Source: a virus
Lineage: Duplodnaviria > Caudoviricetes
IMG/VR virus record: IMGVR_UViG_3300021426_000089
Coordinates: 4,126-68,125 of that record
Length of the DNA: 64,000 nucleotides
Direction: 5' to 3' (one strand)
Both the position numbers and the translations under genes were made by a program. Positions 1 to 64,000 of the stretch are shown piece by piece; within the stretch, counting starts at the first letter, position 1; the number at the start of each line of letters is the position of its first letter. The notes under the pieces were generated by a model, which had not been told where the DNA came from, did not search any database, and saw only the letters and a list, made by a program, of their open reading frames with translations.

Positions 1-1
1 G

Positions 2-826
2 CAGCCGAAAGCTATTGCAGAGGCTGTATTATACCGCTATGGCTCATATCGGAAGCGGACAGTGATTTGCTGCTCCGTGATGAGTGGATGCCCGGTTGGA
101 TGCACTTTCTGCGGCACAGGAAGTTTCTTTGTCCGCAACCTTTCTGCAGACGAAATTGTTGCGCAGGTAAAAGGGTGTCTTGATACGATTGACTGCAACA
201 CTCTGGATATTGAAAAGTTCCAGATAATGTTTATGTCTATGGGCGAGCCGTTCCTGAACTCCGATGCTTTGTGTCGGGCGATAATCAGGCTGAATGAACT
301 ATATCCAAATGCGCAGCTACTGGTCAGCACGTCGGCTCCAGCCTCAATCTATCGTCATTTCTCCTCATTCGTGGAGTTGAGTCGCAATATCTCGAAGGTT
401 GGCCTCCAGTTCTCCGTCCACGAATCTACGGACGAGAATAGAAGGAAACTAATCCCGACTCGGACCTGCACCCTCCGCCAGATAGCCGTTCTTGGTGAGT
501 TCTGGGCCGCATTCGTAGGACGTAAGCCGTTCTACAACTATTGCGTACACGACAAGAACAATACGCCGGAGGATGCCGAGCGCCTGACAACCTTGTTCCG
601 GCCCGAGGTCTGGGAAACCACTCTCTCCGTTATCTGCGAGAAAGATGAGACCGTCGCCAACTCCATTGATCGCCAACTGGAGATAATCAACGGCTTCGCT
701 TCCGAAATGACGAAAAGAAACGCCAGTCTCCGCATCTTTAATCCTGCGGGTCAGGACGACATCGGCGGTGGTTGCGGCCAGCTCTGGTACTTCCAAGAAT
801 GGTTGAAGGAGAATCAGGGCGAATAG
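2..826 (+). CDS. RlmN/Cfr-family radical SAM methyltransferase-like protein (5' truncated by window edge)
   Basis: Frame open from nt 2 (..EAVLYRYGSYRKRTVICCSVMSGCPVGCTFCGTG); CxxxCxxC cluster motif with an extra Cys 7 residues upstream, MSMGEP, SVH and C-terminal GGCGQL match RlmN/Cfr motifs. Confidence 0.85.
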   Translation, partial: QPKAIAEAVLYRYGSYRKRTVICCSVMSGCPVGCTFCGTGSFFVRNLSADEIVAQVKGCLDTIDCNTLDIEKFQIMFMSMGEPFLNSDALCRAIIRLNELYPNAQLLVSTSAPASIYRHFSSFVELSRNISKVGLQFSVHESTDENRRKLIPTRTCTLRQIAVLGEFWAAFVGRKPFYNYCVHDKNNTPEDAERLTTLFRPEVWETTLSVICEKDETVANSIDRQLEIINGFASEMTKRNASLRIFNPAGQDDIGGGCGQLWYFQEWLKENQGE

Positions 827-832
827 ACGAAT

Positions 833-968
833 TGGGACTTGCCAGAATGGTATTGGAAGCATCCCGTGATGTGAGCCCAGTTTCCTTGCCTCGTGCATAC
901 CAGTCACGGGCCGAAGTTAAGCGCTTGGTAAGGATAAGGGCGTGTGGGTTCGAGTCCCACAGTCCCAA
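833..968 (+). ncRNA. tRNA-like RNA (Thr-GGT-like anticodon loop) with ~60-nt insertion in the anticodon arm
   Basis: Acceptor stem TGGGACT/AGTCCCA, D arm CCAG-AATGGTA-TTGG, T arm GTGGG-TTCGAGT-CCCAC, loop TTGGTAA followed by GGAT that pairs with ATCC at 861-864. Confidence 0.6.
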
Positions 969-1065
969 CTATGGTGGTGTATTCCCCATAAAGTTGGTTT
1001 AGGTTTTAGTAAGGCCACGACTTTCACGTTGATTCAGTGACATTATCGTATATCGTGGCGGGATG

Positions 1066-1100
1066 GGGCTTCGCCGATGATGGTCAAGCCCTTTTTCTTT
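1066..1100 (+). terminator. Probable intrinsic terminator
   Basis: GGGCTT...AAGCCC stem followed by TTTTTCTTT. Confidence 0.5.
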
Positions 1101-1320
1101 GACTATGCAACAAATCCATATAAACAACGATGCCCGGCTGATGGACTATCGTCGGGCTCTGAACCGCCTCGCTGATGAGTTCTTGGCTATTGGCGGAGGT
1201 GACAATCAACTCTTAATTAACGACGTGATATGTGTACTCGCACAGAAAAGACAGCAAAGAGCTGCCGCCTGCAGAAGGCCATCAACACGATTGTCAGTAT
1301 CATCTGCGTCATTGCGTTGA
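1099..1320 (+). CDS. Hypothetical protein
   Basis: ORF in operon orientation; overlaps the next ORF, so boundaries are uncertain. Confidence 0.35.
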   Translation: MTMQQIHINNDARLMDYRRALNRLADEFLAIGGGDNQLLINDVICVLAQKRQQRAAACRRPSTRLSVSSASLR

Positions 1321-1457
1321 TGCTGGTTTGCTCCGAGCCCGCTCCGGGGACGAGTTTCGACTCTTGGTTTGGCTGGGAGTTGGTGTGGCTGGCCGTATTC
1401 GCTGGCTGTGCCGCATATCTCAATAAGCATCTTCCCGACGATGATGAAAGACTTTAA
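1230..1457 (+). CDS. Small two-TM membrane protein
   Basis: Two hydrophobic segments and an acidic C-terminus; start uncertain. Confidence 0.5.
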   Translation: MCTRTEKTAKSCRLQKAINTIVSIICVIALMLVCSEPAPGTSFDSWFGWELVWLAVFAGCAAYLNKHLPDDDERL

Positions 1458-1830
1458 CCTGCTACCAAAAGTCGCACGGGATGGGCGTATCGACGACGAC
1501 AGATATTTCCGCGTCAACTCCTCGTCGATTTGCTTTGCTTACCAGATCAGCGTGTACTTAAATCTATCGGAGGACAAATTCATCACCCTGTACAGGAGTA
1601 AAGATGGTTTTCTTTCCTTCGTAGTAGATACGCAATCATCTGCATCCTCCTATCACGTAAATCGCGTAAATGGAGGCACGAAGCGACCATACCATACCTG
1701 CTTTTGTAAGAACGCGATTCAATCCTACGGCATTGCGATTGGTGGTCGATTCCACATCACAGATGTCCGTTCTCTGGACGGTAAGAAACTGTACATAACA
1801 GATTGCCGGGTCGCAAAATTTCGTGCTTAA
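1441..1830 (+). CDS. Hypothetical protein
   Basis: ATG at 1441 overlapping the upstream stop; 129 aa. Confidence 0.6.
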   Translation: MMKDFNLLPKVARDGRIDDDRYFRVNSSSICFAYQISVYLNLSEDKFITLYRSKDGFLSFVVDTQSSASSYHVNRVNGGTKRPYHTCFCKNAIQSYGIAIGGRFHITDVRSLDGKKLYITDCRVAKFRA

Positions 1831-1844
1831 CTTCTTTATTCGGA

Positions 1845-2907
1845 ATGGAACTGAACACAGTATATCTTGGCGATGCCGTAGAAGTCCTGCGCACCTTTCC
1901 TGATGAGAGCATCGACTGCTGTGTGACAAGTCCACCATATTTCGGTCTGCGAGACTACGGCAGTAGCGGCCAAATCGGACTGGAGCAAACGCCGGAAGCA
2001 TACATCGAAAAACTGGTAGAAGTCTTTGCGGAAGTTCGTCGCTGCCTGAAAAAAGACGGAACGCTTTGGGTGAACATCGGAGATACCTATGCAACGGGAA
2101 CAGCGGCCCGCCGTCAGCAGTCGAAGAATCCCGGAGTTGGAGCCAATAACGAGAAGGCGCAGAACTCCGTGCCGCGTGTTGGAACTCCCGGCGGATGCAA
2201 GACAAAGGACCTGATTGGCATTCCGTGGATGCTGGCATTTGCTCTACGTGCTGATGGCTGGTACTTGCGTCAGGATATTATCTGGGCCAAGCCAAATCCG
2301 ATGCCGGAACCAGTTACGGATCGCTGCGTAAAAAGCCACGAATACATCTTCCTGCTGTCGAAGTCGGAGAGATACTATTTCGACTATGAGGCTATTCAGG
2401 AGGAGGCCGTTACGCAGGTTGATCGCCGTGTCGGTCAGCGCGTAACCTATGACGGGAAGCGAAAAGGTCAGGCCGGAACCGGGAACCGTTCCTTCGTATC
2501 GCTGAAAACAAAACATCGTTTCGGAGGTTCAAAGTATGGCGATAAGATGGATGCTCACTACGCCAGATATTCTGGCCACGCCTATTCTCCACAGTTGGTT
2601 GATGATGTTGTTGTCCGCAACAAACGTGATGTATGGACCATCACAACGAAGTCAAACAAAGAAGCGCACTTCGCTACATTCCCGGAGGACTTGATAACCC
2701 CTTGTATATTAGCGAGTTGTAAACGGGGGGGGGGTAGTACTTGACCCGTTTATTGGTAGTGGTACTACTGGTATAGTCGCTCGTAATCTTGGCTGCTCTT
2801 ATGTAGGAATCGAACTGAATCCAGAGTATCAGGAACTCGCTATGCGACGAATATTCAACAAGGCAGAAAACTTATTTAATCAGCAATGGCAGAACCCAGA
2901 CTTATAG
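1845..2907 (+). pseudogene. Beta-class N4-C/N6-A DNA methyltransferase frameshifted at a G10 tract (phase OFF; G9 gives 353 aa)
   Basis: VTSPPYFGLRDY (motif IV) and DIIWAKPNPMPE in frame to the stop at 2744; SAM-binding VLDPFIGSGTT...GIELNPEY lies in the +1 frame after G10 (2725-2734) and ends at TAG 2907. Confidence 0.9.
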
Positions 2908-3131
2908 GCGAAATCATCGACGAGATTCTGGCCGACCTTCGGGAATTACAACAACGATATGAGGCCGACTGCGGCGATGTAATACTCACCTGTAAAGAAG
3001 CCGCTTCCTATATCGGGAAAACGCCACAGACTATATCCTCCTACATCGCACAGGGGAGGCTGCACAAAGTCAGCAACGGCGTTAAAGTCGGCATATCAAA
3101 AATAGAACTCCAGAAACTTATCAAAGAGTAA
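2886..3131 (+). CDS. Excisionase-like HTH DNA-binding protein
   Basis: LTCKEAASYIGKTPQTISSYIAQGRL Xis/MerR-type HTH pattern. Confidence 0.7.
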   Translation: MAEPRLIGEIIDEILADLRELQQRYEADCGDVILTCKEAASYIGKTPQTISSYIAQGRLHKVSNGVKVGISKIELQKLIKE

Positions 3132-3392
3132 CCCTTTCTTCATAGCAAACAAAGCCCTTCAATGGGGTTGGCAGGTAACATTGCTGGTGTGGGCTCCGCA
3201 TCGGCGAAAAAGGTGTGAATATGACTCGGGCGCAGCCCCGCTACGGAAAACTTGGGTGTTTACCTGTGGCCGGGTCGGATAAAGCGGTCCTGCCGGAAAT
3301 TTTTGACGCAATTCACATCAGGAGCAGGGGCGGGGGCCTACGGTATGTCGTACTAATCCGCCCCTTTTCTTGACATCAAATCATTAACAGAT

Positions 3393-4184
3393 ATGGCTAA
3401 AAAAGAAACGACCGCCGCAGCAGCGGCCCCGGTCTCGGATCCGAGCAATCCGAACCTCAAAATCTTCAACTTTGCCCGGGTCGTCCCCGATGTGGCGAAG
3501 AAAGAAATCAAGGCTGGTAAGCTGAAAGGCTATACCAACATCAATCCGCAGTGGCGACTGGAGAAGCTGACTGAATTGTTCGGCCCCGTCGGTTTTGGCT
3601 GGGTTATCGACAACATTAAGTACTGGACCAGTGAAGGAGTTGGCGAATGCGTGATGTGGTGCAGCCTTGACCTTAAAATCTTCTGGAACGGTGCGTGGTC
3701 GCAGCCCATCAACGGCATCGGCGGCAGCAAGCTCTACGGAAAGGGTCAGGGCGATGGCATCAACGATGAAGCCTGCAAGATGGCCCAGACTGATGCCATC
3801 AGCGTCGCCTGTAAGAACCTCGGATTCGCCAGCGACATCTACTACGGCTTGGACGACACCAAGTATCGCGCAGGACAAGAGGATTTCGGCTGGGGTAAGA
3901 ACTTCCCCACGCCTCCTCCGGGACCGGGCGTTGCACCTGCTCCTGCACCCCAGCAACAGTACGCTGCTCCCGCACCTCAACAGCAGCAGGCCGCTCCAGT
4001 TGCTCCGGCTCCCGCGGCACAGCCGGGACAAATCAATCTGGAGCAGGCAATCCAACTCGCGACAAACGCCCAGTCCTCTGACGAACTGGTCCGCATCTGG
4101 AACGACTTCAAGAAAGTGTATGGCCAGAACACCGAGTTCAAGAAGGCTATCAGTAACAATCCTAACAATCCGTCACGGCGATGA
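3393..4184 (+). CDS. Rad52/Sak-like single-strand annealing protein
   Basis: INPQWRLEKLTELFGPVGFGW and ACKMAQTDAISVACKNLGFASDIY core; P/Q/A-rich linker. Confidence 0.7.
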   Translation: MAKKETTAAAAAPVSDPSNPNLKIFNFARVVPDVAKKEIKAGKLKGYTNINPQWRLEKLTELFGPVGFGWVIDNIKYWTSEGVGECVMWCSLDLKIFWNGAWSQPINGIGGSKLYGKGQGDGINDEACKMAQTDAISVACKNLGFASDIYYGLDDTKYRAGQEDFGWGKNFPTPPPGPGVAPAPAPQQQYAAPAPQQQQAAPVAPAPAAQPGQINLEQAIQLATNAQSSDELVRIWNDFKKVYGQNTEFKKAISNNPNNPSRR

Positions 4185-4381
4185 AAGTCTGGAAAATCTA
4201 CCGCTTCGGCCAGTTAGTGCGCGAGGTTAACGGCGACGAGCGGAAGTTACTGGAATGGATCCAGAGCAATGTTCCAGCCGCCAATAAATCAGGGATTCGT
4301 ACTGGTGATGTCCTATTCAATAAGTACTTGCTTTACGAAGATGCACGTAAGGCAGGCTTCACCATCAATTCGAGAAAATAG
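4181..4381 (+). CDS. Hypothetical protein
   Basis: ATGA-coupled ORF within the operon. Confidence 0.6.
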   Translation: MKVWKIYRFGQLVREVNGDERKLLEWIQSNVPAANKSGIRTGDVLFNKYLLYEDARKAGFTINSRK

Positions 4382-4382
4382 T

Positions 4383-5348
4383 ATGATTAAGTTAAAAGAG
4401 AACAAGAAGGTCCACTTTGACGAGTTGACCCATTCCTACTTCTGTGGCGATGTCGAACTCGTCGGAGTGACCACGCTTATGAAGCATCAGGGATTGAGCC
4501 CTGACTACTCCGGCATCAACGAGCACGTGTTGGCTCACGCCGCTGCCCGCGGCACAGCAGTCCATCAGACGCTGGAGGACTACGACAACGGTGATACCAT
4601 CATCCAGCCTCGTGTCGTTGACGACAACGAGGGCGGAAAGCTGACCATCGACACCAGCAAGGAACTTGCCGCCTATCGCGACCTCGGTTTGAAGGTGGTT
4701 GCCTCCGAATACCTCGTCTCCGACAACAAGGTTGTTGCCTCCTCCATCGACAAGGTGCTGGAGACTGACGAGGAAAACACCGTTGACCTCGGCGATGTCA
4801 AGACGACTTCCACCCTGCACATTGATGCGCTGGAGTGGCAGCTCTCTGTCTATGCCTTCCTCTTTGAACTGCAGAACAAGGGCTTGAAGGTCCGCAACCT
4901 TTACGGCATCCACGTCCGTGACGGAAAGGCCCGCATTCAGCAGGTGCGCCGCATTGATGCAGACATCATCAAAAAACTCATCAAGTGCGAGGCAAAGGGT
5001 GATAAGTTCGAGGCAGAGGGTACGGAGCCGCAGCTGTCTTTGCTCCTGCAGGAGGATGAAATCGCCTCCCTTGTTGCGGATGAGGTCCAGATCGCGCAGT
5101 TCGAGGCCAATGTGAAAGCCATCAAAGAGCGGATTGACGAGCGCCGGGCCCGCATCTACGACTATATGCTCACCAACGGTATCAAGGAAATGAAGTGCGC
5201 CGGAGGCTCCTACAAATTGAAGTCGCCCAGTACACGAACCAATTTCAACAGTTCGATGTTGAAGATAGAGCATCCTGACCTGTTCCAGAAATACTCCTCC
5301 GTGTCCGAGGTAAAGGGCAGTGTCTCCTTCTCTCCAAGCAAAGAATAA
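4383..5348 (+). CDS. PD-(D/E)XK (Cas4/YqaJ-like) recombination exonuclease
   Basis: RGTAVH, SEY...IDKV...GDVKTT...WQLSVY motifs; adjacent to the annealing protein. Confidence 0.75.
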   Translation: MIKLKENKKVHFDELTHSYFCGDVELVGVTTLMKHQGLSPDYSGINEHVLAHAAARGTAVHQTLEDYDNGDTIIQPRVVDDNEGGKLTIDTSKELAAYRDLGLKVVASEYLVSDNKVVASSIDKVLETDEENTVDLGDVKTTSTLHIDALEWQLSVYAFLFELQNKGLKVRNLYGIHVRDGKARIQQVRRIDADIIKKLIKCEAKGDKFEAEGTEPQLSLLLQEDEIASLVADEVQIAQFEANVKAIKERIDERRARIYDYMLTNGIKEMKCAGGSYKLKSPSTRTNFNSSMLKIEHPDLFQKYSSVSEVKGSVSFSPSKE

Positions 5349-5367
5349 CCCATAAAAATATTCGATT

Positions 5368-5859
5368 ATGCCTTATCAGATGAAAGACTTGACTGGCTCG
5401 ATGTTCACGAACCAGTACAAGAACCAGCAGGACCCGAATGACCGCAGTCCGCATTTCAAGGGGCACGTCCTGATCAACGGAGTTGAATGGGCCGTTGCTG
5501 GATGGTGGGCCTATCCCCAGAACGGAGGCCAGCCCTACCTCCAACTCAAATTCGAGGTTCCGCGCCAACCGCAGGGCCAGCAGCCGTATCAGGGCCAACA
5601 GCAAGGCTACCAGCCCCAGCCCGGCTATCAGCCCCAGCCCGGCTATCAGCAGCAACCGCGTCCCCAGTATCAGCAGCAGCCCGCACCGCAGCAAGGTTAT
5701 CAGCCGGGTTATCAACCCCAGCCCCAAGCGCAGCCGCAGTATCAGCAACCTGCTCCGGCTCCTGCACCTCAACCGCAGTATCAGCAGCCCGCCGCTCCCG
5801 GTTATCCGCCGCAGGGTGGCCAGCCTGTTGATGATCTGCCGTTCGCTGGCCAGCAGTAA
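5368..5859 (+). CDS. Single-stranded DNA-binding protein-like (OB-type N-terminus, Q/P/Y-rich linker, DDLPF tail)
   Basis: C-terminal DDLPF SSB-type tail; low-complexity linker with an 18-nt tandem repeat. Confidence 0.65.
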   Translation: MPYQMKDLTGSMFTNQYKNQQDPNDRSPHFKGHVLINGVEWAVAGWWAYPQNGGQPYLQLKFEVPRQPQGQQPYQGQQQGYQPQPGYQPQPGYQQQPRPQYQQQPAPQQGYQPGYQPQPQAQPQYQQPAPAPAPQPQYQQPAAPGYPPQGGQPVDDLPFAGQQ

Positions 5860-5907
5860 TCCGATGGGGTGGCCACAAACCACCCCAGTCTTTTCACACT
5901 ATTCGCA

Positions 5908-6339
5908 ATGAAACTGAATCTCTACAACACACCATCTGGACTAAAGCCCTGCTATGATGCTGACTTTGACGAGAAGAAAAAGTTGAAGGTTGGCGAGTAC
6001 TACACCGCTGAAATCAAGTTGGTGCGTAATCCTCAATTCCATCGTCTTTACTTCGGCCTCATCAATCTGGCGTGGGAATACCTGCCCGAGTCGCAGACCA
6101 AAGGCTTCAAGACGAAGGAGAACTTCCGAAAGTATGTGGAAATCGCTGCTGGTTGCTGTGACGTTATCTACCATCCAAAGTTCAAGGATTGGGTGGAGGT
6201 TCCGAAAAGCATCAGCTTCGAGAAGATGGATGAGGCCGAGTTCCGCGACGTGTATGAGAACGTCAAGACCGTGATTTTCTCCATCATCGGGCGCTTCGTT
6301 TCACAGGAGGAGTTTGAGAAGAATCTGGCCCAGTTCTAA
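5908..6339 (+). CDS. DUF1367-like phage protein
   Basis: RNPQFHRLYF and PKSISFEKMDEAEFRDVY patterns. Confidence 0.55.
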   Translation: MKLNLYNTPSGLKPCYDADFDEKKKLKVGEYYTAEIKLVRNPQFHRLYFGLINLAWEYLPESQTKGFKTKENFRKYVEIAAGCCDVIYHPKFKDWVEVPKSISFEKMDEAEFRDVYENVKTVIFSIIGRFVSQEEFEKNLAQF

Positions 6340-6348
6340 AAATGGATA

Positions 6349-6421
6349 GCCTCGGTAGCTTAATTGGTAGAGCACCAGATTTTTGATCTGGGGGTTCAGG
6401 GTTCGACTCCCTGCCGTGGCA
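6349..6421 (+). tRNA. tRNA-Lys(TTT), no encoded CCA
   Basis: Cloverleaf: GCCTCGG/CCGTGGC acceptor (one T-T mismatch), CCAGA-TTTTTGA-TCTGG anticodon arm, CAGGG-TTCGACT-CCCTG T arm. Confidence 0.8.
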
Positions 6422-6440
6422 CAAATAAAAGTTTTGCCTT

Positions 6441-6764
6441 ATGACAGAAGATATGAAATTGCTGGCCTCCCTCCTGCGGGAGAGGTTTTATACCAAGCCA
6501 GAGCTTCGGGGCCTGTTTCACGTCAGTGACCGCGTAATCCGAAAGATGGTGCAGGAACTGAAAAAGCACTACCCCGTAATCAGTACATCCAACCACGCCG
6601 GGTGGAAAATCGCGACTACTGCCGCCGACATTCCGCTGGTGGAGGACAGCATCCGCAACAATAGGAGCAAGGCTATTTCAATCTTTGAAGGCCAGAAGCA
6701 GTTGCGGTCTTTCCTCGCCCTCCACAACAAGCCCGAATTTGAACAACTAACTCTTGAAATGTGA
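6441..6764 (+). CDS. Winged-HTH protein
   Basis: TKPELRGLFHVSDRVIRKMVQELK HTH-like segment. Confidence 0.6.
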   Translation: MTEDMKLLASLLRERFYTKPELRGLFHVSDRVIRKMVQELKKHYPVISTSNHAGWKIATTAADIPLVEDSIRNNRSKAISIFEGQKQLRSFLALHNKPEFEQLTLEM

Positions 6765-7243
6765 TGGAAAAGAGAATGATTATTTACGTCTTGGCCCGGC
6801 TCGTTGCCGTGCTGGAGAAAGGCAATGTTAATGATGTCCTCGTAGATGCCGAGACCTATGCATCCCAGAGCCACGAAAGCGCCCCCCACACGAGCGACAA
6901 CGCTTCTGATGGATGCGATGATAGGGCGGAGCAGAAAAAGGCCGCAGAAGCCGAATTAGCCGCCACTATCGACCGACTTTACAAGCTGTACCCAACCAAG
7001 ACCCTGCGCGACGGCATCGAGGTCTCCACAGGAAAATGCAGCAAGGATAAAGTCCGGCTCCGCAACCTTCTCAAAAAGAAGTCGGCGGAAGAAATTGAGG
7101 CTGGCATCACCAACTACGTCGCAGAAAAAGGTGGCCGCTATCTCAAAAACTTCGCTACGTTCCTGAACAACTTCCCGGAGCGCGAGGATGTAGAGACGGC
7201 CGTCGTTGACGATATGCCGATGCCTTCGTATCAGGACGCATAG
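6764..7243 (+). CDS. Replication-associated protein (initiator/loader-like C-terminus)
   Basis: LYKLYP...YLKNFATFLNN pattern; immediately upstream of the primase-helicase. Confidence 0.5.
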   Translation: MEKRMIIYVLARLVAVLEKGNVNDVLVDAETYASQSHESAPHTSDNASDGCDDRAEQKKAAEAELAATIDRLYKLYPTKTLRDGIEVSTGKCSKDKVRLRNLLKKKSAEEIEAGITNYVAEKGGRYLKNFATFLNNFPEREDVETAVVDDMPMPSYQDA

Positions 7244-7247
7244 CCGT

Positions 7248-9347
7248 ATGGTCAACGAACAAACAATTCGACTGTGGTGGGACCTGTTCAAGGGGCAGGG
7301 CAAACTGACAGAGATACGGCTATTGGGAAAGAAGGGGTCGCGGCAAAAGACGTTCAGCGGCTACTTCACCGACATTGACACGCTCCTCAACGAGTTGCGT
7401 CAGTTCGCGAATCAGGACTTCGGCATCTACGCCACGCTGAATGCTGTCAACGATGCCTGCTACTCCAGAATCCAGCGCGACCACTTCGTAGAGAGTCCCG
7501 TCACCACGAGCGATACTGACATTGTTGGCCGCGACTACGTGATGATAGACTTTGACCCGAAGCGGCCCAGCGACACAAACTCTACGGATGCGGAGAAGGC
7601 CGCGGCCCGGGACAGCGTGAACAGGGTGTATGCCTTCCTCCGCGATCAGGGCTTTGCCCGGCCCGTAGTTGCAGATTCCGCCAACGGCTACCACCTGTAT
7701 TACAAGGTGGCTTTAGCAAATACGGCTGCGGTCCAGACCGTTGTTAAGGACTTCCTCAATGCACTGGAAATGATGTTCGGCAATGATGCAGTTGACATCG
7801 ACATTTCAGTGTTCAATGCCAGTCGCATCGTGAAGGTGATTGGCACGAAGTCAAACAAGGGCGCAGACACCGCCGATAGACCGCAGCGTGAGTCTTACTT
7901 CATCCAAGTGCCGGAGTCCTTCGATGCCACGGATGTCGCCTTCTTCAAGAAGGTGGCCGACACCATCCCAAAGAAGGAGAAACCGAGCCGAAGCAACCGC
8001 TTCGCCCCGCAGGAGGACTTCGACCTTGACCAGTTCATCCAAGAACACGACATTGCGATTCATTCGCAGTCAAGGTTCAGCGGCGGTATCAAGTACATCT
8101 TGGAGGAGTGCCCGTTCAATAGCAGTCACAAGCACCCGGACGCAGCCCTGTTCAAAATGGATAGCGGAGCCATCGGCTTCCGCTGCCTGCACAACAGCTG
8201 CCAGCACTTCACGTGGCGAGACTTCCGTCTCCACTACGACCCGCAGGCATACGACAAGCGAGAGTACTACGAGCACCTGCAGCGGCAGCAGTACTTTGTA
8301 CCGCAGCCGCCACCGCCTCCAGTACCTGTTGACTTGCCCGTGCCCGAGGATGAGCAGAAGGGCAAGAAGTGGCTGCAGATGTCTGACATCAAGTATGTGG
8401 ATCCGGCACGAATCCCGTTTGTCAGTACTGGCATCATCGGTCTCGACAAGAAGATAATGGGCCTGACGATGGGCGACCTCTCTATTTTGTCCGGCCTCTC
8501 TGGTTGCGGCAAAACCTCGCTGATAGATAACATCGTCCTGAACGTGGTCCAGCGCAATGACAAGGCCGCAATCTGGTCCGGGGAGTTGCAAAGTTTCAGG
8601 TTTCAGGCTTGGATAGACCAGATGGCCGCAGGCAAGAACTACGTGAAGGCGAAGCAGGGCTACGACAACCTGTATTTCGCTCCGAAGAACATCTGCGAAA
8701 GGGTGAATGAGTGGCTGGACGGAAAGTTGTTCCTCTACAACAACGAGTACGGCAACAAGTGGTCACAGCTTTTCCAAGACGTTCAAGACATCGTGGAAAC
8801 GGAGGGAGTCCGCCTCGTCGTGCTTGACAACCTGATGGCGTTGAATTTGACGTATCAGGGTGAGAAAAACGACAGGCAGACGGCCTTCATCAACGACTTG
8901 AAGGACTTCGCCAAAAAGAAGAATGTTCACATATTGCTGGTATGCCACCCCAGAAAGGAACAGTCCTTCCAGTTGCTCCGTGCCGAGAGTATTGCCGGGA
9001 CCTCGGATCTGGTCAATATGTGTGACAACCTGTTCATTATGCACAGGGTTGGCCGCGACTTCGAGAAACGTGCGAAAGGCTTCTTCGGTGACTGGATTGT
9101 TCAGAGTTACGCCAAGTATGATGTGGTCGTAGAAATCTGCAAGAACCGCAGCTATGGTGTAAAGGACTACCTCGTCGGCCTGTACTACGAGCAGGAGAGT
9201 CGCCGCTTGAAGAACGATGTCGCCGAGTACATTGTGTACGGCTGGCAGGATGATGCCGGACAGCAGCAGGCACTTGCCTTCGACGACCTGCCGCCGGACA
9301 ACGACGAGTTCGAGAAGGTAGAAGATTTGGAAGATTTGCCATATTGA
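7248..9347 (+). CDS. Primase-helicase (N-terminal primase-like domain + SF4/DnaB-like helicase)
   Basis: IDFDP and SANGYHLYY primase-like motifs, Cys/His cluster, Walker A GLSGCGKTS, VVLDNL, LVCHPRKE, KNR. Confidence 0.85.
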   Translation: MVNEQTIRLWWDLFKGQGKLTEIRLLGKKGSRQKTFSGYFTDIDTLLNELRQFANQDFGIYATLNAVNDACYSRIQRDHFVESPVTTSDTDIVGRDYVMIDFDPKRPSDTNSTDAEKAAARDSVNRVYAFLRDQGFARPVVADSANGYHLYYKVALANTAAVQTVVKDFLNALEMMFGNDAVDIDISVFNASRIVKVIGTKSNKGADTADRPQRESYFIQVPESFDATDVAFFKKVADTIPKKEKPSRSNRFAPQEDFDLDQFIQEHDIAIHSQSRFSGGIKYILEECPFNSSHKHPDAALFKMDSGAIGFRCLHNSCQHFTWRDFRLHYDPQAYDKREYYEHLQRQQYFVPQPPPPPVPVDLPVPEDEQKGKKWLQMSDIKYVDPARIPFVSTGIIGLDKKIMGLTMGDLSILSGLSGCGKTSLIDNIVLNVVQRNDKAAIWSGELQSFRFQAWIDQMAAGKNYVKAKQGYDNLYFAPKNICERVNEWLDGKLFLYNNEYGNKWSQLFQDVQDIVETEGVRLVVLDNLMALNLTYQGEKNDRQTAFINDLKDFAKKKNVHILLVCHPRKEQSFQLLRAESIAGTSDLVNMCDNLFIMHRVGRDFEKRAKGFFGDWIVQSYAKYDVVVEICKNRSYGVKDYLVGLYYEQESRRLKNDVAEYIVYGWQDDAGQQQALAFDDLPPDNDEFEKVEDLEDLPY

Positions 9348-9348
9348 T

Positions 9349-10080
9349 ATGCCAATTTCAGAAGTGTTTTGTATGGACTGCCTCGACTATATGCGGAGTA
9401 TTCCTGACAAATACTTCGATTTGGCCGTGGTGGATCCGCCGTATGGAATCAACGCCCCAGCAATGGATATGGGGAGTTCTAAAGGCAACACCAGCACCGC
9501 TACCAAGTTGCGCAAAGGCCGCTTGAATGGTGGTGCTGGAAAGTTGAAGAATCGAGTCCTGAACACGATGTCTTGCGACTGGGACTTCTCGCCACCATCG
9601 CCGGAATACTTCGACGAGCTGCGCCGCGTCTCCAAGAACCAAATCATCTGGGGCGGGAATTATTTCCCTCTGCCGCCGACGAGAGGAATCATCTGCTGGG
9701 ACAAGATGCAGCCGTGGGAGAATTTCAGTCAGGTGGAGCTGGCGTGGACCAGCTTCGATTGCCCGGCCAAGATCGTGCGAATCTCTACGACTGGAGGTGG
9801 CAATCACGAGGAGAAGATTCACCCCACACAGAAGCCCGTCTCCCTTTATTCGTGGATATTCAAAAAATTCGCGGGGGGGGGTACGAAAGTACTTGATACT
9901 CACCTCGGTAGCCAATCTTCAAGGATTGCTGCTTACTATGCTGGCCTTGACTTCTATGGCTGCGAGATTGACCCCGGCTACTTCAAAAGTGGTTGTGCGC
10001 GTTTTGACAAAGAGTGCCGCGGCATAGAGACTATCAACGGCCACGAAATCCAGCAACTGAATTTGTTCGATGCTCCTTAA
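9349..10080 (+). CDS. Beta-class N6-adenine DNA methyltransferase, in-frame G9 tract (phase ON)
   Basis: VDPPYG motif IV, HPTQKP, VLDTHLGS motif I, GCEID; G9 at 9873-9881. Confidence 0.9.
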   Translation: MPISEVFCMDCLDYMRSIPDKYFDLAVVDPPYGINAPAMDMGSSKGNTSTATKLRKGRLNGGAGKLKNRVLNTMSCDWDFSPPSPEYFDELRRVSKNQIIWGGNYFPLPPTRGIICWDKMQPWENFSQVELAWTSFDCPAKIVRISTTGGGNHEEKIHPTQKPVSLYSWIFKKFAGGGTKVLDTHLGSQSSRIAAYYAGLDFYGCEIDPGYFKSGCARFDKECRGIETINGHEIQQLNLFDAP

Positions 10081-10252
10081 ACCCAATGTCAAGACACGGC
10101 TTTGCCTCGACACTGCCTGCCCGAAGCGGCACACTTGCTGGCGCTTTGTCAAGGGCGGAGACATCACCGTTGGCGAGTTCTTCGATCACGAATGGATTGA
10201 GGGCTGCGACAACTTCAATAAGTACATTCAACGTTCATTATTTTCATTGTAA
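10070..10252 (+). CDS. Small Cys-rich protein
   Basis: C-x4-C-x5-C-x-R pattern. Confidence 0.55.
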   Translation: MLLKPNVKTRLCLDTACPKRHTCWRFVKGGDITVGEFFDHEWIEGCDNFNKYIQRSLFSL

Positions 10253-10255
10253 ACT

Positions 10256-11128
10256 ATGTCTGAAATCAAGCATTACGTTGGCAATATCGAGCCAGCGCCT
10301 AACACGATTTTCGTTTTCGGAAGTAACCCGGAAGGCATCCACGGTGCTGGAGCCGCCCGCGTCGCAGTCCAGAAGTTTGGTGCGGTGATGGGGAAAGGGG
10401 AAGGCTTACAGGGTCAGGCTTATGCCCTTCCAACCAAAGACCTTCGCGTCAAAGAAAACAACGGGCTGCGGTCCATCAAGCCCGAGGCCATCATTATTTC
10501 GATTCAGCGGTTGTATGAGTGCGCAAGAGAGCATCCCGATCTTGACTTCAAAATCGCATATCGCAATACCGACGAGGTGACGCTTAACGGCTATTCCGGC
10601 CACGAAATGATTGATATGTTCCTTGCCGCTGGCCCCATTCCCGCGAACATCTGGATTTCGCAGGAGTGGTTCGATACCGGGAAGTTCACATCGGTGGAGA
10701 TTCGGATCAGGAAGATAGACAATGCTATCAAGGCCCGCTACGCCAGATTTGACCTTCTGTTCTTCAAGGCTTCTGGCTATCTGTTCTCGGACTTCGGCCA
10801 TTTATACGGCTACGAGAAGGCCGTTATCGACCAAGCCCGGAGCATTGCTGTGTACGTCACAGAAAAGGGTGGTGATTGGGAACCGATTTGGAAGGCATTC
10901 AGCGGAGAAGATAGCAGGATTGACACCATCATCGACAACCTGATTAAGGATGGCTACAAGGGCTGGGATGATGGCCATTCCGGGAATAGCGCAGCGCAGT
11001 CAGTCCGATTCGCTCATTGCCTTCTTGAACGTCCCGACCTGTTCCCCTTCCTCCACGGTGCAATGGCTGCTCTGGTAGGAGATCAGGGCTACAACGATGA
11101 TAGAAGTGACCTGCCGAAGAATATCTGA
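10256..11128 (+). CDS. Macro-like (A1S_2505-type) domain fused to an unknown C-terminal domain
   Basis: IFVFGSNPEGIHGAGAA...GEGLQGQAYALPTK signature. Confidence 0.6.
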   Translation: MSEIKHYVGNIEPAPNTIFVFGSNPEGIHGAGAARVAVQKFGAVMGKGEGLQGQAYALPTKDLRVKENNGLRSIKPEAIIISIQRLYECAREHPDLDFKIAYRNTDEVTLNGYSGHEMIDMFLAAGPIPANIWISQEWFDTGKFTSVEIRIRKIDNAIKARYARFDLLFFKASGYLFSDFGHLYGYEKAVIDQARSIAVYVTEKGGDWEPIWKAFSGEDSRIDTIIDNLIKDGYKGWDDGHSGNSAAQSVRFAHCLLERPDLFPFLHGAMAALVGDQGYNDDRSDLPKNI

Positions 11129-11129
11129 T

Positions 11130-11246
11130 ATGGAATATCTTGAATTTTTCTTCGGGGACTTCTGGCACTTTGTGGAACTCTTGATAATATGCTTGGCGCT
11201 GGCTCCGAAAATCATCGTTAACAACGAAAAAGAGGATAACAAATGA
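11130..11246 (+). CDS. 38-aa single-TM peptide
   Basis: MEYLEFFFGDFWHFVELLIICLALAPK..; fills the gap and is ATGA-coupled to the next gene. Confidence 0.5.
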   Translation: MEYLEFFFGDFWHFVELLIICLALAPKIIVNNEKEDNK

Positions 11247-11536
11247 AGCTGTTGATATATTTCGTGGTCGGTTTCCTGAATGTGTTCCTCCATACGGCGA
11301 AGAACATCATCATTATCAAATACCCGTCAAAGGTTGTAGGTAGTTTCGCCAACTGCGTATGCTATACTTTTTCAGCGGTTGTAATCAAATTCATTGCCGA
11401 GTATGATATGTTCACGGCTCTCACCGTTCAGGCCACCACAAACTTCCTCGGCTGCTATACCGCTATGTTTTTCACCGAGAAATTTTTGAAAAGAAATGGG
11501 AGGAAAAGCAATGAAAGCAACACTTGTTCACAATAA
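11243..11536 (+). CDS. Small multi-pass membrane protein
   Basis: Three hydrophobic segments. Confidence 0.6.
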   Translation: MKLLIYFVVGFLNVFLHTAKNIIIIKYPSKVVGSFANCVCYTFSAVVIKFIAEYDMFTALTVQATTNFLGCYTAMFFTEKFLKRNGRKSNESNTCSQ

Positions 11537-11927
11537 CGGCAGGCAGAGGTTCTATTCCCTGTCGGAGCCCATCGCGAAGGGTATGTCCTTGTTCGGACCC
11601 TGCGATGTTATGGAGGACATCAAGAGGTATATTTCGGAAAGAATCAAGCCGGAGTACAAAGAAGATGTTCTTGATAGCTTCAAAGACGGCTGCAAGATGA
11701 TTGCGGTCAGTGATGCACACACTCACATCGAGAGGCTGGTATTTCCAGCCTTCGTCCGTGACAATGGCGAACACTGCATCCTTACCAACGAGATTGATGG
11801 TAAGCATACGTTTATGATTGATGGTGGCGACCCCAGATCCGTGTACCCGGATGCGGTCTATCTCCGTCACCTCTGCATCATCAACAACCTGAAATGGGAA
11901 GGAGTAGAAGATGGCACAGAGTCGTAA
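11511..11927 (+). CDS. Hypothetical protein
   Basis: Operon ORF with ATG at 11511. Confidence 0.6.
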   Translation: MKATLVHNNGRQRFYSLSEPIAKGMSLFGPCDVMEDIKRYISERIKPEYKEDVLDSFKDGCKMIAVSDAHTHIERLVFPAFVRDNGEHCILTNEIDGKHTFMIDGGDPRSVYPDAVYLRHLCIINNLKWEGVEDGTES

Positions 11928-12195
11928 GAAGCGGCAGATAGACGGCCGTCTGGAGTTGCTGCAGAACTGCGACCGTGGCACTCTTGAATCCATCCTGCCA
12001 ATGTTCCTCACCTTCATCTGGGACGTGGAGCAGTATATGCGGGTCGAGGACTCCTTCCTCAAACCTCCGTACTTCGTTAACACGGACCAATACTTCAATG
12101 AGAAGAAGGCCCGGAAGAAGAAGGTCTTGCTTCATCTGAAAACATTCTACAAACTCTTTTGCGATGCTGACGGAACACGACAAGGCTCTCATTGA
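11911..12195 (+). CDS. Hypothetical protein
   Basis: Operon ORF. Confidence 0.55.
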   Translation: MAQSRKKRQIDGRLELLQNCDRGTLESILPMFLTFIWDVEQYMRVEDSFLKPPYFVNTDQYFNEKKARKKKVLLHLKTFYKLFCDADGTRQGSH

Positions 12196-12321
12196 TCAGG
12201 CCCGACATCAGCGGTGGGAGGACATCGACGAGGATGCCGCCGAGACCGAGGAAGGCCGTCGCGCCCTCCACGACATCGCCATCAGAAAGTACCACTACGA
12301 CGAATACAAAGCTGGAATATT

Positions 12322-12570
12322 ATGAGAATCAGAGAATTTTGCGAAACCTATTGCGGGAACAACGTCTTGAAGTACAAGCAAGCCACAATAGACCTTATGG
12401 AGAAGATTGAAGAAAGGCTCGAAAATGGGGAGTTGGGAGATTTCTCTACTCGCGTTGGAGCTTGCCACTACGATGTTTCCTGCGCACTCGAAGTGTATAA
12501 CAAGGAACTGCCGGACTACGACTTCCTCCAGACTGTCGAGAAAGAAATTAAGCATCTTTCTGCGAAATAA
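12322..12570 (+). CDS. Hypothetical protein
   Basis: ATG at 12322 with A/T-rich upstream context. Confidence 0.55.
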   Translation: MRIREFCETYCGNNVLKYKQATIDLMEKIEERLENGELGDFSTRVGACHYDVSCALEVYNKELPDYDFLQTVEKEIKHLSAK

Positions 12571-12581
12571 TCAGTATCGCT

Positions 12582-13094
12582 ATGGATTTTATCGCCCATA
12601 CAAACTACTGGAATTGGGGCTGGAGTACCCACATTATTGCAGAGGGCGGCATTGCCTGCGTCACAATGTCTTTCGACAATGATGATCCGGGCGTATGTTT
12701 TCTTTCTGGATTAAGCGTCGTCCCAAAACATCGAAGGAAGGGATATGCTACCGCGCTTATGTCTTTTTGTGAGCAGATGTGCAAGAAAAACGGAATATTC
12801 CGCATTGACCTACGCTCTGTTAAGGTCGATTTCGTTCTGGACTTCTACCACAAGATTGGTTACACTTCCATCCGTGAGAGTGACGGAGTGATACTAATGT
12901 ACAAATTCATAAAACCTATGGATAAAGTAATCGAAAAGAACAAGCAGATGGACGAGCTGCGGGATTTAGCCCGGCCTCTCCACGACTGGCTGCAGAAAAA
13001 CTTCCATCCTCACGCCACAATCGTAATCGACTACGACGGAGTAAAGGTCGTTGAGGACGCTATGTGGGTCCCGATAAAAACCGACGAGAAATGA
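12582..13094 (+). CDS. GNAT acetyltransferase with C-terminal extension
   Basis: LSGLSVVPKHRRKGYATALM acetyl-CoA motif A; FYHKIGY motif B. Confidence 0.75.
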   Translation: MDFIAHTNYWNWGWSTHIIAEGGIACVTMSFDNDDPGVCFLSGLSVVPKHRRKGYATALMSFCEQMCKKNGIFRIDLRSVKVDFVLDFYHKIGYTSIRESDGVILMYKFIKPMDKVIEKNKQMDELRDLARPLHDWLQKNFHPHATIVIDYDGVKVVEDAMWVPIKTDEK

Positions 13095-13402
13095 AACCGA
13101 TTCTTATGACCGAGGAGTACTGGGCCAACTCCCAGTTCTCCGTCGCCAGATATACTGGCGCAATCAAACTGGACGGGCATCGCTACGTGATTGTTGACAA
13201 GACCGGGCGCGACATCTTCGAGTTGTCGGCTTTGGCCGAGAAAGAAGGCCGGGAGCAGGCCATTGCCCCCGGTGAGCCTTGCGACCTCATCCGTGAGGAC
13301 TTCATCCCCCTGTACAAGAAGCACGGCAGAGAAAAGTTCATTGAGGTGCTGAAAGCCAATCCTGAACTGGAGTCTCCCAAACAGATGAAAACCTTATTCT
13401 GA
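13091..13402 (+). CDS. Hypothetical protein
   Basis: ATGA-coupled operon ORF. Confidence 0.6.
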   Translation: MKPILMTEEYWANSQFSVARYTGAIKLDGHRYVIVDKTGRDIFELSALAEKEGREQAIAPGEPCDLIREDFIPLYKKHGREKFIEVLKANPELESPKQMKTLF

Positions 13403-13403
13403 T

Positions 13404-13760
13404 ATGAAAGCAAAAGACCTCAAACTGGGGAGCATTTGTTATCGCCCAGATACCGATACCATCAAACAACTCAAAGTTGTGCGACTTGGTTTTGACACGG
13501 ATGGAGACATCCTGATCACATTCCACAACGACTCTATGTATGACAAGGGGCGAAAGGTAAAGCCGGATGCAGAGGCCATTATTATGGAGCACGAATGGAT
13601 GCTTCATATTTACTTCTCCATTGAAGCGGCACAAACCCGCCAGCGCCGGATCCGCGACCAGAAGATTGCCGATGCAAAAGCCGCATTGGAGAAGGCGGCG
13701 CAGCACTATGCCGACACCTACGCCAAGTATCACGATGCTCCGGCATCAGAACCGCAGTAA
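13404..13760 (+). CDS. Hypothetical protein
   Basis: Operon ORF. Confidence 0.6.
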   Translation: MKAKDLKLGSICYRPDTDTIKQLKVVRLGFDTDGDILITFHNDSMYDKGRKVKPDAEAIIMEHEWMLHIYFSIEAAQTRQRRIRDQKIADAKAALEKAAQHYADTYAKYHDAPASEPQ

Positions 13761-13772
13761 AAAGTTATCCGT

Positions 13773-14372
13773 ATGGCTCGTAAGGAAAAAGAGGTTCCAT
13801 TTGAGACCCTTAAAGGCAAAACAATCATACGAATTGACGGACTTCACGAAGATAGTGACGGAATTACCTTTTACACCTCCGATGGCCGCGTATTTCGCCA
13901 GTATCATAGACAAGACTGCTGCGAGGAGGTATCGCTGGTAGAAGTGAACGGAGAAGTGCTTTCTCTTATCGGGAGCGAGATACTGATAGCGGAGGAAGTA
14001 GATAGCGAAGATACGCCGCCCCGTGACCCCCAGTATGACGATTCCTACACGTGGAGTTTCTACAAGTTGGCTACGGTCAAGGGCTGGGTAGATTTTCGCT
14101 GGTACGGCACGAGCAATGGTTACTACTCTGAAACCGTTGACTTGTATGAAATCATAGATACTACGCAAGTTATTGAGCATATCACAACCGTCGATATTGC
14201 CGTCTCGGAGAGTGGCCAGAATCGTCTCTATTTCAATGGAGAGGATAATCCAGACATTGAACAATACGTTTTTGATGTTCCAGTAGGAGTATTACTTGCC
14301 ACGGTCCGCGCCCTATCTCTTGCGGAGGAGCAGTTGTGGAAGATTATTGACACATCAAAATTAAAGCAATGA
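13773..14372 (+). CDS. Conserved phage hypothetical protein
   Basis: YHRQDCCEEV and SYTWSFYKLATVKGWVDFRWYGTSNGYYSE, a pattern common in phage proteins. Confidence 0.65.
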   Translation: MARKEKEVPFETLKGKTIIRIDGLHEDSDGITFYTSDGRVFRQYHRQDCCEEVSLVEVNGEVLSLIGSEILIAEEVDSEDTPPRDPQYDDSYTWSFYKLATVKGWVDFRWYGTSNGYYSETVDLYEIIDTTQVIEHITTVDIAVSESGQNRLYFNGEDNPDIEQYVFDVPVGVLLATVRALSLAEEQLWKIIDTSKLKQ

Positions 14373-14551
14373 CAGTAGAAGAACTTGGCTACCTCCCTAT
14401 CGACTGGAGGTATGTCTTTCACCTCAAAGATGGCCGGGACATCACCAAACGCGGGTCTTGGCTACTTACTACTAAAGATGGCCGCTACGCCATCGACGAA
14501 AGGAAGGCAGAACTCGTTGAATCCGTTGACCTGTATGAAGAAGAAAATTGA
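14369..14551 (+). CDS. Hypothetical protein
   Basis: ATGA-coupled operon ORF. Confidence 0.5.
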   Translation: MTVEELGYLPIDWRYVFHLKDGRDITKRGSWLLTTKDGRYAIDERKAELVESVDLYEEEN

Positions 14552-15026
14552 ACACTTTGTCGAGGTCTGGAAACTTCCCCTGCATCGTGACGAGAACTCG
14601 TCCGTGTATGCGTGGTCCGACAACGGCGTGATGGCCCTTACCTTCGCCACAGACGACGTTTCTCTCATTGATGCTATCATTAACCGCATCAACGACAAAG
14701 CCTGCGAAATAAGCGGCAAATGGGAGCGTAGCGGGACAACGTTCTACCGCGATGGCAAATGCGCTTTCATCGTCCGGGGCTGGGGCCATCTCGTCGGCGG
14801 CGGAGCCCTGTGCCTTCCGCTGAAAGAAGCGGCTCGGATCCAAGACGAGTTCTGCGACTACATACTGGAGCAGCTTACGGCGTGTATCAAAACCATTCGC
14901 TGCCCCAAATGCGGGAAGGTCCAGAAGGCTTTGGTCCGGCACACGCCCATCTTCGACGACTTCACGCACCATTGCGATGGCTGCGACTACTGGATAACAG
15001 AATCCGAGTGGGAGGAGGTGGAATAA
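14535..15026 (+). CDS. Hypothetical protein with C-terminal Zn ribbon
   Basis: CPKCGK...HHCDGCDYWITESEW. Confidence 0.6.
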   Translation: MKKKIEHFVEVWKLPLHRDENSSVYAWSDNGVMALTFATDDVSLIDAIINRINDKACEISGKWERSGTTFYRDGKCAFIVRGWGHLVGGGALCLPLKEAARIQDEFCDYILEQLTACIKTIRCPKCGKVQKALVRHTPIFDDFTHHCDGCDYWITESEWEEVE

Positions 15027-15027
15027 A

Positions 15028-15426
15028 GTGTTTACAACGGTCTGGACGGAGGAAAAGGTAGATTACCTACTCCGGCACTTTTCAAACACGGCAAACGCCG
15101 AAATAGTGGCTGCTACTGGCGTGTCAGAGCGCACTATCCAGCGCAAGGCGAAGGCTCTGGGCTTGGTGAAGGATCCGGCATACATCGCAGACGTGGCCCG
15201 CAACGGCCTGATGCAGATAGAATACCTCCGGCTTACTGGTCACAAGATGGGCCCGCCGAAGGGCCTGCGCTGTAATCCTGCCGGAGAGTTCAAGCCCGGC
15301 CACAAAGAGAGCAAGGTCACACGGGCGCTGCGTATTGCCTCGCTCCGGGCCCGCTCCGAATCTGAACATCAACGCATCGCGAGAGGCTTGAAGCCGAATA
15401 CGCGGTGGAATCTGAAAACGAAATGA
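15028..15426 (+). CDS. Basic HTH-like protein
   Basis: NAEIVAATGVSERTIQRKAKALGL HTH; FKPGH motif. Confidence 0.55.
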   Translation: MFTTVWTEEKVDYLLRHFSNTANAEIVAATGVSERTIQRKAKALGLVKDPAYIADVARNGLMQIEYLRLTGHKMGPPKGLRCNPAGEFKPGHKESKVTRALRIASLRARSESEHQRIARGLKPNTRWNLKTK

Positions 15427-15932
15427 GCAAGAAGAAAGACATTGATAGGCAAAAGTACAGGCAGATATATGCCGATGTCGAGGCCAGTACTATCCCCGAA
15501 GAACTGAAAGTCCTCTACCTAATGGCCAATGCCACCGAGATTATGAGTACGCAGTGTTTTGAGCGATTGAAACGGGTCTTTGCCCGGAACGGCTACATCA
15601 TCAACGAGAATGAGTTGCTGACGGGAATCACCCAGTACTGCAAAATGATTAAGCAGGCCACGTTCCACTTCTTTGAGAGGGTGGAGCCGCAGATACAGGG
15701 CGCGACCTTCTTTGCTGGCAGAGACGAAGGAGACACCACTGGTGATGCCAAAGCCTATGACAACTTCAACGCAAGTTCCAACGAGATATGCCGTTTGGTC
15801 CTACTACACGTGGACCGCACCTCTCGCAACAGCGACGGCTATGCCAAAGTGTTTAAGACCCTGCGCCAGTTGCCGAGTGCGGGTCTGATTGCTGATGAGG
15901 ATATTTCAAAATACAAAATGAGAAAATTATGA
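15423..15932 (+). CDS. Hypothetical protein
   Basis: Operon ORF. Confidence 0.6.
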   Translation: MSKKKDIDRQKYRQIYADVEASTIPEELKVLYLMANATEIMSTQCFERLKRVFARNGYIINENELLTGITQYCKMIKQATFHFFERVEPQIQGATFFAGRDEGDTTGDAKAYDNFNASSNEICRLVLLHVDRTSRNSDGYAKVFKTLRQLPSAGLIADEDISKYKMRKL

Positions 15933-16168
15933 CACCTGTAAAATTTGATGGCTGTAATAAGGTCTGGGCCGAGAACCAGCCAGAGTATAATCCGCTCCCC
16001 GCACAGCAATATGGTCCCGTGTCTATCACCTGCTACAAGCTCACTCTCAAAGAGCGCATCAAAGTGTTGCTCACGGGTCTGATATGGTTCGGACAGATGA
16101 ACTTCAACCAGCCGCTGCAGCCCCAGCTTCCCGCCCTTGACAAACAAGACCTGATAGATGCGATATGA
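15929..16168 (+). CDS. Conserved phage hypothetical protein
   Basis: MTPVKFDGCNKVWAENQPEYNPLPA pattern. Confidence 0.55.
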   Translation: MTPVKFDGCNKVWAENQPEYNPLPAQQYGPVSITCYKLTLKERIKVLLTGLIWFGQMNFNQPLQPQLPALDKQDLIDAI

Positions 16169-16341
16169 TTGACGTTGGCGACCGCATCTGGTGGGAGACG
16201 ATAAGGGGTCCTTGTTCCGGCATCGTGGAAGAAATAAGGCCGGACGACAATTTCTTTGTCCGCCTTGACAGCGGAAAATACGTAATCGTCCACGAATTAA
16301 GCGTCTCAAATTGGGAAAAACCCAGCAAACAATAATTATCT

Positions 16342-16548
16342 ATGATTTGGATCCGTCTCTTGGTAGGAGTGATATTCTTCCTCCTGCTTCTTTATTACGC
16401 ATCGGTCGTGATGCAGAACTATGGCGTGATTGAGTTCACGAAGCGACCTATCACCTTCGGCAAAGGACTCATCCCGTTCTATTACTGGATCGCATCCAGT
16501 ACTCCCAAGAAAGTCAAGAAGCGTGTTAAACCCAATAATTCAAAATAA
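16342..16548 (+). CDS. Small membrane protein upstream of SPFH gene
   Basis: N-terminal TM segment; GLIPFYYWI. Confidence 0.6.
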   Translation: MIWIRLLVGVIFFLLLLYYASVVMQNYGVIEFTKRPITFGKGLIPFYYWIASSTPKKVKKRVKPNNSK

Positions 16549-16554
16549 ACAGTT

Positions 16555-17772
16555 ATGCAACCTTTAAAAATTAAGAAATCCCACATTATCGGGATCGTGA
16601 CTGGAGCCATTGCGCTGCTCCTTCTCATTATGTCCACAGCTCTCTTTGAGGATGCGAACAAGTCCAAGAACTATGTCTGCCAGATGCCCGTGACGGGAGC
16701 CTACCACGTCTGGACCGACGGCGGTCTGCAGTGGCAGGGCTTCGGCAATGTAGAGAGCTACAACAAGACTTCACAGGTGGAGTTCTCCGACCTGCAGAAG
16801 GACGAGAACGGATATGTGGCCGTTGGCAAGAATCCGGCTGCAGCCCTTACCTTCAACGACAAGGGCCGCGGTATGATTGTCGGCAGCTTCCGTGTCGTAC
16901 TCCCTGTTGACAGTCAGAATATGCAGAAGATTCAGCGTGACTTCGGCGGCGAAGAAGCGTTGATTAGCAACCTCGTCCGCCCCACGCTGTATAAGGTGGT
17001 TACGGCCTGTGGCCCGCTGATGTCAAGTCTTGAATCTGTGTCCGAGACCAGAACGGACCTCATCTTCTACATCACGGACCAGTTGAACAATGGCGTGTAC
17101 AAGACCCGCTCCGTCAAGGAAGAAGTGGTTAACGACCTTACGGGAGACAAGGAAATCAGGGTCCGTTCCGAGATTGTTACAGACGGCAATAGTGCTGGTG
17201 GCTATCTCCGTCAGGAGGTGTCTCCTTTTTCGATGTACGGCATCAGTTGTGGACTCGTCTCTATTTCAGACATCAAGTATGACCGTGCCACGCAGGACCA
17301 GATCGACGCACAGAAGGCGGCAAACCTCGCCGTTATCACGGCCAAGACAAAATCTCTGGAAGCAATCCAGCGCACGGTCCAGATTACCGAAGAAGGAAAG
17401 GCCACGGCAGAGAAGGCGAAGTGGGAACAGGAAAGAGAAAAAGCAGTAGCCGTTACCAAAGCTGAACAGGAGCGTGAGGTTGCGAAACTCGCTGCAGAGA
17501 AGGCCAATTTCGAGAAGCAGCGCATCATCGCAGAGGGTGAGGCGCAGGCCGCTGCTAACCGAGCCAAAGTCGCCGCTGGCCTCACACCGCAGGAACGTGC
17601 GGAATGGGACTACAAGACGGCCGTCGGTATTGCGGAGGCGCTTGCCAATAGCAAGGTGCAGTGGGTCCCCGATGTCATTATGACCGGGAACAGTAATGCA
17701 AGCAACGGAGCGATGGATGCCGTCGGCTTGAATATGCTGCTGGATGTCGTCCAGAAGATTAACAAGAAGTAG
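16555..17772 (+). CDS. SPFH/band-7 (prohibitin/flotillin-like) membrane protein
   Basis: N-terminal TM, central domain, long AEA/AK-rich coiled coil, C-terminal VPxV-G-rich tail. Confidence 0.75.
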   Translation: MQPLKIKKSHIIGIVTGAIALLLLIMSTALFEDANKSKNYVCQMPVTGAYHVWTDGGLQWQGFGNVESYNKTSQVEFSDLQKDENGYVAVGKNPAAALTFNDKGRGMIVGSFRVVLPVDSQNMQKIQRDFGGEEALISNLVRPTLYKVVTACGPLMSSLESVSETRTDLIFYITDQLNNGVYKTRSVKEEVVNDLTGDKEIRVRSEIVTDGNSAGGYLRQEVSPFSMYGISCGLVSISDIKYDRATQDQIDAQKAANLAVITAKTKSLEAIQRTVQITEEGKATAEKAKWEQEREKAVAVTKAEQEREVAKLAAEKANFEKQRIIAEGEAQAAANRAKVAAGLTPQERAEWDYKTAVGIAEALANSKVQWVPDVIMTGNSNASNGAMDAVGLNMLLDVVQKINKK

Positions 17773-17776
17773 TATT

Positions 17777-18280
17777 ATGAATAAGACCATCATTGCCATC
17801 GACCCGGGTGAGAAGGGGTTTATCACCGTTTATCGCGACGGCAGCTTCACCTTCTACGCTATCGCCGACCACGACCGCGAAGAACTGGCCCGGATCATCA
17901 ACTCATACTTCGACCCGTTTGAGCCCGTTGTCGCCGTGATGGAGGAAGTCCACGCCGTTTTCGGCTCCAGTGCAAAGTCAACATTTAACTTCGGAGAAGT
18001 GTTCGGCTTCCTGAAAGGCATCCTCATCGCCAGCGGCATCCCGTATCATCTGGTGCAGCCGAAGTCGTGGCAGTCTGAAATCTGGATCAATGAGGACAAG
18101 GTGTGGCGGTACAAGGTCGATGGCAAGAAGATGGTTGATACCAAGAACACATCTATTGCCGCGGCTCGTCGCCTGTTCCCGAACATCGACCTCCGTCGTA
18201 CTCCAAAATGCAAGGGGCCGGACGACAACAAGGTCGATTCCATTCTCATTTGCGAATACGCCCGACGCAAAAACCTTTAA
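17777..18280 (+). CDS. RuvC-like Holliday junction resolvase
   Basis: IIAIDPG, VMEEVH, FNFG, DNKVDSILI catalytic pattern. Confidence 0.8.
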   Translation: MNKTIIAIDPGEKGFITVYRDGSFTFYAIADHDREELARIINSYFDPFEPVVAVMEEVHAVFGSSAKSTFNFGEVFGFLKGILIASGIPYHLVQPKSWQSEIWINEDKVWRYKVDGKKMVDTKNTSIAAARRLFPNIDLRRTPKCKGPDDNKVDSILICEYARRKNL

Positions 18281-18295
18281 CAATCATATACAGTT

Positions 18296-18578
18296 ATGGC
18301 ACAAGAAGAAATGCTTATCGTTCCTACGCAGGAACTCGCCTTTGCCGTGAAGAAAGACGGCTCCATTATCTCTAACTTCACCGAAAAACGGGGGGGGGGT
18401 AGAAGAAGTTGATGTTAAGGCACTTACGGCCTTTTTCAAGGGTCTGCACACCTTTATCCAGACCTGTGACGAGAAGGTTCTGATGGCTTATGCTTTTGTC
18501 GATTTGCTCGAAAGTAAAGACATCCATCAGGAAATCATCAAAAGAATGGAAACCATTAAAGACAAACATAATGAGTAA
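18296..18578 (+). pseudogene. Hypothetical gene frameshifted at a G10 tract (G9 gives 93 aa)
   Basis: ATG 18296 reaches a stop 3 codons after G10 (18390-18399); the +1 frame continues VEEVDVKALTAFF...KHNE to TAA 18578, overlapping the next ATG. Confidence 0.7.
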
Positions 18579-18795
18579 AGAAACTTCTTCCGCATCTGGC
18601 GGTATCGGATTCCTCGGCCTGCTGGCCATCGTGTTTATCGTGCTTCGGCTCTGCAACGTGATTGCTTGGAGTTGGTGGTGGGTACTGGCCCCTATCTGGA
18701 TTCCCGTCGCAATCGCGATCATCGTCCTGCTATTCTTCGTGATCCTCGCGGCGATAGCGGGTAGAAACGACTTTCCCGACGACTGCGACTACTGA
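18571..18795 (+). CDS. Two-TM membrane protein (GGIGF...WSWWWVLAPIW type)
   Basis: Characteristic phage small membrane protein pattern. Confidence 0.7.
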   Translation: MSKETSSASGGIGFLGLLAIVFIVLRLCNVIAWSWWWVLAPIWIPVAIAIIVLLFFVILAAIAGRNDFPDDCDY

Positions 18796-18796
18796 T

Positions 18797-19438
18797 ATGG
18801 GTGTACAAGGCAAAAGAGGTGCGCCACAGCCGCCTGCCAAAGCCTTCAACCGCACATCTGTCCTGACCCGGCTCACCGTTCACGAGATTGAATATGCGCT
18901 TTGTTCCTACTACGGCATCCGCAAGCACATCATCGTTCCGAACGTGAGCTGGGGCTTTTTCCGGGAGCACGAAGCCGATTTGGTTGTGATTACCCCGGCA
19001 AACTACCTCACCGAGATAGAGATTAAACGGAGCTGGCGCGATTTCCTCAAAGACTTCCGCAAGGATAGTTTTCACAACGACAACCGCATCAAGAGTTTCT
19101 ACTACTGTGTGCCGGAGTGTATGGTGGAGCCCTGCAAAGAATACCTCTACTCGGATCCTGCACTGGAGAGGAAACACGGCAGAATCGGTCTGATTAGCTA
19201 CGACGAACTGGGCCGCATCTGCTTCGAGCGAAACGGCGAAAGGGAAATAGCGTTGAAGCTGACGACGGCAGAGGCGCTGGAGATTGCAAGGCTTGGTACG
19301 CTTCGGTTCTGGGACACCAGAAAGAGGCTTGATGAAGGCTATAACGACGAACTGGTCCAGCGCCTCCGCAGCGAGATTTCCTTCCTCCGGGCGGAGTTCA
19401 AAGCCGTGGCCGGATATGACATTAGAGAAGAATTATGA
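18797..19438 (+). CDS. PD-(D/E)XK nuclease-like (MmcB-like) protein
   Basis: EADLVVI...EIEIKRSWRDFLKD motif. Confidence 0.65.
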   Translation: MGVQGKRGAPQPPAKAFNRTSVLTRLTVHEIEYALCSYYGIRKHIIVPNVSWGFFREHEADLVVITPANYLTEIEIKRSWRDFLKDFRKDSFHNDNRIKSFYYCVPECMVEPCKEYLYSDPALERKHGRIGLISYDELGRICFERNGEREIALKLTTAEALEIARLGTLRFWDTRKRLDEGYNDELVQRLRSEISFLRAEFKAVAGYDIREEL

Positions 19439-19701
19439 TTACGGAAAAAGACATTTTGTTCGGCATCATCCATCGCGGCAATAAGTCCGAACTTATCATC
19501 AACCACGACGACCCCAAACTGCCGCAGATCCTTATGGGTGCGCTCTCTTTCCTTGCCGCCACTGACGAGAATTTCTATTCCGACCTCAAAGGCGTGATTC
19601 AGAACGTGGACGAGAATGGCGACAAGATACGGGAGGCCGTCGCCCGGCATCAGGCCAGCGGCGCTATGGTCATAATCAAACCCGGAAACGTGAAATCGTG
19701 A
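19435..19701 (+). CDS. Hypothetical protein
   Basis: ATGA-coupled ORF. Confidence 0.55.
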   Translation: MITEKDILFGIIHRGNKSELIINHDDPKLPQILMGALSFLAATDENFYSDLKGVIQNVDENGDKIREAVARHQASGAMVIIKPGNVKS

Positions 19702-20015
19702 TGGAAAAGATTCCGACCATCGGAGAAAAAATATCTCCAATCCTTGTAGAAATCGAGGAAACGCTGTGGGAGCACGAGGCTACTCTTGCCACGAAGCCGG
19801 AGTACACTTTGGCCGGGTTTCGGGCCGCGGCAAAGATATTCACATCGGCAATGATGGACTTCACCTTTAGTCGTGACGCGGCGATGGGAATGAACATTCA
19901 GCAGATGGCGGCAGATGCCGAGAAGCTGGGTCAAGACCTTCGCAACCTGATGCTGAAATATACTGGCATTGATAGTGTAAAATTGTACAATAGCAATGAA
20001 AAAGGAAGTAATTGA
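19698..20015 (+). CDS. Hypothetical protein
   Basis: Operon ORF. Confidence 0.55.
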   Translation: MMEKIPTIGEKISPILVEIEETLWEHEATLATKPEYTLAGFRAAAKIFTSAMMDFTFSRDAAMGMNIQQMAADAEKLGQDLRNLMLKYTGIDSVKLYNSNEKGSN

Positions 20016-20592
20016 GAACTGGATTCAGGAAGCCTACGCCATCAACAAGGCAAACGGCTTCCACGACCACGAGCATCCGCACTCCAACACGTGCCGCCTG
20101 ATGCTGATTGTGACCGAGATTTCGGAGGCAGTTGAAGCCGACCGCAAAGGCATCCATCCACGAGAACTCAACATTTTCGAGGAGGCGTGCCGGACTTGGG
20201 ACGGCAACAAACTCTGGGAGACGACGGGCTACGCCCAGACCTTCCACGACCACATCAAGGACTCGTTCGAGGACGAGCTTTCGGATGTCGTAATTCGGTG
20301 CTGCGACTTCCTCGGCTGTCTCGGAATGACATTTGAGCAGGCGTTTAAGAAGCCGTGGGAACCTATCAATCACCAGAACTACGACACCTTTGCTGACGAG
20401 GCTTGGTATTGGGTCTGGCTCCTGTGCGGGAACGACCACGCCACCAATGTTACGGCAGCGGCGAACGTTGCCGGACTTCTGCTGCAGGTCTGCGACTACT
20501 GCGACATCAACGACATCGACATCGCGCAGCACGTTGAGTGGAAGTTGAAGTACAACAAGACGCGCCCGTTCCGGCACGGCAAAGCCTATTGA
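19996..20592 (+). CDS. MazG-like NTP pyrophosphohydrolase
   Basis: LIVTEISEAVEADRK...EDELSDVVIR...KLKYNKTR motifs. Confidence 0.75.
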   Translation: MKKEVIENWIQEAYAINKANGFHDHEHPHSNTCRLMLIVTEISEAVEADRKGIHPRELNIFEEACRTWDGNKLWETTGYAQTFHDHIKDSFEDELSDVVIRCCDFLGCLGMTFEQAFKKPWEPINHQNYDTFADEAWYWVWLLCGNDHATNVTAAANVAGLLLQVCDYCDINDIDIAQHVEWKLKYNKTRPFRHGKAY

Positions 20593-20596
20593 TGCT

Positions 20597-21208
20597 ATGG
20601 AAATAGAGATAGATAACTTTCAGGAAATAGCGAAAGACCTCCGCTTCGATAGTGACGACGACTTCTACTTCCTCCAGATTCTGCAGCGGAAGAAGGACAA
20701 CCCAACCTTCCCGCAGAACAACAGGCTGGTCCGCTACTACGTGATTCGCAGCCTCGACTACTTCAATAGCATCGAGGCCGAGGTCAAGGCTATTTGTCAG
20801 GCGGTAACGGCTCGGGCCTACATCAGCCTCAACCGACGCTCGTTCAGGAAGTGTACCATCGCCGCTTTGACAGAGCTGGCCACCATCATCCGTTCGGACC
20901 AGTACGTGCATCTGCCGTCGCTGTTCACATCGGTTGCTGGCAGCACCAATGCTGATCCGCGCAAGACTTGGATCGTTGACCTTGACTTCAAAGACGACGA
21001 AAGAGAGTTGAGCGTTATGGGATTCATCAAAGGTCTGGAGCCGGACCCCGGCATCAACAAGGTTGAAATGATGCTGGAGACGGTACACGGCGTTCACCTA
21101 ATCACGCGGCCTTTCAACCTGCAGCGGTTCAAGGAGAGGTTCCCGGACATCGACGTTCACAAGGACAATCCGACCCTGCTCTATTTCAAATCAACATCAG
21201 AAGGATGA
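20597..21208 (+). CDS. Conserved phage protein of unknown function
   Basis: QILQRKKDN, WIVDLD, GVHLITRPF, KDNPTLLY motifs. Confidence 0.6.
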   Translation: MEIEIDNFQEIAKDLRFDSDDDFYFLQILQRKKDNPTFPQNNRLVRYYVIRSLDYFNSIEAEVKAICQAVTARAYISLNRRSFRKCTIAALTELATIIRSDQYVHLPSLFTSVAGSTNADPRKTWIVDLDFKDDERELSVMGFIKGLEPDPGINKVEMMLETVHGVHLITRPFNLQRFKERFPDIDVHKDNPTLLYFKSTSEG

Positions 21209-21510
21209 AACACTACTTTGAATATCCTATCCAGAAGGCTACCGCTGAAATGATGCGGAATGCCGGACTTCTTAATGCTGCTGGCTGCAACTACGGCTAC
21301 GCCTTCGACATCTTCCTTGAAAAAGGAATCGTAATCTGCATCGTGCCGAAAGCGGCCCCGGAATCAGTCCTCAACGACAAAGATGTCATTCCAGACATCG
21401 AGGCCGTGAAGTGGGATGCCTACATCAACGGCAACTGCATCCCGGTGCAGTTATCTTGGCAGGATGCTGCAGAAGCGGCCATCGTCGGTGCGATTGACTT
21501 CGCCAGATAG
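21205..21510 (+). CDS. Hypothetical protein
   Basis: ATGA-coupled last gene of the + block. Confidence 0.55.
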   Translation: MKHYFEYPIQKATAEMMRNAGLLNAAGCNYGYAFDIFLEKGIVICIVPKAAPESVLNDKDVIPDIEAVKWDAYINGNCIPVQLSWQDAAEAAIVGAIDFAR

Positions 21511-21520
21511 AGCCTCTGTT

Positions 21521-21564
21521 AAAAAAGGAAGGGAGGTAGCCGTCGTGGTTGCCTCCCTTTTTTT
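21521..21564. terminator. Bidirectional intrinsic terminator between convergent blocks
   Basis: A6..AAGGGAGGTAGC-loop-GTTGCCTCCCTT..T-tract. Confidence 0.85.
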
Positions 21565-21580
21565 GTGGGTTAATATCGCG

Positions 21581-21841
21581 CTAAATCAGCGCAATGAGCC
21601 AGATCAGGACTCCGCCAGCGAAAGCCGCGACGAAATCCTTCCAATCAAACACCTTCGTGGTGATGATGTCGAACACTTCTTTGGCGATGCCGATAGCGGC
21701 TGCAGCAATCAGTGCGGACCAGCACCAGCCCGTCCAAATCACGAGCGCTGCGGCCACGATAAGGCCAGCCATAAAGTGAAACCATTTGTCCTCTCCTACT
21801 TTGTAGAGAAGGGCAACAAACTTATCCCAGAGTTTTCTCAT
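21581..21841 (-). CDS. Small membrane protein (DKxxHF...KE..D type)
   Basis: Three TM segments; last gene of the lysis block. Confidence 0.6.
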   Translation of the reverse strand: MRKLWDKFVALLYKVGEDKWFHFMAGLIVAAALVIWTGWCWSALIAAAAIGIAKEVFDIITTKVFDWKDFVAAFAGGVLIWLIALI

Positions 21842-21861
21842 TGTGTGTTGGTATTAAGGGG

Positions 21862-22242
21862 TTATTTGAATTTGCCGGATTTAACCTGCTGGCAGCAGTC
21901 AGCAATCCAACCAGCGAGATACGTAAACGGCTCTTGGTTGTCTGGCGTGATTGCGCACTCGCAGTAGTTAAAGATTTCGAGGGCCACGTGGTCGGATTCG
22001 TGCGTAATGGTCCCTGTGGTCATTGCGGCCTTGCTCCTGAATCTTATCAAAAGGCCAGCGCGTTTCGTTGGCTTCTGCCGCGTCACTCTCGTTACGTCGG
22101 CATCCGCATCCTTATCCATTTCGTCGATGTCGTCACCGAACATATCACGAAGGCAGGACACGTTCGCGCCGACTGCGATCCAGACCAGACGCGGATAAAT
22201 TTGAGGGTCGAACTCGTGTATCTTTGTTACTTTCTCGCTCAT
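21862..22242 (-). CDS. Hypothetical protein with HExxH-like motif
   Basis: THESDHV; EPFTYLAGW. Confidence 0.6.
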   Translation of the reverse strand: MSEKVTKIHEFDPQIYPRLVWIAVGANVSCLRDMFGDDIDEMDKDADADVTRVTRQKPTKRAGLLIRFRSKAAMTTGTITHESDHVALEIFNYCECAITPDNQEPFTYLAGWIADCCQQVKSGKFK

Positions 22243-22874
22243 TTCCTGAATAGATTATATGATAAAGAGAAACTGCCGACAACGCCGTGCCACTGCAGTC
22301 CGTTGTTATATCCCCAGTTGTAACTGATTCCGGGCCTGAACTGCCACCTTCCGCTCCAGACGTTTAATTCAAGTCCGGCTCCTACAGACAACACATTCGC
22401 GCCAACGAATCCGCTCACGACTGGTGAAAACGACCACTTCGGAGGGTATAGCTCCGGCACTGGCACAATCTTCGTCTCTTGGTAGCTCTTATGCCAAAGC
22501 ATCTTGCTGGCATAGCCCTCAACCAAACACTCGTATGTCTTGTTATCCGTGAACGTGGTCTGATTGATAGGGACAGCGATGTATGTCGTGTCGTGAATAG
22601 TCACAAGCGCGGGCTTCCGCTCCAATGAATCACGGTATGCGGCCAGTATCGCATCGTAAACGAGAATGGTCCCGGCTGGAACCAACTCGAATCCTGCCGG
22701 GATTTCTGCCTGCTGCGGCTTATAGTCAACGATAGTGTCGCGGATGTAGGTTGTGTCCCTCTGCGGCGGAACAGGCTCAATTTTGGCCGTTTTTCGGCCA
22801 GTGAGAAACCCGGTCCCAAACAGGAGCAACAACACGCCAAGACAGATGGCGACATTCTTCAACGTCTTTACCAT
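22239..22874 (-). CDS. Membrane-anchored lysis-associated (spanin-like) protein
   Basis: N-terminal TM, RDT repeats, beta-rich C-terminus; follows the endolysin. Confidence 0.5.
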   Translation of the reverse strand: MVKTLKNVAICLGVLLLLFGTGFLTGRKTAKIEPVPPQRDTTYIRDTIVDYKPQQAEIPAGFELVPAGTILVYDAILAAYRDSLERKPALVTIHDTTYIAVPINQTTFTDNKTYECLVEGYASKMLWHKSYQETKIVPVPELYPPKWSFSPVVSGFVGANVLSVGAGLELNVWSGRWQFRPGISYNWGYNNGLQWHGVVGSFSLSYNLFRK

Positions 22875-23431
22875 ACAATCTCCTCCCCGTTGGCCTTGAC
22901 CAGCCTATGAAAGCCGAAACTCTCCCACCTCCGCAACCATCCGTTCAGGAACTTTTCGTTGTTGCCTTTCTTCGCAATCTGGAGCAGAGCCGATGCCCGC
23001 TCCGCCTTAATGCGGTTGAAGGTGTAAACTGGCTTGTAGCTGGCCGTGGATTTGTTCAGGGCGGCAAGGGTTACAGGACCGACGACACCATCCTGTTTCA
23101 GACCGAGAGCGGCCTGCACAGATTTGATTGCCGTTTTCACACCGCTGCCCCAGCCCCAGTTCACGCAGATATTGGCAATACCCTGCGACAGGATGTTGTC
23201 AGCCTGCCACGGATCCCAGTACATCGTTTTCATAATGTCGAGCCATTCCTGATCCGTGATGCGTTTGAGGTCGGCCACCGTCGGGGCTTTCTTCCCCTTC
23301 CGCCTGCAGTAGTCGGTGTAGGTGGAAATGGTGATTCCTTTCATCGTTGCGCCACCCCTGTCGTCAGGGTCATTGGCAAAGCCCCCCTCCCAACTCTGGA
23401 TGAAGGGGGCCAAAATCTTAATATTCGCCAT
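22868..23431 (-). CDS. Endolysin, glycoside hydrolase family 108 with PG-binding domain
   Basis: WEGGFANDPDDRGGATMKGIT catalytic motif; DGVVGPVT; KFLNGWLRR. Confidence 0.9.
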   Translation of the reverse strand: MANIKILAPFIQSWEGGFANDPDDRGGATMKGITISTYTDYCRRKGKKAPTVADLKRITDQEWLDIMKTMYWDPWQADNILSQGIANICVNWGWGSGVKTAIKSVQAALGLKQDGVVGPVTLAALNKSTASYKPVYTFNRIKAERASALLQIAKKGNNEKFLNGWLRRWESFGFHRLVKANGEEIVW

Positions 23432-23915
23432 CGTCAGTGCCGTTGTTTTGAGGCAGACCTTCCTCGTTCCTCGCCGAGTGAATGCGGATGAGTTCGGCCA
23501 AGTCCTCTTTGGTAATTAACTTGCTGATGAGTTCCGCCGCCTTCTCCTGCTGCTTCTTCGTCTTGGTATCGGCCTTCTCCCTCACGCTCATAAACTCAAC
23601 GATAAGGAGGAACAAGCCAACGAGCAGGGAAACAACAGGGACTCCGACAAGAATATTCACTCCGATGAGGGTGTAGAACTTGCAGAAATGGACGAACACA
23701 TCGGCCATCGTTGCAATCATCAGCCCGCCTTCATACGAAATGAACTTTGTCAGGGTGCGGCGTAAGGCTTCGCTGGTGCGCAGTTCACCGCGTTGCTTTG
23801 CTTTGTACAGGCCAGCGCCGAGGTCGATAATCATTGCCGCGAGGACAAAGAACATAACAACCACTGCGATCTGGAACATCTGGCCAGTGTCAATGAATAG
23901 GTTTTCCATCATCAT
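23418..23915 (-). CDS. Holin
   Basis: Three TM segments, SEALRRTLTK, EFMSVREK; directly upstream of the lysin. Confidence 0.75.
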   Translation of the reverse strand: MMMENLFIDTGQMFQIAVVVMFFVLAAMIIDLGAGLYKAKQRGELRTSEALRRTLTKFISYEGGLMIATMADVFVHFCKFYTLIGVNILVGVPVVSLLVGLFLLIVEFMSVREKADTKTKKQQEKAAELISKLITKEDLAELIRIHSARNEEGLPQNNGTDDGEY

Positions 23916-23921
23916 ATTGTG

Positions 23922-24203
23922 TTATTTGGTTTCTTCGTCAGAATCAACAATGTTCTGCTCAAAACTATCTTGGAATATTGGTGTGAGGCCCTTGATAAAC
24001 TCGCGTAAGAACGACATTTCCTCATCGTTGAACGACACCGGGCCTTCTGATTTGTAGATACGCATCGCGATGTCGTGTCCCATTATTCCGTTTGTGTTTT
24101 TGTAAATGAGGTCAGAAATGTCAATCGAATAATCGACAATGATTGAACTTTCCTGACGAATGTCCGTGAACATACGGAACTCTCTAAAATTGATTGTTTT
24201 CAT
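23922..24203 (-). CDS. Conserved hypothetical protein
   Basis: Late-block ORF. Confidence 0.6.
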   Translation of the reverse strand: MKTINFREFRMFTDIRQESSIIVDYSIDISDLIYKNTNGIMGHDIAMRIYKSEGPVSFNDEEMSFLREFIKGLTPIFQDSFEQNIVDSDEETK

Positions 24204-24222
24204 ATTGTGATACTTTAACTAT

Positions 24223-25380
24223 TTAATCCTCAACGTGGAGAGACATCACGCAGTTTGACGAACCATAGAAGAATAGGACGATGAAGGCATTATAGGATGT
24301 CAGGCCGAAAGTCCCGGTCTTATTTCCGCCGTTCAGCCACACCGAGCTGCCGTTGCAGTTGATTTTCAACAAACCGCCACCAGTCTTAATAATGTGGGCT
24401 GTTTGGCCCTTTGCTGGTGATGAAGGAAGGTTGAGTGTTACTTCATTCGTATTGTGGATAAATACGTTGAAATCGTCCCATCGCAAAGTATATGGGAAGT
24501 CGGAATTGGCGAGGTATCGGTATTGCGGCCTTAATCCAGCGATAACACCTGTTTCGAGCCATAATGCGGTTGTAATTTTACCACCAACATAAAGCCCCGT
24601 ATCAATATCGTAATCGGAATATATGCGAATCTTTGAAGAACCGCCAGCGGCATTGAGTTCCACAAATCTCTTACCAGAAGAAGATGCGCTGTTCTGGATG
24701 TATATTCTTCCTTGCTGAATACCAGTATGAGCGGATCCATAAGAATCGCCAGTCGTTCCGATCGCGGAAGTACTAATGGAGAATCCTCCAATAGTTCCGC
24801 CACTCGCAACAATGTTCGTAGTTGTTAGTTTTCCCGTGCTGTCAATCCTTGTAACAGAATTAGCCGGAGTAGAACCTCCTATCCAAAACGGATATTTGCC
24901 ACTAACGCTGTCAACGGTATAATTGCTCATATCGCCTATTTTGGCGATAATGTTATTGTTTGAATCCTTTACCGTCAACTTACTAACTGTAAGCGCACTG
25001 ATAAAACCAGTATTTGCGGCAAGGTCATCAACGTCAATGAAGTCAGCAACGATTTTCGATGCGAGAATGAGCGGAGACACAAGAGGCTGGAAGTTGTTGA
25101 CGGCCGTCCAATAGTTGACATTCCCAAGAGGGATGCTATCACTACTGGTGTGGGTGCGGATGCACTGATACGCCTTAAAGCCACTATCCCCAATCAGAGA
25201 TAATGGCTTGTTGACACATATATCAATAATCCGCTCCGTTGCGCCCCCGGTGAGGTTCAGGTCGTAGTGGTACTTCTTACCAGACTGCCAGAAACTGACA
25301 CGATAAGAAATACCGACTTCGCCCTGCTCTCCGTCTTTCGGCCTGCGGCGCACAGTTATATGACCTTGTGCCTTTGCCAT
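24223..25380 (-). CDS. Tail fibre/receptor-binding-like protein
   Basis: Gly/Ser/Thr-rich beta repeats (GGTIGGFSI); position between tail and lysis genes; lower GC than neighbours. Confidence 0.55.
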   Translation of the reverse strand: MAKAQGHITVRRRPKDGEQGEVGISYRVSFWQSGKKYHYDLNLTGGATERIIDICVNKPLSLIGDSGFKAYQCIRTHTSSDSIPLGNVNYWTAVNNFQPLVSPLILASKIVADFIDVDDLAANTGFISALTVSKLTVKDSNNNIIAKIGDMSNYTVDSVSGKYPFWIGGSTPANSVTRIDSTGKLTTTNIVASGGTIGGFSISTSAIGTTGDSYGSAHTGIQQGRIYIQNSASSSGKRFVELNAAGGSSKIRIYSDYDIDTGLYVGGKITTALWLETGVIAGLRPQYRYLANSDFPYTLRWDDFNVFIHNTNEVTLNLPSSPAKGQTAHIIKTGGGLLKINCNGSSVWLNGGNKTGTFGLTSYNAFIVLFFYGSSNCVMSLHVED

Positions 25381-25391
25381 AGACCAGCCTC

Positions 25392-25739
25392 CTATGCGTT
25401 ATCCAGTTCCAGTACTACGGCAGTGGCCACCTCCTTTGCCGTGGCCCGCCACTCCTGAAACTTCTCGAACTCACGGGCGTGAGCCTCTGTGTCGGAGCCG
25501 TTGGCAAGGATGGCTTCAACGGCATCGGCAGAATACTTGTCACGGACAATGGCCGACACGATGCTGCCGTAGTCAATGCTTTTCACATCAACGTTTTCGC
25601 AGGTCAGGACCTCAACCGTCCCGCCTTCCATTTCCTTCTCCTCCAACGCAAAATCGAAGAAGATGCGGGTGATAACACCCTCACGCAGGACTTCCAGTTC
25701 AGGAACGTCGCCGCCAAGATAGTCACGATATACTTTCAT
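25392..25739 (-). CDS. Conserved protein downstream of the DGR RT
   Basis: YGSIVSAIVRDKYSADAVEAILAN...FQEWRATAK. Confidence 0.65.
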   Translation of the reverse strand: MKVYRDYLGGDVPELEVLREGVITRIFFDFALEEKEMEGGTVEVLTCENVDVKSIDYGSIVSAIVRDKYSADAVEAILANGSDTEAHAREFEKFQEWRATAKEVATAVVLELDNA

Positions 25740-25751
25740 AATGATAAAGGT

Positions 25752-26399
25752 TTATAAGTCAACAAATTGGTAGGAAGTCTTTCCGCTGCCGAGGTCTTTT
25801 CGCTTGATGGCCACTCCCGATACCGGGAAAATCTCTTTGCCCTGCGACTCCAGATCCGAGCACTGGTCCAGCACATCCTTTATGCTATGAGAGTTGGTGA
25901 TGAATTTCACCTTCTCCCCACTGTGCTTCAACTCCACCAAGACCACGTACCTATCGTTGTTCTTCTTCGCGTGGTCCTTGATGTCGGTCGTGTCAATATT
26001 GCTTTGGAAGTCAAGAACCGTCAACTCCGTATTGATGATGTCCGAAAGCTGAACCTGACGCACGTCAAAGAACTTCTTCCCGTCCTTCAACGTGCCTCTT
26101 ACCGTCTTGATTCCTTTGTCTGCAAATCCCATATCTTTTCCTGTTACTTTCTTCCAGAGGTGGCGGCATCTGCCATACATACACCAGCCTCTATAACTAT
26201 CGTCTATTTCTCTTATTCGTCTCCGGCTCTTTACCCGCTGCCGGGACGCTATAAACCGCTTCTTGATGCTTTTTCGCAGCCTCATATTCTCGCGACTGAA
26301 CTCATACCCGAGAAAGTCAATGCTGCGACCTATGTCCTCTCTGCCTCCACCTTTTCTTCTTTTTCTTTCCATAGTGGCGTAACGGTGCGTAAAAACCAC
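25752..26399 (-). CDS. DGR RT segment 3 (IDFLGY motif 7 + thumb) fused to a ~125-aa extra domain
   Basis: SIDFLGYEF, RGWCMYGRCRHLWKKV, then MGFADKG... in the same frame with no stop; internal ATG at 26372. Confidence 0.85.
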   Translation of the reverse strand: MVFTHRYATMERKRRKGGGREDIGRSIDFLGYEFSRENMRLRKSIKKRFIASRQRVKSRRRIREIDDSYRGWCMYGRCRHLWKKVTGKDMGFADKGIKTVRGTLKDGKKFFDVRQVQLSDIINTELTVLDFQSNIDTTDIKDHAKKNNDRYVVLVELKHSGEKVKFITNSHSIKDVLDQCSDLESQGKEIFPVSGVAIKRKDLGSGKTSYQFVDL

Positions 26400-26628
26400 T
26401 TGACTTTACAACCAAGCCCCTCGCCTCCGCCAATTCATCGTACTTATTCAGAAGGAAACGGGCCTCGGCCTTACTCCGGGACAACATCACCATATCATCG
26501 CAGTTGCGATGCAGCTTGGCGTGATACTTCTCCGTGAGGATGTGGTCAATCTCATTGTGGTTGAGGTTTCCGATCATCCCGCTTATGTAAGCGCCAATTC
26601 GTACACCTCTCCTTCTTTGCTCTTTCAT
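26317..26628 (-). CDS. DGR RT segment 2 (motifs 4-6, NCDD)
   Basis: GVRIGAYISGMIGNL and HRNCDDMVML. Confidence 0.85.
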   Translation of the reverse strand: MKEQRRRGVRIGAYISGMIGNLNHNEIDHILTEKYHAKLHRNCDDMVMLSRSKAEARFLLNKYDELAEARGLVVKSSGFYAPLRHYGKKKKKRWRQRGHRSQH

Positions 26629-27205
26629 CTGCTAAAGCCTGTTCAATTTCATCACCGCTGTCGTAATCCAGTACGCAAATCTTCATCAGTGTTATGAACT
26701 TCTCGTCCTTGAACTTGTGCCGAAGCGCTCGCTCCAAATACTCCGGGCTGATGCTCTGGTAATATTTTTTGCAGTCGCTTTGGGAGAACCAGTTGTAGTG
26801 CGGGTTGCGACGAAGAATCCGCTTCACGCGCTTTACTCCATACAAACAACCTCTACCCTTGATGCAGCAAGAAGTATCTGCAATCAGCGTCTTGTTCACT
26901 ATCGGCTCTATCACCTGCACTATGGCGTGGCTCATAATCTTCCACGGCATATAATCCTCATCATCCAAGTCCCGAATCTTGCCCTTGTCAGCCTTCCGTT
27001 TCAGCTTCCGGCTGTGATGGGGCGGGAACTCCAGCGACAGAATCATCTTCTGCAGATTATCTATCTGATTCTCGGCATCTGCATTAAAGTCGCGGATCTG
27101 CTTGCTGCGTTTGGCCTTTCCTCCTCGCTGGGATTTCTTCACCGCCCGCCTCAAATTGTCCTTATCCGCAATCTGCTCCAGTATGTAACCTACTTTCTTC
27201 GTCAT
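26552..27205 (-). CDS. DGR RT segment 1 (motifs 0-3)
   Basis: NLRRAVKKSQRGGK, GKIRDL, HAIVQVIEP, IKGRG, SDCKKYYQSI. Confidence 0.9.
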   Translation of the reverse strand: MTKKVGYILEQIADKDNLRRAVKKSQRGGKAKRSKQIRDFNADAENQIDNLQKMILSLEFPPHHSRKLKRKADKGKIRDLDDEDYMPWKIMSHAIVQVIEPIVNKTLIADTSCCIKGRGCLYGVKRVKRILRRNPHYNWFSQSDCKKYYQSISPEYLERALRHKFKDEKFITLMKICVLDYDSGDEIEQALADERAKKERCTNWRLHKRDDRKPQPQ

Positions 27206-27505
27206 ACATCTTGTTACTTAATTCACTGCAGGAAGTCCTGCATATATGAATCCGCCCGAAGCGTTGGACCCCTGCCCGGCCTTCCTCACGGCGGCAGAAA
27301 CAAAGTGCCGCACACTGGAGTCTATGCCATTAGCAGGACCTACATTAGCCTCGCTTACTCACCCCTACAACTGGGTGGCCTTTCCGCATTCGATATGTTT
27401 TGACAACGCCATCACCGCATTTCTGCCCGATGGGGTCAAGGTTGAGGGGACTCGCTGCCCGGTATTTATCCGGGAGAACGAAACAGGGTTTCTTTCACAT
27501 TGTAT

Positions 27506-27613
27506 GACGCGCCCCGATGTTCGAGTTCGTGTTCGACCAAGCGTTGTTCGAGTTAGCGTAGAACGGACCCGAGTTCGCCCCGTTATTCGAGTTACCACCG
27601 ACCAACAGGACCT
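27506..27613 (-). repeat. DGR template repeat (TR), 108 bp
   Basis: 98/108 identical to the VR; 10 AAY codons in the VR-equivalent frame. Confidence 0.97.
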
Positions 27614-27742
27614 CAAACACCGACACTAATGTCCCCTCCCACCTACCACGACCTGCTACCCGACCTTCGGCGTAGTGGTGCGGCTCCGGGCCGCCTTCGC
27701 AGCCTCGGCCCGCACCATCGTGGATTCGATGCCGTAGAGCCA

Positions 27743-27767
27743 AGTCCTGAACCCAAGTTCAAGGACT
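27743..27767 (-). other. Hairpin/cruciform downstream of target gene (candidate DGR target-recognition element)
   Basis: AGTCCT(T)GAAC-TTGG-GTTCAGGACT: 10-bp stem, one bulge, 4-nt loop. Confidence 0.5.
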
Positions 27768-27792
27768 GACGTTCATATTTCAAAGAACTGTA

Positions 27793-29109
27793 CTACAAGT
27801 CGCGACCGTCAACGAACTGGACTTGGCCGTAATACGCAGGACGCGCCCCGATGATCGAGGTCGTGGGCGACCAAGCGTTGCCCGAGTCAGCGTAGAACGG
27901 ACCCGAGTACGCCCCGAAATTCGAGTTACCACCGACCAACAGGACCTGTCCCGTATTGTTGCCATAGTAGTAGTCACTCCAAGCGTAGTTGCTACCTCCG
28001 TTCAGAGTCTTGGCAAAGATGTCAAAGTCAGCACCTTTGAGCATTGCGCGGACGTAGCCACTGGTCGTCTGGCGTACCAGCTGGCGGAACTTACCGCTCG
28101 GGTGCGAGGCCAGTTCGGAAGAAGAAGGCATCCTGTTACCTTCGTAGAGGAAGATTTCTGTTCCGTCCTGATCGTTGTTCGCGGAATTGCCGAAGAAGCA
28201 GCCCTGAATGAACTCCCACTGCGCATTCCAGAAGTCCTCGACACCAAGCACAGAAACGTGGCAGGAATCGGCCTGTGCATCGGCATCGGAGATAGCGACG
28301 CTACCAGTGGCATCGCCCAGTCCCTTCGTCTTGCCCGTGAGTTTGAGGACGGCGCTGGCCAGAGTCTTGTCCCAAGCAACACCAGCGCTTCCGCCGACAC
28401 CCTGACCGATGCTGGCCTGAATGTTGGCATTGCCGTTGCTTTCGCAGAGGCACATCATCGCGATCCACTTCCAAACATTGACATTTGTCAGGCCCCAGTT
28501 TGCGCCGAAGCTCTGGGCCGCATTCCAGTAGCCGTTGATGCTCTTGGAACTGGTGTCGAAGTTGACATCACTCCGGCTCACCAGCTTGCCGCCGGAGATA
28601 GAGCCTTTGTATGCGCCAACGACAATGTACTGGTTGTTTCCGGCGTTGGCCAGATAGTGCTCGCTGATCGGCTGCTGGCTCAACCACAGGTACGGAATGC
28701 TGGTCTCTGCGTCCAGCAGGTACAGGAAATAGAGCCGAGGACCGATAACGACAACGCTGCCCCGGCTTTCGTCAAGGACAGTACCATCAGCGAAGATGGC
28801 GGAGTTGTTGGGATGCAGCTTCGCGGCACGGCCATTGGCATCCATCAGGTAGCGGCCCACCTGCGCTTTGTAGGCGGCATAGGCCGACAGGTTGCCAACC
28901 ATTCCCCACGCCGGGTTGGTCTGGAGCTCATCCTTGATAGGGATGCCCCACGCCACCTCGTGCAGGAGTTCGGTCTGGCCCTCGTTGATTGATTCAAGGA
29001 ACTCCTCAACAGTGATGCGGCGGACACTGCCACCGGCCTCAACGATTACGGAGTTCGATTTGGTTAGCGAATGAACTTGCGTCGCAGAACCAAGATTCTT
29101 ATTTGCCAT
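27793..29109 (-). CDS. DGR target: virion/tail-associated protein with C-terminal CLec-type variable domain
   Basis: C-terminal VLLVGG...IGAR VR; located in the tail-tip block. Confidence 0.9.
   Translation of the reverse strand: MANKNLGSATQVHSLTKSNSVIVEAGGSVRRITVEEFLESINEGQTELLHEVAWGIPIKDELQTNPAWGMVGNLSAYAAYKAQVGRYLMDANGRAAKLHPNNSAIFADGTVLDESRGSVVVIGPRLYFLYLLDAETSIPYLWLSQQPISEHYLANAGNNQYIVVGAYKGSISGGKLVSRSDVNFDTSSKSINGYWNAAQSFGANWGLTNVNVWKWIAMMCLCESNGNANIQASIGQGVGGSAGVAWDKTLASAVLKLTGKTKGLGDATGSVAISDADAQADSCHVSVLGVEDFWNAQWEFIQGCFFGNSANNDQDGTEIFLYEGNRMPSSSELASHPSGKFRQLVRQTTSGYVRAMLKGADFDIFAKTLNGGSNYAWSDYYYGNNTGQVLLVGGNSNFGAYSGPFYADSGNAWSPTTSIIGARPAYYGQVQFVDGRDL
27840..27947 (-). repeat. DGR variable repeat (VR), 108 bp
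   Basis: All 10 differences from the TR are at TR adenines; 7 Asn codons changed to F,Y,D,G,P,T,I. Confidence 0.97.
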
Positions 29110-29128
29110 AACTATTGGTATTTAATTG

Positions 29129-30190
29129 TTAATCAGTCCAAGTGACTTCGGACACAACTTCCACGTCCTTCTCAACGCCTCCGGCATCGGTCTCGGCAGT
29201 GGTTACTTGACAGATGCAGGTCGCAGCAGCAACACCGGGCTGGACCGTTTTCAGGATTCCCCAAGAATCCTTATCCATCACCAGCATCTTCCACATACCG
29301 CTGACATTAACCTCGGTATTGGTACGGACGTTCACGACGTATGCCTGAACATACACCGGGTTATTGACATCAACCTCACGATTGGCGTTGGCCGTGGTCC
29401 CGCCACTGTTCACGTAGCGGTGCTCAACGTGGAAATCATCGTTGGTGTCAATGATGCGGATTCCGGCCCGGAATACGGGCGTAGTGTCCCCAGCACTCTT
29501 ATAGAACTCGGCTATGATGAGCTGCGTACCATCAACGTCTCCCGTGTTGACAGTAATGCTGGCTCCGCTCTTTCCACTCCACAGCACGTCGTCCTTGTAC
29601 CATTTCACGGCGTAGTTAGACTGCTCCGTGCTGCCGAGGTACAACTTCGTGTTGATGGTGGCGGAAGTGACCTGCGGCGTAAGCTGCTCGGTTGTGGCGT
29701 TGATCGTGCCGTAGTAGGAAGAAGCACCTACACTCTGAATCTGAACGTCGATGCTCTTGGAGAGGTTGTATTCAACCCCGGCCACGGTTGCAACGCAGTT
29801 GTAGGTCAGGTTGTCGCTGGCCACGTTCGTAGCGCTGGCAAGGTTCGCGATGATCTTCAACGCGCCAGTGGCTGTGTTGAGTTGGAACTTGCCCGTAGAG
29901 TCTGTCGTCCAGTCGCCGGAACTGGCCCCCGTAAACAGAAGAATCTGGCCGTTGTAGGACCACTGATGTCCGCCAAGACTAACGGTATTGCCGCGGGCGG
30001 AAGTCACCCTCGGTGTGATAACAGGCTGATTGGCGGCTACCGTCCAATCGGGGGTAACGTCGCCAGTCACAGGGTCAACCCCCTGAAACAGGGGTACTCC
30101 GTTCAGGTCAAGGCTGATGAAGAAGGTGTCACCGTTACGGAGTCGCTTGACGGTGATACTGCCTTGTGCGCTTAAATTACTCATTTCCAA
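29129..30190 (-). CDS. Tail-tip structural protein (Ig-like repeats)
   Basis: Beta-rich, in the tail block. Confidence 0.6.
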   Translation of the reverse strand: MEMSNLSAQGSITVKRLRNGDTFFISLDLNGVPLFQGVDPVTGDVTPDWTVAANQPVITPRVTSARGNTVSLGGHQWSYNGQILLFTGASSGDWTTDSTGKFQLNTATGALKIIANLASATNVASDNLTYNCVATVAGVEYNLSKSIDVQIQSVGASSYYGTINATTEQLTPQVTSATINTKLYLGSTEQSNYAVKWYKDDVLWSGKSGASITVNTGDVDGTQLIIAEFYKSAGDTTPVFRAGIRIIDTNDDFHVEHRYVNSGGTTANANREVDVNNPVYVQAYVVNVRTNTEVNVSGMWKMLVMDKDSWGILKTVQPGVAAATCICQVTTAETDAGGVEKDVEVVSEVTWTD

Positions 30191-30393
30191 TCCTCCTCCT
30201 GTAGGATTCTTTCAGTTTCAGAGGCGGAATAAATAGTTCCGTCTATGGCGAGAAGTTTCTCCTCCTGCGTCTGGCCCGGCACAACTCCCAACTCCTTCTC
30301 ATTGATGAGAATTTGTCCGTCCTTCTGCCGATGGCCATTGCTTCGGATGCCGCACATCAGGACCTTGCCTCTGTTAGCGATGATATACTTCAT
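30181..30393 (-). CDS. Small tail-block protein
   Basis: Operon ORF. Confidence 0.6.
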   Translation of the reverse strand: MKYIIANRGKVLMCGIRSNGHRQKDGQILINEKELGVVPGQTQEEKLLAIDGTIYSASETERILQEEDWK

Positions 30394-30395
30394 AA

Positions 30396-31631
30396 TTAGT
30401 TGAAAATTAGTTTGTTGCCGTTCTCGTCAACGAACTGATTCCCGCTCTCGTCAATGGCGAAATCGTGCTGTCCCTTGATTTCGGCCTCGGTATAGATGTC
30501 GAGCCAGTCGTCGTTATAGTTGATACCGATACCAGTCTTGGCCAGCGAGAACAACGTTTTTTCTCCCTCGTTGTGGACCAGTTCGGTGATAGTGGCAGAA
30601 TCTGTTTTCCAGATAATTCGGATAATATTCTCCGGGCAGTCAACGATGTTACCATCGCTATCAACCATAGCCGTGTCGAAGCGCTGAACATCGCCGGGAT
30701 TGATGCCTGTACCATTCGTAGGACGGCAGTTGAACTCCTGATAAACCCTGTTCACGGAGAACTGGAGCTGCGGCTCGATGCGGGCTGAATCCGTAATGAT
30801 AGCCTTGATCAGGTAGTCGGACTTCGTTACCACACGAAGATCAAGGGTGATTGCCGTAGGAGTGATGGCTACGACCTCGCCAGTACCTGCCGTCAGTTCT
30901 ACAAAGGTGTTGACACCAGTTACGCGGTACAACTTGATGCTGTAGCCAGAAGTAACCCGATTCGAGCCCTGAAACAGGGAAACGGGTATTTCGCGGATAT
31001 AGGCGTTTTCGTCCTTTGCCGCGGCTTCGGCTGCAGCACTCGCCGTTATCAGGCCGTGCGCCACCTTGTAATCGTACAGATGCAACTTATCCTTGAAGGG
31101 GTTGTACTGGATGATCTGGTCGTCACCGATGGAAAGCGAATAGCTGTCCTCCGACACGTCTTGGGTGGATAGGATGAAGGCATCGCTTACCACATCGAGG
31201 ACAGTGCCGAGGCGCGGATCCGTTATCTTTCCCTCGAAGTGGAGACTGTACTGTTTATCCGGGCTTACGTTTTCGTTCAGCGTGATGGAACCGCGATAGT
31301 TCGAGTCCGTGTTGTCGATAACGTACTTGGCACGGCCATCGGGAAGGGTTCCGTTCCAGTCCGGGTGCAACGAAATCTCAATGCCGTCCACGAACCACTT
31401 CATATTGGTAAGGACGGCGTTGCCGTACTGGTTGTGCCACGACCCGTCGTTGGCATTGGCCATAATCATCGGCCAAAACGTAGAGGGCGACAGGCGGCGG
31501 TTGGGCTCATACTCATCATTTGCAGAGTTGTACACCTGCATAGCGGGACTGCCGGGAGTAAGGCACTCTATCGACACCGCCAAATTCAGAGGGGCGTAAT
31601 CTACCCTGATTCGTTTCTTGTTGCTAATCAT
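30396..31631 (-). CDS. Tail-tip structural protein
   Basis: 411-aa beta-rich ORF in the tail block. Confidence 0.65.
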   Translation of the reverse strand: MISNKKRIRVDYAPLNLAVSIECLTPGSPAMQVYNSANDEYEPNRRLSPSTFWPMIMANANDGSWHNQYGNAVLTNMKWFVDGIEISLHPDWNGTLPDGRAKYVIDNTDSNYRGSITLNENVSPDKQYSLHFEGKITDPRLGTVLDVVSDAFILSTQDVSEDSYSLSIGDDQIIQYNPFKDKLHLYDYKVAHGLITASAAAEAAAKDENAYIREIPVSLFQGSNRVTSGYSIKLYRVTGVNTFVELTAGTGEVVAITPTAITLDLRVVTKSDYLIKAIITDSARIEPQLQFSVNRVYQEFNCRPTNGTGINPGDVQRFDTAMVDSDGNIVDCPENIIRIIWKTDSATITELVHNEGEKTLFSLAKTGIGINYNDDWLDIYTEAEIKGQHDFAIDESGNQFVDENGNKLIFN

Positions 31632-34600
31632 ATCGTCAAATTGTATTCGGCGCTGTCGCCATCGGAAAGCACAGCGGTGATGGTAAACAAGGTGCTGACC
31701 CCAATAGTGGCGAGGTCGCTGTAGTTCTGATTATGTTCTATGACTATGCTGCCGCGGAAGTTGACCGCTTTGCTGGAGAGGTTCCAAGCCGCATCCGCCA
31801 GCGGGTCGCCGCTATCGCGCTCAATCCGCCACGCAACGACATCTGCAGTCACATCGTCCCAGCCCTTCCACACCGAACACGTCACGTTCAGCGACTCACC
31901 GAAGGCAAGTGTGTCCTGTCCCTCCGTGTCAATCTCCAAGCGATAGGGTAGAAGCAGGAACTGCTCAATAACACCGCTCATATAGATGTTGTTGAGGTAG
32001 GCGGAATAGCCCGTCATATTCAGCCCGAAGATGTTCAAGTTCGACAGGTCGCCGAACTGCGCACCGATATTGTTCGCGCTGAACTCCCACGTGTTCACGT
32101 CTTTGAGGTAACGTTCGTAGGTCCGGGTGCTGTATCTGGCCGTCTGCCTATCGGTATTGCTAAAGTTGCCGTATGCGACAAAGTGCATAGCCTCCGACGG
32201 GTGGTAGGTCTCGGGCCAGCTCGCGCTTACAGGGCGGATGGCATAGCGGAAGCAGTGATTATCTGCGGCCAGCAGCTCCGTCACCCTGAAATAGGTGGTG
32301 TAGAAGCCGGAGAAGTGGAAGTTTCCGACACCATCGTCACCATCCGCAAGAGCATTGCTACTCTCGTTAATTCCGTCGTGGAAGATACCCATACAGATGT
32401 CGTCCAGCGCCACCTGACCGATTTCTCCATCTTCGAGGTGCAGATAGATAACGCCAGTATTCAGCATATTGCCATTGGCATCGTAGTCGGGCTCGACCCG
32501 CTCAATGATGCCACCGCCCGGAGCCCGCCACTGGTTGCCAACTAACGTGTCAATCCTGTTGTAGCGCAACTCCGGCACTTCAAGGAAGTGATGCAGGGTA
32601 AGGCTCTGCAACTCGCCGTTTCCGGCCCCATCAATCTTTCCTCCAAAGCCTGTTATGCCCTCGGCGAAATTGCCAAATGTTGCACCTTGAAGGAAAGTGA
32701 TGAGACCGCGAGCGATGTCGTCGTATTTCTTGGAAAGGAACTCCAGTTGGGACCGTAGCGCAGAATATACGTTGTCGTCAGCTGCTGGCCTACCGTCCCT
32801 GCTCATAATAATGTCAACTCCGGCCCCACCCTTGTTCACTTCTATTTGGTGCGCAAGATTGGATAGAGCCGTGGCCGTGGACTGAACGTAAGAGGACTTC
32901 TTCTTCTCCCGGAGCGTAACTTTGTATGTGGGAATGTTATCCTCATTTTCTTCGATTACAAGGCTATCAATCAGGATGTAATCGGTGTACCCCTCAATGA
33001 TGTCCTCGTCGTGGATCTGCATATACATACCCTCTTTGAGGGTAGCCCCGGACCTGACAATCTGCTTTGCATCAACCTCCGGCTCGTAATAGGCTTTCCC
33101 GTTGCTGACATCATCATACAGTTTCAGGCCGTACTCCAGCAACGTCTCCTGTCCGATAAAGACGTACAACTCCGGCATTTCAATGTCAAGAATGACGAAT
33201 GCGTCCCCGGCGTTGATTGGATAGTTGGAGTTGGGGTAAAGCATATTCACGGCGGAGTCCTGAACTCGCTTCACCGTCAGCTCCCAGTCGTCGGAAACAG
33301 GGCGATAGGTACACCGCTTAACGATGAAGTTCCGGCCACCACACATACCATCCTTCATAGAGATAGTCGCGATGCCTCCGCTGGTGGTGGTCAGACACTC
33401 GGCCATATTGAAGCCAATCTGCTTGATGTATAGCTTGAAGGAGTCCGTAATGTCCTCCTTAAATCCGAAGTAGATGCTGCCGCTGCTCGAAATGAACGAA
33501 TACGTCATACCCGTTTCGTTGTCGTAGGTTCGGTCGAACAGAAGCAGGACCTGAATGCGAACAATCTTCCCAGCCGAAATGCAGTACTCTTTCTTCATCG
33601 AAACACTGCGGCTCGGAGTCATTTTTACTGGAGGAGTAGGGTCAAGGACAGTATCTTCCTGCTGCTCGATTGTAGTTCCACCGTCAGCGGTCTGCACCGT
33701 CAAGATTACACGCTGCTTAATAACTGGCGCGTCGTTGCCGAGGCCGCTAAAATCGAACCCGATTTCAAGCGTGGGCTCTATGATCACACGAGTGCCGGAC
33801 TGCGCCGGAGTGTAGTCAATGATGGTTCGGATAACAGGCTTCTTGTACGTTTCTGGGCGAGTGTCCCTGTCGTTTTCGGAAGCCCCGATATATCCGCTAC
33901 CGCTGGCGAAAGTGACAGACCGCGTGTCCTCGTAAACCACATCGCCATCGTCAACGGTAACACCGTTATCGCGGGGATTGGCGCAGGACTTCACCAAGTC
34001 CATTCGTTCAGCATCAGGGTAAAGCGTAGTGCTCGGAATATACGTGGAGTCGCCGTGGGCCGCTTTCGCGGTACGGAGCCTGCCCGCAGTGAGGTTCTTG
34101 ATGGAGGGATAGATTTCTTCGTTCTGGCTTCCGTTGAAATACACCTTTCGCGGAATGAGACCATACTTCGCGACCTTTTCCGGATCCTCAATATAGCAGA
34201 GGCTGGCATCGGGACGGAGCTGGCCCGTAACCGGGTCAGTGGCCTTGCCCCAGTTCGCCAAAGGCAGCATCAGATTGGCGATGTCAACGCTATCAGCATT
34301 GCATATCTCCAACCCGTTGTAATACCTATTCGGAAGGTTGCGTTCGCTGCCGTACACATACAGCCGGGTGGCAAACTCATCAACGTTGGTATAGGACTTC
34401 TTAATGGCATTCAGCCCAGCACCAAGCCCGTACAGGAATACAGACGAAGTGTTGGACGAATCCCGCTTGTTGGGACGGCCGATAGTGATGATGTCCTTGT
34501 CGCGTTCTACGTCATAGGTATGGATCCAGCCGATGCCCTCCCACGTGTTGTAAATAGTGTTGAGAGCACCGAGACAGCTTCCGCTACTCACGGTGAACTC

Positions 34601-35101
34601 CTTCGCCTCGGACAGTATCGCAATCAGGTCGGCATCCTCCTCCTCGTCCAAATCCATAACCTTGATTTCCCAACGTCCGGGGAAGAAGGCATCAACGCTG
34701 GCCTGAATCCTCCGTGCGATGCCGTACACATCTTCAAACGTGGCGACATTCTCCCGCGTGGAGAAATGGACGTTCTTCTCAACATCCAGCACCAAGTCGT
34801 TAAAAAGCGCGATTTCCAGCTCCTTCGTTGCGGAATGGAGTTGGACGTTGGAATAGACGAAAGAAGCGCCGTATTCCTGCCTTCTGCCTTGTTTCTTGGG
34901 CTGTGGCAAGGAATAGAGCTTATAACGGAGCCCGGTCCGGGGATAATACAGATAATCCCCGATTTCCCAGTCTATCGGAATCGGGCTTGCAATCTCGGAG
35001 AACTCCAGATACGACACTTTGAGATACGTGCCGTTGTATTTCGGCTTGCCGCTGTACCTGATGTTCTTGCCATCTTTGGAGTAGATACTGAACCGTGCCA
35101 T
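31628..35101 (-). CDS. Tail hub/Tal-like baseplate protein
   Basis: 1157 aa after Dit; TRLYVYGSERNLPNRYY pattern. Confidence 0.75.
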   Translation of the reverse strand: MARFSIYSKDGKNIRYSGKPKYNGTYLKVSYLEFSEIASPIPIDWEIGDYLYYPRTGLRYKLYSLPQPKKQGRRQEYGASFVYSNVQLHSATKELEIALFNDLVLDVEKNVHFSTRENVATFEDVYGIARRIQASVDAFFPGRWEIKVMDLDEEEDADLIAILSEAKEFTVSSGSCLGALNTIYNTWEGIGWIHTYDVERDKDIITIGRPNKRDSSNTSSVFLYGLGAGLNAIKKSYTNVDEFATRLYVYGSERNLPNRYYNGLEICNADSVDIANLMLPLANWGKATDPVTGQLRPDASLCYIEDPEKVAKYGLIPRKVYFNGSQNEEIYPSIKNLTAGRLRTAKAAHGDSTYIPSTTLYPDAERMDLVKSCANPRDNGVTVDDGDVVYEDTRSVTFASGSGYIGASENDRDTRPETYKKPVIRTIIDYTPAQSGTRVIIEPTLEIGFDFSGLGNDAPVIKQRVILTVQTADGGTTIEQQEDTVLDPTPPVKMTPSRSVSMKKEYCISAGKIVRIQVLLLFDRTYDNETGMTYSFISSSGSIYFGFKEDITDSFKLYIKQIGFNMAECLTTTSGGIATISMKDGMCGGRNFIVKRCTYRPVSDDWELTVKRVQDSAVNMLYPNSNYPINAGDAFVILDIEMPELYVFIGQETLLEYGLKLYDDVSNGKAYYEPEVDAKQIVRSGATLKEGMYMQIHDEDIIEGYTDYILIDSLVIEENEDNIPTYKVTLREKKKSSYVQSTATALSNLAHQIEVNKGGAGVDIIMSRDGRPAADDNVYSALRSQLEFLSKKYDDIARGLITFLQGATFGNFAEGITGFGGKIDGAGNGELQSLTLHHFLEVPELRYNRIDTLVGNQWRAPGGGIIERVEPDYDANGNMLNTGVIYLHLEDGEIGQVALDDICMGIFHDGINESSNALADGDDGVGNFHFSGFYTTYFRVTELLAADNHCFRYAIRPVSASWPETYHPSEAMHFVAYGNFSNTDRQTARYSTRTYERYLKDVNTWEFSANNIGAQFGDLSNLNIFGLNMTGYSAYLNNIYMSGVIEQFLLLPYRLEIDTEGQDTLAFGESLNVTCSVWKGWDDVTADVVAWRIERDSGDPLADAAWNLSSKAVNFRGSIVIEHNQNYSDLATIGVSTLFTITAVLSDGDSAEYNLTI

Positions 35102-35107
35102 AGCCCG

Positions 35108-35623
35108 TTAGCCCTCCACTGCTATGATGCTGCCGTTTGCAAGCCTTGTTGAGGTGATAGGGTCGTTGACCTTGAACGTCACAGAGAAGATGATCCGGGC
35201 CCAGTTGTCGCGGGCCTTGAAGCCGTTATCGGACTCCTCATATCCGGCATAGCGTACCTTCTGACGGCCAAGCCCGGTATATGCGTCATATACCTTAAAC
35301 TCGCCGTTCTTGATATGGTTGAAGAAAGCCTGCTGCTGGGTTCGGAGAACTTCTACAGCAGGAGTATTGCCAGAAGCGTATGCCTTGATGTAGAACTCGA
35401 CTTGGAAGGTAAAGCTCTGATACCGCATCTGGTCCGTGTATTCATCGTCCCCGTTCTCGTCGTGGAAGTTGTTAGTGTACGGCTCCTTCGGATCCGGCAT
35501 AGCAGGATAGGGATTGGTCTTTGCAACCAACCCCCACTCCGCTGCGGTATCTTTGGCCGTCACATCAGATTCCGTCTGAATGTAGAACGGCTTATAGTCA
35601 GGTATGTTCGGTACGTAAGGCAT
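35108..35623 (-). CDS. Distal tail (Dit)-like protein
   Basis: Size and position directly after the tape measure gene. Confidence 0.65.
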   Translation of the reverse strand: MPYVPNIPDYKPFYIQTESDVTAKDTAAEWGLVAKTNPYPAMPDPKEPYTNNFHDENGDDEYTDQMRYQSFTFQVEFYIKAYASGNTPAVEVLRTQQQAFFNHIKNGEFKVYDAYTGLGRQKVRYAGYEESDNGFKARDNWARIIFSVTFKVNDPITSTRLANGSIIAVEG

Positions 35624-35630
35624 AACACTG

Positions 35631-35675
35631 CAAATGTATGTTATTGTCGCGAATAATCTGAAATAATTATTTCAG
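35631..35675 (-). promoter_or_regulatory. Late-class promoter with palindromic box
   Basis: CTGAAATAATTATTTCAG-ATTATT-N13-TACATTTG. Confidence 0.7.
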
Positions 35676-35676
35676 T

Positions 35677-38600
35677 TTATTGCATCAGGGAACGGATGGC
35701 CGGAGCACCATCTTCGGAGGTAATCACGCTTCGGAGGTCGTTCAGAAGCGTTGCGTTGATGGTGGCAATCCTCGCCGTATTCTGCGCCACGTTGAAGGTA
35801 TGGGCCTCTATCTTGGTGATGTACTCCCACACCGTAGGCGGCGGCATCAACGCTCGAATAGCCTTTACATCCTGCCAGCCTTGAACCTGCATCATCCTCA
35901 TTATGGAGACATCAGCCCGCATCGCATTGATGTAGGATGCAATCAAACTTGCCGTGTCCTCGGTCATAGCTTTTAGCCCGTTGGTGAAGGAGGAATCTTC
36001 TTCGTCCGCCTCATAGAGCGAAAGGCCGAGTTTCTTTGCCGCTTCCTTCACGTAAGACAGGCCGTCAAAGACCAGTTGAGACTCACCTTCCAGATCCTGA
36101 ACGAACTTCCCAAGAATCTTCATCCACTCGGCAGGACTCAAATTGTCGTGGAGGTCCTTCTGCAGTTGGTCAAACTTGTCTTGGAACACGGCAGCGAAGA
36201 TGGCCTGTGCCATAAGGTTCTCGATAACGCCCTCTACGTAGTCGTGGAAGGTGTCGATGGCCGAATACAGGTCATTGTTGCGGAAGGCATCAACCAGTGC
36301 ATCGCGAAGGTTCGTGCCGAGGTCTCCGGCCCAGTCCTTAATCGTGTTGTTGATAGTTTCCTCGGCCTCTACCATCTTCTTCTGAACCTCATCCCAGTGG
36401 TCAACGATTTCCTTCGTCTTATCATCCAGCTTATCGTAATCAGCAAGGATGCGAGGATTAAGAGCGAAGGGCTCCGCATCTTCTGACTCGTCCAGCAACG
36501 TGCCGTAATGCTCAATCAGGCTCTCGAATACAGGGACGGTTTTCTGCGCACCGAACAGGCCGACAAACAGGCCAGTGATAGCACCAGCAACGGTTCCGAT
36601 AACAGTACCGATACCCATAGCCCAGCCACCGATGGCAGTACCGATGGCGGCTCCGGCGGCAGCACCCATACCGACTGCGGCAAGGGTGTTTCCTGCATCA
36701 GCAACCTTCTTGGTCCCGGTCTGCACCTGACCGCCAGCAAGTTCAAGCAGGGTTGCATTCAACTCGTCCGCAGCAGCCTTGTACTTCTCCGCACCAACAA
36801 TCGCTTCTCCGAATGGATCCTGAACACCCCAAACGTTACTCTCCTTGAAGGAGTGCTCCCGATCAATCATCATCGCACGATACGCAAGCTCGGTGTGAAG
36901 CACACTCAAAGCCCATTCCTCCTGCGCCTGCTTGTTCTCCTGAATGGACTTGCCAACGAGAGAAATCAGTCCAGCAACATTCTGGACCGCAGTGGAGATT
37001 ATGCTCATCTTGCCCTCTGCAGACAATCCCGTCACGTTGCCCTCCGCGTCTGTCACGGTCTTGGAGAGTGCGCTCTGTATCGAAGAATAGCTCTTGACCA
37101 TTCCGCCAAGAGACTTGAAACTTGCGCCGAGTGTGTTGGCCCAGCCCCAACCCGCATCACTGGTCTGGAAGGTGGAGATTGCGTCGCCGATTTCGTCAAG
37201 GGCATCAGCCACCTCGTCGAGATTCTTCTTTAGCTTGTCCCAGAACTTCTCATCAACGACCTTTTTCTGCTCGTTTCTTGCAGCTTTGATGGCGGCAACA
37301 ATATCGTCGAGCTTGATACCGAGGTCGTTTGCCCGCTTTACCAACTCCGGCGGGATAAGTGCGGCAATATCCTCATCCGACAACTCATCTTTCAGCAGGG
37401 ATAGTATCTTCTCCAGTTCCGACAAAGACTTCGTGTCAAGCCGAGACACATCCGTTTTCTTGTCCTTAAAGAAGGCGGTCAGGAAGTTGTTGCCGAGGTT
37501 CTTGATGCGCTCCTGCTTGATGTCGTGAATGGCACGGATTTCTCCCTGCCGCCACGTCTCAATCGAATCTTTGGCCTTCTTCTCATACTCGGTCCAAGCC
37601 GCTTCGCCGTGCGCTGCGACATAAGCTGCCTTCCCCTTTTCGAGGTCGGCCAGCTTCTCGTCAACCTTCAACTGGATTTTGCCTTCTTCATCCTCAACCT
37701 CCTGCAGGGCCTGCCGGATAGCAAGCGTGATACCCTCACCAAAAACATCTTTGGTGGTGGCATCAATCTTCTTCAAGAACTCATCCGTCTTGCGGAGATA
37801 CTTGCCGCTTTCGGCAAGAGCCTTCAACTGCGCCTTCTGCTGATCGCCGAGTTCCTGCGCCTTGCCCCGGCCAATATCGGCACGGAGGCGGGCAGCGGCC
37901 TCGGCATCGAACTTCTCCAGTTCGTTTGCGGCCTCCTCCAGTTCGGTCCAGAAGTCGCGGCGGTCCCTGACACTGGCATTGACGTAGGAGAAATAGGTGG
38001 AGACCAAAGAATCGGCCTCCGTCTGCGAGAATCCGTTCTTAATGAGGTCGTTATACGCCCTCTGAATCTCTTTGATGGTGTCAATCTTGGTCTCGACATC
38101 CTTCTGATCCTGACTCTTGCCAGTGGAAGGAACGTGTGTTCCGGCCCTGCGATTATCCTCCAGCGAGTAGCCGAGATTCTTGGCAATGGCCTCAATAGCC
38201 TTCTTCCTCGTCTGTAGTTTCTTTACCTCATCGTAAGCAGACTTCGCTTCATCGTTGAGGCTGGCATAGACGGCCTTGTCAAAGGCAATACCAGACACGG
38301 ACTTGAACCTCTCCTTCGCACGTTTAATGCCGGGCATCACGTTCTTATACTGCTGGTCAATCTCTTTGTAGTAGCCCTCCATCGAAAAGTCCGTGCTCTC
38401 ATCGGCCCAGAGGCCGAAAGCCTTCTGCTTGGACTTGATGCCGAGCCCGGCCAGCGCATCCTGCACCAGCCTTGCACCCTTCGTCGGGGATACGGCCAAC
38501 GTTCCACGATACTTTCGAGCCTTCTCCGGCATACCGATGGCATCGTACAGTGCTGCCGTCTCCTGTATCTTCATCTGGCCGTATTCCGCCAACTTCTCCT

Positions 38601-40779
38601 GATACTCCTCCGACGACATCTGCAACTTGCCGAGGGCTTCGACACGGGCCTTGTAGTCGTTGTCAATCTTCTCCAGCCCGGCCCTTTCCGCCTCGGATTG
38701 AGCGCCACCAGCCGAGTACAAGACGCTCATTCTCTGGTCAAGAGCGGAAATAGCACCATTGTAGTCTTTCGCGGCATAGTACAACTTCTTCGCGAGGCCG
38801 GAGACGGTCTGGTCGTTGTAGTTCGGGCCAGAGTAAGGGCCAGTATAAGACTTTGAATACGAGAAATTTGCGTTGCTACCGAAATAGGCGCGTGCCGCAT
38901 CCTCAACAGAGTAATAGCCGTTCTTGGCAAAAAACTCGGCAAAGCCACGGGCCTGATTCTCCGAGAGGGTCTTTCCATTCAGCGTAAAGCCGAGTGCGGT
39001 GCTCTGCAGCTGATTGACGAGGTTCAGCATAGCATCGGCATAGTCCTCACCGAACTTCTTGTCAATCTTCTCACGGCCTGCGGCCATACCGCTGGCGTAT
39101 GCCTTGTTCTGGATGGCGATGCGGGCAGCATCTGCTGAACGGGCAATCTCGTCGTAGGCGTTCTTCTCGTTGAGCAGGTTCGGCAAATACTCTCCGTACT
39201 TCGAGTTGAGTTCGTGGATGGCATTGCGGTAATCCTGCGACCCTTCCGTTGCCTGCTCCAGCTTATTGACGAGTTTGTCGAATCCGTCAAGGGTACGGTT
39301 CATTTCCGAATACTTCTCGTCAGTAATCTTATCCAGTTCGCGGTTGAGTTCACCCGCGGCACGGACGGCTTGGAAGATGGCGACGGCAACGGCTGTGATG
39401 ATGCCGATAATGGTTCCGGCAAACGCGGCCTTCGCTCCCTTTTCGGCCTGCTCCAGTCCGTTCACGTACAACTTGACGGCATTTGTCAAAGAGCCGAGGA
39501 CGCGGGTCTGACGCGCAATGACAGTAATGGCATCAATGGCCATCAACGCCTTCTTCCTGATGGCAACAGCGGCCAGCACAGCGGCATAAGCGCCGAAGCC
39601 GGAGGCAACGGACACTATCACCCTGCCGATGGCCTGCCAATGCGACATCAGTTCGCCGATGGCAGAAACACTGCCCTTCAACAGGCCGTCCTGCGCCTGA
39701 CCAATCTGGTACAACATAATGTCGTACTGGTCGCCGAGGTTCTTCACCTTCGCTTTCAAGGTCTCGGCCTGAACCTCCTGCATCTGGTAGAACTTGCCGC
39801 CTTCGCTGGTCATATCCTTAAAGACCTTCGCCACCATTTCAAACGGCACTTCGCGAGAGGAAATCTTGTCAAAGACTTCTCCGGCGGAGACGATCCGGCC
39901 CTCAATCTCCTCAAACTGCTTCGCCAGTTCGGTCAGAATGGGAATCCCGGCTTCCGTCAGCTGCCGGACTTCCTGTCCGCGCAAAAAACTGGCGCTTCTA
40001 ATTTGGCCATACGCGAGGATGATACGGCTCATATCGACACCGAGACCAGCGCTGACATCGGCCAGCATCTTGGTCGTGTCGTAGAGTTCTTCCATCGGCA
40101 CGGAGAAAGCAGACAACTGCTTCGCGTAAGATGTCAAGTCGGAGAAGGAGAACGGCGACTTGACGGCCAGCACCTGCAACTGGTTGAAGATTTTGTCGGC
40201 TCCGTCAGCGTCCTGCAGGATGGCCTTCAACGTCTGGTGCTGTAACTCAAATTCGCCGCTGACACGAACCAGCGACGAGATAAACCTTTCTACAGTATGG
40301 ATGCTGAAATAGGCCGCGGCATAGCCTCCGAGTTCACGAAGCAGTCGGCCCTGATTGTGGTACGTGTCGTTGCCCTGCTGCAGCAAGCGATTCAGACGCT
40401 CCTGCGCCGTGGCCGTCTGCAACTTGGCCTTCTGCTCCTTCTCCGCGTTGATGATGGCGGCAGAGCCCGTTTTCTCAATCTCGCGGCGCTGGCGCTGCTG
40501 GGAGGCAATGGCAGCGGCTTCGGTGCGGGACTGCTCCTGCCGGATCTTCTCCTGCTGCTTCGCAACCTCGGCAGCGGTCTTGGCCTGCTCCCGAGCAATC
40601 TTCTCCGCGTTCTTTGCAGATTTGACATCTACATTCGCAATCTGCTTCTTGATGTCAAGGACCCGCGACATCTGCGTGTTGAAGGTTTCTGCCGTTTTCA
40701 GGTCGGCAGTTATCTTCTCGTTGAACTCGGCATCGTCAAGTATGACTTTATAATTAAGCTGGTCTATTTCCTTTGCCAT
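35677..40779 (-). CDS. Tape measure protein
   Basis: 1700 aa, helical; tape-measure domain LQVLAVKSPFSFSDLTSYAKQL...AYGQIRSA; follows the chaperones. Confidence 0.92.
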   Translation of the reverse strand: MAKEIDQLNYKVILDDAEFNEKITADLKTAETFNTQMSRVLDIKKQIANVDVKSAKNAEKIAREQAKTAAEVAKQQEKIRQEQSRTEAAAIASQQRQRREIEKTGSAAIINAEKEQKAKLQTATAQERLNRLLQQGNDTYHNQGRLLRELGGYAAAYFSIHTVERFISSLVRVSGEFELQHQTLKAILQDADGADKIFNQLQVLAVKSPFSFSDLTSYAKQLSAFSVPMEELYDTTKMLADVSAGLGVDMSRIILAYGQIRSASFLRGQEVRQLTEAGIPILTELAKQFEEIEGRIVSAGEVFDKISSREVPFEMVAKVFKDMTSEGGKFYQMQEVQAETLKAKVKNLGDQYDIMLYQIGQAQDGLLKGSVSAIGELMSHWQAIGRVIVSVASGFGAYAAVLAAVAIRKKALMAIDAITVIARQTRVLGSLTNAVKLYVNGLEQAEKGAKAAFAGTIIGIITAVAVAIFQAVRAAGELNRELDKITDEKYSEMNRTLDGFDKLVNKLEQATEGSQDYRNAIHELNSKYGEYLPNLLNEKNAYDEIARSADAARIAIQNKAYASGMAAGREKIDKKFGEDYADAMLNLVNQLQSTALGFTLNGKTLSENQARGFAEFFAKNGYYSVEDAARAYFGSNANFSYSKSYTGPYSGPNYNDQTVSGLAKKLYYAAKDYNGAISALDQRMSVLYSAGGAQSEAERAGLEKIDNDYKARVEALGKLQMSSEEYQEKLAEYGQMKIQETAALYDAIGMPEKARKYRGTLAVSPTKGARLVQDALAGLGIKSKQKAFGLWADESTDFSMEGYYKEIDQQYKNVMPGIKRAKERFKSVSGIAFDKAVYASLNDEAKSAYDEVKKLQTRKKAIEAIAKNLGYSLEDNRRAGTHVPSTGKSQDQKDVETKIDTIKEIQRAYNDLIKNGFSQTEADSLVSTYFSYVNASVRDRRDFWTELEEAANELEKFDAEAAARLRADIGRGKAQELGDQQKAQLKALAESGKYLRKTDEFLKKIDATTKDVFGEGITLAIRQALQEVEDEEGKIQLKVDEKLADLEKGKAAYVAAHGEAAWTEYEKKAKDSIETWRQGEIRAIHDIKQERIKNLGNNFLTAFFKDKKTDVSRLDTKSLSELEKILSLLKDELSDEDIAALIPPELVKRANDLGIKLDDIVAAIKAARNEQKKVVDEKFWDKLKKNLDEVADALDEIGDAISTFQTSDAGWGWANTLGASFKSLGGMVKSYSSIQSALSKTVTDAEGNVTGLSAEGKMSIISTAVQNVAGLISLVGKSIQENKQAQEEWALSVLHTELAYRAMMIDREHSFKESNVWGVQDPFGEAIVGAEKYKAAADELNATLLELAGGQVQTGTKKVADAGNTLAAVGMGAAAGAAIGTAIGGWAMGIGTVIGTVAGAITGLFVGLFGAQKTVPVFESLIEHYGTLLDESEDAEPFALNPRILADYDKLDDKTKEIVDHWDEVQKKMVEAEETINNTIKDWAGDLGTNLRDALVDAFRNNDLYSAIDTFHDYVEGVIENLMAQAIFAAVFQDKFDQLQKDLHDNLSPAEWMKILGKFVQDLEGESQLVFDGLSYVKEAAKKLGLSLYEADEEDSSFTNGLKAMTEDTASLIASYINAMRADVSIMRMMQVQGWQDVKAIRALMPPPTVWEYITKIEAHTFNVAQNTARIATINATLLNDLRSVITSEDGAPAIRSLMQ

Positions 40780-40791
40780 AGTGGTATCTTG

Positions 40792-41222
40792 CTATGGGGC
40801 TTCTTCATCAGCGGCCCCGGAAAAAACTTCTTCCAATGTGTAGGCACGTGGCCCGGAGGCTTCGGCCTTCTTCCGGCGACGGGCGCGGGCCTTCTCCAGC
40901 GCTTCCCGGTTCAGCCGTTCGCATTCATCGTCCGGCTTATTGTCTTTGAAGTTGTAGAGAGTGTGAGGCAGATCCGCTTGCATCAGTTCGATTTGGGGCA
41001 TCGTCAAGACGCACCTGTAGCCCCAGTCCCGCTCCCAGCGGCCTAAACAGATTCTTGGCCTACCGTATTCTGGGAATTTTTGGACGAAAGCCGACTCACG
41101 GCCCAGATCTGTTCGGCTTGGAAAGTCTCGGCTTCCTTTTGAGTCATTCTCATCCAGTCCGCTCTCATATCCGTCAAGTACACCATATTCCTCCAAAACG
41201 ATTCGAGCGGAAGTTTTTTTTT
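40792..41222 (-). CDS. Tail assembly chaperone -1 frame extension (gpGT-like)
   Basis: -1 frame is open from the A9 slippery run (41222-41214) to 40792. Confidence 0.65.
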
Positions 41223-41588
41223 ACCCTCGGCGATGATGGGCTCCATCTGTTCCTCGCTGTAGCCACGCAAAAAGGCCCAAATCCGCCACTTTATCGGGTA
41301 AATCAACCGCAACTTCCAGTACGAGTTGAGAACTATCGTACAGGCACATTTGATGCTGAAATAGGGGTCGATACAGACGGAGCGCAGCGTCTCACTCGAA
41401 CTATCGGGAATGGCCATTTCACGCTCACTCCACAACTTCGTCAGGCACTCTAATGTGTAGGGCTTGATGCCCCGCACTTTAACGGTGCGTCGCGTCCCTG
41501 CTATTGCTATGGTCGTAGGCTCATCAGCGACTATCTCGCGATATGCCTGCCGTGCATTCTTATCGGGCTGTTTCATTGCTTGATTCAA
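41043..41588 (-). CDS. Tail assembly chaperone (gpG-like)
   Basis: Between tail tube and tape measure genes; EGKKK over A9. Confidence 0.75.
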   Translation of the reverse strand: MNQAMKQPDKNARQAYREIVADEPTTIAIAGTRRTVKVRGIKPYTLECLTKLWSEREMAIPDSSSETLRSVCIDPYFSIKCACTIVLNSYWKLRLIYPIKWRIWAFLRGYSEEQMEPIIAEGKKKLPLESFWRNMVYLTDMRADWMRMTQKEAETFQAEQIWAVSRLSSKNSQNTVGQESV

Positions 41589-41594
41589 TTAAAC

Positions 41595-41625
41595 AAGGGG
41601 ACGGGGTATTTAGGTCCCGCCCCCT
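41595..41625 (-). terminator. Hairpin terminator after the tail tube gene
   Basis: AAGGGGCGGG...CCCGTCCCCTT then T-rich sequence on the minus strand. Confidence 0.5.
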
Positions 41626-41649
41626 TCGGTTGTAGTGGTTTGTGCCGGA

Positions 41650-42228
41650 TTAGGCCGCGGCCTTTAGCACACCAAACTTGGAGTAAGTGCCGTTCGCCAG
41701 CACGTAGCCCACGAACTTGACATACCCCGGCTTCTGGTGGTCGTCGATTGCCGGAGGATTCACGACAATCTTGACGTGGCCCAGAACGATGGCCGTTTTC
41801 TTGGACTTGGACTCAACGAGGACAGAGACCTCAATCTCCTTCGCCTCCTTGTAGCCCTTGCCGGAGTACACGGTTCCTTCCTGACCCTTGATGGTATTTC
41901 CGTCGCCGGAAATGGTCTCACCAGCGTTGAAGAAGTAATCGAATACCTCGACGGCCCAAGACGGGATGTTGCCGTTGATGGTCCAGTCACCGTTCTCGAA
42001 GTCGAAGTCGATGATCTCATCGTACTGGTCAACCCGGAAGGCGTTGGTGGAAGGGTCGGCAGGAGCCAGAGTGAAGGAGTCCTGTTCGGTGAACACCTGA
42101 TCTGCGCCCTGAAAATCCAACCCCGGAAGCGCTACACCACCGCTGGTGTAGGGCAGAAGCGAAATGGCTGCGTTCCCCTTGTGGAGGTCCTCCAGCATCG
42201 CTTTGGTAAGAGTTGCGTTGTTAGCCAT
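41650..42228 (-). CDS. Major tail tube protein
   Basis: Size and position after the terminator-like gene. Confidence 0.7.
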   Translation of the reverse strand: MANNATLTKAMLEDLHKGNAAISLLPYTSGGVALPGLDFQGADQVFTEQDSFTLAPADPSTNAFRVDQYDEIIDFDFENGDWTINGNIPSWAVEVFDYFFNAGETISGDGNTIKGQEGTVYSGKGYKEAKEIEVSVLVESKSKKTAIVLGHVKIVVNPPAIDDHQKPGYVKFVGYVLANGTYSKFGVLKAAA

Positions 42229-42230
42229 AG

Positions 42231-42629
42231 CTATGATTGTTTAACTTTGATGATAGTATTCAGTTGTATTACGCGGGCGTGAAAGCCGTAGTCGTCTGCC
42301 GTGTCCCCGAGCACATTTGGCGTTTCGTCGAAGATGTAGCGGCCATCATTGAAAGGAAGGCCAGCAACCAGCTTCTTGTACATCACCGACAACTTCTTGC
42401 CGTTCTTCTGGTTGGATATGTCTTTCGCAAACAGGGAGAGATAGACATCGCACTCGCCGTAGGCCCCACGGTCTTTGACAACACCGTTCACCTTGACAAC
42501 GCAAAAGTCGTTGCCGCTGATGTCTGCAGATTTCGGCCTGTTGTTGAAAACAGTTGACGAAATCTTCAACTCATCGCGCACAATCTCCTTCAAGCGAGTC
42601 TCGATGTCAGTTATGTCAAAGTCATTCAT
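42231..42629 (-). CDS. Tail terminator-like protein
   Basis: Size and position. Confidence 0.6.
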   Translation of the reverse strand: MNDFDITDIETRLKEIVRDELKISSTVFNNRPKSADISGNDFCVVKVNGVVKDRGAYGECDVYLSLFAKDISNQKNGKKLSVMYKKLVAGLPFNDGRYIFDETPNVLGDTADDYGFHARVIQLNTIIKVKQS

Positions 42630-43060
42630 ACCTTGCGGAAATATTGATGGAAGTTCTCAATCACACTACTTGCGGATTCGTGAAGGAACTGAATCTCGTA
42701 GTCAACGCGATACCAGTCATTCGCCATATCCGACAAGACGATACCATACCAACCCAGTCTCGGACCCTCTGCTACAACCTCCTGCAGTCTGGCCAAAGCC
42801 CGACCCCTCGGAGTCCATTTGCCCTTTGCTTGCGACACGGCCTCGATAACCTGTCCGTTATGGACCAAGCACCATCCCAAAGTGTCATTTTCTTCTTCGT
42901 GGTGCATCCCGTGGCCGTGGTTTTCGTGAGCCTCGTGCAACGCATCCAGCGCCTTATCCAGAATCTGATACATCGCCCGCTCGATGGTCTCGTCCTTCCT
43001 CATCTGGAGGCGGGCGAATCCCTGACGCAAACGCCTTGCATTATCTTCTTTCAGGCCCAT
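42626..43060 (-). CDS. Neck/tail completion protein
   Basis: Size and position. Confidence 0.55.
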   Translation of the reverse strand: MGLKEDNARRLRQGFARLQMRKDETIERAMYQILDKALDALHEAHENHGHGMHHEEENDTLGWCLVHNGQVIEAVSQAKGKWTPRGRALARLQEVVAEGPRLGWYGIVLSDMANDWYRVDYEIQFLHESASSVIENFHQYFRKV

Positions 43061-43065
43061 ATCCG

Positions 43066-43476
43066 TTACTCGTTTTTCACGCGGTCAAACCATATCAAAG
43101 AGCCGAGATTGAACGTGTCCTTCTTCACCACAACGCCCCTGAACGTCTTTTCGTAGTCGGTCAGTTCCAGTATATCGCCGGGATTCAGCGGAGTGAGGAA
43201 GATGGGACACGAAATCTTGTAGTCAGAGACAATCACATCCCCGGCCCGCATCGTGTTCATAGAACTCTGGCGATAACCGAATGGGATGCTTTCCACTTCC
43301 TCCGTGATGAAGTTGCCTTGCGCGTCGAAAGTCGGCTGGCTATCTACCATCACAACCGCAGTCAACGTCAAATAGCCCTGAATCGGATCGCCGTTCTCAT
43401 CAGTGATGGGATCGCCGTGCTCATCAAGACCTTCACGAACTACGCGGAGGGTATGTGGAAACTGCGGATTGTACAT
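43066..43476 (-). CDS. Head closure/adaptor protein
   Basis: Size and position. Confidence 0.55.
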   Translation of the reverse strand: MYNPQFPHTLRVVREGLDEHGDPITDENGDPIQGYLTLTAVVMVDSQPTFDAQGNFITEEVESIPFGYRQSSMNTMRAGDVIVSDYKISCPIFLTPLNPGDILELTDYEKTFRGVVVKKDTFNLGSLIWFDRVKNE

Positions 43477-43838
43477 TACTTGTAAAGTGGTCTCATCTTG
43501 AATTTGCCAGCAGCGGCTTCATCAGCGCGGGGGTCGTCCCATTTCTTGTACAGCCGCATTGCGAGTTCACGCAACGATCTGCGGTCGAACACATTCTTGG
43601 CAGACTTCTGCAGCTGATAGCCGTTGTCGGAGATATATTCGCCAGATGCCTTCACGGAGGATCCGGCAGCGTACATAAGGATGTCGGCATAGCACAGGTC
43701 CCGCTGCTTCTCCGTCAAAGTGGAAGCATCGGTTCCGGCCTCAATACCGCGATTGAACAGTACTGCGGCAAGAGCTTCCGGGGAAAAGTCGAAATCGACC
43801 ATCCCCCGGAGCCAAGTCTCTACAGTGTACGCTGCCAT
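43476..43838 (-). CDS. Head-tail connector protein
   Basis: Follows the capsid gene; DLCYADILMY pattern. Confidence 0.6.
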   Translation of the reverse strand: MAAYTVETWLRGMVDFDFSPEALAAVLFNRGIEAGTDASTLTEKQRDLCYADILMYAAGSSVKASGEYISDNGYQLQKSAKNVFDRRSLRELAMRLYKKWDDPRADEAAAGKFKMRPLYK

Positions 43839-43853
43839 AACCTTCGTGAGAGT

Positions 43854-45056
43854 TTAGGCGATGGGGAAGAAGTAGAACAGATACTGCGGGGAGGTCGGGA
43901 CGGCCAGCACGGTCATTTCCGTGTAGTAGCCCTGACACTTCTCGACGGCATCGGCATCAACCGTCAGCAGGAGACGACCATCGTAGAAGTGGCCATAGGT
44001 GGCGGAAGCGCTCTGGAAGGTGATAGGCATCACCGACAGAATGGTTCCAACCTTACCGTCCGGCACGAACACGATCACGTCGCTGTTGAAGGCGTTGATG
44101 TTCGGCTTCTCCAGAGCCTTCTTGGTCTTGTCGTACTTCTCGACGGCAACGAGGCTGTCGATAGCGGTGACAGGGACACCAATCAGCTCCTCGAACTTGG
44201 CCTTGCGGGAGACCTCGGGCAGAGCAGCAGCAGCGCCCTGCGTGTTGGAAATGTCGCCCATAGGCCACAGGTTGATGGCAATGGCCTTTGCCACGGAGCT
44301 GTGACGCAGGATGCGGCGCAGGAAGGCGCTGTTGACCTCCAGATGGCCCTTGATTCCCTTGTCGAGAATGGGCTGCAGGAACTCAACGAGGTCGGCGATA
44401 ACGTCGGCAGTTGCGCCTTCGGTGGCGTAGGTGTTGTCGGTCCACCACTTGTTCCCGGCCACGGTGCTGCCGCCGCTGCGGAAGGTGGAGGCGTTCTTCT
44501 TGTTGGAAGAAGGAACACTCGCGCTGAACGTCACGTTCTTGATACCCTTCGGGTTGTTCGCGTCGGTCAGGGTGAGTTTGCCAGCGGAAATCATCTGATG
44601 GCGCTGGTAAGTCAGGGAGTTGGTGTGGCCCCCGATGAGGTCGTCCAGAGTCTCGAACAGCTTGCGCTTCGCGGAACGGACGGCTTCGTCACTGGTTTCG
44701 CCAAACAGCTTCTCGGTGATGAGCTGCTTGCGCACCTTGTCCTCGTTGAAGTAAATCACGTCCTTCATACGAGGAATCTTGCCCGTGAGCAGGGATGCGC
44801 CTTCGACCCCACGAGGGATGGGCTTGGAGTCGAGGTCGTAGTAGTTCGCCATCGCGGTGATGCCGAGCTCCTTCTGCACCTGCTCATAGGTGAACTCCAG
44901 CTGCATATCGGGCTCGAACTCGAAGCCGGGGATCTGGAGGCCGTTGTACTTCTCGGCAAGGGTCTTGTCGAGGAAGCCCTGCAGACGCTTGCTGGTAGTG
45001 TCACCACGGAAAGCACGGGCGAGAAGGTCGTAGAATTGTACAGGATTGGTATTCAT
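43854..45056 (-). CDS. Major capsid protein
   Basis: 400 aa, strong codon bias, downstream of scaffold and decoration genes. Confidence 0.8.
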   Translation of the reverse strand: MNTNPVQFYDLLARAFRGDTTSKRLQGFLDKTLAEKYNGLQIPGFEFEPDMQLEFTYEQVQKELGITAMANYYDLDSKPIPRGVEGASLLTGKIPRMKDVIYFNEDKVRKQLITEKLFGETSDEAVRSAKRKLFETLDDLIGGHTNSLTYQRHQMISAGKLTLTDANNPKGIKNVTFSASVPSSNKKNASTFRSGGSTVAGNKWWTDNTYATEGATADVIADLVEFLQPILDKGIKGHLEVNSAFLRRILRHSSVAKAIAINLWPMGDISNTQGAAAALPEVSRKAKFEELIGVPVTAIDSLVAVEKYDKTKKALEKPNINAFNSDVIVFVPDGKVGTILSVMPITFQSASATYGHFYDGRLLLTVDADAVEKCQGYYTEMTVLAVPTSPQYLFYFFPIA

Positions 45057-45075
45057 AACGTTTCTCTCCTATGGT

Positions 45076-45774
45076 TTATTCGTTGTGCTGATAGACACCC
45101 GGGCAGACAGCGGCCATCTGCTTCTTCACGGCAGCGGCGGGAGTGCGGTCGATGAGGATGCCGGACTGGTGATACATCACTGCGGCCCCGGTTGCGGCGG
45201 TGGTTTCGTCCTCCACGTCGTAATCGGTTCCGAGGTAGATGTCGTTGTACAGGTAGGCGTTAGGCTGGTTAGCCATAGCCTTGCCGGAACCAGCGGCATC
45301 AGCAGCGGACATCACAATGATGTCGCCAGCTTCGGGGGTGTCGATGGTTGCGGAATGAAGGACGGCCACCTCGTAGCAGCCCTTGTTGTCGCCGGAGGTG
45401 AGCTCGGTCACGGACTTCACGGCAGCAGCCTTGCCAGTGGCGGCAAAGGTAGCGCCGAGCTTCTGGATGAAGTCACCGACTTCGGGCAGGTACTTCGCCT
45501 TGCCGTACTCACAAGCCTTGACAACGATAACGTCGTCAGTCTCCTGACCAGCGGCGGCGGTGAAGCCTACAACCACGAAAGCGATGAGCGGGGTGATCAC
45601 CTTGCTGGCGATGTTGATGGGCGTTCCTGCGGGGAAAAGGACACCCGGCTGGAGGTAGTCCTTATCCACAGTTCCGCCTACAGGGATGGGCTCGACAGTG
45701 CCGAGCCACACAGGAATCGACATCGGGCCGAAGTCCTGCTTGGTCTTGCCATAAGCGTTGAAAGAACTTTTCAT
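45076..45774 (-). CDS. Head decoration/stabilising protein
   Basis: Between scaffold and capsid genes; GVLFPAGTP and YLYNDI patterns. Confidence 0.6.
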   Translation of the reverse strand: MKSSFNAYGKTKQDFGPMSIPVWLGTVEPIPVGGTVDKDYLQPGVLFPAGTPINIASKVITPLIAFVVVGFTAAAGQETDDVIVVKACEYGKAKYLPEVGDFIQKLGATFAATGKAAAVKSVTELTSGDNKGCYEVAVLHSATIDTPEAGDIIVMSAADAAGSGKAMANQPNAYLYNDIYLGTDYDVEDETTAATGAAVMYHQSGILIDRTPAAAVKKQMAAVCPGVYQHNE

Positions 45775-45801
45775 CGGATAGTGGAATTAAAATTTGAATT
45801 G

Positions 45802-46449
45802 TTAGTTTTCTTTCTTGGGGAGCTTGCCTTCCTTGCGAAGGGTTTCCGCAAAATCGTCGTCCTCCGTCCCGGTGTACTCGGGAACCGTGGTCTTGTGGTT
45901 GTGCGGAACAGGGCCGTCGCCATAGAACTTGGTGTACTTCGCGTCGTAGTCGGTTTTGAGACGAGTGGCGATGTCGTCAGCAGTCTCATCTTCCTTCCAC
46001 TCGGCCTTATCCAGAACCAGATCCAGAATGTTGTCGTTGTCCGACCCGTTGTCCTTCATCTTGGTGCGGATGCTGGCCAGCATTTCGGCGCGAGCTGCCT
46101 TCTTGTCCTTTTCCTCGTTGGCCTTTTTCAGGTTCGCGATTTCCTCCTTCATCTTCTTGATTTCGGGGTCCTCGTTCTCGTTAGGCTTCGGAGGCTCGGT
46201 TTCAGGATGCTCCTTCTTGTACTTGTCAAACTCGGCCTGCAGGTTCGCCTTTTCAGTGCGCACCTTGTCGGTGTCGGTCTGATAAGCCTTGATGAGAGCT
46301 TTGGTTTCGTCGGATTTGACGACCCCATCAATCTCATCGTCTTTGGTAACGGTTTTTACGAGGACAGAGGCCACCCCGTCAAACGCCTTGTCGCTCAACC
46401 CCGACTTCGCGTACTCGGTTTTGAGAGCTGTCAAAAGTTTGGTTTTCAT
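45802..46449 (-). CDS. Capsid scaffolding protein
   Basis: Charged coiled coil; ATG 46449 (MKTKLLTALK). Confidence 0.6.
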   Translation of the reverse strand: MKTKLLTALKTEYAKSGLSDKAFDGVASVLVKTVTKDDEIDGVVKSDETKALIKAYQTDTDKVRTEKANLQAEFDKYKKEHPETEPPKPNENEDPEIKKMKEEIANLKKANEEKDKKAARAEMLASIRTKMKDNGSDNDNILDLVLDKAEWKEDETADDIATRLKTDYDAKYTKFYGDGPVPHNHKTTVPEYTGTEDDDFAETLRKEGKLPKKEN

Positions 46450-46569
46450 ACAAAACTTGTTTTGGTTATACATTAAAAGCCCGCACGGAGACGGGGCAAA
46501 ACCCACCTCTGCACGGACTCATTTGGTCTCTTGGACGCTATCGGTCGCTGATGTGTCTCTACGGACGCT

Positions 46570-46734
46570 CTATATGTTTTCCCGAATTTCGACCTCGCTC
46601 TTTGCCTTGCAGTTGCGACACACAAGACTGTAGCGAAGCCTACCATTCAACTCCAGAATACGAACGGGAAGGGCCTTCCCACACTGCGGGCAGACCACCT
46701 TTACTTCCTTCCGTATGACATTCTTCTCGTCCAT
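46570..46734 (-). CDS. 54-aa zinc-ribbon (Mu Com-like) protein, absent from the ORF track
   Basis: MDEKNVIRKEVKVVCPQCGK...LVCRNCKAKSEVEIRENI; first gene after the late promoter. Confidence 0.7.
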   Translation of the reverse strand: MDEKNVIRKEVKVVCPQCGKALPVRILELNGRLRYSLVCRNCKAKSEVEIRENI

Positions 46735-46743
46735 ATTCCACGG

Positions 46744-46815
46744 CAAATGTATAGAATAAAAGCAAACAATGTGAAATAATTATTTCAGATTATTTCAATA
46801 AAAATGTGACCTTTG
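46744..46815. promoter_or_regulatory. Divergent late promoters sharing palindrome TGAAATAATTATTTCA
   Basis: Palindrome 46772-46787; -7 boxes TACATTTG (minus) and GACCTTTG (plus), each 20 nt from the palindrome. Confidence 0.75.
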
Positions 46816-46822
46816 CCCTTGT

Positions 46823-48463
46823 ATGGCAAGAAAAGTTATCAGAGACGACAGTAAGTATTTGGACCCCGTGTTTCTCAAATACGGGCAGAAGGTCTATACT
46901 TATGAGTTTATCGAAATGCTACGAGAGGAGAACCTGCAACTGAAACTGCAAGGAAAACGCTCCTACAATCTCGTGCCACAAAAAGGCTTTCAGGAAAGGG
47001 TAGAAGAAGCAGATGCCGACCTTCTCATCATCGGCGGAAAGAAAGGTGGCGGCAAGACTTGGATTGCACTGTTCAAGGCTTTGCCCTACATCTTCAACCC
47101 GGATGTTTCGATGTACGCCTTCCGTAAGTATGAGGACGACGTGAAACGCGGCCCGTGGAAGGCAAGCCAGCCAGTATTCCGAGGCTTCGGCACACCGAAG
47201 GAGTCCTACTTCGAGTGGTCCTTCCTCAACGGGAAGGGTGCATCCCTGAAAATGGAGCACCTGATGGACCTCGGCAAGATTACTGACCGATTCCGTGGCG
47301 CTGAACTGGCATACATCGACTTGGAGGAGCTGCCGGAGCACACCCGCGAGAGTGTAAAAATCATCTTCGACTTCCTCTCCGTCAACCGTAATACCGCAGG
47401 CGTAAAGTCGCAGGTCGTGGCTACCTGCAACCCTGTGGGCTGGAGTAATAAACTGCGGAAACTGCTGGAATGGTACATCGACCCGGAGACTGATATGGTT
47501 ATCCCCGAGCGCGACGGCAAGAAGCGCTATATGTTCAACTGGGGAGACGATATAAACCAGATTGCTTGGGGCAATAGTTGGCAGGAGGTTTACGCGCATC
47601 CCAAAGCGAAGGAGAAGATTGACCTGCTGCTTATGGGTGCGCCGGACCTCAAACCAGAGGATATGATCCTGACGCTCCAGTTTATCGAGGGCGACTACGC
47701 CGATAACAAGATTCTGCACATTGCCGATAAGAGGTACGTCTCTCGTCTGGCCAGTGGTGGTGGCGCATCCGTCGTCAACGATATGCGAGGCATCTGGCGC
47801 GATGTGGAAAGCGGGACCAGCCTGCTTACACAAGACGATATGGAAGCCTTCTTCAACAATACGGAGCGCAGGGATGGAGTGATGCGGGCTTCTGCAGACG
47901 TGGCCCTCACCGGGGACTTCTTCGTGATATGGGCCTTCGACGGCCACCACATCTGCGACTTGGAGGCTTGGTTCGGGGCTCCATCCGACGAGGTGGTTCC
48001 ATTCATCAAAAAATTCTTGAAAAAGAATGGCATCCGGGAAGAAAACTTCACCTACGACAAGAACGGCCTCGGCCTCTGGCTGGAAGGACACTTCAAGTCA
48101 AGTGTCGGCTTCAATAACAAGAGTGCGGCATCTGACCCCCGGCTCTGGAACAACCTCAAATCCGAGTGCGCAGAGAAGTTCGTCAAAGCAGTAAAAGGCC
48201 GCGAATACAGCATCGCAGAGGAATTGCTCGACCGCAAGTACACCGACAAGAAGGGACACACGTTCACCGTCAGAGACCGCCTCATCGCAGAACGTATGGC
48301 GCTCAAACGCAAAGACAATGAGGCCCGCTTTGAAATCATCACCAAACAGCAGATGAAGCTTGAGATAGGCCATAGCCCCGACTTTATCGAGGGCCTGTTT
48401 ATGGTCACTCCACTATTCGCCCGCAATAAGAAGTGCGTCCGAAAAGGCTTTGAAAATATGTAA
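46823..48463 (+). CDS. terL: Terminase large subunit
   Basis: Walker A GGKKGGGKT, IDLEE Walker B, VATCNP, nuclease ASADVALTGD...SPDFIE. Confidence 0.9.
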   Translation: MARKVIRDDSKYLDPVFLKYGQKVYTYEFIEMLREENLQLKLQGKRSYNLVPQKGFQERVEEADADLLIIGGKKGGGKTWIALFKALPYIFNPDVSMYAFRKYEDDVKRGPWKASQPVFRGFGTPKESYFEWSFLNGKGASLKMEHLMDLGKITDRFRGAELAYIDLEELPEHTRESVKIIFDFLSVNRNTAGVKSQVVATCNPVGWSNKLRKLLEWYIDPETDMVIPERDGKKRYMFNWGDDINQIAWGNSWQEVYAHPKAKEKIDLLLMGAPDLKPEDMILTLQFIEGDYADNKILHIADKRYVSRLASGGGASVVNDMRGIWRDVESGTSLLTQDDMEAFFNNTERRDGVMRASADVALTGDFFVIWAFDGHHICDLEAWFGAPSDEVVPFIKKFLKKNGIREENFTYDKNGLGLWLEGHFKSSVGFNNKSAASDPRLWNNLKSECAEKFVKAVKGREYSIAEELLDRKYTDKKGHTFTVRDRLIAERMALKRKDNEARFEIITKQQMKLEIGHSPDFIEGLFMVTPLFARNKKCVRKGFENM

Positions 48464-48477
48464 AATCCTTACGCTAT

Positions 48478-49989
48478 ATGAGTTATACCATTGACACTAT
48501 GACTCCAGACAAGATTCGTGTCAAGGAGTCCTTCAAGCGGCTTATACCTCCGGCTCTGACTGGGCCGGGCCTGTCGCAGACCCCTCGCGGAAACATCAAC
48601 GCGAGAGCGAACTATGGCGTTGATCCTCTCCAGTACGAACTGCGGACCCAATCCGACTTCTTGCGAGAGTATGATGTCAACGCGCACCTCATCAATTCGA
48701 TGAAGTACTATCCCAATCCGTTCAGTAAAGACAGCGACGGAAAGGTGTACCAGAAAATCAAGAGCAGGGTTGCAGTTGGCTTCCAGTCCCGCATCCACAC
48801 CAAGCGCTTGACAGCCCTCATCGGCAACAACGTCAGCCATCGCCTCATCCGCAGTTTCAAGGACTCGGAGGCGGCACAAAACTGGCTGGCAGACTTCCGT
48901 GAAGGCTGGGAAGAAAAGAATGTTGAGGTGGCCATCCACGACGCTATCTCCGCCGACGGCAAGACTGGAGACTGCGCCATCTGCTTCTTCCTGTCGAAGA
49001 ACAAAGTTGGCTGGCGCACCTTCTCCTACGAAAACGGAGACATCCTCTATCCTCACTACGACAGGCTCACCGGGGAACTGACACTCTTTGCCCGCGAATA
49101 CACCGAGGGAGAGCCCGATGGCGAGCAGATAACGTTCCTCGATGTCTGGGACGATACCTCGTACATCCGCTACAAGAAGTCGTTGAAGGATAACAAGAAG
49201 GAGTGGGAGATTGATGAGCAGAAGCGCAGCCACAACTTCCCGATGTGCCCTGTTGCGTATCACCGCTATGGAGAACCGTTCTGGACCCCGAGCCAGTCCC
49301 TAATCGAGAACTACGAACTGTCTCTGTCCCAGTTCGCAGAGAACAACGCAGCATACGCACTCCGCATCCTCTACACCATCGGCGAGGAAATGGAGGTTAT
49401 CAGCAGCCTTGACGGTACGCCGCAGCGTATCGACTCCAGCGACCCCAATGCAAAGATTGGCTTCCTCGAACCTGCAGACGCGGCCAAGTCCTTCGAGACC
49501 CAACTCAACAAACTGGAGCAGAACATTATGCGCAGCTCCTTCGCCGTGGAGACTCCAGAAATCAAGAGCGGCAGCGATATGAGCTCGCTCACGGTCAAGA
49601 TGCTGTTCGCCGACTCCTACCTCAAAGCGCTGGACGACGCGATGCGGTATCAGATGTTCCTTGACAGAGCAACGGCCCTGTTCAAGTACGGGTACGGCGT
49701 TGAGGTGAAGCATCGTAGCGACTACAACAAGTTCCGCATCAAAGCCGAACTCCTGCCCTTCGTCTTTATGAGCGAGAGCGAGACCGTGGCTGCTCTGGTC
49801 CAGCTCGTCGGTAGCGGTGTCCTTTCCAAGCAGACGGCATCCGAAATTGCCTATAACTCCGGCTACGGCACTTCCGATGAGTGGAGCCGCATTCTGGACG
49901 AGGCACACGCCGAAATGGTTGCAGAGGCGAGAGCCAACACGACCAGCAGGCAACCTAACGTGGTGAGTCAAACCCGCCAGAACCAGTAA
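48478..49989 (+). CDS. Portal protein
   Basis: 503 aa immediately after terL. Confidence 0.8.
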   Translation: MSYTIDTMTPDKIRVKESFKRLIPPALTGPGLSQTPRGNINARANYGVDPLQYELRTQSDFLREYDVNAHLINSMKYYPNPFSKDSDGKVYQKIKSRVAVGFQSRIHTKRLTALIGNNVSHRLIRSFKDSEAAQNWLADFREGWEEKNVEVAIHDAISADGKTGDCAICFFLSKNKVGWRTFSYENGDILYPHYDRLTGELTLFAREYTEGEPDGEQITFLDVWDDTSYIRYKKSLKDNKKEWEIDEQKRSHNFPMCPVAYHRYGEPFWTPSQSLIENYELSLSQFAENNAAYALRILYTIGEEMEVISSLDGTPQRIDSSDPNAKIGFLEPADAAKSFETQLNKLEQNIMRSSFAVETPEIKSGSDMSSLTVKMLFADSYLKALDDAMRYQMFLDRATALFKYGYGVEVKHRSDYNKFRIKAELLPFVFMSESETVAALVQLVGSGVLSKQTASEIAYNSGYGTSDEWSRILDEAHAEMVAEARANTTSRQPNVVSQTRQNQ

Positions 49990-49995
49990 TGGGCT

Positions 49996-50781
49996 ATGGA
50001 TAAGGTTATCAAACAAATGGAAAAGGTGGAGGGCGATGTCCGGCGTGACATTCGCCCTTCTGTTTCTGAAATTGTCCTGCTAACAGAAGCCTACCGCCGC
50101 TGGGGAAAGGACTTCTCCTTCGATATAGCCGAGGCCCTTGACCAAGCCGTGAATAAGTCGCTGGTCAACCTGTCAGACCGCATCATCGACGACATCGGCA
50201 CGAGGCTGGACTTCGCCATCGCCGAGGCAGAGGCCGACGACTTCGACCTTGACTGTAAATCCTACGCCACACGAGAGATCAACGGAGAAACGGCCCAAGC
50301 CCGCATCGACGGCCACGTCTCCCGACTCAAATACCTGTTCGAGGCAGGAATCGCTATCGGCTTCACCAACGCAATGTCTCGGGCAAAGATAGAGACCACC
50401 CTGATGCAGCTTGTGGCCAACCCCTACTACCTGATGCTGATACCAAATGCGAGAAGGGAAGGAGGCTACGCCGCCACCTACATCGTGGACGGAGACCTCA
50501 ACTCTGGCCGTGGCATCAACTCCAATATCGTGAAGGCAATCTCGGTCGTCGGCTCAACGATGATTGCCGATGCCTTCCACTACGGCAGGCTGCAGACATA
50601 CAAAAGAGACGGGGCAATCGGATATGGAGTGAAACGTAACTCCAACTTCGACTGCCCCGATTGTGATGCGGTGTGTGCCGTGGTCCATCCATTCACAGAA
50701 ATCGTGGTCCCAGTACACCCCAACTGCTGCTGCTCTACGTACCCCGTCTTTGACGAGAATCTGGATTCAGACGAGACCTGA
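49996..50781 (+). CDS. Minor head protein (SPP1 gp7/MuF-like)
   Basis: After the portal; C-terminal CPDC...PVHPNCCC. Confidence 0.7.
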   Translation: MDKVIKQMEKVEGDVRRDIRPSVSEIVLLTEAYRRWGKDFSFDIAEALDQAVNKSLVNLSDRIIDDIGTRLDFAIAEAEADDFDLDCKSYATREINGETAQARIDGHVSRLKYLFEAGIAIGFTNAMSRAKIETTLMQLVANPYYLMLIPNARREGGYAATYIVDGDLNSGRGINSNIVKAISVVGSTMIADAFHYGRLQTYKRDGAIGYGVKRNSNFDCPDCDAVCAVVHPFTEIVVPVHPNCCCSTYPVFDENLDSDET

Positions 50782-50941
50782 TCTGCTCCACCCGCTTCCG
50801 ACCATCTGCTATGATGGCATCGGCCCTCAACACCAAATCCCAAGCACCCTCCGCCGCAAGTCCGCGACGGAGGTTTTCTGTACAGCGCAGGTCAAACTCG
50901 GCCCGGTGCAACTCGGATTCGGTGTTCTTGGGCTTGGCCAT
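50735..50941 (-). CDS. Hypothetical protein
   Basis: Coupled to the upstream ORF. Confidence 0.45.
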   Translation of the reverse strand: MAKPKNTESELHRAEFDLRCTENLRRGLAAEGAWDLVLRADAIIADGRKRVEQIRSRLNPDSRQRRGT

Positions 50942-51429
50942 TACTCTGCTGGTGTTTCAGCCGTGGTCTCTGGTGTGGTAGATTCGCTGGGTGTCTCTAC
51001 CTTTCCCGTCATTTCTGCCACGGCCTCGTGCAGTTCCTTCTCCTCCTGCAGGATTTTGGCATCCTCTGCAGGGGTGATGTCCTCCTTGATGCCATACACG
51101 TCCTTGTGGCGATTGATACAGGCCAGCACCGCCTTGTTGATGTCCTCGTAGAGGGAAGCATCCGGCACAGTGCAGAGGAAGTTGTACATCAAGGTGGCGT
51201 AGTTGTGTAGGTCGTTCTGGTACTTCTTCGGATCCTCCAGCATCATTTCCAGCAACTGCCCTTTCGCGATGTGGCGATTGATGCGGTGCGTGATGGTGAG
51301 GCTGATGTCCTGCACCTTGATGTGGTTGTCCTCCAAAGTGTACACGAAATTTCCGACGCGGGTGTCCCGCTTGTCGAGTTTGATTTTTCCGTTCAGAATC
51401 TTCATAAGGCTATTCGATTTTGTGAGCAA
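50941..51429 (-). CDS. Hypothetical protein
   Basis: 162 aa, biased codon usage. Confidence 0.65.
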   Translation of the reverse strand: MLTKSNSLMKILNGKIKLDKRDTRVGNFVYTLEDNHIKVQDISLTITHRINRHIAKGQLLEMMLEDPKKYQNDLHNYATLMYNFLCTVPDASLYEDINKAVLACINRHKDVYGIKEDITPAEDAKILQEEKELHEAVAEMTGKVETPSESTTPETTAETPAE

Positions 51430-51625
51430 TGCTACCGAGCGCGATCATAGCCATAGCCATCATCATTTCGGCGTTATCACTGTCTTTAGTGATTTCGGTG
51501 GGGACCTCGATTTCATCGTGGCTGTCGATATAGTCACGAATCTTCTTCTTCTCCTCGGCTGTGGGCTTCAACAGGACGACCAGTGCGCTGATGTCGTCTT
51601 TGTCGATGTCAAAAATGAGTTTCAT
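51410..51625 (-). CDS. Hypothetical protein
   Basis: Operon ORF. Confidence 0.55.
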   Translation of the reverse strand: MKLIFDIDKDDISALVVLLKPTAEEKKKIRDYIDSHDEIEVPTEITKDSDNAEMMMAMAMIALGSIAHKIE

Positions 51626-51758
51626 AAGACTTTCCTATTATGGTTAATAAATTTCCTTCTACGCGAACAAAATTTCCGCGAAATGTGCCAAAACCACCGT
51701 TTTGTGTGCGAAAATTGCAGAAATCTGTACGATTTCGTGGTAGAAACGTGCGATTTCA

Positions 51759-53096
51759 TCATTCTATCACTTCTATCCGATACAAGAAATAACGCACCTC
51801 AACGCCTCGGTCCTTCGCCACGTGGTAGGAGTTCAGCTCACGGGTGATGGCATCCTTGCTGATGCGGCCACCCATCCCCTCATAAATCCTGCTGGCCGTT
51901 ACCTTCTCGAAGGGCTGGCCATCGTACTGCGGCCTCGTCGTGTAACCTATGCTTTCGAGATAGGAAAGGGTGGGGCACTGCTCCGACCTGACTCTCCGCT
52001 TCAATGCGGCCACAGCTTTATCCATCCTTGCACACCGCGTGAAGCTGCCCTTACGGTTGAGGAGACGACGACGGCCGTCCATAACCCATCTGAATATGCC
52101 GGGCAACTCAACCTCACAGATCTCCGCCGCCAGTTTCTTGTTCTGGCGCTCCGGCGGTATGATTACATCGAACTGGAACGGCATCAGCCTACGGAAGAAG
52201 GCATCGGTATCGTCGCGGAAGTGCGGCATTTCGTTGAAGGCAAACACCAGTGGCGGGCACTTGATTACGACATTGCCCTCGTATAAGCGCCAGCCCTGTA
52301 CATCCTGACTTGACGACAATGCTTTCAGGCCGGAGTCAAACGCGGCGCTGCGCTTGATGTCTGGGGCGAAGTTCAGCTTCTTCCCGGCAACACTCACCAA
52401 CTGCTTGTTGTCGATGAGCTGGTCCGGCGACAGGAAACTGACCCACTCCTTGCCTATCACATTCTTCATCACATCGAAGATTACGCTCTTGCCGTTGCTT
52501 CCCGCCCCTATGAGTAACGCCATCTTCTCGATACTGAACTTGTCCCTATCGACGTAGCACATCCCGAAGAACTCCTGCAGGCAGGCCCTTTCACTGGCAT
52601 CTGGCAACACCTCCGCCAGAAACGCATTCCACTTCGGACACGCGGCATCGGCGTACCAGTCATAGGGCAGCGTATAGTCGGTGATGTGGCGGCGGTCGAA
52701 CTGATACGCCTGATTGCGCCGGATGTCATAGACGCAGTTCTGGAAGCAGACCTTATCCGGGTCGTTCCTGTACGACTTCTCAAATATCACGGAGAAGGGC
52801 ATATCACCCACTTTCTTCGCGTCGCTGGCCCCAACCCCGAACTCGGGCAGGATATTGGCCACGATCAGGATCAGACTCCTGCTCGTGAGCGTGGTGTATG
52901 CCCGCCCATCAAAGAAAGCAAGCCTGTTGTCGATATAACACAGGCTACTGGAGGCAAGGGCCCGCCGTAAGATGGTGACGTAGCCGTCAATCCTTTCGGT
53001 GGCTGACCGCGACATAGTAAGCCGGGAGAACTCGTCACGGCACGGCTGCAGCAAAGTCAGCAGCTCCTGCTTCAATACATCGAGGTTGTCAATCAT
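51759..53096 (-). CDS. D5/P4-family SF3 helicase (primase C-terminal type)
   Basis: VCFQNCVYD, Walker A GAGSNGKS, FAFNEMP, DAFFRRL motifs. Confidence 0.85.
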   Translation of the reverse strand: MIDNLDVLKQELLTLLQPCRDEFSRLTMSRSATERIDGYVTILRRALASSSLCYIDNRLAFFDGRAYTTLTSRSLILIVANILPEFGVGASDAKKVGDMPFSVIFEKSYRNDPDKVCFQNCVYDIRRNQAYQFDRRHITDYTLPYDWYADAACPKWNAFLAEVLPDASERACLQEFFGMCYVDRDKFSIEKMALLIGAGSNGKSVIFDVMKNVIGKEWVSFLSPDQLIDNKQLVSVAGKKLNFAPDIKRSAAFDSGLKALSSSQDVQGWRLYEGNVVIKCPPLVFAFNEMPHFRDDTDAFFRRLMPFQFDVIIPPERQNKKLAAEICEVELPGIFRWVMDGRRRLLNRKGSFTRCARMDKAVAALKRRVRSEQCPTLSYLESIGYTTRPQYDGQPFEKVTASRIYEGMGGRISKDAITRELNSYHVAKDRGVEVRYFLYRIEVIE

Positions 53097-53451
53097 CTTT
53101 CAGAACCTTTAACGTGGAGCGGACAATGATGTTGCCGCTATCATCTTTGTAATCCTCAAAACAGAAATAGTCGCGCGGCATCGACCGCAGCAACTCCAAC
53201 GTGCGGAGGACGCACTGCTTTCGGGCCCAAGCCCGGGACACACCCTCCACATCCCTGCGGTCACGATACTTCGCCAGCCTCCGGCCAAATTTCGCCTGCC
53301 GCCGAGTATCTACGACAACCGCCAGAGACAGGCGGCGACGAGGCAGTTCCGGGCGCGGCTCCAACGCATCGGCCCAGCCCCGGAAAATCCGAGCAAGGCC
53401 GGACCGCAGCCATCGGCCAACATCACACCAATTCCTTTTCTTCGCTCCCAT
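53089..53451 (-). CDS. Hypothetical basic protein
   Basis: ATG 53451 chosen to avoid overlap with the upstream gene. Confidence 0.45.
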   Translation of the reverse strand: MGAKKRNWCDVGRWLRSGLARIFRGWADALEPRPELPRRRLSLAVVVDTRRQAKFGRRLAKYRDRRDVEGVSRAWARKQCVLRTLELLRSMPRDYFCFEDYKDDSGNIIVRSTLKVLKDD

Positions 53452-53473
53452 TTTGCGCCAATTTTTTAGCCCA

Positions 53474-53815
53474 CTACTTTTTGACCTCCTTGAACCAGAC
53501 AAATTTCTTGTCGCGGCGGTCGAAACAGCCGCACTGCAAGTCGCCGCAACCGAGGTATAACTTCGACAAAGAACAGCCGCTACAAGCCTCCGCCGGAACT
53601 GAAACACGGTCGGCTTCAACACACCGAAATCTGCGGCCACGGACCTCGACCTCACCTCCTATCTCGATGAACCGCGTCGGCAACGCCGTTTTCTTTCCCA
53701 GCAACGAACGCTCCTCGTTGTAGGCTTCGATTATCGCGCTTACGCGCTCTATTTCCGCAGCAGTGAACGTGCCCCCGCCATCCACCCGCTGCAATACTTT
53801 TTCCGCCATTTTCAT
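53474..53815 (-). CDS. Cys-rich hypothetical protein
   Basis: CSGC...CGDLQC...RRDKKFVWF. Confidence 0.55.
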   Translation of the reverse strand: MKMAEKVLQRVDGGGTFTAAEIERVSAIIEAYNEERSLLGKKTALPTRFIEIGGEVEVRGRRFRCVEADRVSVPAEACSGCSLSKLYLGCGDLQCGCFDRRDKKFVWFKEVKK

Positions 53816-53819
53816 ATCG

Positions 53820-53854
53820 CAAATCTACTCATTTTCTGAAACAATCTGAAATAA
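53820..53854 (-). promoter_or_regulatory. Late-class promoter (half-site)
   Basis: TTATTTCAGATTGTT-N12-TAGATTTG. Confidence 0.6.
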
Positions 53855-53942
53855 AGTTTGAATACCCCTCCCAGACCCTCCCCAAGACCCTCTCTCCACA
53901 GACCAGTTTCAAAACACCGAAAATCGGCTATTTTTGGCTTCG

Positions 53943-54210
53943 TAACTCATTGATACACAACACCCTCGTTAGGTTTCGTTAATTTCAAAATCGAATTAAC
54001 GAGAAATGCGATTGATAATCAGTAAGTTACAAGGATTTCGTTAATTTCGTTAGGTTTTTTTTGTATTTACGCGCGGGAATAAATAGAAGAAAAGAATACG
54101 AATGAACCTCGCGAAATCAACGAGGATGCTGATATTCAATGCGTTACTTCGTTAATTTGCCATTTAACCTAACGAGAAATTAACGAGGACTCTGACAATC
54201 AGTAACTTAC
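53943..54210. repeat. Iteron-like array (origin or packaging site candidate)
   Basis: Nine YTCGTTRRKT 10-mers in both orientations plus four TGAT/CAATCA-type boxes in an AT-rich intergenic region. Confidence 0.75.
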
Positions 54211-54380
54211 GCATCCCCGCACCAGATTGGCCCAACACCGCAAAAAAATCAAAAAAAAATTTAGAGGGAAGGGGTCCGAAAGGACGCGATTTCTATACTT
54301 CCCCCCTTCCCCCCTTTGCGGCTCCGGGGCTGTCTCCGGCTGGCCGTCGCTGGCTGTTTATATTATCCGTATAATATAAA

Positions 54381-54971
54381 CTATTTCGGGCCGTTTTCGC
54401 TGTCCTGCTGGGCGTTTTTGTATAGCTGGCAATCTTTACAGCGCAAAGAAGTATAAAAGCGTTGTATTTCTGGCCCGGTTTCGTCGTCTGTCCTCGTCTG
54501 GGCTATTAGTTTTTGAATTGCTTGGATCGCGTCGGCTCTGGCTTTTGGGTCCTGTATTTCGTTTGCAAGTCGGTTTAATTCCTGCAGGGCGTTTTGTGTT
54601 TCGGTAAAGTCAATTTTTGCCGCTTTTGGTTTTTGCGTTCCATCTTTCCCGGTTTCGTTTCCTCCGTCGTCCTGTCCTCCATCCATCCCGGCGGCGTTTT
54701 CAGCGGCCCGGGCAGCGTCGTATTTTAGTGCAAATATATTTTCTTGATCCCGGTAAAAATCCACGACGGCGGCGGTATGTTTGTATTTACTTGCATATTC
54801 GCGGAGCGTTTTTTTGTTGGTTTCGTCTGTGTCTGGGTCTTTACCTTTGGCAAGTAGATATATTTTATTCCAGTCTTTGCAGCCTGTAACAATGGCCCAA
54901 ATTATCGCGGTTTTTTCGATCTGGTTTAATTCTCTGACTCTGTAAGCGTTTTTTTTCTGTGCTGGTTTCAT
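54381..54971 (-). CDS. Putative terminase small subunit-like protein
   Basis: N-terminal HTH-like region, helical middle, C-terminal RFYTSLRCKDC; family call tentative. Confidence 0.4.
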   Translation of the reverse strand: MKPAQKKNAYRVRELNQIEKTAIIWAIVTGCKDWNKIYLLAKGKDPDTDETNKKTLREYASKYKHTAAVVDFYRDQENIFALKYDAARAAENAAGMDGGQDDGGNETGKDGTQKPKAAKIDFTETQNALQELNRLANEIQDPKARADAIQAIQKLIAQTRTDDETGPEIQRFYTSLRCKDCQLYKNAQQDSENGPK

Positions 54972-55083
54972 CTGTTTTTTGTGCTGGGACTGTTTCAGGG
55001 TTCCGGCCTGCTGGCGGTTTTTCCCGGTCCCGGCTGGCAAATATATTTTTTTTCCTGAAAGGGTGAAATTTTTTGCAATTTAT

Positions 55084-55114
55084 TTTGTAGTTTAATAAAA
55101 TATTATTATATTTG
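55084..55114 (+). promoter_or_regulatory. Bacteroidetes primary-sigma promoter, early copy 1
   Basis: TTTGTAGTTTAATAAAATATTATTATATTTG. Confidence 0.85.
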
Positions 55115-55161
55115 TGTTGGATTTAGAACGGTAGCCCACCGGGACAAAGGGCGCAAAGATT

Positions 55162-55518
55162 ATGAAACATACAAATTTACAAAAAGCGGTTATTTGCTTG
55201 GGCCTTAATGATAAGGACAGCAAAAGACAGGAGATCGAAACAAGCGCCGCCGCCGGGATTCTTTCCGGCCTGCTGTGCTCCCGTTTTGCCGGGGCAACGG
55301 TTACGGCTTGCGCTGGGATTTATACCCACGACAACGGGCAACAAGTCCGAGAAAATTCTTTTTCCGTTGTGCTGTACTTCGTAACGCTGGAACAGGTCCG
55401 GGACTTTGCCGGGGAGCTGTGCCGGGTCTTTAATCAGGAAAGCGTAACGATCGAAACGGTGCGCCGGGGCTTTTTCGGGGACCGTTTAAACGTGGAATTT
55501 TTCCAGCCGGGCAAATAG
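55162..55518 (+). CDS. DUF3574-like / SAM-lyase-like first early protein
   Basis: GLNDKD, GAT..GIYTHDNGQQVRENS, FNQESV pattern. Confidence 0.5.
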   Translation: MKHTNLQKAVICLGLNDKDSKRQEIETSAAAGILSGLLCSRFAGATVTACAGIYTHDNGQQVRENSFSVVLYFVTLEQVRDFAGELCRVFNQESVTIETVRRGFFGDRLNVEFFQPGK

Positions 55519-55605
55519 TCCCGGTTTGGAATTTTCGCGGCTGTCTGGGACCGCTGCCGGGATCGTCGCCCGGGGCCGCGCCAAAACTTTTTAATACTTT
55601 GCATT

Positions 55606-55788
55606 ATGAAATTTTATTTTACCCTTTCCGACGTTCCGCAAATGATGGAAAATATTAAAAGCCTCCCGGCGTTCGTCCTGTCCTCCTTTGTCCGCGCCGC
55701 TGGTATGGATCCGGCTTGCTTACTCTGGCCAGATTCCGCAAAATACGAATATATCGAGGACGTTTTAACAAGCCGCGCCGGGGCCTGA
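55606..55788 (+). CDS. Early hypothetical protein
   Basis: ORF between repeated hairpins. Confidence 0.5.
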   Translation: MKFYFTLSDVPQMMENIKSLPAFVLSSFVRAAGMDPACLLWPDSAKYEYIEDVLTSRAGA

Positions 55789-55909
55789 ACCGTTTCTAAA
55801 TCCGCCGCCGCTGGAATATTGGAACAGCGCCGGGATCGTACCCCGGCCAGCGGCCAAAACTCAAACAATTAAAACCGCCGCCGACGGAATAAAGACAGGC
55901 GCAAAGATT

Positions 55910-56254
55910 ATGGAACGTATTAAAAAAATCGAATTGAACGGCGTAACTTTCGAGGTTTTCGGCCAGTATTACGAGACGCGGAACAGCTGGGGCCATTACG
56001 GGTATTTACTACAGGATGGCCGCGAAATAGCCCGGGACAAAATCCGCTATTATAATAGGACGTGGGAGGCGTACCGCTTCCAGAGCGCGGGCCGGGGCGC
56101 TGTGTATAACTGGCTGAAACAGCTGCAAGCCGCGGCGCTGGAGCGTTACCGGGAGGCCACGGGCCGGGTGCGCCTGTCTCAATCCCTGAAAGATGGCATT
56201 TTCAAACTGGATCCAGACATCCAGAACGCCCGGGCAATTCTGGCAGCGCTGTAG
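55910..56254 (+). CDS. Early hypothetical protein
   Basis: Leader GGCGCAAAGATTATG shared with the 55162 gene. Confidence 0.65.
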   Translation: MERIKKIELNGVTFEVFGQYYETRNSWGHYGYLLQDGREIARDKIRYYNRTWEAYRFQSAGRGAVYNWLKQLQAAALERYREATGRVRLSQSLKDGIFKLDPDIQNARAILAAL

Positions 56255-56371
56255 GGCTGGAGGACCAGACCGGGCACGGAGGACGGAACAGGGGCAGCGA
56301 CAGCCCCGCCCGGTCCCACTGTTTAACAATAGAGCCGAGGAGCCGACGGCATAAAACGGGCACAAATAGCA

Positions 56372-56596
56372 ATGAAAAAAGCGGCATTTTTTGAGACTCT
56401 GGGCAGCTGGGCGGGCGCTGTAGTGGGTGCGGCATTTAGCGCCCTTATCTGGGCCGAAAAACGGGTATTTTTCAGGACCGGGATCAGGGGCCGGGCTCTG
56501 GCTTGGCTGTGGCACGAACAGGGCCAGAGGCTGCAAAAGCGACTGAACAGCCAGCACGGGACCGCGATCCAGTACGGGTATATTTCCAGCAAGTAA
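56372..56596 (+). CDS. Early hypothetical protein
   Basis: Repeated leader motif upstream. Confidence 0.5.
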   Translation: MKKAAFFETLGSWAGAVVGAAFSALIWAEKRVFFRTGIRGRALAWLWHEQGQRLQKRLNSQHGTAIQYGYISSK

Positions 56597-56610
56597 GGGA
56601 GGGCCAGAAT

Positions 56611-56832
56611 ATGCAAACGATCCGGCAAATAGTAGGGGCCACGCCCCGGGCCAGCTTCGCCCGGCCTTACATCAGGGAGGAGGAGGACGGCACGGCCACG
56701 ATCAAGACAGGGAGCCCGGCGGATGCCGTGCGGGTGATCGAGGCGCTGCGGGCGGGAGGATATGCCGCCAGACTGGAGGGGCCGAGGGAGGCCACCCGGG
56801 TACGGGCTGCGGCTCTCGCCTGTCTACTGTAA
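56611..56832 (+). CDS. Early hypothetical protein
   Basis: ATG 56611. Confidence 0.5.
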   Translation: MQTIRQIVGATPRASFARPYIREEEDGTATIKTGSPADAVRVIEALRAGGYAARLEGPREATRVRAAALACLL

Positions 56833-56911
56833 ACGAACAGGAGCCCGGGGACAGTCCAGAACGGGGAGGCGGGATCCCCGCCGGGCGCAAATTATCAAAC
56901 ACTTTCAAGCA

Positions 56912-57145
56912 ATGAAAACAGCCTATTTTATCGTAACAATCCCCGACGGGGAGCACTTCGTAACAGCGGCCACAACCAACGGCCAGAAGCTCGCCTATCT
57001 CGATTTTTTCGACAGGGCGCTATTATACCGCTATTTCAGGCCCGGAGCCATCGACATCCGCCGGATCACGGCACGGGAGGCCAGCAAACGGCACGACACC
57101 CCCGCCAGCTTCCGGGATTTGTTCAGGCTGGGACAGTGGCAGTAA
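56912..57145 (+). CDS. Early hypothetical protein
   Basis: ATG 56912 after a hairpin element. Confidence 0.55.
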   Translation: MKTAYFIVTIPDGEHFVTAATTNGQKLAYLDFFDRALLYRYFRPGAIDIRRITAREASKRHDTPASFRDLFRLGQWQ

Positions 57146-57172
57146 AATTTTCTGAAATTTTCTGTAAAAAAG

Positions 57173-57203
57173 TTTGTAGTTTAATAATATTTTATTAACT
57201 TTG
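57173..57203 (+). promoter_or_regulatory. Early promoter copy 2
   Basis: TTTGTAGTTTAATAATATTTTATTAACTTTG. Confidence 0.85.
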
Positions 57204-57255
57204 TACCAGAATTAGAACGGAGGAGCCAACCGAGACAAACAGGCATTTTTAAGCT

Positions 57256-57633
57256 ATGGCACAGACCAGCACCAACACCACCACCAAGCGGGCCACCCGC
57301 AAAGACGAAAAGAACTGGATCGCCCAGATCGTCGCCAACATCCCCGCCGACCTTCTCAACGAGAGCGGCGACCCCTTCCAGACCACCGCCGACAACATCC
57401 GGCGCATAATGTACGACCGCAACGGGCGGAAGTACTACAGGACCGCGACCGAGGCGGCGCAGCACTTCCTGCAGGGGCTGGGCCTGCACGGGTTCCCCTT
57501 CACCAGCGAGGAACAGGCCGAGATCCTGACGGGCTGGGGCTTCAAGGCCACGGATCGGGCTCTGGAAAACTTCTGGACCGTTAGCGCCGGGCTGCTGGTG
57601 GAGGTCCTGCAGGACAAGGGCCTGACGATATAA
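57256..57633 (+). CDS. Early hypothetical protein
   Basis: First gene after promoter 2. Confidence 0.65.
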   Translation: MAQTSTNTTTKRATRKDEKNWIAQIVANIPADLLNESGDPFQTTADNIRRIMYDRNGRKYYRTATEAAQHFLQGLGLHGFPFTSEEQAEILTGWGFKATDRALENFWTVSAGLLVEVLQDKGLTI

Positions 57634-57735
57634 GACCAAGCCGGGGACGGAGGACGGCCACAGGGAGCGACACCCTGCCCCGGCTCAAATAATTTTCAAG
57701 ACCTCACGGCCAGAGGATAACACGGCCAGAACACT

Positions 57736-58377
57736 ATGAGCGCACCGAATTTTTTCAAGACAAACGCCAGCAAGTTTTACGTACTGGACTGCCGCACCTT
57801 CTGGAAGGACGGCGAGCAACTGGAGACCTACGAGGAGGGCTGCACGGTTTACGATGATACCGAGGACGAGATCGAATACATTCAGGAGAACGCAACCAGC
57901 GCCGGGACCAAATCCGGCTACTACAACCGCTGGAAGCGCCCCGGCGACTCTGACAAGTACAGGGGCCGCGACTCCGTGGCCATTCTGGAAAAAGTCGAGG
58001 GCCTGAACCTGTCCCCGGCCTGCGGTATGGATCTGACCATCGAGATACAGTACAACGTCGGACGCTACGAAGCCGGGTGCTTGGATTGGTCTATCTACGC
58101 CTGCGACGAAAACGGGTGCAGCTTCGATGGAGAATACGCCCCGGAGGACGTGGAGGGGCTGGTCCGGGACGCTCTGGACTATGTAAGCTGGCGGGAATCG
58201 TACTGGAACCCGGGCCTTATCAAGATGCAGGCAAAGAACATCGCCCAGAAGGTACGCCGGGCCGTGGAAAAGGCAATGGAGGAGGCGGAGGACTTCTGCC
58301 GCCAGAACTGCACCGGGGTATATGAGCTGGCCTATATGTTCAGCAACGGCGAAGCCGGGTACAACAAGGTTGCATAA
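57736..58377 (+). CDS. Early acidic hypothetical protein
   Basis: MSAPNF.. start, 213 aa. Confidence 0.65.
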   Translation: MSAPNFFKTNASKFYVLDCRTFWKDGEQLETYEEGCTVYDDTEDEIEYIQENATSAGTKSGYYNRWKRPGDSDKYRGRDSVAILEKVEGLNLSPACGMDLTIEIQYNVGRYEAGCLDWSIYACDENGCSFDGEYAPEDVEGLVRDALDYVSWRESYWNPGLIKMQAKNIAQKVRRAVEKAMEEAEDFCRQNCTGVYELAYMFSNGEAGYNKVA

Positions 58378-58403
58378 TTTTGAAATATTAAAAACTACAA
58401 GAT

Positions 58404-58874
58404 ATGAAAATCGAAATCACAGACAGACAGGCGGTAGTGCTGGGGATCGCCATCACCAGCTATAACAAAGAGCTGGAGGAATACAAAAAGAGAAGCGGGG
58501 AACAGCCCGGTGGCTACAACGAGGCCGCCCAGCAACTAACAGAGACCAAGACCATTTTAGGCATCATTGACAAAGGACTTGCCAGAGAGAAGGGCCGGAT
58601 CTCCCCCAACTTCAAGAAGGAACTGCACGACCTTGCAACGGAGGCATTCTGGTACATTAAAAAGCAGGTGGACGAACAGGGCCATATCAGCGCCATCGCC
58701 AAATACGCCGGGAACGTGCTGGCGTGGAATGACTGCCACGAATACCCCTTTGTGGGGATAGGGACCCGGGGCGAGGTCGTAATGTATAACGACAACTGGC
58801 ACGGGCATAATGCCACCGACTCCGAGATTCTGGAAATTGCTATCAAGCTACAGGAGGGGCAGGGGAATGTTTAG
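58404..58874 (+). CDS. Early hypothetical protein
   Basis: Operon ORF. Confidence 0.6.
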   Translation: MKIEITDRQAVVLGIAITSYNKELEEYKKRSGEQPGGYNEAAQQLTETKTILGIIDKGLAREKGRISPNFKKELHDLATEAFWYIKKQVDEQGHISAIAKYAGNVLAWNDCHEYPFVGIGTRGEVVMYNDNWHGHNATDSEILEIAIKLQEGQGNV

Positions 58875-58961
58875 TTTTGCCGTGGTATTTTACGCTTTTA
58901 TATTCTGGTTTATCGTTACGTGGATTTATTTAGCAATCAAAGACAGGAGGAAATAAAGATG

Positions 58962-59198
58962 AGAACAACACATTTCAGACCGATGAAAAGGGACAAGGAG
59001 CAGGGGAACAAGGCACGGGCACTGGCCCGGGTTATGGCCCAGCAGCTCAAACAGGCGGGGCACATCGTGGCCGAGTCCGTGAAAGAGTACGCGACCAGCG
59101 CCGACTTTGAGACAGTGCAGGATCTGGCCTACAAGCTGGCCGATGAGCACCCCGGCCTCTATAGCACCGCCAACCTCTCCATCATCGAGACAGAATAA
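58962..59198 (+). CDS. Early hypothetical protein
   Basis: Likely start MRTTHF; approximate. Confidence 0.45.
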   Translation, partial: RTTHFRPMKRDKEQGNKARALARVMAQQLKQAGHIVAESVKEYATSADFETVQDLAYKLADEHPGLYSTANLSIIETE

Positions 59199-59291
59199 AG
59201 TGCAGATACATTGCACAATTATAGCTTACCTTTGCAACGTCAAACCCAGAACCGCGAGTCCGGCGGAATAGAAGAAGGACCACACCCAGAT

Positions 59292-60251
59292 ATGGAACTC
59301 ACCATCGCCCAAATCCGAATGAAGGCCGACATCATCAAAACCTACAAGACCACCGACGAGCTGGTCCCCGGCGACTTCCTGTACCTCATTTGCTCCGGCC
59401 TGAAAAACGACGGAGGCATCCCCGATGCTATGTACTGGATCGACCACTATTCAAACCGCAAGGGCGAATTTGTCAACCGCCCCGTGCTGTGCGAGGTGGA
59501 GAAGGTTATCTTCACCACCGACAAGAAGATGATGGCCGAGGACTTCGTGCCGGGCAAGGGCGGGACCCGCATCTACGACGTGCCGGAGGGCTACGAACCC
59601 TTCCGCTATCCCGAGCACAAATACTTGGACCACGCCGTGCAGCTTGTCACGCTGGTTTATGCCGAGGACACGGGCCGCTACTTCTTCACGGACCGTCAGG
59701 GCTACGACTATAACCGCTATATCTACGTGCGGCCCCGCACCGTGCGGAAGATGTTCCGGCCCGAGATCCGCCGCATCCGTCGCCGCCGTGAGTGGTACGA
59801 GGAGCAGGCCCGGCTCCAGCACCTCAACGCCTGCAAAAGGGCGGGTATTTTGGCCGAGAAAAGGCTGGAGAAGGATTTCCCCTACCTCAACCCGCAAAAG
59901 TCCCTGAAATGGAACCTGACCGCCATTTTCAAGCATTATGGCGTAGATGTTCAGGTCAAGCAGTGGAGCAAGCCCCGCTACTATGACCATCCCTTCTTCG
60001 ACATCAATTACTACAGGGAGCAGGACCGCTCCATTATCTCCGAGGTACTGCAAGTCTTGGAGGGTCGCTGGAACAACTGGGAAAGCCTCCAGTACGCCAA
60101 AGACCTGTCGCCGAAGGGCTATTGCTGGCACGAGTCCCGGACCGGGAACAGCTACGACGATCACATCTTCCACAACTGTTTCGAGGAGAAGTTCGGCAGG
60201 TGGCAGAGCCTACAATGCGGCTTCCTCATCCGGGAGACGGTAACGGCATAA
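59292..60251 (+). CDS. Early multidomain hypothetical protein
   Basis: ATG 59292, 319 aa. Confidence 0.6.
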   Translation: MELTIAQIRMKADIIKTYKTTDELVPGDFLYLICSGLKNDGGIPDAMYWIDHYSNRKGEFVNRPVLCEVEKVIFTTDKKMMAEDFVPGKGGTRIYDVPEGYEPFRYPEHKYLDHAVQLVTLVYAEDTGRYFFTDRQGYDYNRYIYVRPRTVRKMFRPEIRRIRRRREWYEEQARLQHLNACKRAGILAEKRLEKDFPYLNPQKSLKWNLTAIFKHYGVDVQVKQWSKPRYYDHPFFDINYYREQDRSIISEVLQVLEGRWNNWESLQYAKDLSPKGYCWHESRTGNSYDDHIFHNCFEEKFGRWQSLQCGFLIRETVTA

Positions 60252-60397
60252 TCAGGAACGAGAGGGTGAAGGGGAGGGCCAACCATTTGCGCAGATGGCA
60301 GGGGGCGCGAAGGAAGCAAACCCGCTTGGCTGAATCCGGGATAAACACCACGAGAACCACCCGGCCCCTCTTTTTTCTGAAACTTTCTTCAAAAAAG

Positions 60398-60428
60398 TTT
60401 GTAGTTTAATAAAATATTATTAACTTTG
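60398..60428 (+). promoter_or_regulatory. Early promoter copy 3
   Basis: TTTGTAGTTTAATAAAATATTATTAACTTTG. Confidence 0.85.
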
Positions 60429-60481
60429 CATCAGTTAATGATTGAACCGCCGCCGACGGAATACAAACAGGCAAGAAAGAA

Positions 60482-61174
60482 ATGCAACACATCATCAGAA
60501 CCAGCACCGATTTACTCCCGATCCTCTGCCCGGACCTTTACGAGACCGCCATCAGCCCGAGCACCGTTTTTGACTGGGAACAGGAACAACTCTGCGAGGA
60601 ACTGCCGGAGAGCATCAACCCCTACAATATGGCCATAGACCTGAACAAGTACCTCTGCCGCTTGGTCGAGTACGCCAACGAGGTGATAGAGGCCGAGGTC
60701 CTGCCCCAGCTCAAAGCCTACGGCGTAGTGGAGATCAAGGCCGGAGCCTTCAACCATCCGAGCTACTACCAGCTGGGAAGTGGCCGAGCCGACATCATCA
60801 ACTTCGACATCATCGTGGAGGATGAGTTCTTCACGAAGATGGCCCCGGAGCTGGAACGGATGAGCAAGGACGCAGCGGCCCAGCGCTATTGCAAGGACCA
60901 CTGGCAGGACAGGCCCGGCTTCTGGAGCTGGATGCCGGGGACCGTGGAGCAGATCCTGCAGGGCTGGGACTACTTCACCGAGGTGCGGCAGCAGTCGGCA
61001 TACCTCACCCTCCTTTGCCGGGAGAACGGCCTGCTCTGGCGCGACGACGACACGCAGGAGGACGGCGAGGCCCAGAGCCTCTGGGAGGAGAAGGTGGCCG
61101 AGAACCTGTGTTTCGAGGACTTTATCAGCGAGGAGGACTGTGCCCTCATCGAAGCAAACAGAGTGGAGGCGTAG
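60482..61174 (+). CDS. Early acidic hypothetical protein
   Basis: First gene after promoter 3. Confidence 0.65.
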   Translation: MQHIIRTSTDLLPILCPDLYETAISPSTVFDWEQEQLCEELPESINPYNMAIDLNKYLCRLVEYANEVIEAEVLPQLKAYGVVEIKAGAFNHPSYYQLGSGRADIINFDIIVEDEFFTKMAPELERMSKDAAAQRYCKDHWQDRPGFWSWMPGTVEQILQGWDYFTEVRQQSAYLTLLCRENGLLWRDDDTQEDGEAQSLWEEKVAENLCFEDFISEEDCALIEANRVEA

Positions 61175-61176
61175 GT

Positions 61177-61488
61177 ATGGCAGTACTGGATAGAACCATC
61201 AAGCGAATCGGCGGCTTCCTCATCGGAGACAGCGAGGAGCACGGCAAGGACCAGATCATCAGCCGGGACTTCTACTTCCCGCACCGGGAAAACAATCTGG
61301 CCAACCAGCAGATCATCAACGAGGCGATGGCCTACGCCCGGGACCATCACTACACCAACATCAGGGTTGAGATAGTAAGAAGCTGGGCTGTCACCATAAA
61401 GCAGGGAATCATCGGCTGGAAGGAGTACAGTCGCAAGGTAATGAAGTTCACGGACGAGGTAAAAGACATTTTCGTATGTGCGAGTTAA
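61177..61488 (+). CDS. Hypothetical protein
   Basis: MAVLDRTIK start, approximate. Confidence 0.5.
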   Translation: MAVLDRTIKRIGGFLIGDSEEHGKDQIISRDFYFPHRENNLANQQIINEAMAYARDHHYTNIRVEIVRSWAVTIKQGIIGWKEYSRKVMKFTDEVKDIFVCAS

Positions 61489-62297
61489 TAGCAGCAATCA
61501 GACAAAGTGCAGGGGTACAGGCCCCGGCTCTCATCAAGCACCTGACGGCATCCGGCATCAGCGAATGGCACGACCTCACAAAAGCCCGCCTGTTCGCCTT
61601 TAGAGACGACGTACTGGAGGAGGTGGCCCAGACTTCCGCCCGAACCTATTTCGCGGTTTTGAAGGGGGTTCTGGCTCGCTACGAGGACGAGGAGGAGTTC
61701 TGCCGCGACTACCGCGACATCCTCCACGCCCGGAAGGAGGCCCCGGTCAAGACCTACCTCACGATGGCCGAACTCAAACGGCTGGAACAGGTCAGGACCG
61801 ACACCGCAGTGGAGCAGCAAGTCTTGTATCAGTTCCTGATCGGAGCCTACACCGGGATGCGAATCTCTGACATCCGGGAGGTGACGGCCGAGAACGTGGT
61901 GGATGGCCAGCTCTCCTACGTGTCGAAGAAAACGGCAGTCCACGCCGTAGTCCCGTGCAGCGAACGGGTACAGGGTTATATCCTCTGGGTGCAGGCCAAC
62001 GAGCAGGAGGTGACACTGGCGGGCTATAACAAGGCCATACGCCGCCTCTGCCACCGGGCCGGAATCTGCGACCGAGTGAAAGTGTACAAGGCCGGGACAA
62101 CCCTTACCGGGCCCAAATATGAGTACGTCAGCAGCCACACCGCCCGCATCAGCTTCTGTACCAACCTCTCCAAGCTGCACGTCCCCCTGTTGGATATTTC
62201 CAGAATGGCTGGCCACACCAACACGGCAATGACCGAGCGCTATATTGTGAACACGAATGTTGAACTGCCGCAGTCGGCACTAAAATACTTTGCGTAA
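61476..62297 (+). CDS. Tyrosine recombinase/integrase-family protein (short)
   Basis: GMRISD (R), SKKT (K), HTAR (HxxR), AGH...TERY (H,Y). Confidence 0.9.
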   Translation: MCELIAAIRQSAGVQAPALIKHLTASGISEWHDLTKARLFAFRDDVLEEVAQTSARTYFAVLKGVLARYEDEEEFCRDYRDILHARKEAPVKTYLTMAELKRLEQVRTDTAVEQQVLYQFLIGAYTGMRISDIREVTAENVVDGQLSYVSKKTAVHAVVPCSERVQGYILWVQANEQEVTLAGYNKAIRRLCHRAGICDRVKVYKAGTTLTGPKYEYVSSHTARISFCTNLSKLHVPLLDISRMAGHTNTAMTERYIVNTNVELPQSALKYFA

Positions 62298-62641
62298 TGA
62301 AAAAGGTACGGAAATATGAAATCTACCTCCAGTCGAAGGCATCAGCAGCGACGAACGACTTTCGAACGGAGGAGTTCCAAAGTTGCTCCAGCTACCGGGA
62401 AGGAATGAAGGAGGCCAAGCGCCTGTCGGCCCTGTGCCCGTTTAAGGGCAGCAACGGCGCAGAGATTGTGAACATCGAACTGGTTTGCGAGATCTGCGAC
62501 AAGGACGAATGGGGCGGGCTCTGGAACTTTGAAGCCATCTTCTACGAGGAGTTCACCAACGGCCAGCACATCGGACGCTATGCACCCGGCCCGGACGGGA
62601 CGTGGAGATTACACCCAGTGAGAAGGAAGGCCCGGAAATGA
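62297..62641 (+). CDS. Hypothetical protein
   Basis: Coupled to the recombinase stop. Confidence 0.55.
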   Translation: MKKVRKYEIYLQSKASAATNDFRTEEFQSCSSYREGMKEAKRLSALCPFKGSNGAEIVNIELVCEICDKDEWGGLWNFEAIFYEEFTNGQHIGRYAPGPDGTWRLHPVRRKARK

Positions 62642-62684
62642 CAATCGGCCAGAATAACGTGAACCGTTAATCCAGCCGATTTAG

Positions 62685-62756
62685 TAGCGGGAGAAGGAAT
62701 CGAACCTCCGGCCTCCGGGTTATGGGCCCGACGAGCTACCGCTGCTCTACCCCGCA
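62685..62756 (-). tRNA. Initiator tRNA-fMet(CAT), no encoded CCA
   Basis: Unpaired 1:72, three G-C pairs in the anticodon stem (GGG/CCC), loop CCCATAA; upstream promoter TTTG-N20-TACCTTTG. Confidence 0.88.
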
Positions 62757-62813
62757 ATGTTGGGACAAAGGTATAACTTAATTTTTAATAATTCAAATTT
62801 ATTTCTAATCGCT

Positions 62814-63065
62814 ATGTTTGCAGTTAAGAGAGAGAGGACGGGTCGAATCCTCAAAGCAACCTTCGACCACGAGACTACTGTTCTTTCCACCCACAAGAAG
62901 CAGGAGGAGGCCGAAGCCGAAATCCGCAGCCGATTCAAGGCCCAGCACGAGAACTACGGCGAACGTGCCAGCTTCACCGGGAACGAGACCGACTTCAACG
63001 TCACCATCAAGGAGCCGGACTACGACGTTACCGAACACTTCTTCATCGACCAAGTGGAGGAGTAG
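62814..63065 (+). CDS. Hypothetical protein
   Basis: MFAVKRER start, approximate. Confidence 0.5.
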   Translation: MFAVKRERTGRILKATFDHETTVLSTHKKQEEAEAEIRSRFKAQHENYGERASFTGNETDFNVTIKEPDYDVTEHFFIDQVEE

Positions 63066-63068
63066 GGT

Positions 63069-63392
63069 ATGGGAGAGTATCTGAACTTCAAGGAGAAGGT
63101 GGAGGCCATAACCTCTGCCTCTCCTATGGACTTGGGGATGATACAGCTCCGGGTCGAGAACGCCACCATCGAGGAGGACACAACCAAGAACCGCCTCTCC
63201 ATCAGGCGAGACATCAGGGCGGAGCTGGCACAGGCCATCCAAGAAAACGGCCTCACTCAAATCCAAGTGGCACGTGCCCTCGGCATCCAGAACCAGAATT
63301 TGAGCAACTACTTGCGCGGGCGGATCCCGCTGCCTTTGAAAACTGTCGAAGAAATACTATTTTTGCTCGACGGAATTATGACTCGCGTATGA
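63069..63392 (+). CDS. XRE/Cro-C1 HTH regulator
   Basis: GLTQIQVARALGIQNQNLSNYLRG. Confidence 0.8.
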   Translation: MGEYLNFKEKVEAITSASPMDLGMIQLRVENATIEEDTTKNRLSIRRDIRAELAQAIQENGLTQIQVARALGIQNQNLSNYLRGRIPLPLKTVEEILFLLDGIMTRV

Positions 63393-63811
63393 AAATCCCA
63401 AGATTCGTTATCCTCAACAATCCCGACGAGAATTTCACCAACGTCGTGATGGAGACCAGACCGCCGTTCTTCCTCGGCAAAGTGTACAGCATCCCGAAGA
63501 AGGAAGTAGATGCCGTGGAGCAAATGATGGCCGACCTCGCCAACGAGCGGACTACCGCCATCAAACTGCAGGGGTACACCATCTTCCTCGTAGCATCTGG
63601 AACGCTGGCTGGTGGAGCACTGGATCCTGAACAGGCAAAGCCCCTTCTCCGGGAAATGGGAGACTTCTACAAGTCGGCAGTACTGGAGCGGAAGCGGGGC
63701 AAGAACAGGTTATATCAGGAAGGGGTCCCCGACGACCTCGACCGCATCAACGGCCAGAGAATCCGAGAGGCAAAGGCCGAGGGCCGCAAAATCTTCCTCG
63801 ATCAGAAGTAA
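63389..63811 (+). CDS. Hypothetical protein
   Basis: ATGA-coupled to the XRE gene. Confidence 0.65.
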   Translation: MKIPRFVILNNPDENFTNVVMETRPPFFLGKVYSIPKKEVDAVEQMMADLANERTTAIKLQGYTIFLVASGTLAGGALDPEQAKPLLREMGDFYKSAVLERKRGKNRLYQEGVPDDLDRINGQRIREAKAEGRKIFLDQK

Positions 63812-63815
63812 ACGA

Positions 63816-63853
63816 AGAAGGGCAAGGACTTTGAAATCCTTGCCCCTTTTCTT
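63816..63853. terminator. Bidirectional terminator
   Basis: GGGCAAGGA-loop-TCCTTGCCC followed by CTTTTCTT. Confidence 0.75.
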
Positions 63854-63891
63854 GCCCCGATGTGCCGTAGAAAGCACTGGAAGCGGGATTT

Positions 63892-63968
63892 TGGTGACTC
63901 CAACAGGACTCAAACCTGTAACCTTTTGATCCGTAGTCAAATGCTCTATTCAATTGAGCTATGGAGCC
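63892..63968 (-). tRNA. tRNA-Arg(ACG) with encoded CCA (possible host gene / att site)
   Basis: Canonical cloverleaf GGCTCCA...TGGAGTC-A-CCA, loop CTACGGA. Confidence 0.92.
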
Positions 63969-64000
63969 ATTTCGGAGGGCCTTTAGGCCGCTTCCTTATT

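Follow-up and report, generated by a model that had tools for sequence, protein, structure and literature searches.

A predicted OB-like module attached to the reverse transcriptase thumb as a candidate accessory factor in an Avd-less phage DGR

What helps the reverse transcriptase (RT) of a phage DGR when no Avd is detected in the genome that encodes it? A large share of gut-phage DGRs, including those of Hankyphage, LoVEphage and the Quimby-like phages, are without Avd, and to our knowledge the bRT-Avd complex of a single Bordetella phage is the sole source of what is known about the mechanism of DGR RTs. In BPP-1, bRT shows no activity unless Avd is present and contains no extra nucleic-acid-binding subdomain; the Avd pentamer contacts both the N-terminal extension of the RT and an RNA stem-loop and thereby positions the template-primer duplex, and a long single-stranded RNA 'thumb ring' surrounds the base of the thumb (bioRxiv 10.1101/2023.10.23.563531). 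The DGR considered here belongs to a complete virus record of 68,125 bp (CheckV 100%), of which the window, the 64-kb stretch of DNA that was analysed, is a part. The original prediction for this locus proposed that a C-terminal domain fused to the RT, the conserved gene at 25392-25739, or both, may act as an accessory factor that is not homologous to Avd. Here we consider what comparison with related phages says about each of these candidates and what the domain might do.

Layout of the element and the search for Avd

The element is read from the minus strand, and its features upstream of the RT are as follows.

27793-29109, minus strand: DGR target gene, a tail protein of 438 aa (ORF; phrog_5302 'tail protein', E 2.8e-35)
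27840-27947, minus strand: VR, at the 3' end of the target (108-nt direct repeat, 91% identical to TR)
27506-27613, minus strand: TR, with 24 adenines (repeat pairing with VR)
27206-27505, minus strand: TR-RT spacer, probable cis-acting DGR RNA segment (conserved blocks and a hairpin)

VR occupies the last ~50 codons of the tail protein, whose homologues in related loci are syntenic and likewise lie upstream of the RT. The alignment of TR with VR has 10 mismatches over 108 nt, all of which fall at TR adenines that are replaced by another base in VR. The DGR has therefore been active, and adenine mutagenesis of VR took place in the past. With an adenine-only TR/VR repeat pair and, beside TR, an RT of the DGR/group II-like type, two marks of a DGR are present, and we take the element to be a functional phage DGR without Avd, of the same type as those of Quimbyvirus and LoVEphage. 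The 300 nt that separate TR from the start of the RT contain blocks of conserved sequence as well as a hairpin with arms that covary across loci (alignment A9).

The target stop codon (TAG, 27793-27795) lies 179 nt from TR, in keeping with the original prediction that a gap of about 180 bp leaves no room for avd in this position; the ORFs inside the target-TR and TR-RT gaps are antisense or TR read-throughs only. The further remark that no avd-like ORF was seen elsewhere also stood, as a six-frame search of the whole 68,125-bp record with PF05635 and TIGR02436 gave nothing at E<=1. PF05635 gave nothing in five complete related phage genomes, among which the fused, frameshifted and split forms are all represented, and the gene tables of the related contexts that were fetched record no Avd Pfam match. 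Conservation among Avd proteins is poor (Wu et al., 2018), so these HMMs could miss an Avd that has diverged strongly. The same survey catalogues ~29% of DGRs without any accessory gene, and therefore a substitute for Avd may not be needed.

The three-frame RT and its C-terminal domain

The RT is encoded by three overlapping ORFs, A, B and C, each shifted +1 from the preceding one. A full-length RT needs two +1 frame changes, for which we can name candidate sites.

26552-27205, minus strand: RT ORF A, 217 aa, N-terminal extension and fingers (RVT_1 profile positions 20-103; phrog_1423 RT, E 6.9e-36)
26605-26611, minus strand: candidate first +1 shift site, GAG-AGG-T, putatively assigned (the +1-frame GGT opens G-V-R-I-G)
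26317-26628, minus strand: RT ORF B, 103 aa, palm bearing the catalytic NCDD motif, followed by a basic K/R tract (RVT_1 positions 116-185; phrog_1423, E 3e-11)
26328-26334, minus strand: candidate second +1 shift site, CAT-AGG-T, putatively assigned (the +1-frame GGT opens G-R-S-I-D-F-L-G-Y)
25752-26399, minus strand: RT ORF C, motif 7, thumb and C-terminal domain (ORF and homologues)
25755-26132, minus strand: C-terminal domain, 126 aa (phrog_19665 family, predicted OB-like barrel; stop at 25752-25754)

Both junctions are conserved. Across loci the zero frame reads xAG-AGG-N (or CGG in place of AGG), and the +1-frame GGN opens a conserved downstream motif, which is G-V/L-P-I-G at junction 1 and G-R-x-I-D/N-F-L-G-Y at junction 2. 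The zero-frame codon is AGG in 13 of 14 distinct sequences at the first junction and AGG or CGG in 12 of 13 at the second. In a tblastn comparison with 55 related viral contigs, the same A to B to C arrangement, +1 at each step, recurs in ~45 loci down to 38-50% amino acid identity; distant relatives (~30% identity) have the RT in a single frame, and in some relatives (P0030, P0035) B and C share a frame and the basic insert is absent. Sequencing error and pseudogene formation were rejected as causes of the frame changes, given that the same +1/+1 pattern is found in ~45 loci down to 38% identity. Transcriptional slippage was rejected as a general cause because A-runs are not conserved at the junctions; junction 1 of the window has no A-run longer than 3. 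For the RT of Quimbyvirus, which is likewise in three frames, two programmed frameshifts have been proposed (Benler et al., 2021, Microbiome 9:78, PMC8008677).

It is also possible that the three ORFs are translated separately. Each junction is preceded by a conserved +1-frame start codon (for junction 2, ATG in all loci examined; for junction 1, ATG, or TTG in L047/L048), and because of these starts three separately initiated polypeptides may be made as an alternative to two frameshifts. ORF C itself would be 215 aa long from its GTG or 206 aa from a conserved ATG at 26372, and its homologues from gene callers are 203-206 aa.

The split of the RT over three ORFs means that the fusion of the C-terminal domain is to ORF C. 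The domain is attached to motif 7 and the thumb, with which it is covalently continuous under either mode of expression, and two frameshifts are required to join it to the catalytic core. The original prediction that the RT carries a fused C-terminal domain thus holds for the thumb of ORF C and has to be amended in that the RT is not one ORF, being spread over three +1 frames. The predicted boundaries were confirmed: the domain begins with MGFADKG directly after the thumb end (..HLWKKVTGKD), continues in frame to the stop, and corresponds to ORF C residues 91-215.

The domain belongs to a defined protein family. It matches phrog_19665, a family to which no function is assigned, with E 7.6e-14 over profile positions 11-104 of 105, and every one of the 46 members of alignment A2 matches the same family (best E 2.3e-44). 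The family is basic, with a median pI of 8.68 and values above 7.5 in 35 of 46 members. A profile made from 16 sequences (A1) found 244 representative clusters at E<=1e-3 among 1.84 billion proteins, 127 of them at E<=1e-10. The best 150 representatives include 25 single-frame RT+domain proteins (430-583 aa), 17 that combine thumb and domain (ORF C type) and 45 that appear to stand alone (~100-110 aa). The search for split versus fused homologues that had been suggested with the original prediction therefore yields both forms within the phrog_19665 family. The domain gave no match to Pfam (46 members at E<=1; ORF C at E<=0.1), and its profile found no meaningful match among PDB sequences; rows for DUF4252 and for de novo TIM barrels in these searches were set aside as noise.

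In related loci (L053, L055, L056, L057, L072-74 and L075-76) the module has a gene of its own, 98-109 aa long, downstream of the RT, which bears out the resemblance drawn in the original prediction to a small separate gene that often follows the RT in Bacteroidales DGRs. These genes start where a complete RT ends or just past that point, in many cases overlapping it by 17 nt, and follow it directly except in L075 and L076, where a 110-aa ORF stands between the two. Those of L053, L055 and L056 were found by hmmsearch with E 1e-14 to 1e-15, and L072 is a Mu-like phage distinct from Hankyphage with a split RT and a 105-aa gene. One 109-aa protein that seemed to be a further stand-alone form (P0066, L058) was rejected, being the product of a wrong gene call in an ORF C-type frame. 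Phages of unrelated background encode fused forms (L050-52, L063, L066, L069 and Hankyphage). The module is thus seen in three arrangements: within a single-frame RT, fused to the third frame as in the window, and as its own gene of ~100 aa. Fused forms share a conserved Met at the start of the domain, and the start of the stand-alone genes falls at the corresponding place.

In each context for which upstream DNA is available, the domain is fused to, or lies downstream of, a DGR-type RT. This pattern of fusion and fission, drawn from comparative sequence, is the strongest evidence suggesting that the module works with the RT, and the module belongs to the RT itself. A complex prediction for the split-form RT of L072 (A5) and its stand-alone partner (A6) gave a score of 0.00, below the mark, and argues neither for nor against this association. 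Two loci (L045/L046) keep the domain without the RT core. They were rejected as a sign of a role independent of the RT, since they reflect a recent, clean deletion of ~1.09 kb, with flanks 97.5-99.9% identical to L005, and are uninformative on this point. As a separate observation, one locus with a related RT (L054) has neither the OB gene nor Avd detected.

Relatives of the cassette are recognizable at the protein level only, as megablast searches of the phage collection with the cassette and with L072 gave no match. The window represents a more distant member of the Quimbyvirus/LoVEphage type, 83-85% identical to L002/L003 and ~50% identical to the LoVEphage group; LoVEphage itself (MW660583.1) has an ORF C that is 50% identical and the same gene order, and the RT pieces in its record are annotated as hypothetical proteins with 'No HHsearch hits'. 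Quimbyvirus and the 'Quimbyviridae' share the layout of the window, with a target in the tail module, TR and a three-frame RT, and the paper describing them mentions neither the C-terminal domain nor a missing Avd (PMC8008677). Hankyphage (Bacteroides phage p00; jmh43_hp, PV107405.1) carries the same domain family after the RT thumb (residues 327-434, E 1.2e-42) and has its genes in the same order, namely target, TR, RT and a small acidic gene. Unlike the window, its RT is a single-frame protein of 434 aa and its backbone is Mu-like. The Hankyphage DGR is active in culture (bioRxiv 10.1101/2024.08.07.606950). Lysogens of this phage in B. thetaiotaomicron are open to genetic manipulation, and sequencing of VR gives a readout of their DGR activity.

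The three-frame RT and Avd-less lineages are already published, and the extension has been noted in the literature but never defined. Wu et al. (2018) describe avd-less lineages (Architecture A/E, Lineage 3/3A) restricted to Bacteroides and relatives, and report C-terminal extensions in ~20% of DGR RTs that reach up to ~150 aa after the thumb and have no identifiable motif. The element of the window fits their description of an avd-less DGR with a C-terminal extension. They do not define the extension as a family, nor do they give its stand-alone form or its fold. The MutS_I-like extensions (MSL) of the same study differ from the domain described here, as MutS_I gave no match to ORF C (E<=0.1) or to the 46 domain members (E<=1).

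Predicted fold and possible roles of the module

An AlphaFold model of the domain based on the 46-sequence alignment has a pLDDT of 82.4, with values above 90 in the core. Its topology is β1-β2-β3-α-β4-β5, with strands at residues 36-46, 61-68, 74-79, 104-115 and 118-125 and a helix at 82-96; besides this helix there is a 4-residue turn at 29-32. R61, K76 and T79/N80 (domain numbering) are conserved residues on the surface. The model, with five long strands and one long helix, differs from Avd, which is an all-helical four-helix bundle. In an exhaustive structural comparison with VIA-align, the top match is the PRD1 SSB P12 (PDB 9gfq; Z 5.5, rmsd 3.3), aligned over 90 of 117 residues with 14% identity. 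The list of matches consists almost entirely of OB-fold ssDNA binders, including Rim1, bacterial SSB and PriB, at weak scores (Z at most 5.9) that lie below the level of ~8 at which the tool itself places trust. A search of BFVD returns homologous RTs (E 2.8e-8) followed by many phage 'ssDNA binding proteins' at E ~1e-3, and Phi29_Phage_SSB is annotated in 13-27% of the members of the nearest ESM-Atlas clusters (0.95). A Foldseek search of the PDB with the first model returned nothing at E<=1e-3, its weak rows being mostly OB folds.

We predict that the domain is an OB-like, SSB-like five-stranded barrel with one helix. Because no Pfam family or PDB chain matched at the level of sequence, the term 'OB fold' rests on one predicted model. 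The Phi29_Phage_SSB profile (PF17427) gave no match in the genome at E<=10 and none among the 46 family members at E<=1. The SSBs of protein-primed phages (PRD1 P12 and the phi29-type PF17427) resemble the domain in size (~110-125 aa) and in a predicted topology of a barrel with one helix. They differ from it in that they serve DNA replication, whereas the family of the window is tied to reverse transcriptases and shows no sequence-level membership among them. Our literature search found no paper that describes this fold or that links DGRs to an OB-fold RT domain.

The comparison with BPP-1 (mtd-avd-TR-brt) brings out what the module might be for. In both systems a phage tail protein is diversified by adenine-specific mutagenesis from TR. 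BPP-1 has a structured spacer RNA between TR and RT, and its RT needs help in positioning the template-primer. What differs is the helper: BPP-1 has a separate, basic, pentameric four-helix-bundle Avd and no post-thumb domain in bRT, whereas the window has no detected Avd and a predicted β-barrel after the thumb. The module comes from a real family that is fused to or split from DGR RTs, it is found in phage genomes in which Avd was not detected, and it is basic and predicted to be OB-like; it is therefore a credible accessory factor not homologous to Avd, and the best candidate for the missing helper. This is the part of the original prediction that survives, while the gene at 25392-25739, discussed below, does not share in that support (L077, L057, L072).

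We propose that the module is a nucleic-acid-binding accessory of the Avd-less RT that provides a scaffold for cDNA synthesis and so stands in for Avd, a reading we regard as modestly probable. Comparative genomics lends good support to an accessory module of this kind in the Avd-less RT clade; nucleic-acid binding by the module and its substitution for Avd are what we infer. A basic OB-like barrel on the thumb would be well placed to grip single-stranded RNA or the emerging cDNA. In this mechanism the module would bind, beside the thumb, either a stretch of single-stranded DGR RNA or the cDNA as it is made, and the bound module would hold the template-primer in the active site. By analogy, its scaffolding job would be that of the Avd pentamer for bRT in BPP-1. 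The covarying hairpin and the conserved blocks of the TR-RT spacer could be the RNA partner of the module. As a small, basic, predicted β-barrel that lies within the RT or has its gene a short way downstream, the module gives Avd-less DGRs a concrete and testable candidate, and it could matter for engineered DGR mutagenesis tools.

A possible, if rather less probable, role for the module lies after cDNA synthesis, where it would act in the manner of an SSB, coating or protecting the cDNA and helping to deliver or anneal it to VR during retrohoming. Its nearest structural neighbours are ssDNA-binding proteins of protein-primed phages, organelles and bacteria, and its nearest Atlas clusters carry Phi29_Phage_SSB. 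The basic charge of the family fits such a role, as does the position of the domain: group II intron RTs carry a DNA-binding domain after the thumb, the same site. The fold matches are weak, however, and an OB fold cannot tell RNA binding from DNA binding. Moreover, one OB domain tethered to an RT cannot coat a cDNA of ~100 nt cooperatively as free SSBs do, and a role after synthesis leaves unexplained how this clade of RTs makes cDNA without Avd.

A narrower form of this idea, which we put forward tentatively and think somewhat unlikely, is that the OB-like module, whether tethered to the RT or acting as a small partner protein, captures the nascent cDNA and delivers or anneals it to VR. We know of no protein identified for the retrohoming step in any DGR. 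If the module handled cDNA rather than RNA, it would offer an opening into that step; and if it delivered cDNA, the Avd-less clade would be a mechanistically distinct kind of DGR and not a BPP-1 look-alike with its scaffold exchanged.

OB folds also mediate protein-protein contacts, and the module could be an adaptor or regulator with no role in nucleic-acid binding, serving in oligomerization or in docking to a host replication or repair factor. In a variant of this reading, the module might be made separately, from the internal Met or from the ATG of ORF C, and control RT activity. The conserved Met at the start of the domain, the start of the stand-alone genes at the equivalent site, and the upstream +1-frame ATG found at the B-to-C junction in all loci examined are all compatible with such a product, and OB folds are known as protein-binding modules. 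We nevertheless consider this role doubtful: the basic charge of the family and neighbour lists dominated by SSBs favour nucleic-acid binding, and no neighbouring partner protein is conserved across phage backgrounds.

The acidic gene downstream of the RT

The second candidate of the original prediction directly follows the RT.

25392-25739, minus strand: g115, 115 aa, acidic (pI 4.35), downstream of the RT; probable tail-module gene

That this gene is conserved proved correct; its conservation is with the tail module rather than with the RT. In all related Quimby/LoVEphage-like phages g115 is syntenic with the target, g385 and g93, and the genes further downstream are conserved too. Homologues of g115 also follow the single-frame RT+domain genes of L050, L058 and L063. 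L077, which has no RT, carries a homologue immediately behind the target and a TR-like repeat.

Hankyphage-type loci (L066, L069 and Hankyphage) have a different acidic protein after the RT, a DUF4376 protein of 153-161 aa, and in L057 and L072 neither the g115 nor the DUF4376 family follows the RT. No Pfam family matched g115, and hhalign comparisons of g115 with the DUF4376 family (E 0.13 and 0.31), with the 110-aa ORF of L075 (E 0.003, probability 11%) and with the 116-aa ORF of L057 (E 0.14) were not significant. On this comparative evidence g115 appears to travel with the tail module even where there is no RT, and its proposed role as a DGR factor finds no support.

Most simply, g115 and the DUF4376 genes can be read as tail-module genes, with the TR-RT unit sitting between them and the fibre gene. 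DUF4376- and XkdW-like proteins typically adjoin tail-fibre genes, and the order of fibre gene, TR, RT and small gene therefore fits insertion of TR-RT between a fibre gene and its helper gene. It is quite improbable that the true substitute for Avd is this small acidic post-RT gene, with the C-terminal domain in a secondary role: although a small acidic ORF does follow RT+domain in Quimby-like loci, L050, L058 and L063 (g115) and in L066, L069 and Hankyphage (DUF4376), and although the acidic CH1 protein (160-169 aa, pI 4.7) occurs only in Avd-less DGRs of Bacteroides relatives (Wu et al., 2018), no relation between the two families is detectable, neither of them follows the RT in L057 or L072, a g115 homologue lies beside the target in the RT-less L077, both families are acidic whereas Avd is basic, and the gene order is the one expected from the insertion of TR-RT between the fibre gene and its helper.

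The Hankyphage gene that is labelled 'Avd' encodes such a DUF4376 protein (161 aa, pI 4.99; profile E 1.1e-77), not detectably related to g115, and the label its authors gave reflects position and size, not homology to Avd. The DUF4376 gene may be the CH1 of Wu et al. (2018), which is acidic like g115 but 160-169 aa long as against 115 aa. Atlas hints for g115 point to XkdW or DUF4376 (0.85-0.87), which we note as a lead only.

Frame junctions of the reverse transcriptase

The reverse transcriptase (RT) of the window is spread over three ORFs in successive +1 frames (A, B and C), which meet at two junctions within 26317-27205:

26605-26611, RT frame junction 1
26328-26334, RT frame junction 2

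Both junctions share a zero-frame xAG-AGG-N motif, and at either one the next conserved RT motif starts with the +1-frame Gly codon. A +1-frame start codon is kept 8-20 codons 5′ of each junction; it is an ATG, replaced by TTG at junction 1 in two related loci (L047 and L048). The relatives vary in frame arrangement: B and C share one frame, without the basic insert, in proteins P0030 and P0035, an A8 run joins B to C in L006, and L040 and L041 carry an extra, third shift within B.

The TR-RT spacer and decayed relatives

27206-27505, minus strand, TR-RT spacer (alignment A9)
L045 3427-4001, and L046, decayed relatives
L077 4678-5001, decayed relative

The spacer contains conserved blocks, in the order GCGGAAAGG ... 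CAAGCGGTGTTAGTAGG ... CTCCGGGC, and a hairpin whose arms show compensatory changes from locus to locus. The spacer is likely to act in cis as a DGR RNA element, much as the BPP-1 spacer does. In L045 and L046, a clean ~1.09-kb deletion begins close to the RT start and ends in the middle of the thumb. L077 retains the target and a homologue of g115, the acidic 115-aa gene downstream of the window RT, together with a TR-like repeat rich in AAC; no RT is present on its 16-kb contig.

Small genes near DGRs and a probable lysis region

L080 (PV107405.1, Hankyphage jmh43_hp) 4025-4510, gene annotated ‘Avd’
L072 3440-3820; L053 2259-3005; L054 2556-3029 and 4179-4571, small proteins adjoining RTs, split-form clade
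L075 1275-1607, acidic 110-aa ORF between RT and stand-alone OB-like gene
22868-23431 and 23418-23915, minus strand, probable lysis module

The Hankyphage ‘Avd’ product is an acidic DUF4376 protein (161 aa, pI 4.99); because the Avd profile does not match it, the label reflects position and size only. The RT-adjoining proteins of L072, L053 and L054 (123-158 aa) share a W-x-P-D-W ... K-W-Y-P-W-F ... S-R-L-C-F pattern; they may represent either small targets of DGRs or a different linked family. In an hhalign comparison, the L075 ORF resembles the g115 family weakly and collinearly (E 0.003, probability 11%).

The window tail genes are followed closely, on their downstream side, by a probable lysis module. 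The sequence pattern of its 187-aa ORF suggests an endolysin of the Glyco_hydro_108/PG_binding type, and a membrane-protein ORF sits ahead of it.

Follow-up and report, generated by a model that had tools for sequence, protein, structure and literature searches.

The DGR locus and its activity

The window, i.e., the 64,000-nucleotide stretch of DNA analyzed here, represents most of a 68-kb IMG/VR viral contig and carries a DGR on its minus strand, to which all DGR features described below belong. The target gene (27793..29109) encodes a 438-aa tail protein that matches PHROG 5302 "tail protein" (E 2.8e-35), and its final ~50 codons, at the 3' end, are occupied by the variable repeat (VR; 27840..27947), a 108-nt direct repeat that is 91% identical to the template repeat (TR). 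The TR (27506..27613) is built of AAC-rich codons and lies ~230 nt downstream of the VR, with the start of the reverse transcriptase (RT) gene another ~300 nt beyond it; no second VR was found within the window. TR and VR mismatch at 10 positions, and in 10/10 of these the TR base is an adenine, a nucleotide that makes up only 22% of the TR. Moreover, the VR was compared between phages that are ~99.8% identical in the RT: of the 23 positions listed as different, 22 (22/23) are opposite TR adenines. Because both the TR/VR mismatches and the between-phage VR differences fall at TR adenines, the DGR is active, with adenine-specific VR variation ongoing. The adenine-specific VR changes claimed in a preliminary description of this DNA are thereby borne out, both within the window and in the comparison of VR diversity in metagenomic data that it had proposed.

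The locus thus presents a TR/VR pair that differs only at TR adenines, a VR-TR-RT arrangement and an RT of the DGR clade. A search for the accessory protein Avd (PF05635) gave no match across the 68-kb phage record, and none of the window's ORFs is a helical ORF located between TR and RT; a divergent accessory protein may be present. Since DGRs without Avd exist, its lack does not disqualify the locus as a DGR. A common hallmark of DGR RTs, although not a functional definition, is the motif-4 signature [LIV]GxxxSQ. The window's clade departs from it with IGAYISG (S-G), whereas the LoVEphage clade has IGAFTSQ; as adenine-specific mutagenesis is seen regardless, we treat S-G as a variant of the hallmark rather than as grounds for exclusion. 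Taken together, the DGR in the window is a working one, and the Bacteroidales (rumen) phage that carries it is of the Quimbyvirus/LoVEphage type.

Architecture of the reverse transcriptase in three ORFs

The RT is distributed over three ORFs. ORF1 (26552..27205; frame 1, 217 aa) comprises an N-terminal extension, the fingers and motifs 1-3. In ORF2 (26317..26628; frame 2, 103 aa), motif B (RGVRIGAYISG), motif C (NCDD, the catalytic xCDD box) and motif D precede a C-terminal tail that is basic. ORF3 (25752..26372; frame 3, with GTG 26399 as an alternative start) contains a disordered head, the G-R-x-IDFLGY primer grip, the thumb, a linker and an extra C-terminal domain. From ORF1 to ORF2 and from ORF2 to ORF3 the frame is offset by +1 each time, and the successive ORFs overlap by 77 nt and 56 nt (83 nt counting from GTG 26399), in agreement with the ORF coordinates and overlaps initially reported. 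Profile matches run colinearly through the pieces, as expected from the earlier proposal that the RT motifs are spread over three ORFs: for Pfam RVT_1, positions 20-103 map to ORF1 and positions 116-185 to ORF2, and for PHROG 1423 (RT), positions 95-270, 283-355 and 362-522 map to ORF1, ORF2 and ORF3, respectively. By sequence, the closest solved RT to the ORF2 profile is bRT (E 4e-7), which is also the closest in fold to the thumb of ORF3; this thumb aligns with residues 251-328 of bRT (8ub7; Z 5.4).

The ends of the first two ORFs differ in character. The conserved part of ORF1 ends near 26606 (..DERAKKER), and its last ~17 codons form an unconstrained out-of-frame tail, which among relatives varies from 9 to 94 aa in length. 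The C-terminus of ORF2 contains a basic motif in frame 2, R-W-R-Q-R-G (26335..26352), for which the family consensus is R-K-R-Q-R-G/S. The C-terminal domain of ORF3 (residues 103-206; 25755..26066) is modeled by AlphaFold with a pLDDT of about 75-80 and matches PHROG 19665, a family of unknown function. It possibly adopts an OB/SSB-like fold, to judge from weak structural matches to PRD1 SSB P12 (Z 5.5, 90 residues aligned) and Rim1 (Z 4.9) and a weak Foldseek match to PrgE (E 0.035); Foldseek returned no match for ORF3 at E ≤ 0.001. Complex prediction with the three pieces gave a score of 0.84, and a control that retained ORF1 likewise scored 0.84; the score is taken as evidence neither way on binding between the pieces. 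In public data, stand-alone ORF2-like proteins form 18 clusters.

The three-frame layout is conserved and under purifying selection

The RT is covered by Logan contigs of three independent DNA studies, on bovine, sheep and another gut sample, in which 0 gaps and only 4-6 substitutions occur; the frames are intact in these contigs, a point for which the preliminary description had suggested a check of the reads. RNA-library contigs (run X15), which cannot prove transcription, cover 26595-27713 and 25919-26130 and show no indels at the ORF1/ORF2 junction (junction 1), the ORF2/ORF3 junction (junction 2) being outside their coverage. Among 158 related loci taken from IMG/VR, GTDB genomes and metagenomes, 133 keep the +1/+1 layout; ~25, mostly low-coverage human-gut contigs, carry extra scattered 1-2-nt indels or deletions. 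With lineages delimited at <80% aa identity, the complete loci resolve into 15 lineages, and four further lineages were added via 50%-identity cluster representatives to give a total of 19. All four added lineages, including a GC-rich one at 33% identity, share the three-frame layout, which persists in lineages down to 33-40% identity.

The RT gene aligns without gaps to that of the related locus L003, against which dN/dS, calculated for each ORF in its own frame, is 0.09 for ORF1 (codons 1-196), 0.10 for ORF2 and 0.09 for ORF3. Read in frame 1, the ORF1 tail gives a dN/dS of 1.4 in the same comparison; read in frame 2, it gives a value of about 0. The ORF3 values against L077 and L100 are invalid, as indels close to junction 2 disrupt the gap-free register. 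Purifying selection acts on all three pieces, each in its own frame.

These results bear directly on the possibility that the RT represents either a pseudogene in decay or an artefact of assembly or sequencing, the VR differences being mere relics. The extra indels or deletions scattered over ~25/158 loci would be in keeping with it, but an identical gap-free frame layout in contigs from three independent studies, maintenance of the layout in 19 lineages, to 33-40% identity, dN/dS values of ~0.1 in all three pieces and a VR that is hypervariable at TR adenines among near-identical phages all argue against it. We consider this possibility highly improbable and effectively excluded, and concur with the preliminary description that neither random decay nor sequencing error accounts for the locus.

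The repeated 25-mer is confined to the window's own lineage

The same description had drawn attention to near-identical 25-mers heading both downstream frames, each containing an AGGTG. The two 25-mers (26628-26604 and 26372-26348) are indeed 18/25 identical in the window, with 13/15 identity over the last 15 nt, and among the 22-mers of the RT gene only 0.1% match equally well. In other lineages, the corresponding similarity is 9-14/25, the chance level for purine-rich sequence. AGGTG is present at both junctions in the window's own lineage only, and elsewhere there is none at junction 2; at junction 1, it corresponds to the Arg-Gly-Val codons of RT motif B. Hence, when homologous loci are aligned, the frame shifts are conserved (133/158) but the motif is not (9-14/25), and the idea that the repeat is a functional, testable signal is not supported, given its lack of conservation beyond the window's lineage. 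Nor can the AGGTG-containing motif be a Shine-Dalgarno sequence for the ATG at the head of each frame, as had been suggested from its SD-like appearance, because it is located ~20 nt downstream of that ATG.

Conservation of the internal ATG codons

At junction 1, the ATG of ORF2 (26626..26628, frame 2) precedes motif B's conserved Arg-Gly by 6 codons. The ATG is found in 17/19 lineages, 4-7 codons before this Arg-Gly, and the frame-1 codon that overlies it is always NAT (GAT, AAT or CAT). It is absent from L059/L062 and from a sub-lineage near the window (L097-99); these have instead an in-frame TTG at -24 or GTG at -48, and the frame is open. Within the 6-12 codon window of junction 1, no common shift site was found among the relatives. 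A conserved downstream RNA structure was found at neither junction, with z-scores scattering around 0; the window's own junction-2 hairpin (z -2.6, -2.2), considered as a stimulatory structure, is not kept even in the closest relative.

At junction 2, the ATG of ORF3 (26370..26372, frame 3) precedes IDFLGY by 17 codons and also lies ahead of the basic motif in frame 2. This ATG is found in 19/19 lineages. The overlying frame-2 codon is AAT, TAT, CAT or GAT, and never the synonymous NAC; the encoded amino acid varies (N, Y, H or D), even within lineages, yet AT+G is kept, and NAT is retained even where it accounts for only 21-30% of a lineage's NAY codons. The product of the lineages' NAT frequencies is ~5e-7, a figure that overstates independence since the lineages are related. 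As NAT is fixed while the residue varies, selection acts on the ORF3 ATG itself rather than on the frame-2 amino acid. Judged from these codon patterns, both internal ATGs are under selection, and they probably serve as start codons.

The two frames around junction 2 leave distinct marks of translation. In 15 lineages, R-K-R-Q-R-G/S is kept at the protein level and each Arg position draws on 5-6 different codons, whereas frame 3 over the same bases gives unrelated, unconserved peptides. By this pattern, frame 2 is evidently translated well past the ORF3 ATG, for 10-20 codons, through the RKRQRG tail. Frame 3 is conserved from G-R-x-I-D-F-L-G-Y on, and synonymous variation there alters the frame-2 residues. 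Between the frame-2 motif and the frame-3 G-R, the gap is -2 to 13 nt, and in this stretch no slippery or hungry-codon site shared across lineages was found. The ORF3 ATG is thus 10-20 codons upstream of the sole possible shift window; it has no role under a frameshift model, and its conservation is explained by a start codon.

Separate initiation of three subunits and its alternatives

In the best reading of these comparative data, which we hold to be reasonably probable, the RT would be made as three separately initiated subunits. Each piece would start at its own ATG, those of ORF2 and ORF3 lying inside the preceding ORF. ORF1 would yield a product with ~200 useful residues covering the N-terminal part, the fingers and motifs 1-3; ORF2, one of ~100 residues with motifs B-D, the catalytic aspartates and the basic RKRQRG tail; and ORF3, one of ~206 residues with the primer grip, the thumb and the extra, possibly OB-like, domain. 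The three pieces would then assemble non-covalently into a single right-hand polymerase, with the breaks falling in loops at the surface, one ahead of motif B and one ahead of motif E, and the assembled RT would copy TR RNA with adenine-specific errors into the VR of the tail-protein gene. The pieces presumably bind one another, the basic tails may aid assembly or RNA binding, and the arrangement may bring a regulatory benefit, e.g., through dosage or assembly-limited mutagenesis. This reading is favored because it accounts for the selection on the ATGs, for an ORF2 tail that stays conserved as protein past the ORF3 ATG and for the lack of a shared shift site. Taken one step further, the enzyme would be a natural heterotrimeric RT in which fingers, catalytic palm and primer-grip/thumb are separate chains, conserved basic tails at the break points (..ERKKR and ..RKRQRG) help assembly or template-RNA binding, and hypermutation depends on assembly, the whole having long been kept in Bacteroidales phages of human, mouse and ruminant guts; we rate this fuller proposal slightly better than even. 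The unsplit relatives P0022, P0031 and P0034 (475-489 aa) have ordinary linker loops at both sites, without a basic tail. To our knowledge, no heterotrimeric split RT has been shown biochemically, and we know of no biochemical precedent for a three-piece split RT from overlapping ORFs.

Two features speak against three pieces. Every ORF1 molecule would bear a useless tail of 9-94 aa, which would be easier to tolerate if most ribosomes left frame 1, and two lineages plus the sub-lineage L097-99 are without the ORF2 ATG. In addition, separated, non-overlapping RT genes are seen in no lineage, the arrangement being always +1/+1; this invariance likely reflects shared ancestry with an overlapping constraint, and also fits recoding.

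In the main competing explanation, two programmed +1 frameshifts fuse the three frames into an RT of ~480 aa, with the purine-rich, AGG-containing junctions acting as sites of pausing or shifting. Every lineage has +1 at both shifts, the junctions are purine-rich with AGG frequent in the incoming frame, and CGN-GGG-N, at which tRNA-Gly could slip, occurs in the shift window of four lineages. The ORF1 and ORF2 tails past the junctions are unconstrained and variable, as if rarely read, unsplit relatives of similar total length exist, and in L108, a contig of low coverage, a 1-nt deletion puts junction 1 in frame. However, no shift site is common to the lineages or to both junctions, the P-site and A-site codons that would be required vary by lineage, a conserved stimulatory RNA structure is absent and the AGGTG motif is confined to the window's lineage. 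Selection on both internal ATGs, especially on the ORF3 ATG 10-20 codons upstream, would be left unexplained. Furthermore, a gene with two efficient +1 shifts would have no known precedent, and very little enzyme would result if the shifts were inefficient. Known programmed +1 sites, such as prfB CUU-UGA-C, Ty1 CUU-AGG-C and Ty3 GCG-AGU-U, are short, precisely conserved heptamers. The window resembles them in that the frame changes by +1 within an essential gene and that AGG codons are frequent at its junctions, but it has no conserved heptamer, and a start codon is conserved instead. We therefore regard double frameshifting as rather unlikely. The preliminary description had left the choice between double +1 recoding and a three-subunit RT open; the three-subunit option is the better supported of the two, and the double +1 option less so. 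A mixed mode, with separate pieces as the main products and rare frameshifted fusions, or the reverse, giving two enzyme forms, would fit both the conservation of the ATGs and the tolerance of long out-of-frame tails, and has nothing direct in its favor; being less parsimonious and required by no feature, it appears quite improbable.

More specific recoding schemes were rejected. Decoding AGGT as a quadruplet would connect the frames across both junctions, but would also act on the in-frame AGGT at codon 418 and so break ORF3, and there is no unusual tRNA, those within the window being ordinary Lys, Met and Arg tRNAs only. A shift of the RF2 type at the stop of frame 2 (NAT-TGA-C, overlying the Ile-Asp codons) fails because this stop is missing in ~8/19 lineages, and also because the frame-3 G-R upstream of the stop is conserved with synonymous variation, i.e., frame 3 is already read there. 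For transcriptional slippage or homopolymer error, no conserved homopolymer exists in the shift windows; the indels by which LoVEphage contigs vary are spread across several short runs, in assemblies of low coverage.

If three subunits are indeed made, the enzyme would be the first split, multi-subunit RT, would suggest compact, separable RT modules for engineering and would offer a way for assembly to limit hypermutation. If instead two +1 frameshifts operate, they would represent unusual recoding in Bacteroidales, where Shine-Dalgarno-driven mechanisms are weak.

Related phages and known systems

The three-frame RT layout has been published before. In 2021, Benler et al. (Microbiome 9:78; PMC8008677) described the Quimbyvirus/LoVEphage RT in three overlapping frames, proposed two programmed frameshifts and demonstrated adenine-specific VR variation, which bears out the remark in the preliminary description that multi-frame DGR RTs had been noted in Bacteroidales gut phages; the window adds a ruminant-gut member to a layout published in 2021. 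A 2025 paper (PMC12629997) treats LoVEphage as the phage discovered in the 2021 studies. A literature search found no paper on the mechanism by which a three-frame RT is produced.

The window closely resembles Quimbyvirus/LoVEphage ("Quimbyviridae"; PMC8008677; Van Espen et al. 2021, PMC8525569). Both have three overlapping +1 ORFs broken at the same places, with the window's junction positions being those of the LoVEphage loci L017-L039; an RT family of ~480 aa with an extra C-terminal domain; a tail-protein VR with adenine-specific variation; and Bacteroidales hosts of a temperate phage of about 70 kb. They differ in that Quimbyvirus/LoVEphage has YCDD and IGxxxSQ whereas the window has NCDD and IGxxxSG, in that Quimbyvirus has two VRs whereas one was found in the window, and in interpretation, the comparative evidence presented here favoring three separate starts over the two programmed frameshifts proposed for Quimbyvirus. 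Over all three pieces, the window RT shares 49-51% aa identity with the Quimbyvirus/LoVEphage RT. Megablast of the locus against phage records gave no match, and relatives were found by protein search; in GenBank, the ORF1 of LoVEphage, BI-TP1 and PV4-TP1 is 49% identical, and the pieces are annotated as separate CDSs. Relatives of LoVEphage/Quimbyvirus are among the most prevalent temperate human-gut phages, and their DGR is thought to drive host-range change; their occurrence in ruminants is shown here. Lysogens of the related Bacteroides phage BI-TP1 (PQ571265; in Bacteroides intestinalis BG4) and of Phocaeicola phage PV4-TP1 (in Phocaeicola vulgatus BM8) are in culture, which makes the mechanism directly testable.

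In the RT tree, the window groups with phages of ruminant and other animal guts in a deep split clade distinct from that of LoVEphage; both clades, together with fused relatives of ~480 aa (P0022, P0031 and others), lie in one starred clade (SH-aLRT 99). The AU test does not reject a single origin of the split (p 0.28). The nearest prophage resides in a Candidatus Cryptobacteroides MAG (86% identity), and other hosts of related loci are Bacteroides, Phocaeicola and Muribaculaceae.

Among solved systems, the closest RT is that of the Bordetella phage BPP-1 DGR (bRT-Avd; 8ub7-8ube), which shares TR/VR adenine mutagenesis with the window and targets a tail-fibre-type receptor-binding protein, to which the window's target is likened. 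The BPP-1 bRT is one 328-aa chain that works with an Avd pentamer, whereas the window has three ORFs and no Avd match, and the window RT extends beyond bRT by an N-terminal part and, at the C-terminus, by a domain that is possibly OB-like.

Enzymes encoded in pieces are known elsewhere: in the split archaeal family-B DNA polymerase and the split reverse gyrase, the pieces are encoded as separate genes. In these, an enzyme of a single fold is broken at surface loops and its pieces reassemble, as proposed for the window; the window differs in that there are three pieces, the ORFs overlap and the enzyme is a reverse transcriptase.

Motif variants and accessory features of the reverse transcriptase

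In alignment A6, the diversity-generating retroelement (DGR) reverse transcriptase (RT) of the window's clade departs from those of other clades at two motifs (26480-26500 and 26570-26600, minus strand): its catalytic box reads N-C-D-D instead of Y-C-D-D, a change also seen in the related RT locus L176, and it carries I-G-x-x-x-S-G instead of I-G-x-x-x-S-Q, the latter being a DGR hallmark. Despite both variants, adenine-specific variation in the variable repeat is still clean.

Beyond primer grip and thumb, ORF3, the last of the three overlapping RT frames, carries an extra C-terminal domain (residues 103-206; 25755-26066, minus strand) that is common to fused RT relatives of about 480 aa. It is predicted to adopt a β-β-β-α-β-β topology (pLDDT about 75-80), and OB-fold single-strand-binding proteins, namely PRD1 P12 (Z 5.5), Rim1, PrgE and Teb1, match it weakly but repeatedly. 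Because no Avd (PF05635) was found in the phage, this domain might play an accessory role in its place. Directly downstream of the RT lies a 115-aa acidic ORF (25392-25739, minus strand) with no Pfam or PHROG match. Relatives L002 and L003 and the BI-TP1 record, of LoVEphage type, have this ORF conserved at the equivalent position; it may serve the DGR as an accessory gene or simply be the phage gene that comes next.

Relatives with an altered RT layout

In L108 (378-1211), a relative at about 63% identity, a 1-nt deletion in a G4 run at junction 1, the ORF1/ORF2 overlap, places both ORFs in a single frame (..KKAGVRIG..). The contig is covered at 2.2x and the four close relatives of L108 have the extra G; either the assembly is wrong at this point or L108 is a naturally fused variant. 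Two IMG/VR relatives with about 44% identity, L058 and L060, lack the catalytic palm piece (ORF2), so that ORF3 comes immediately after ORF1; these RTs are probably dead, remnants of a deletion.

Habitat, host and tRNA genes

Gut metagenomes of cattle, sheep and goats (about 10 studies; runs X1-X14) contain near-identical copies of the phage locus 25700-28000, and the closest prophage is carried by a Candidatus Cryptobacteroides MAG. The phage is a ruminant counterpart of the human-gut LoVEphage. It encodes three tRNAs, with genes at 6349-6422, 62684-62756 and 63892-63968: Lys-TTT, Met-CAT and Arg-ACG, each with an ordinary anticodon loop.
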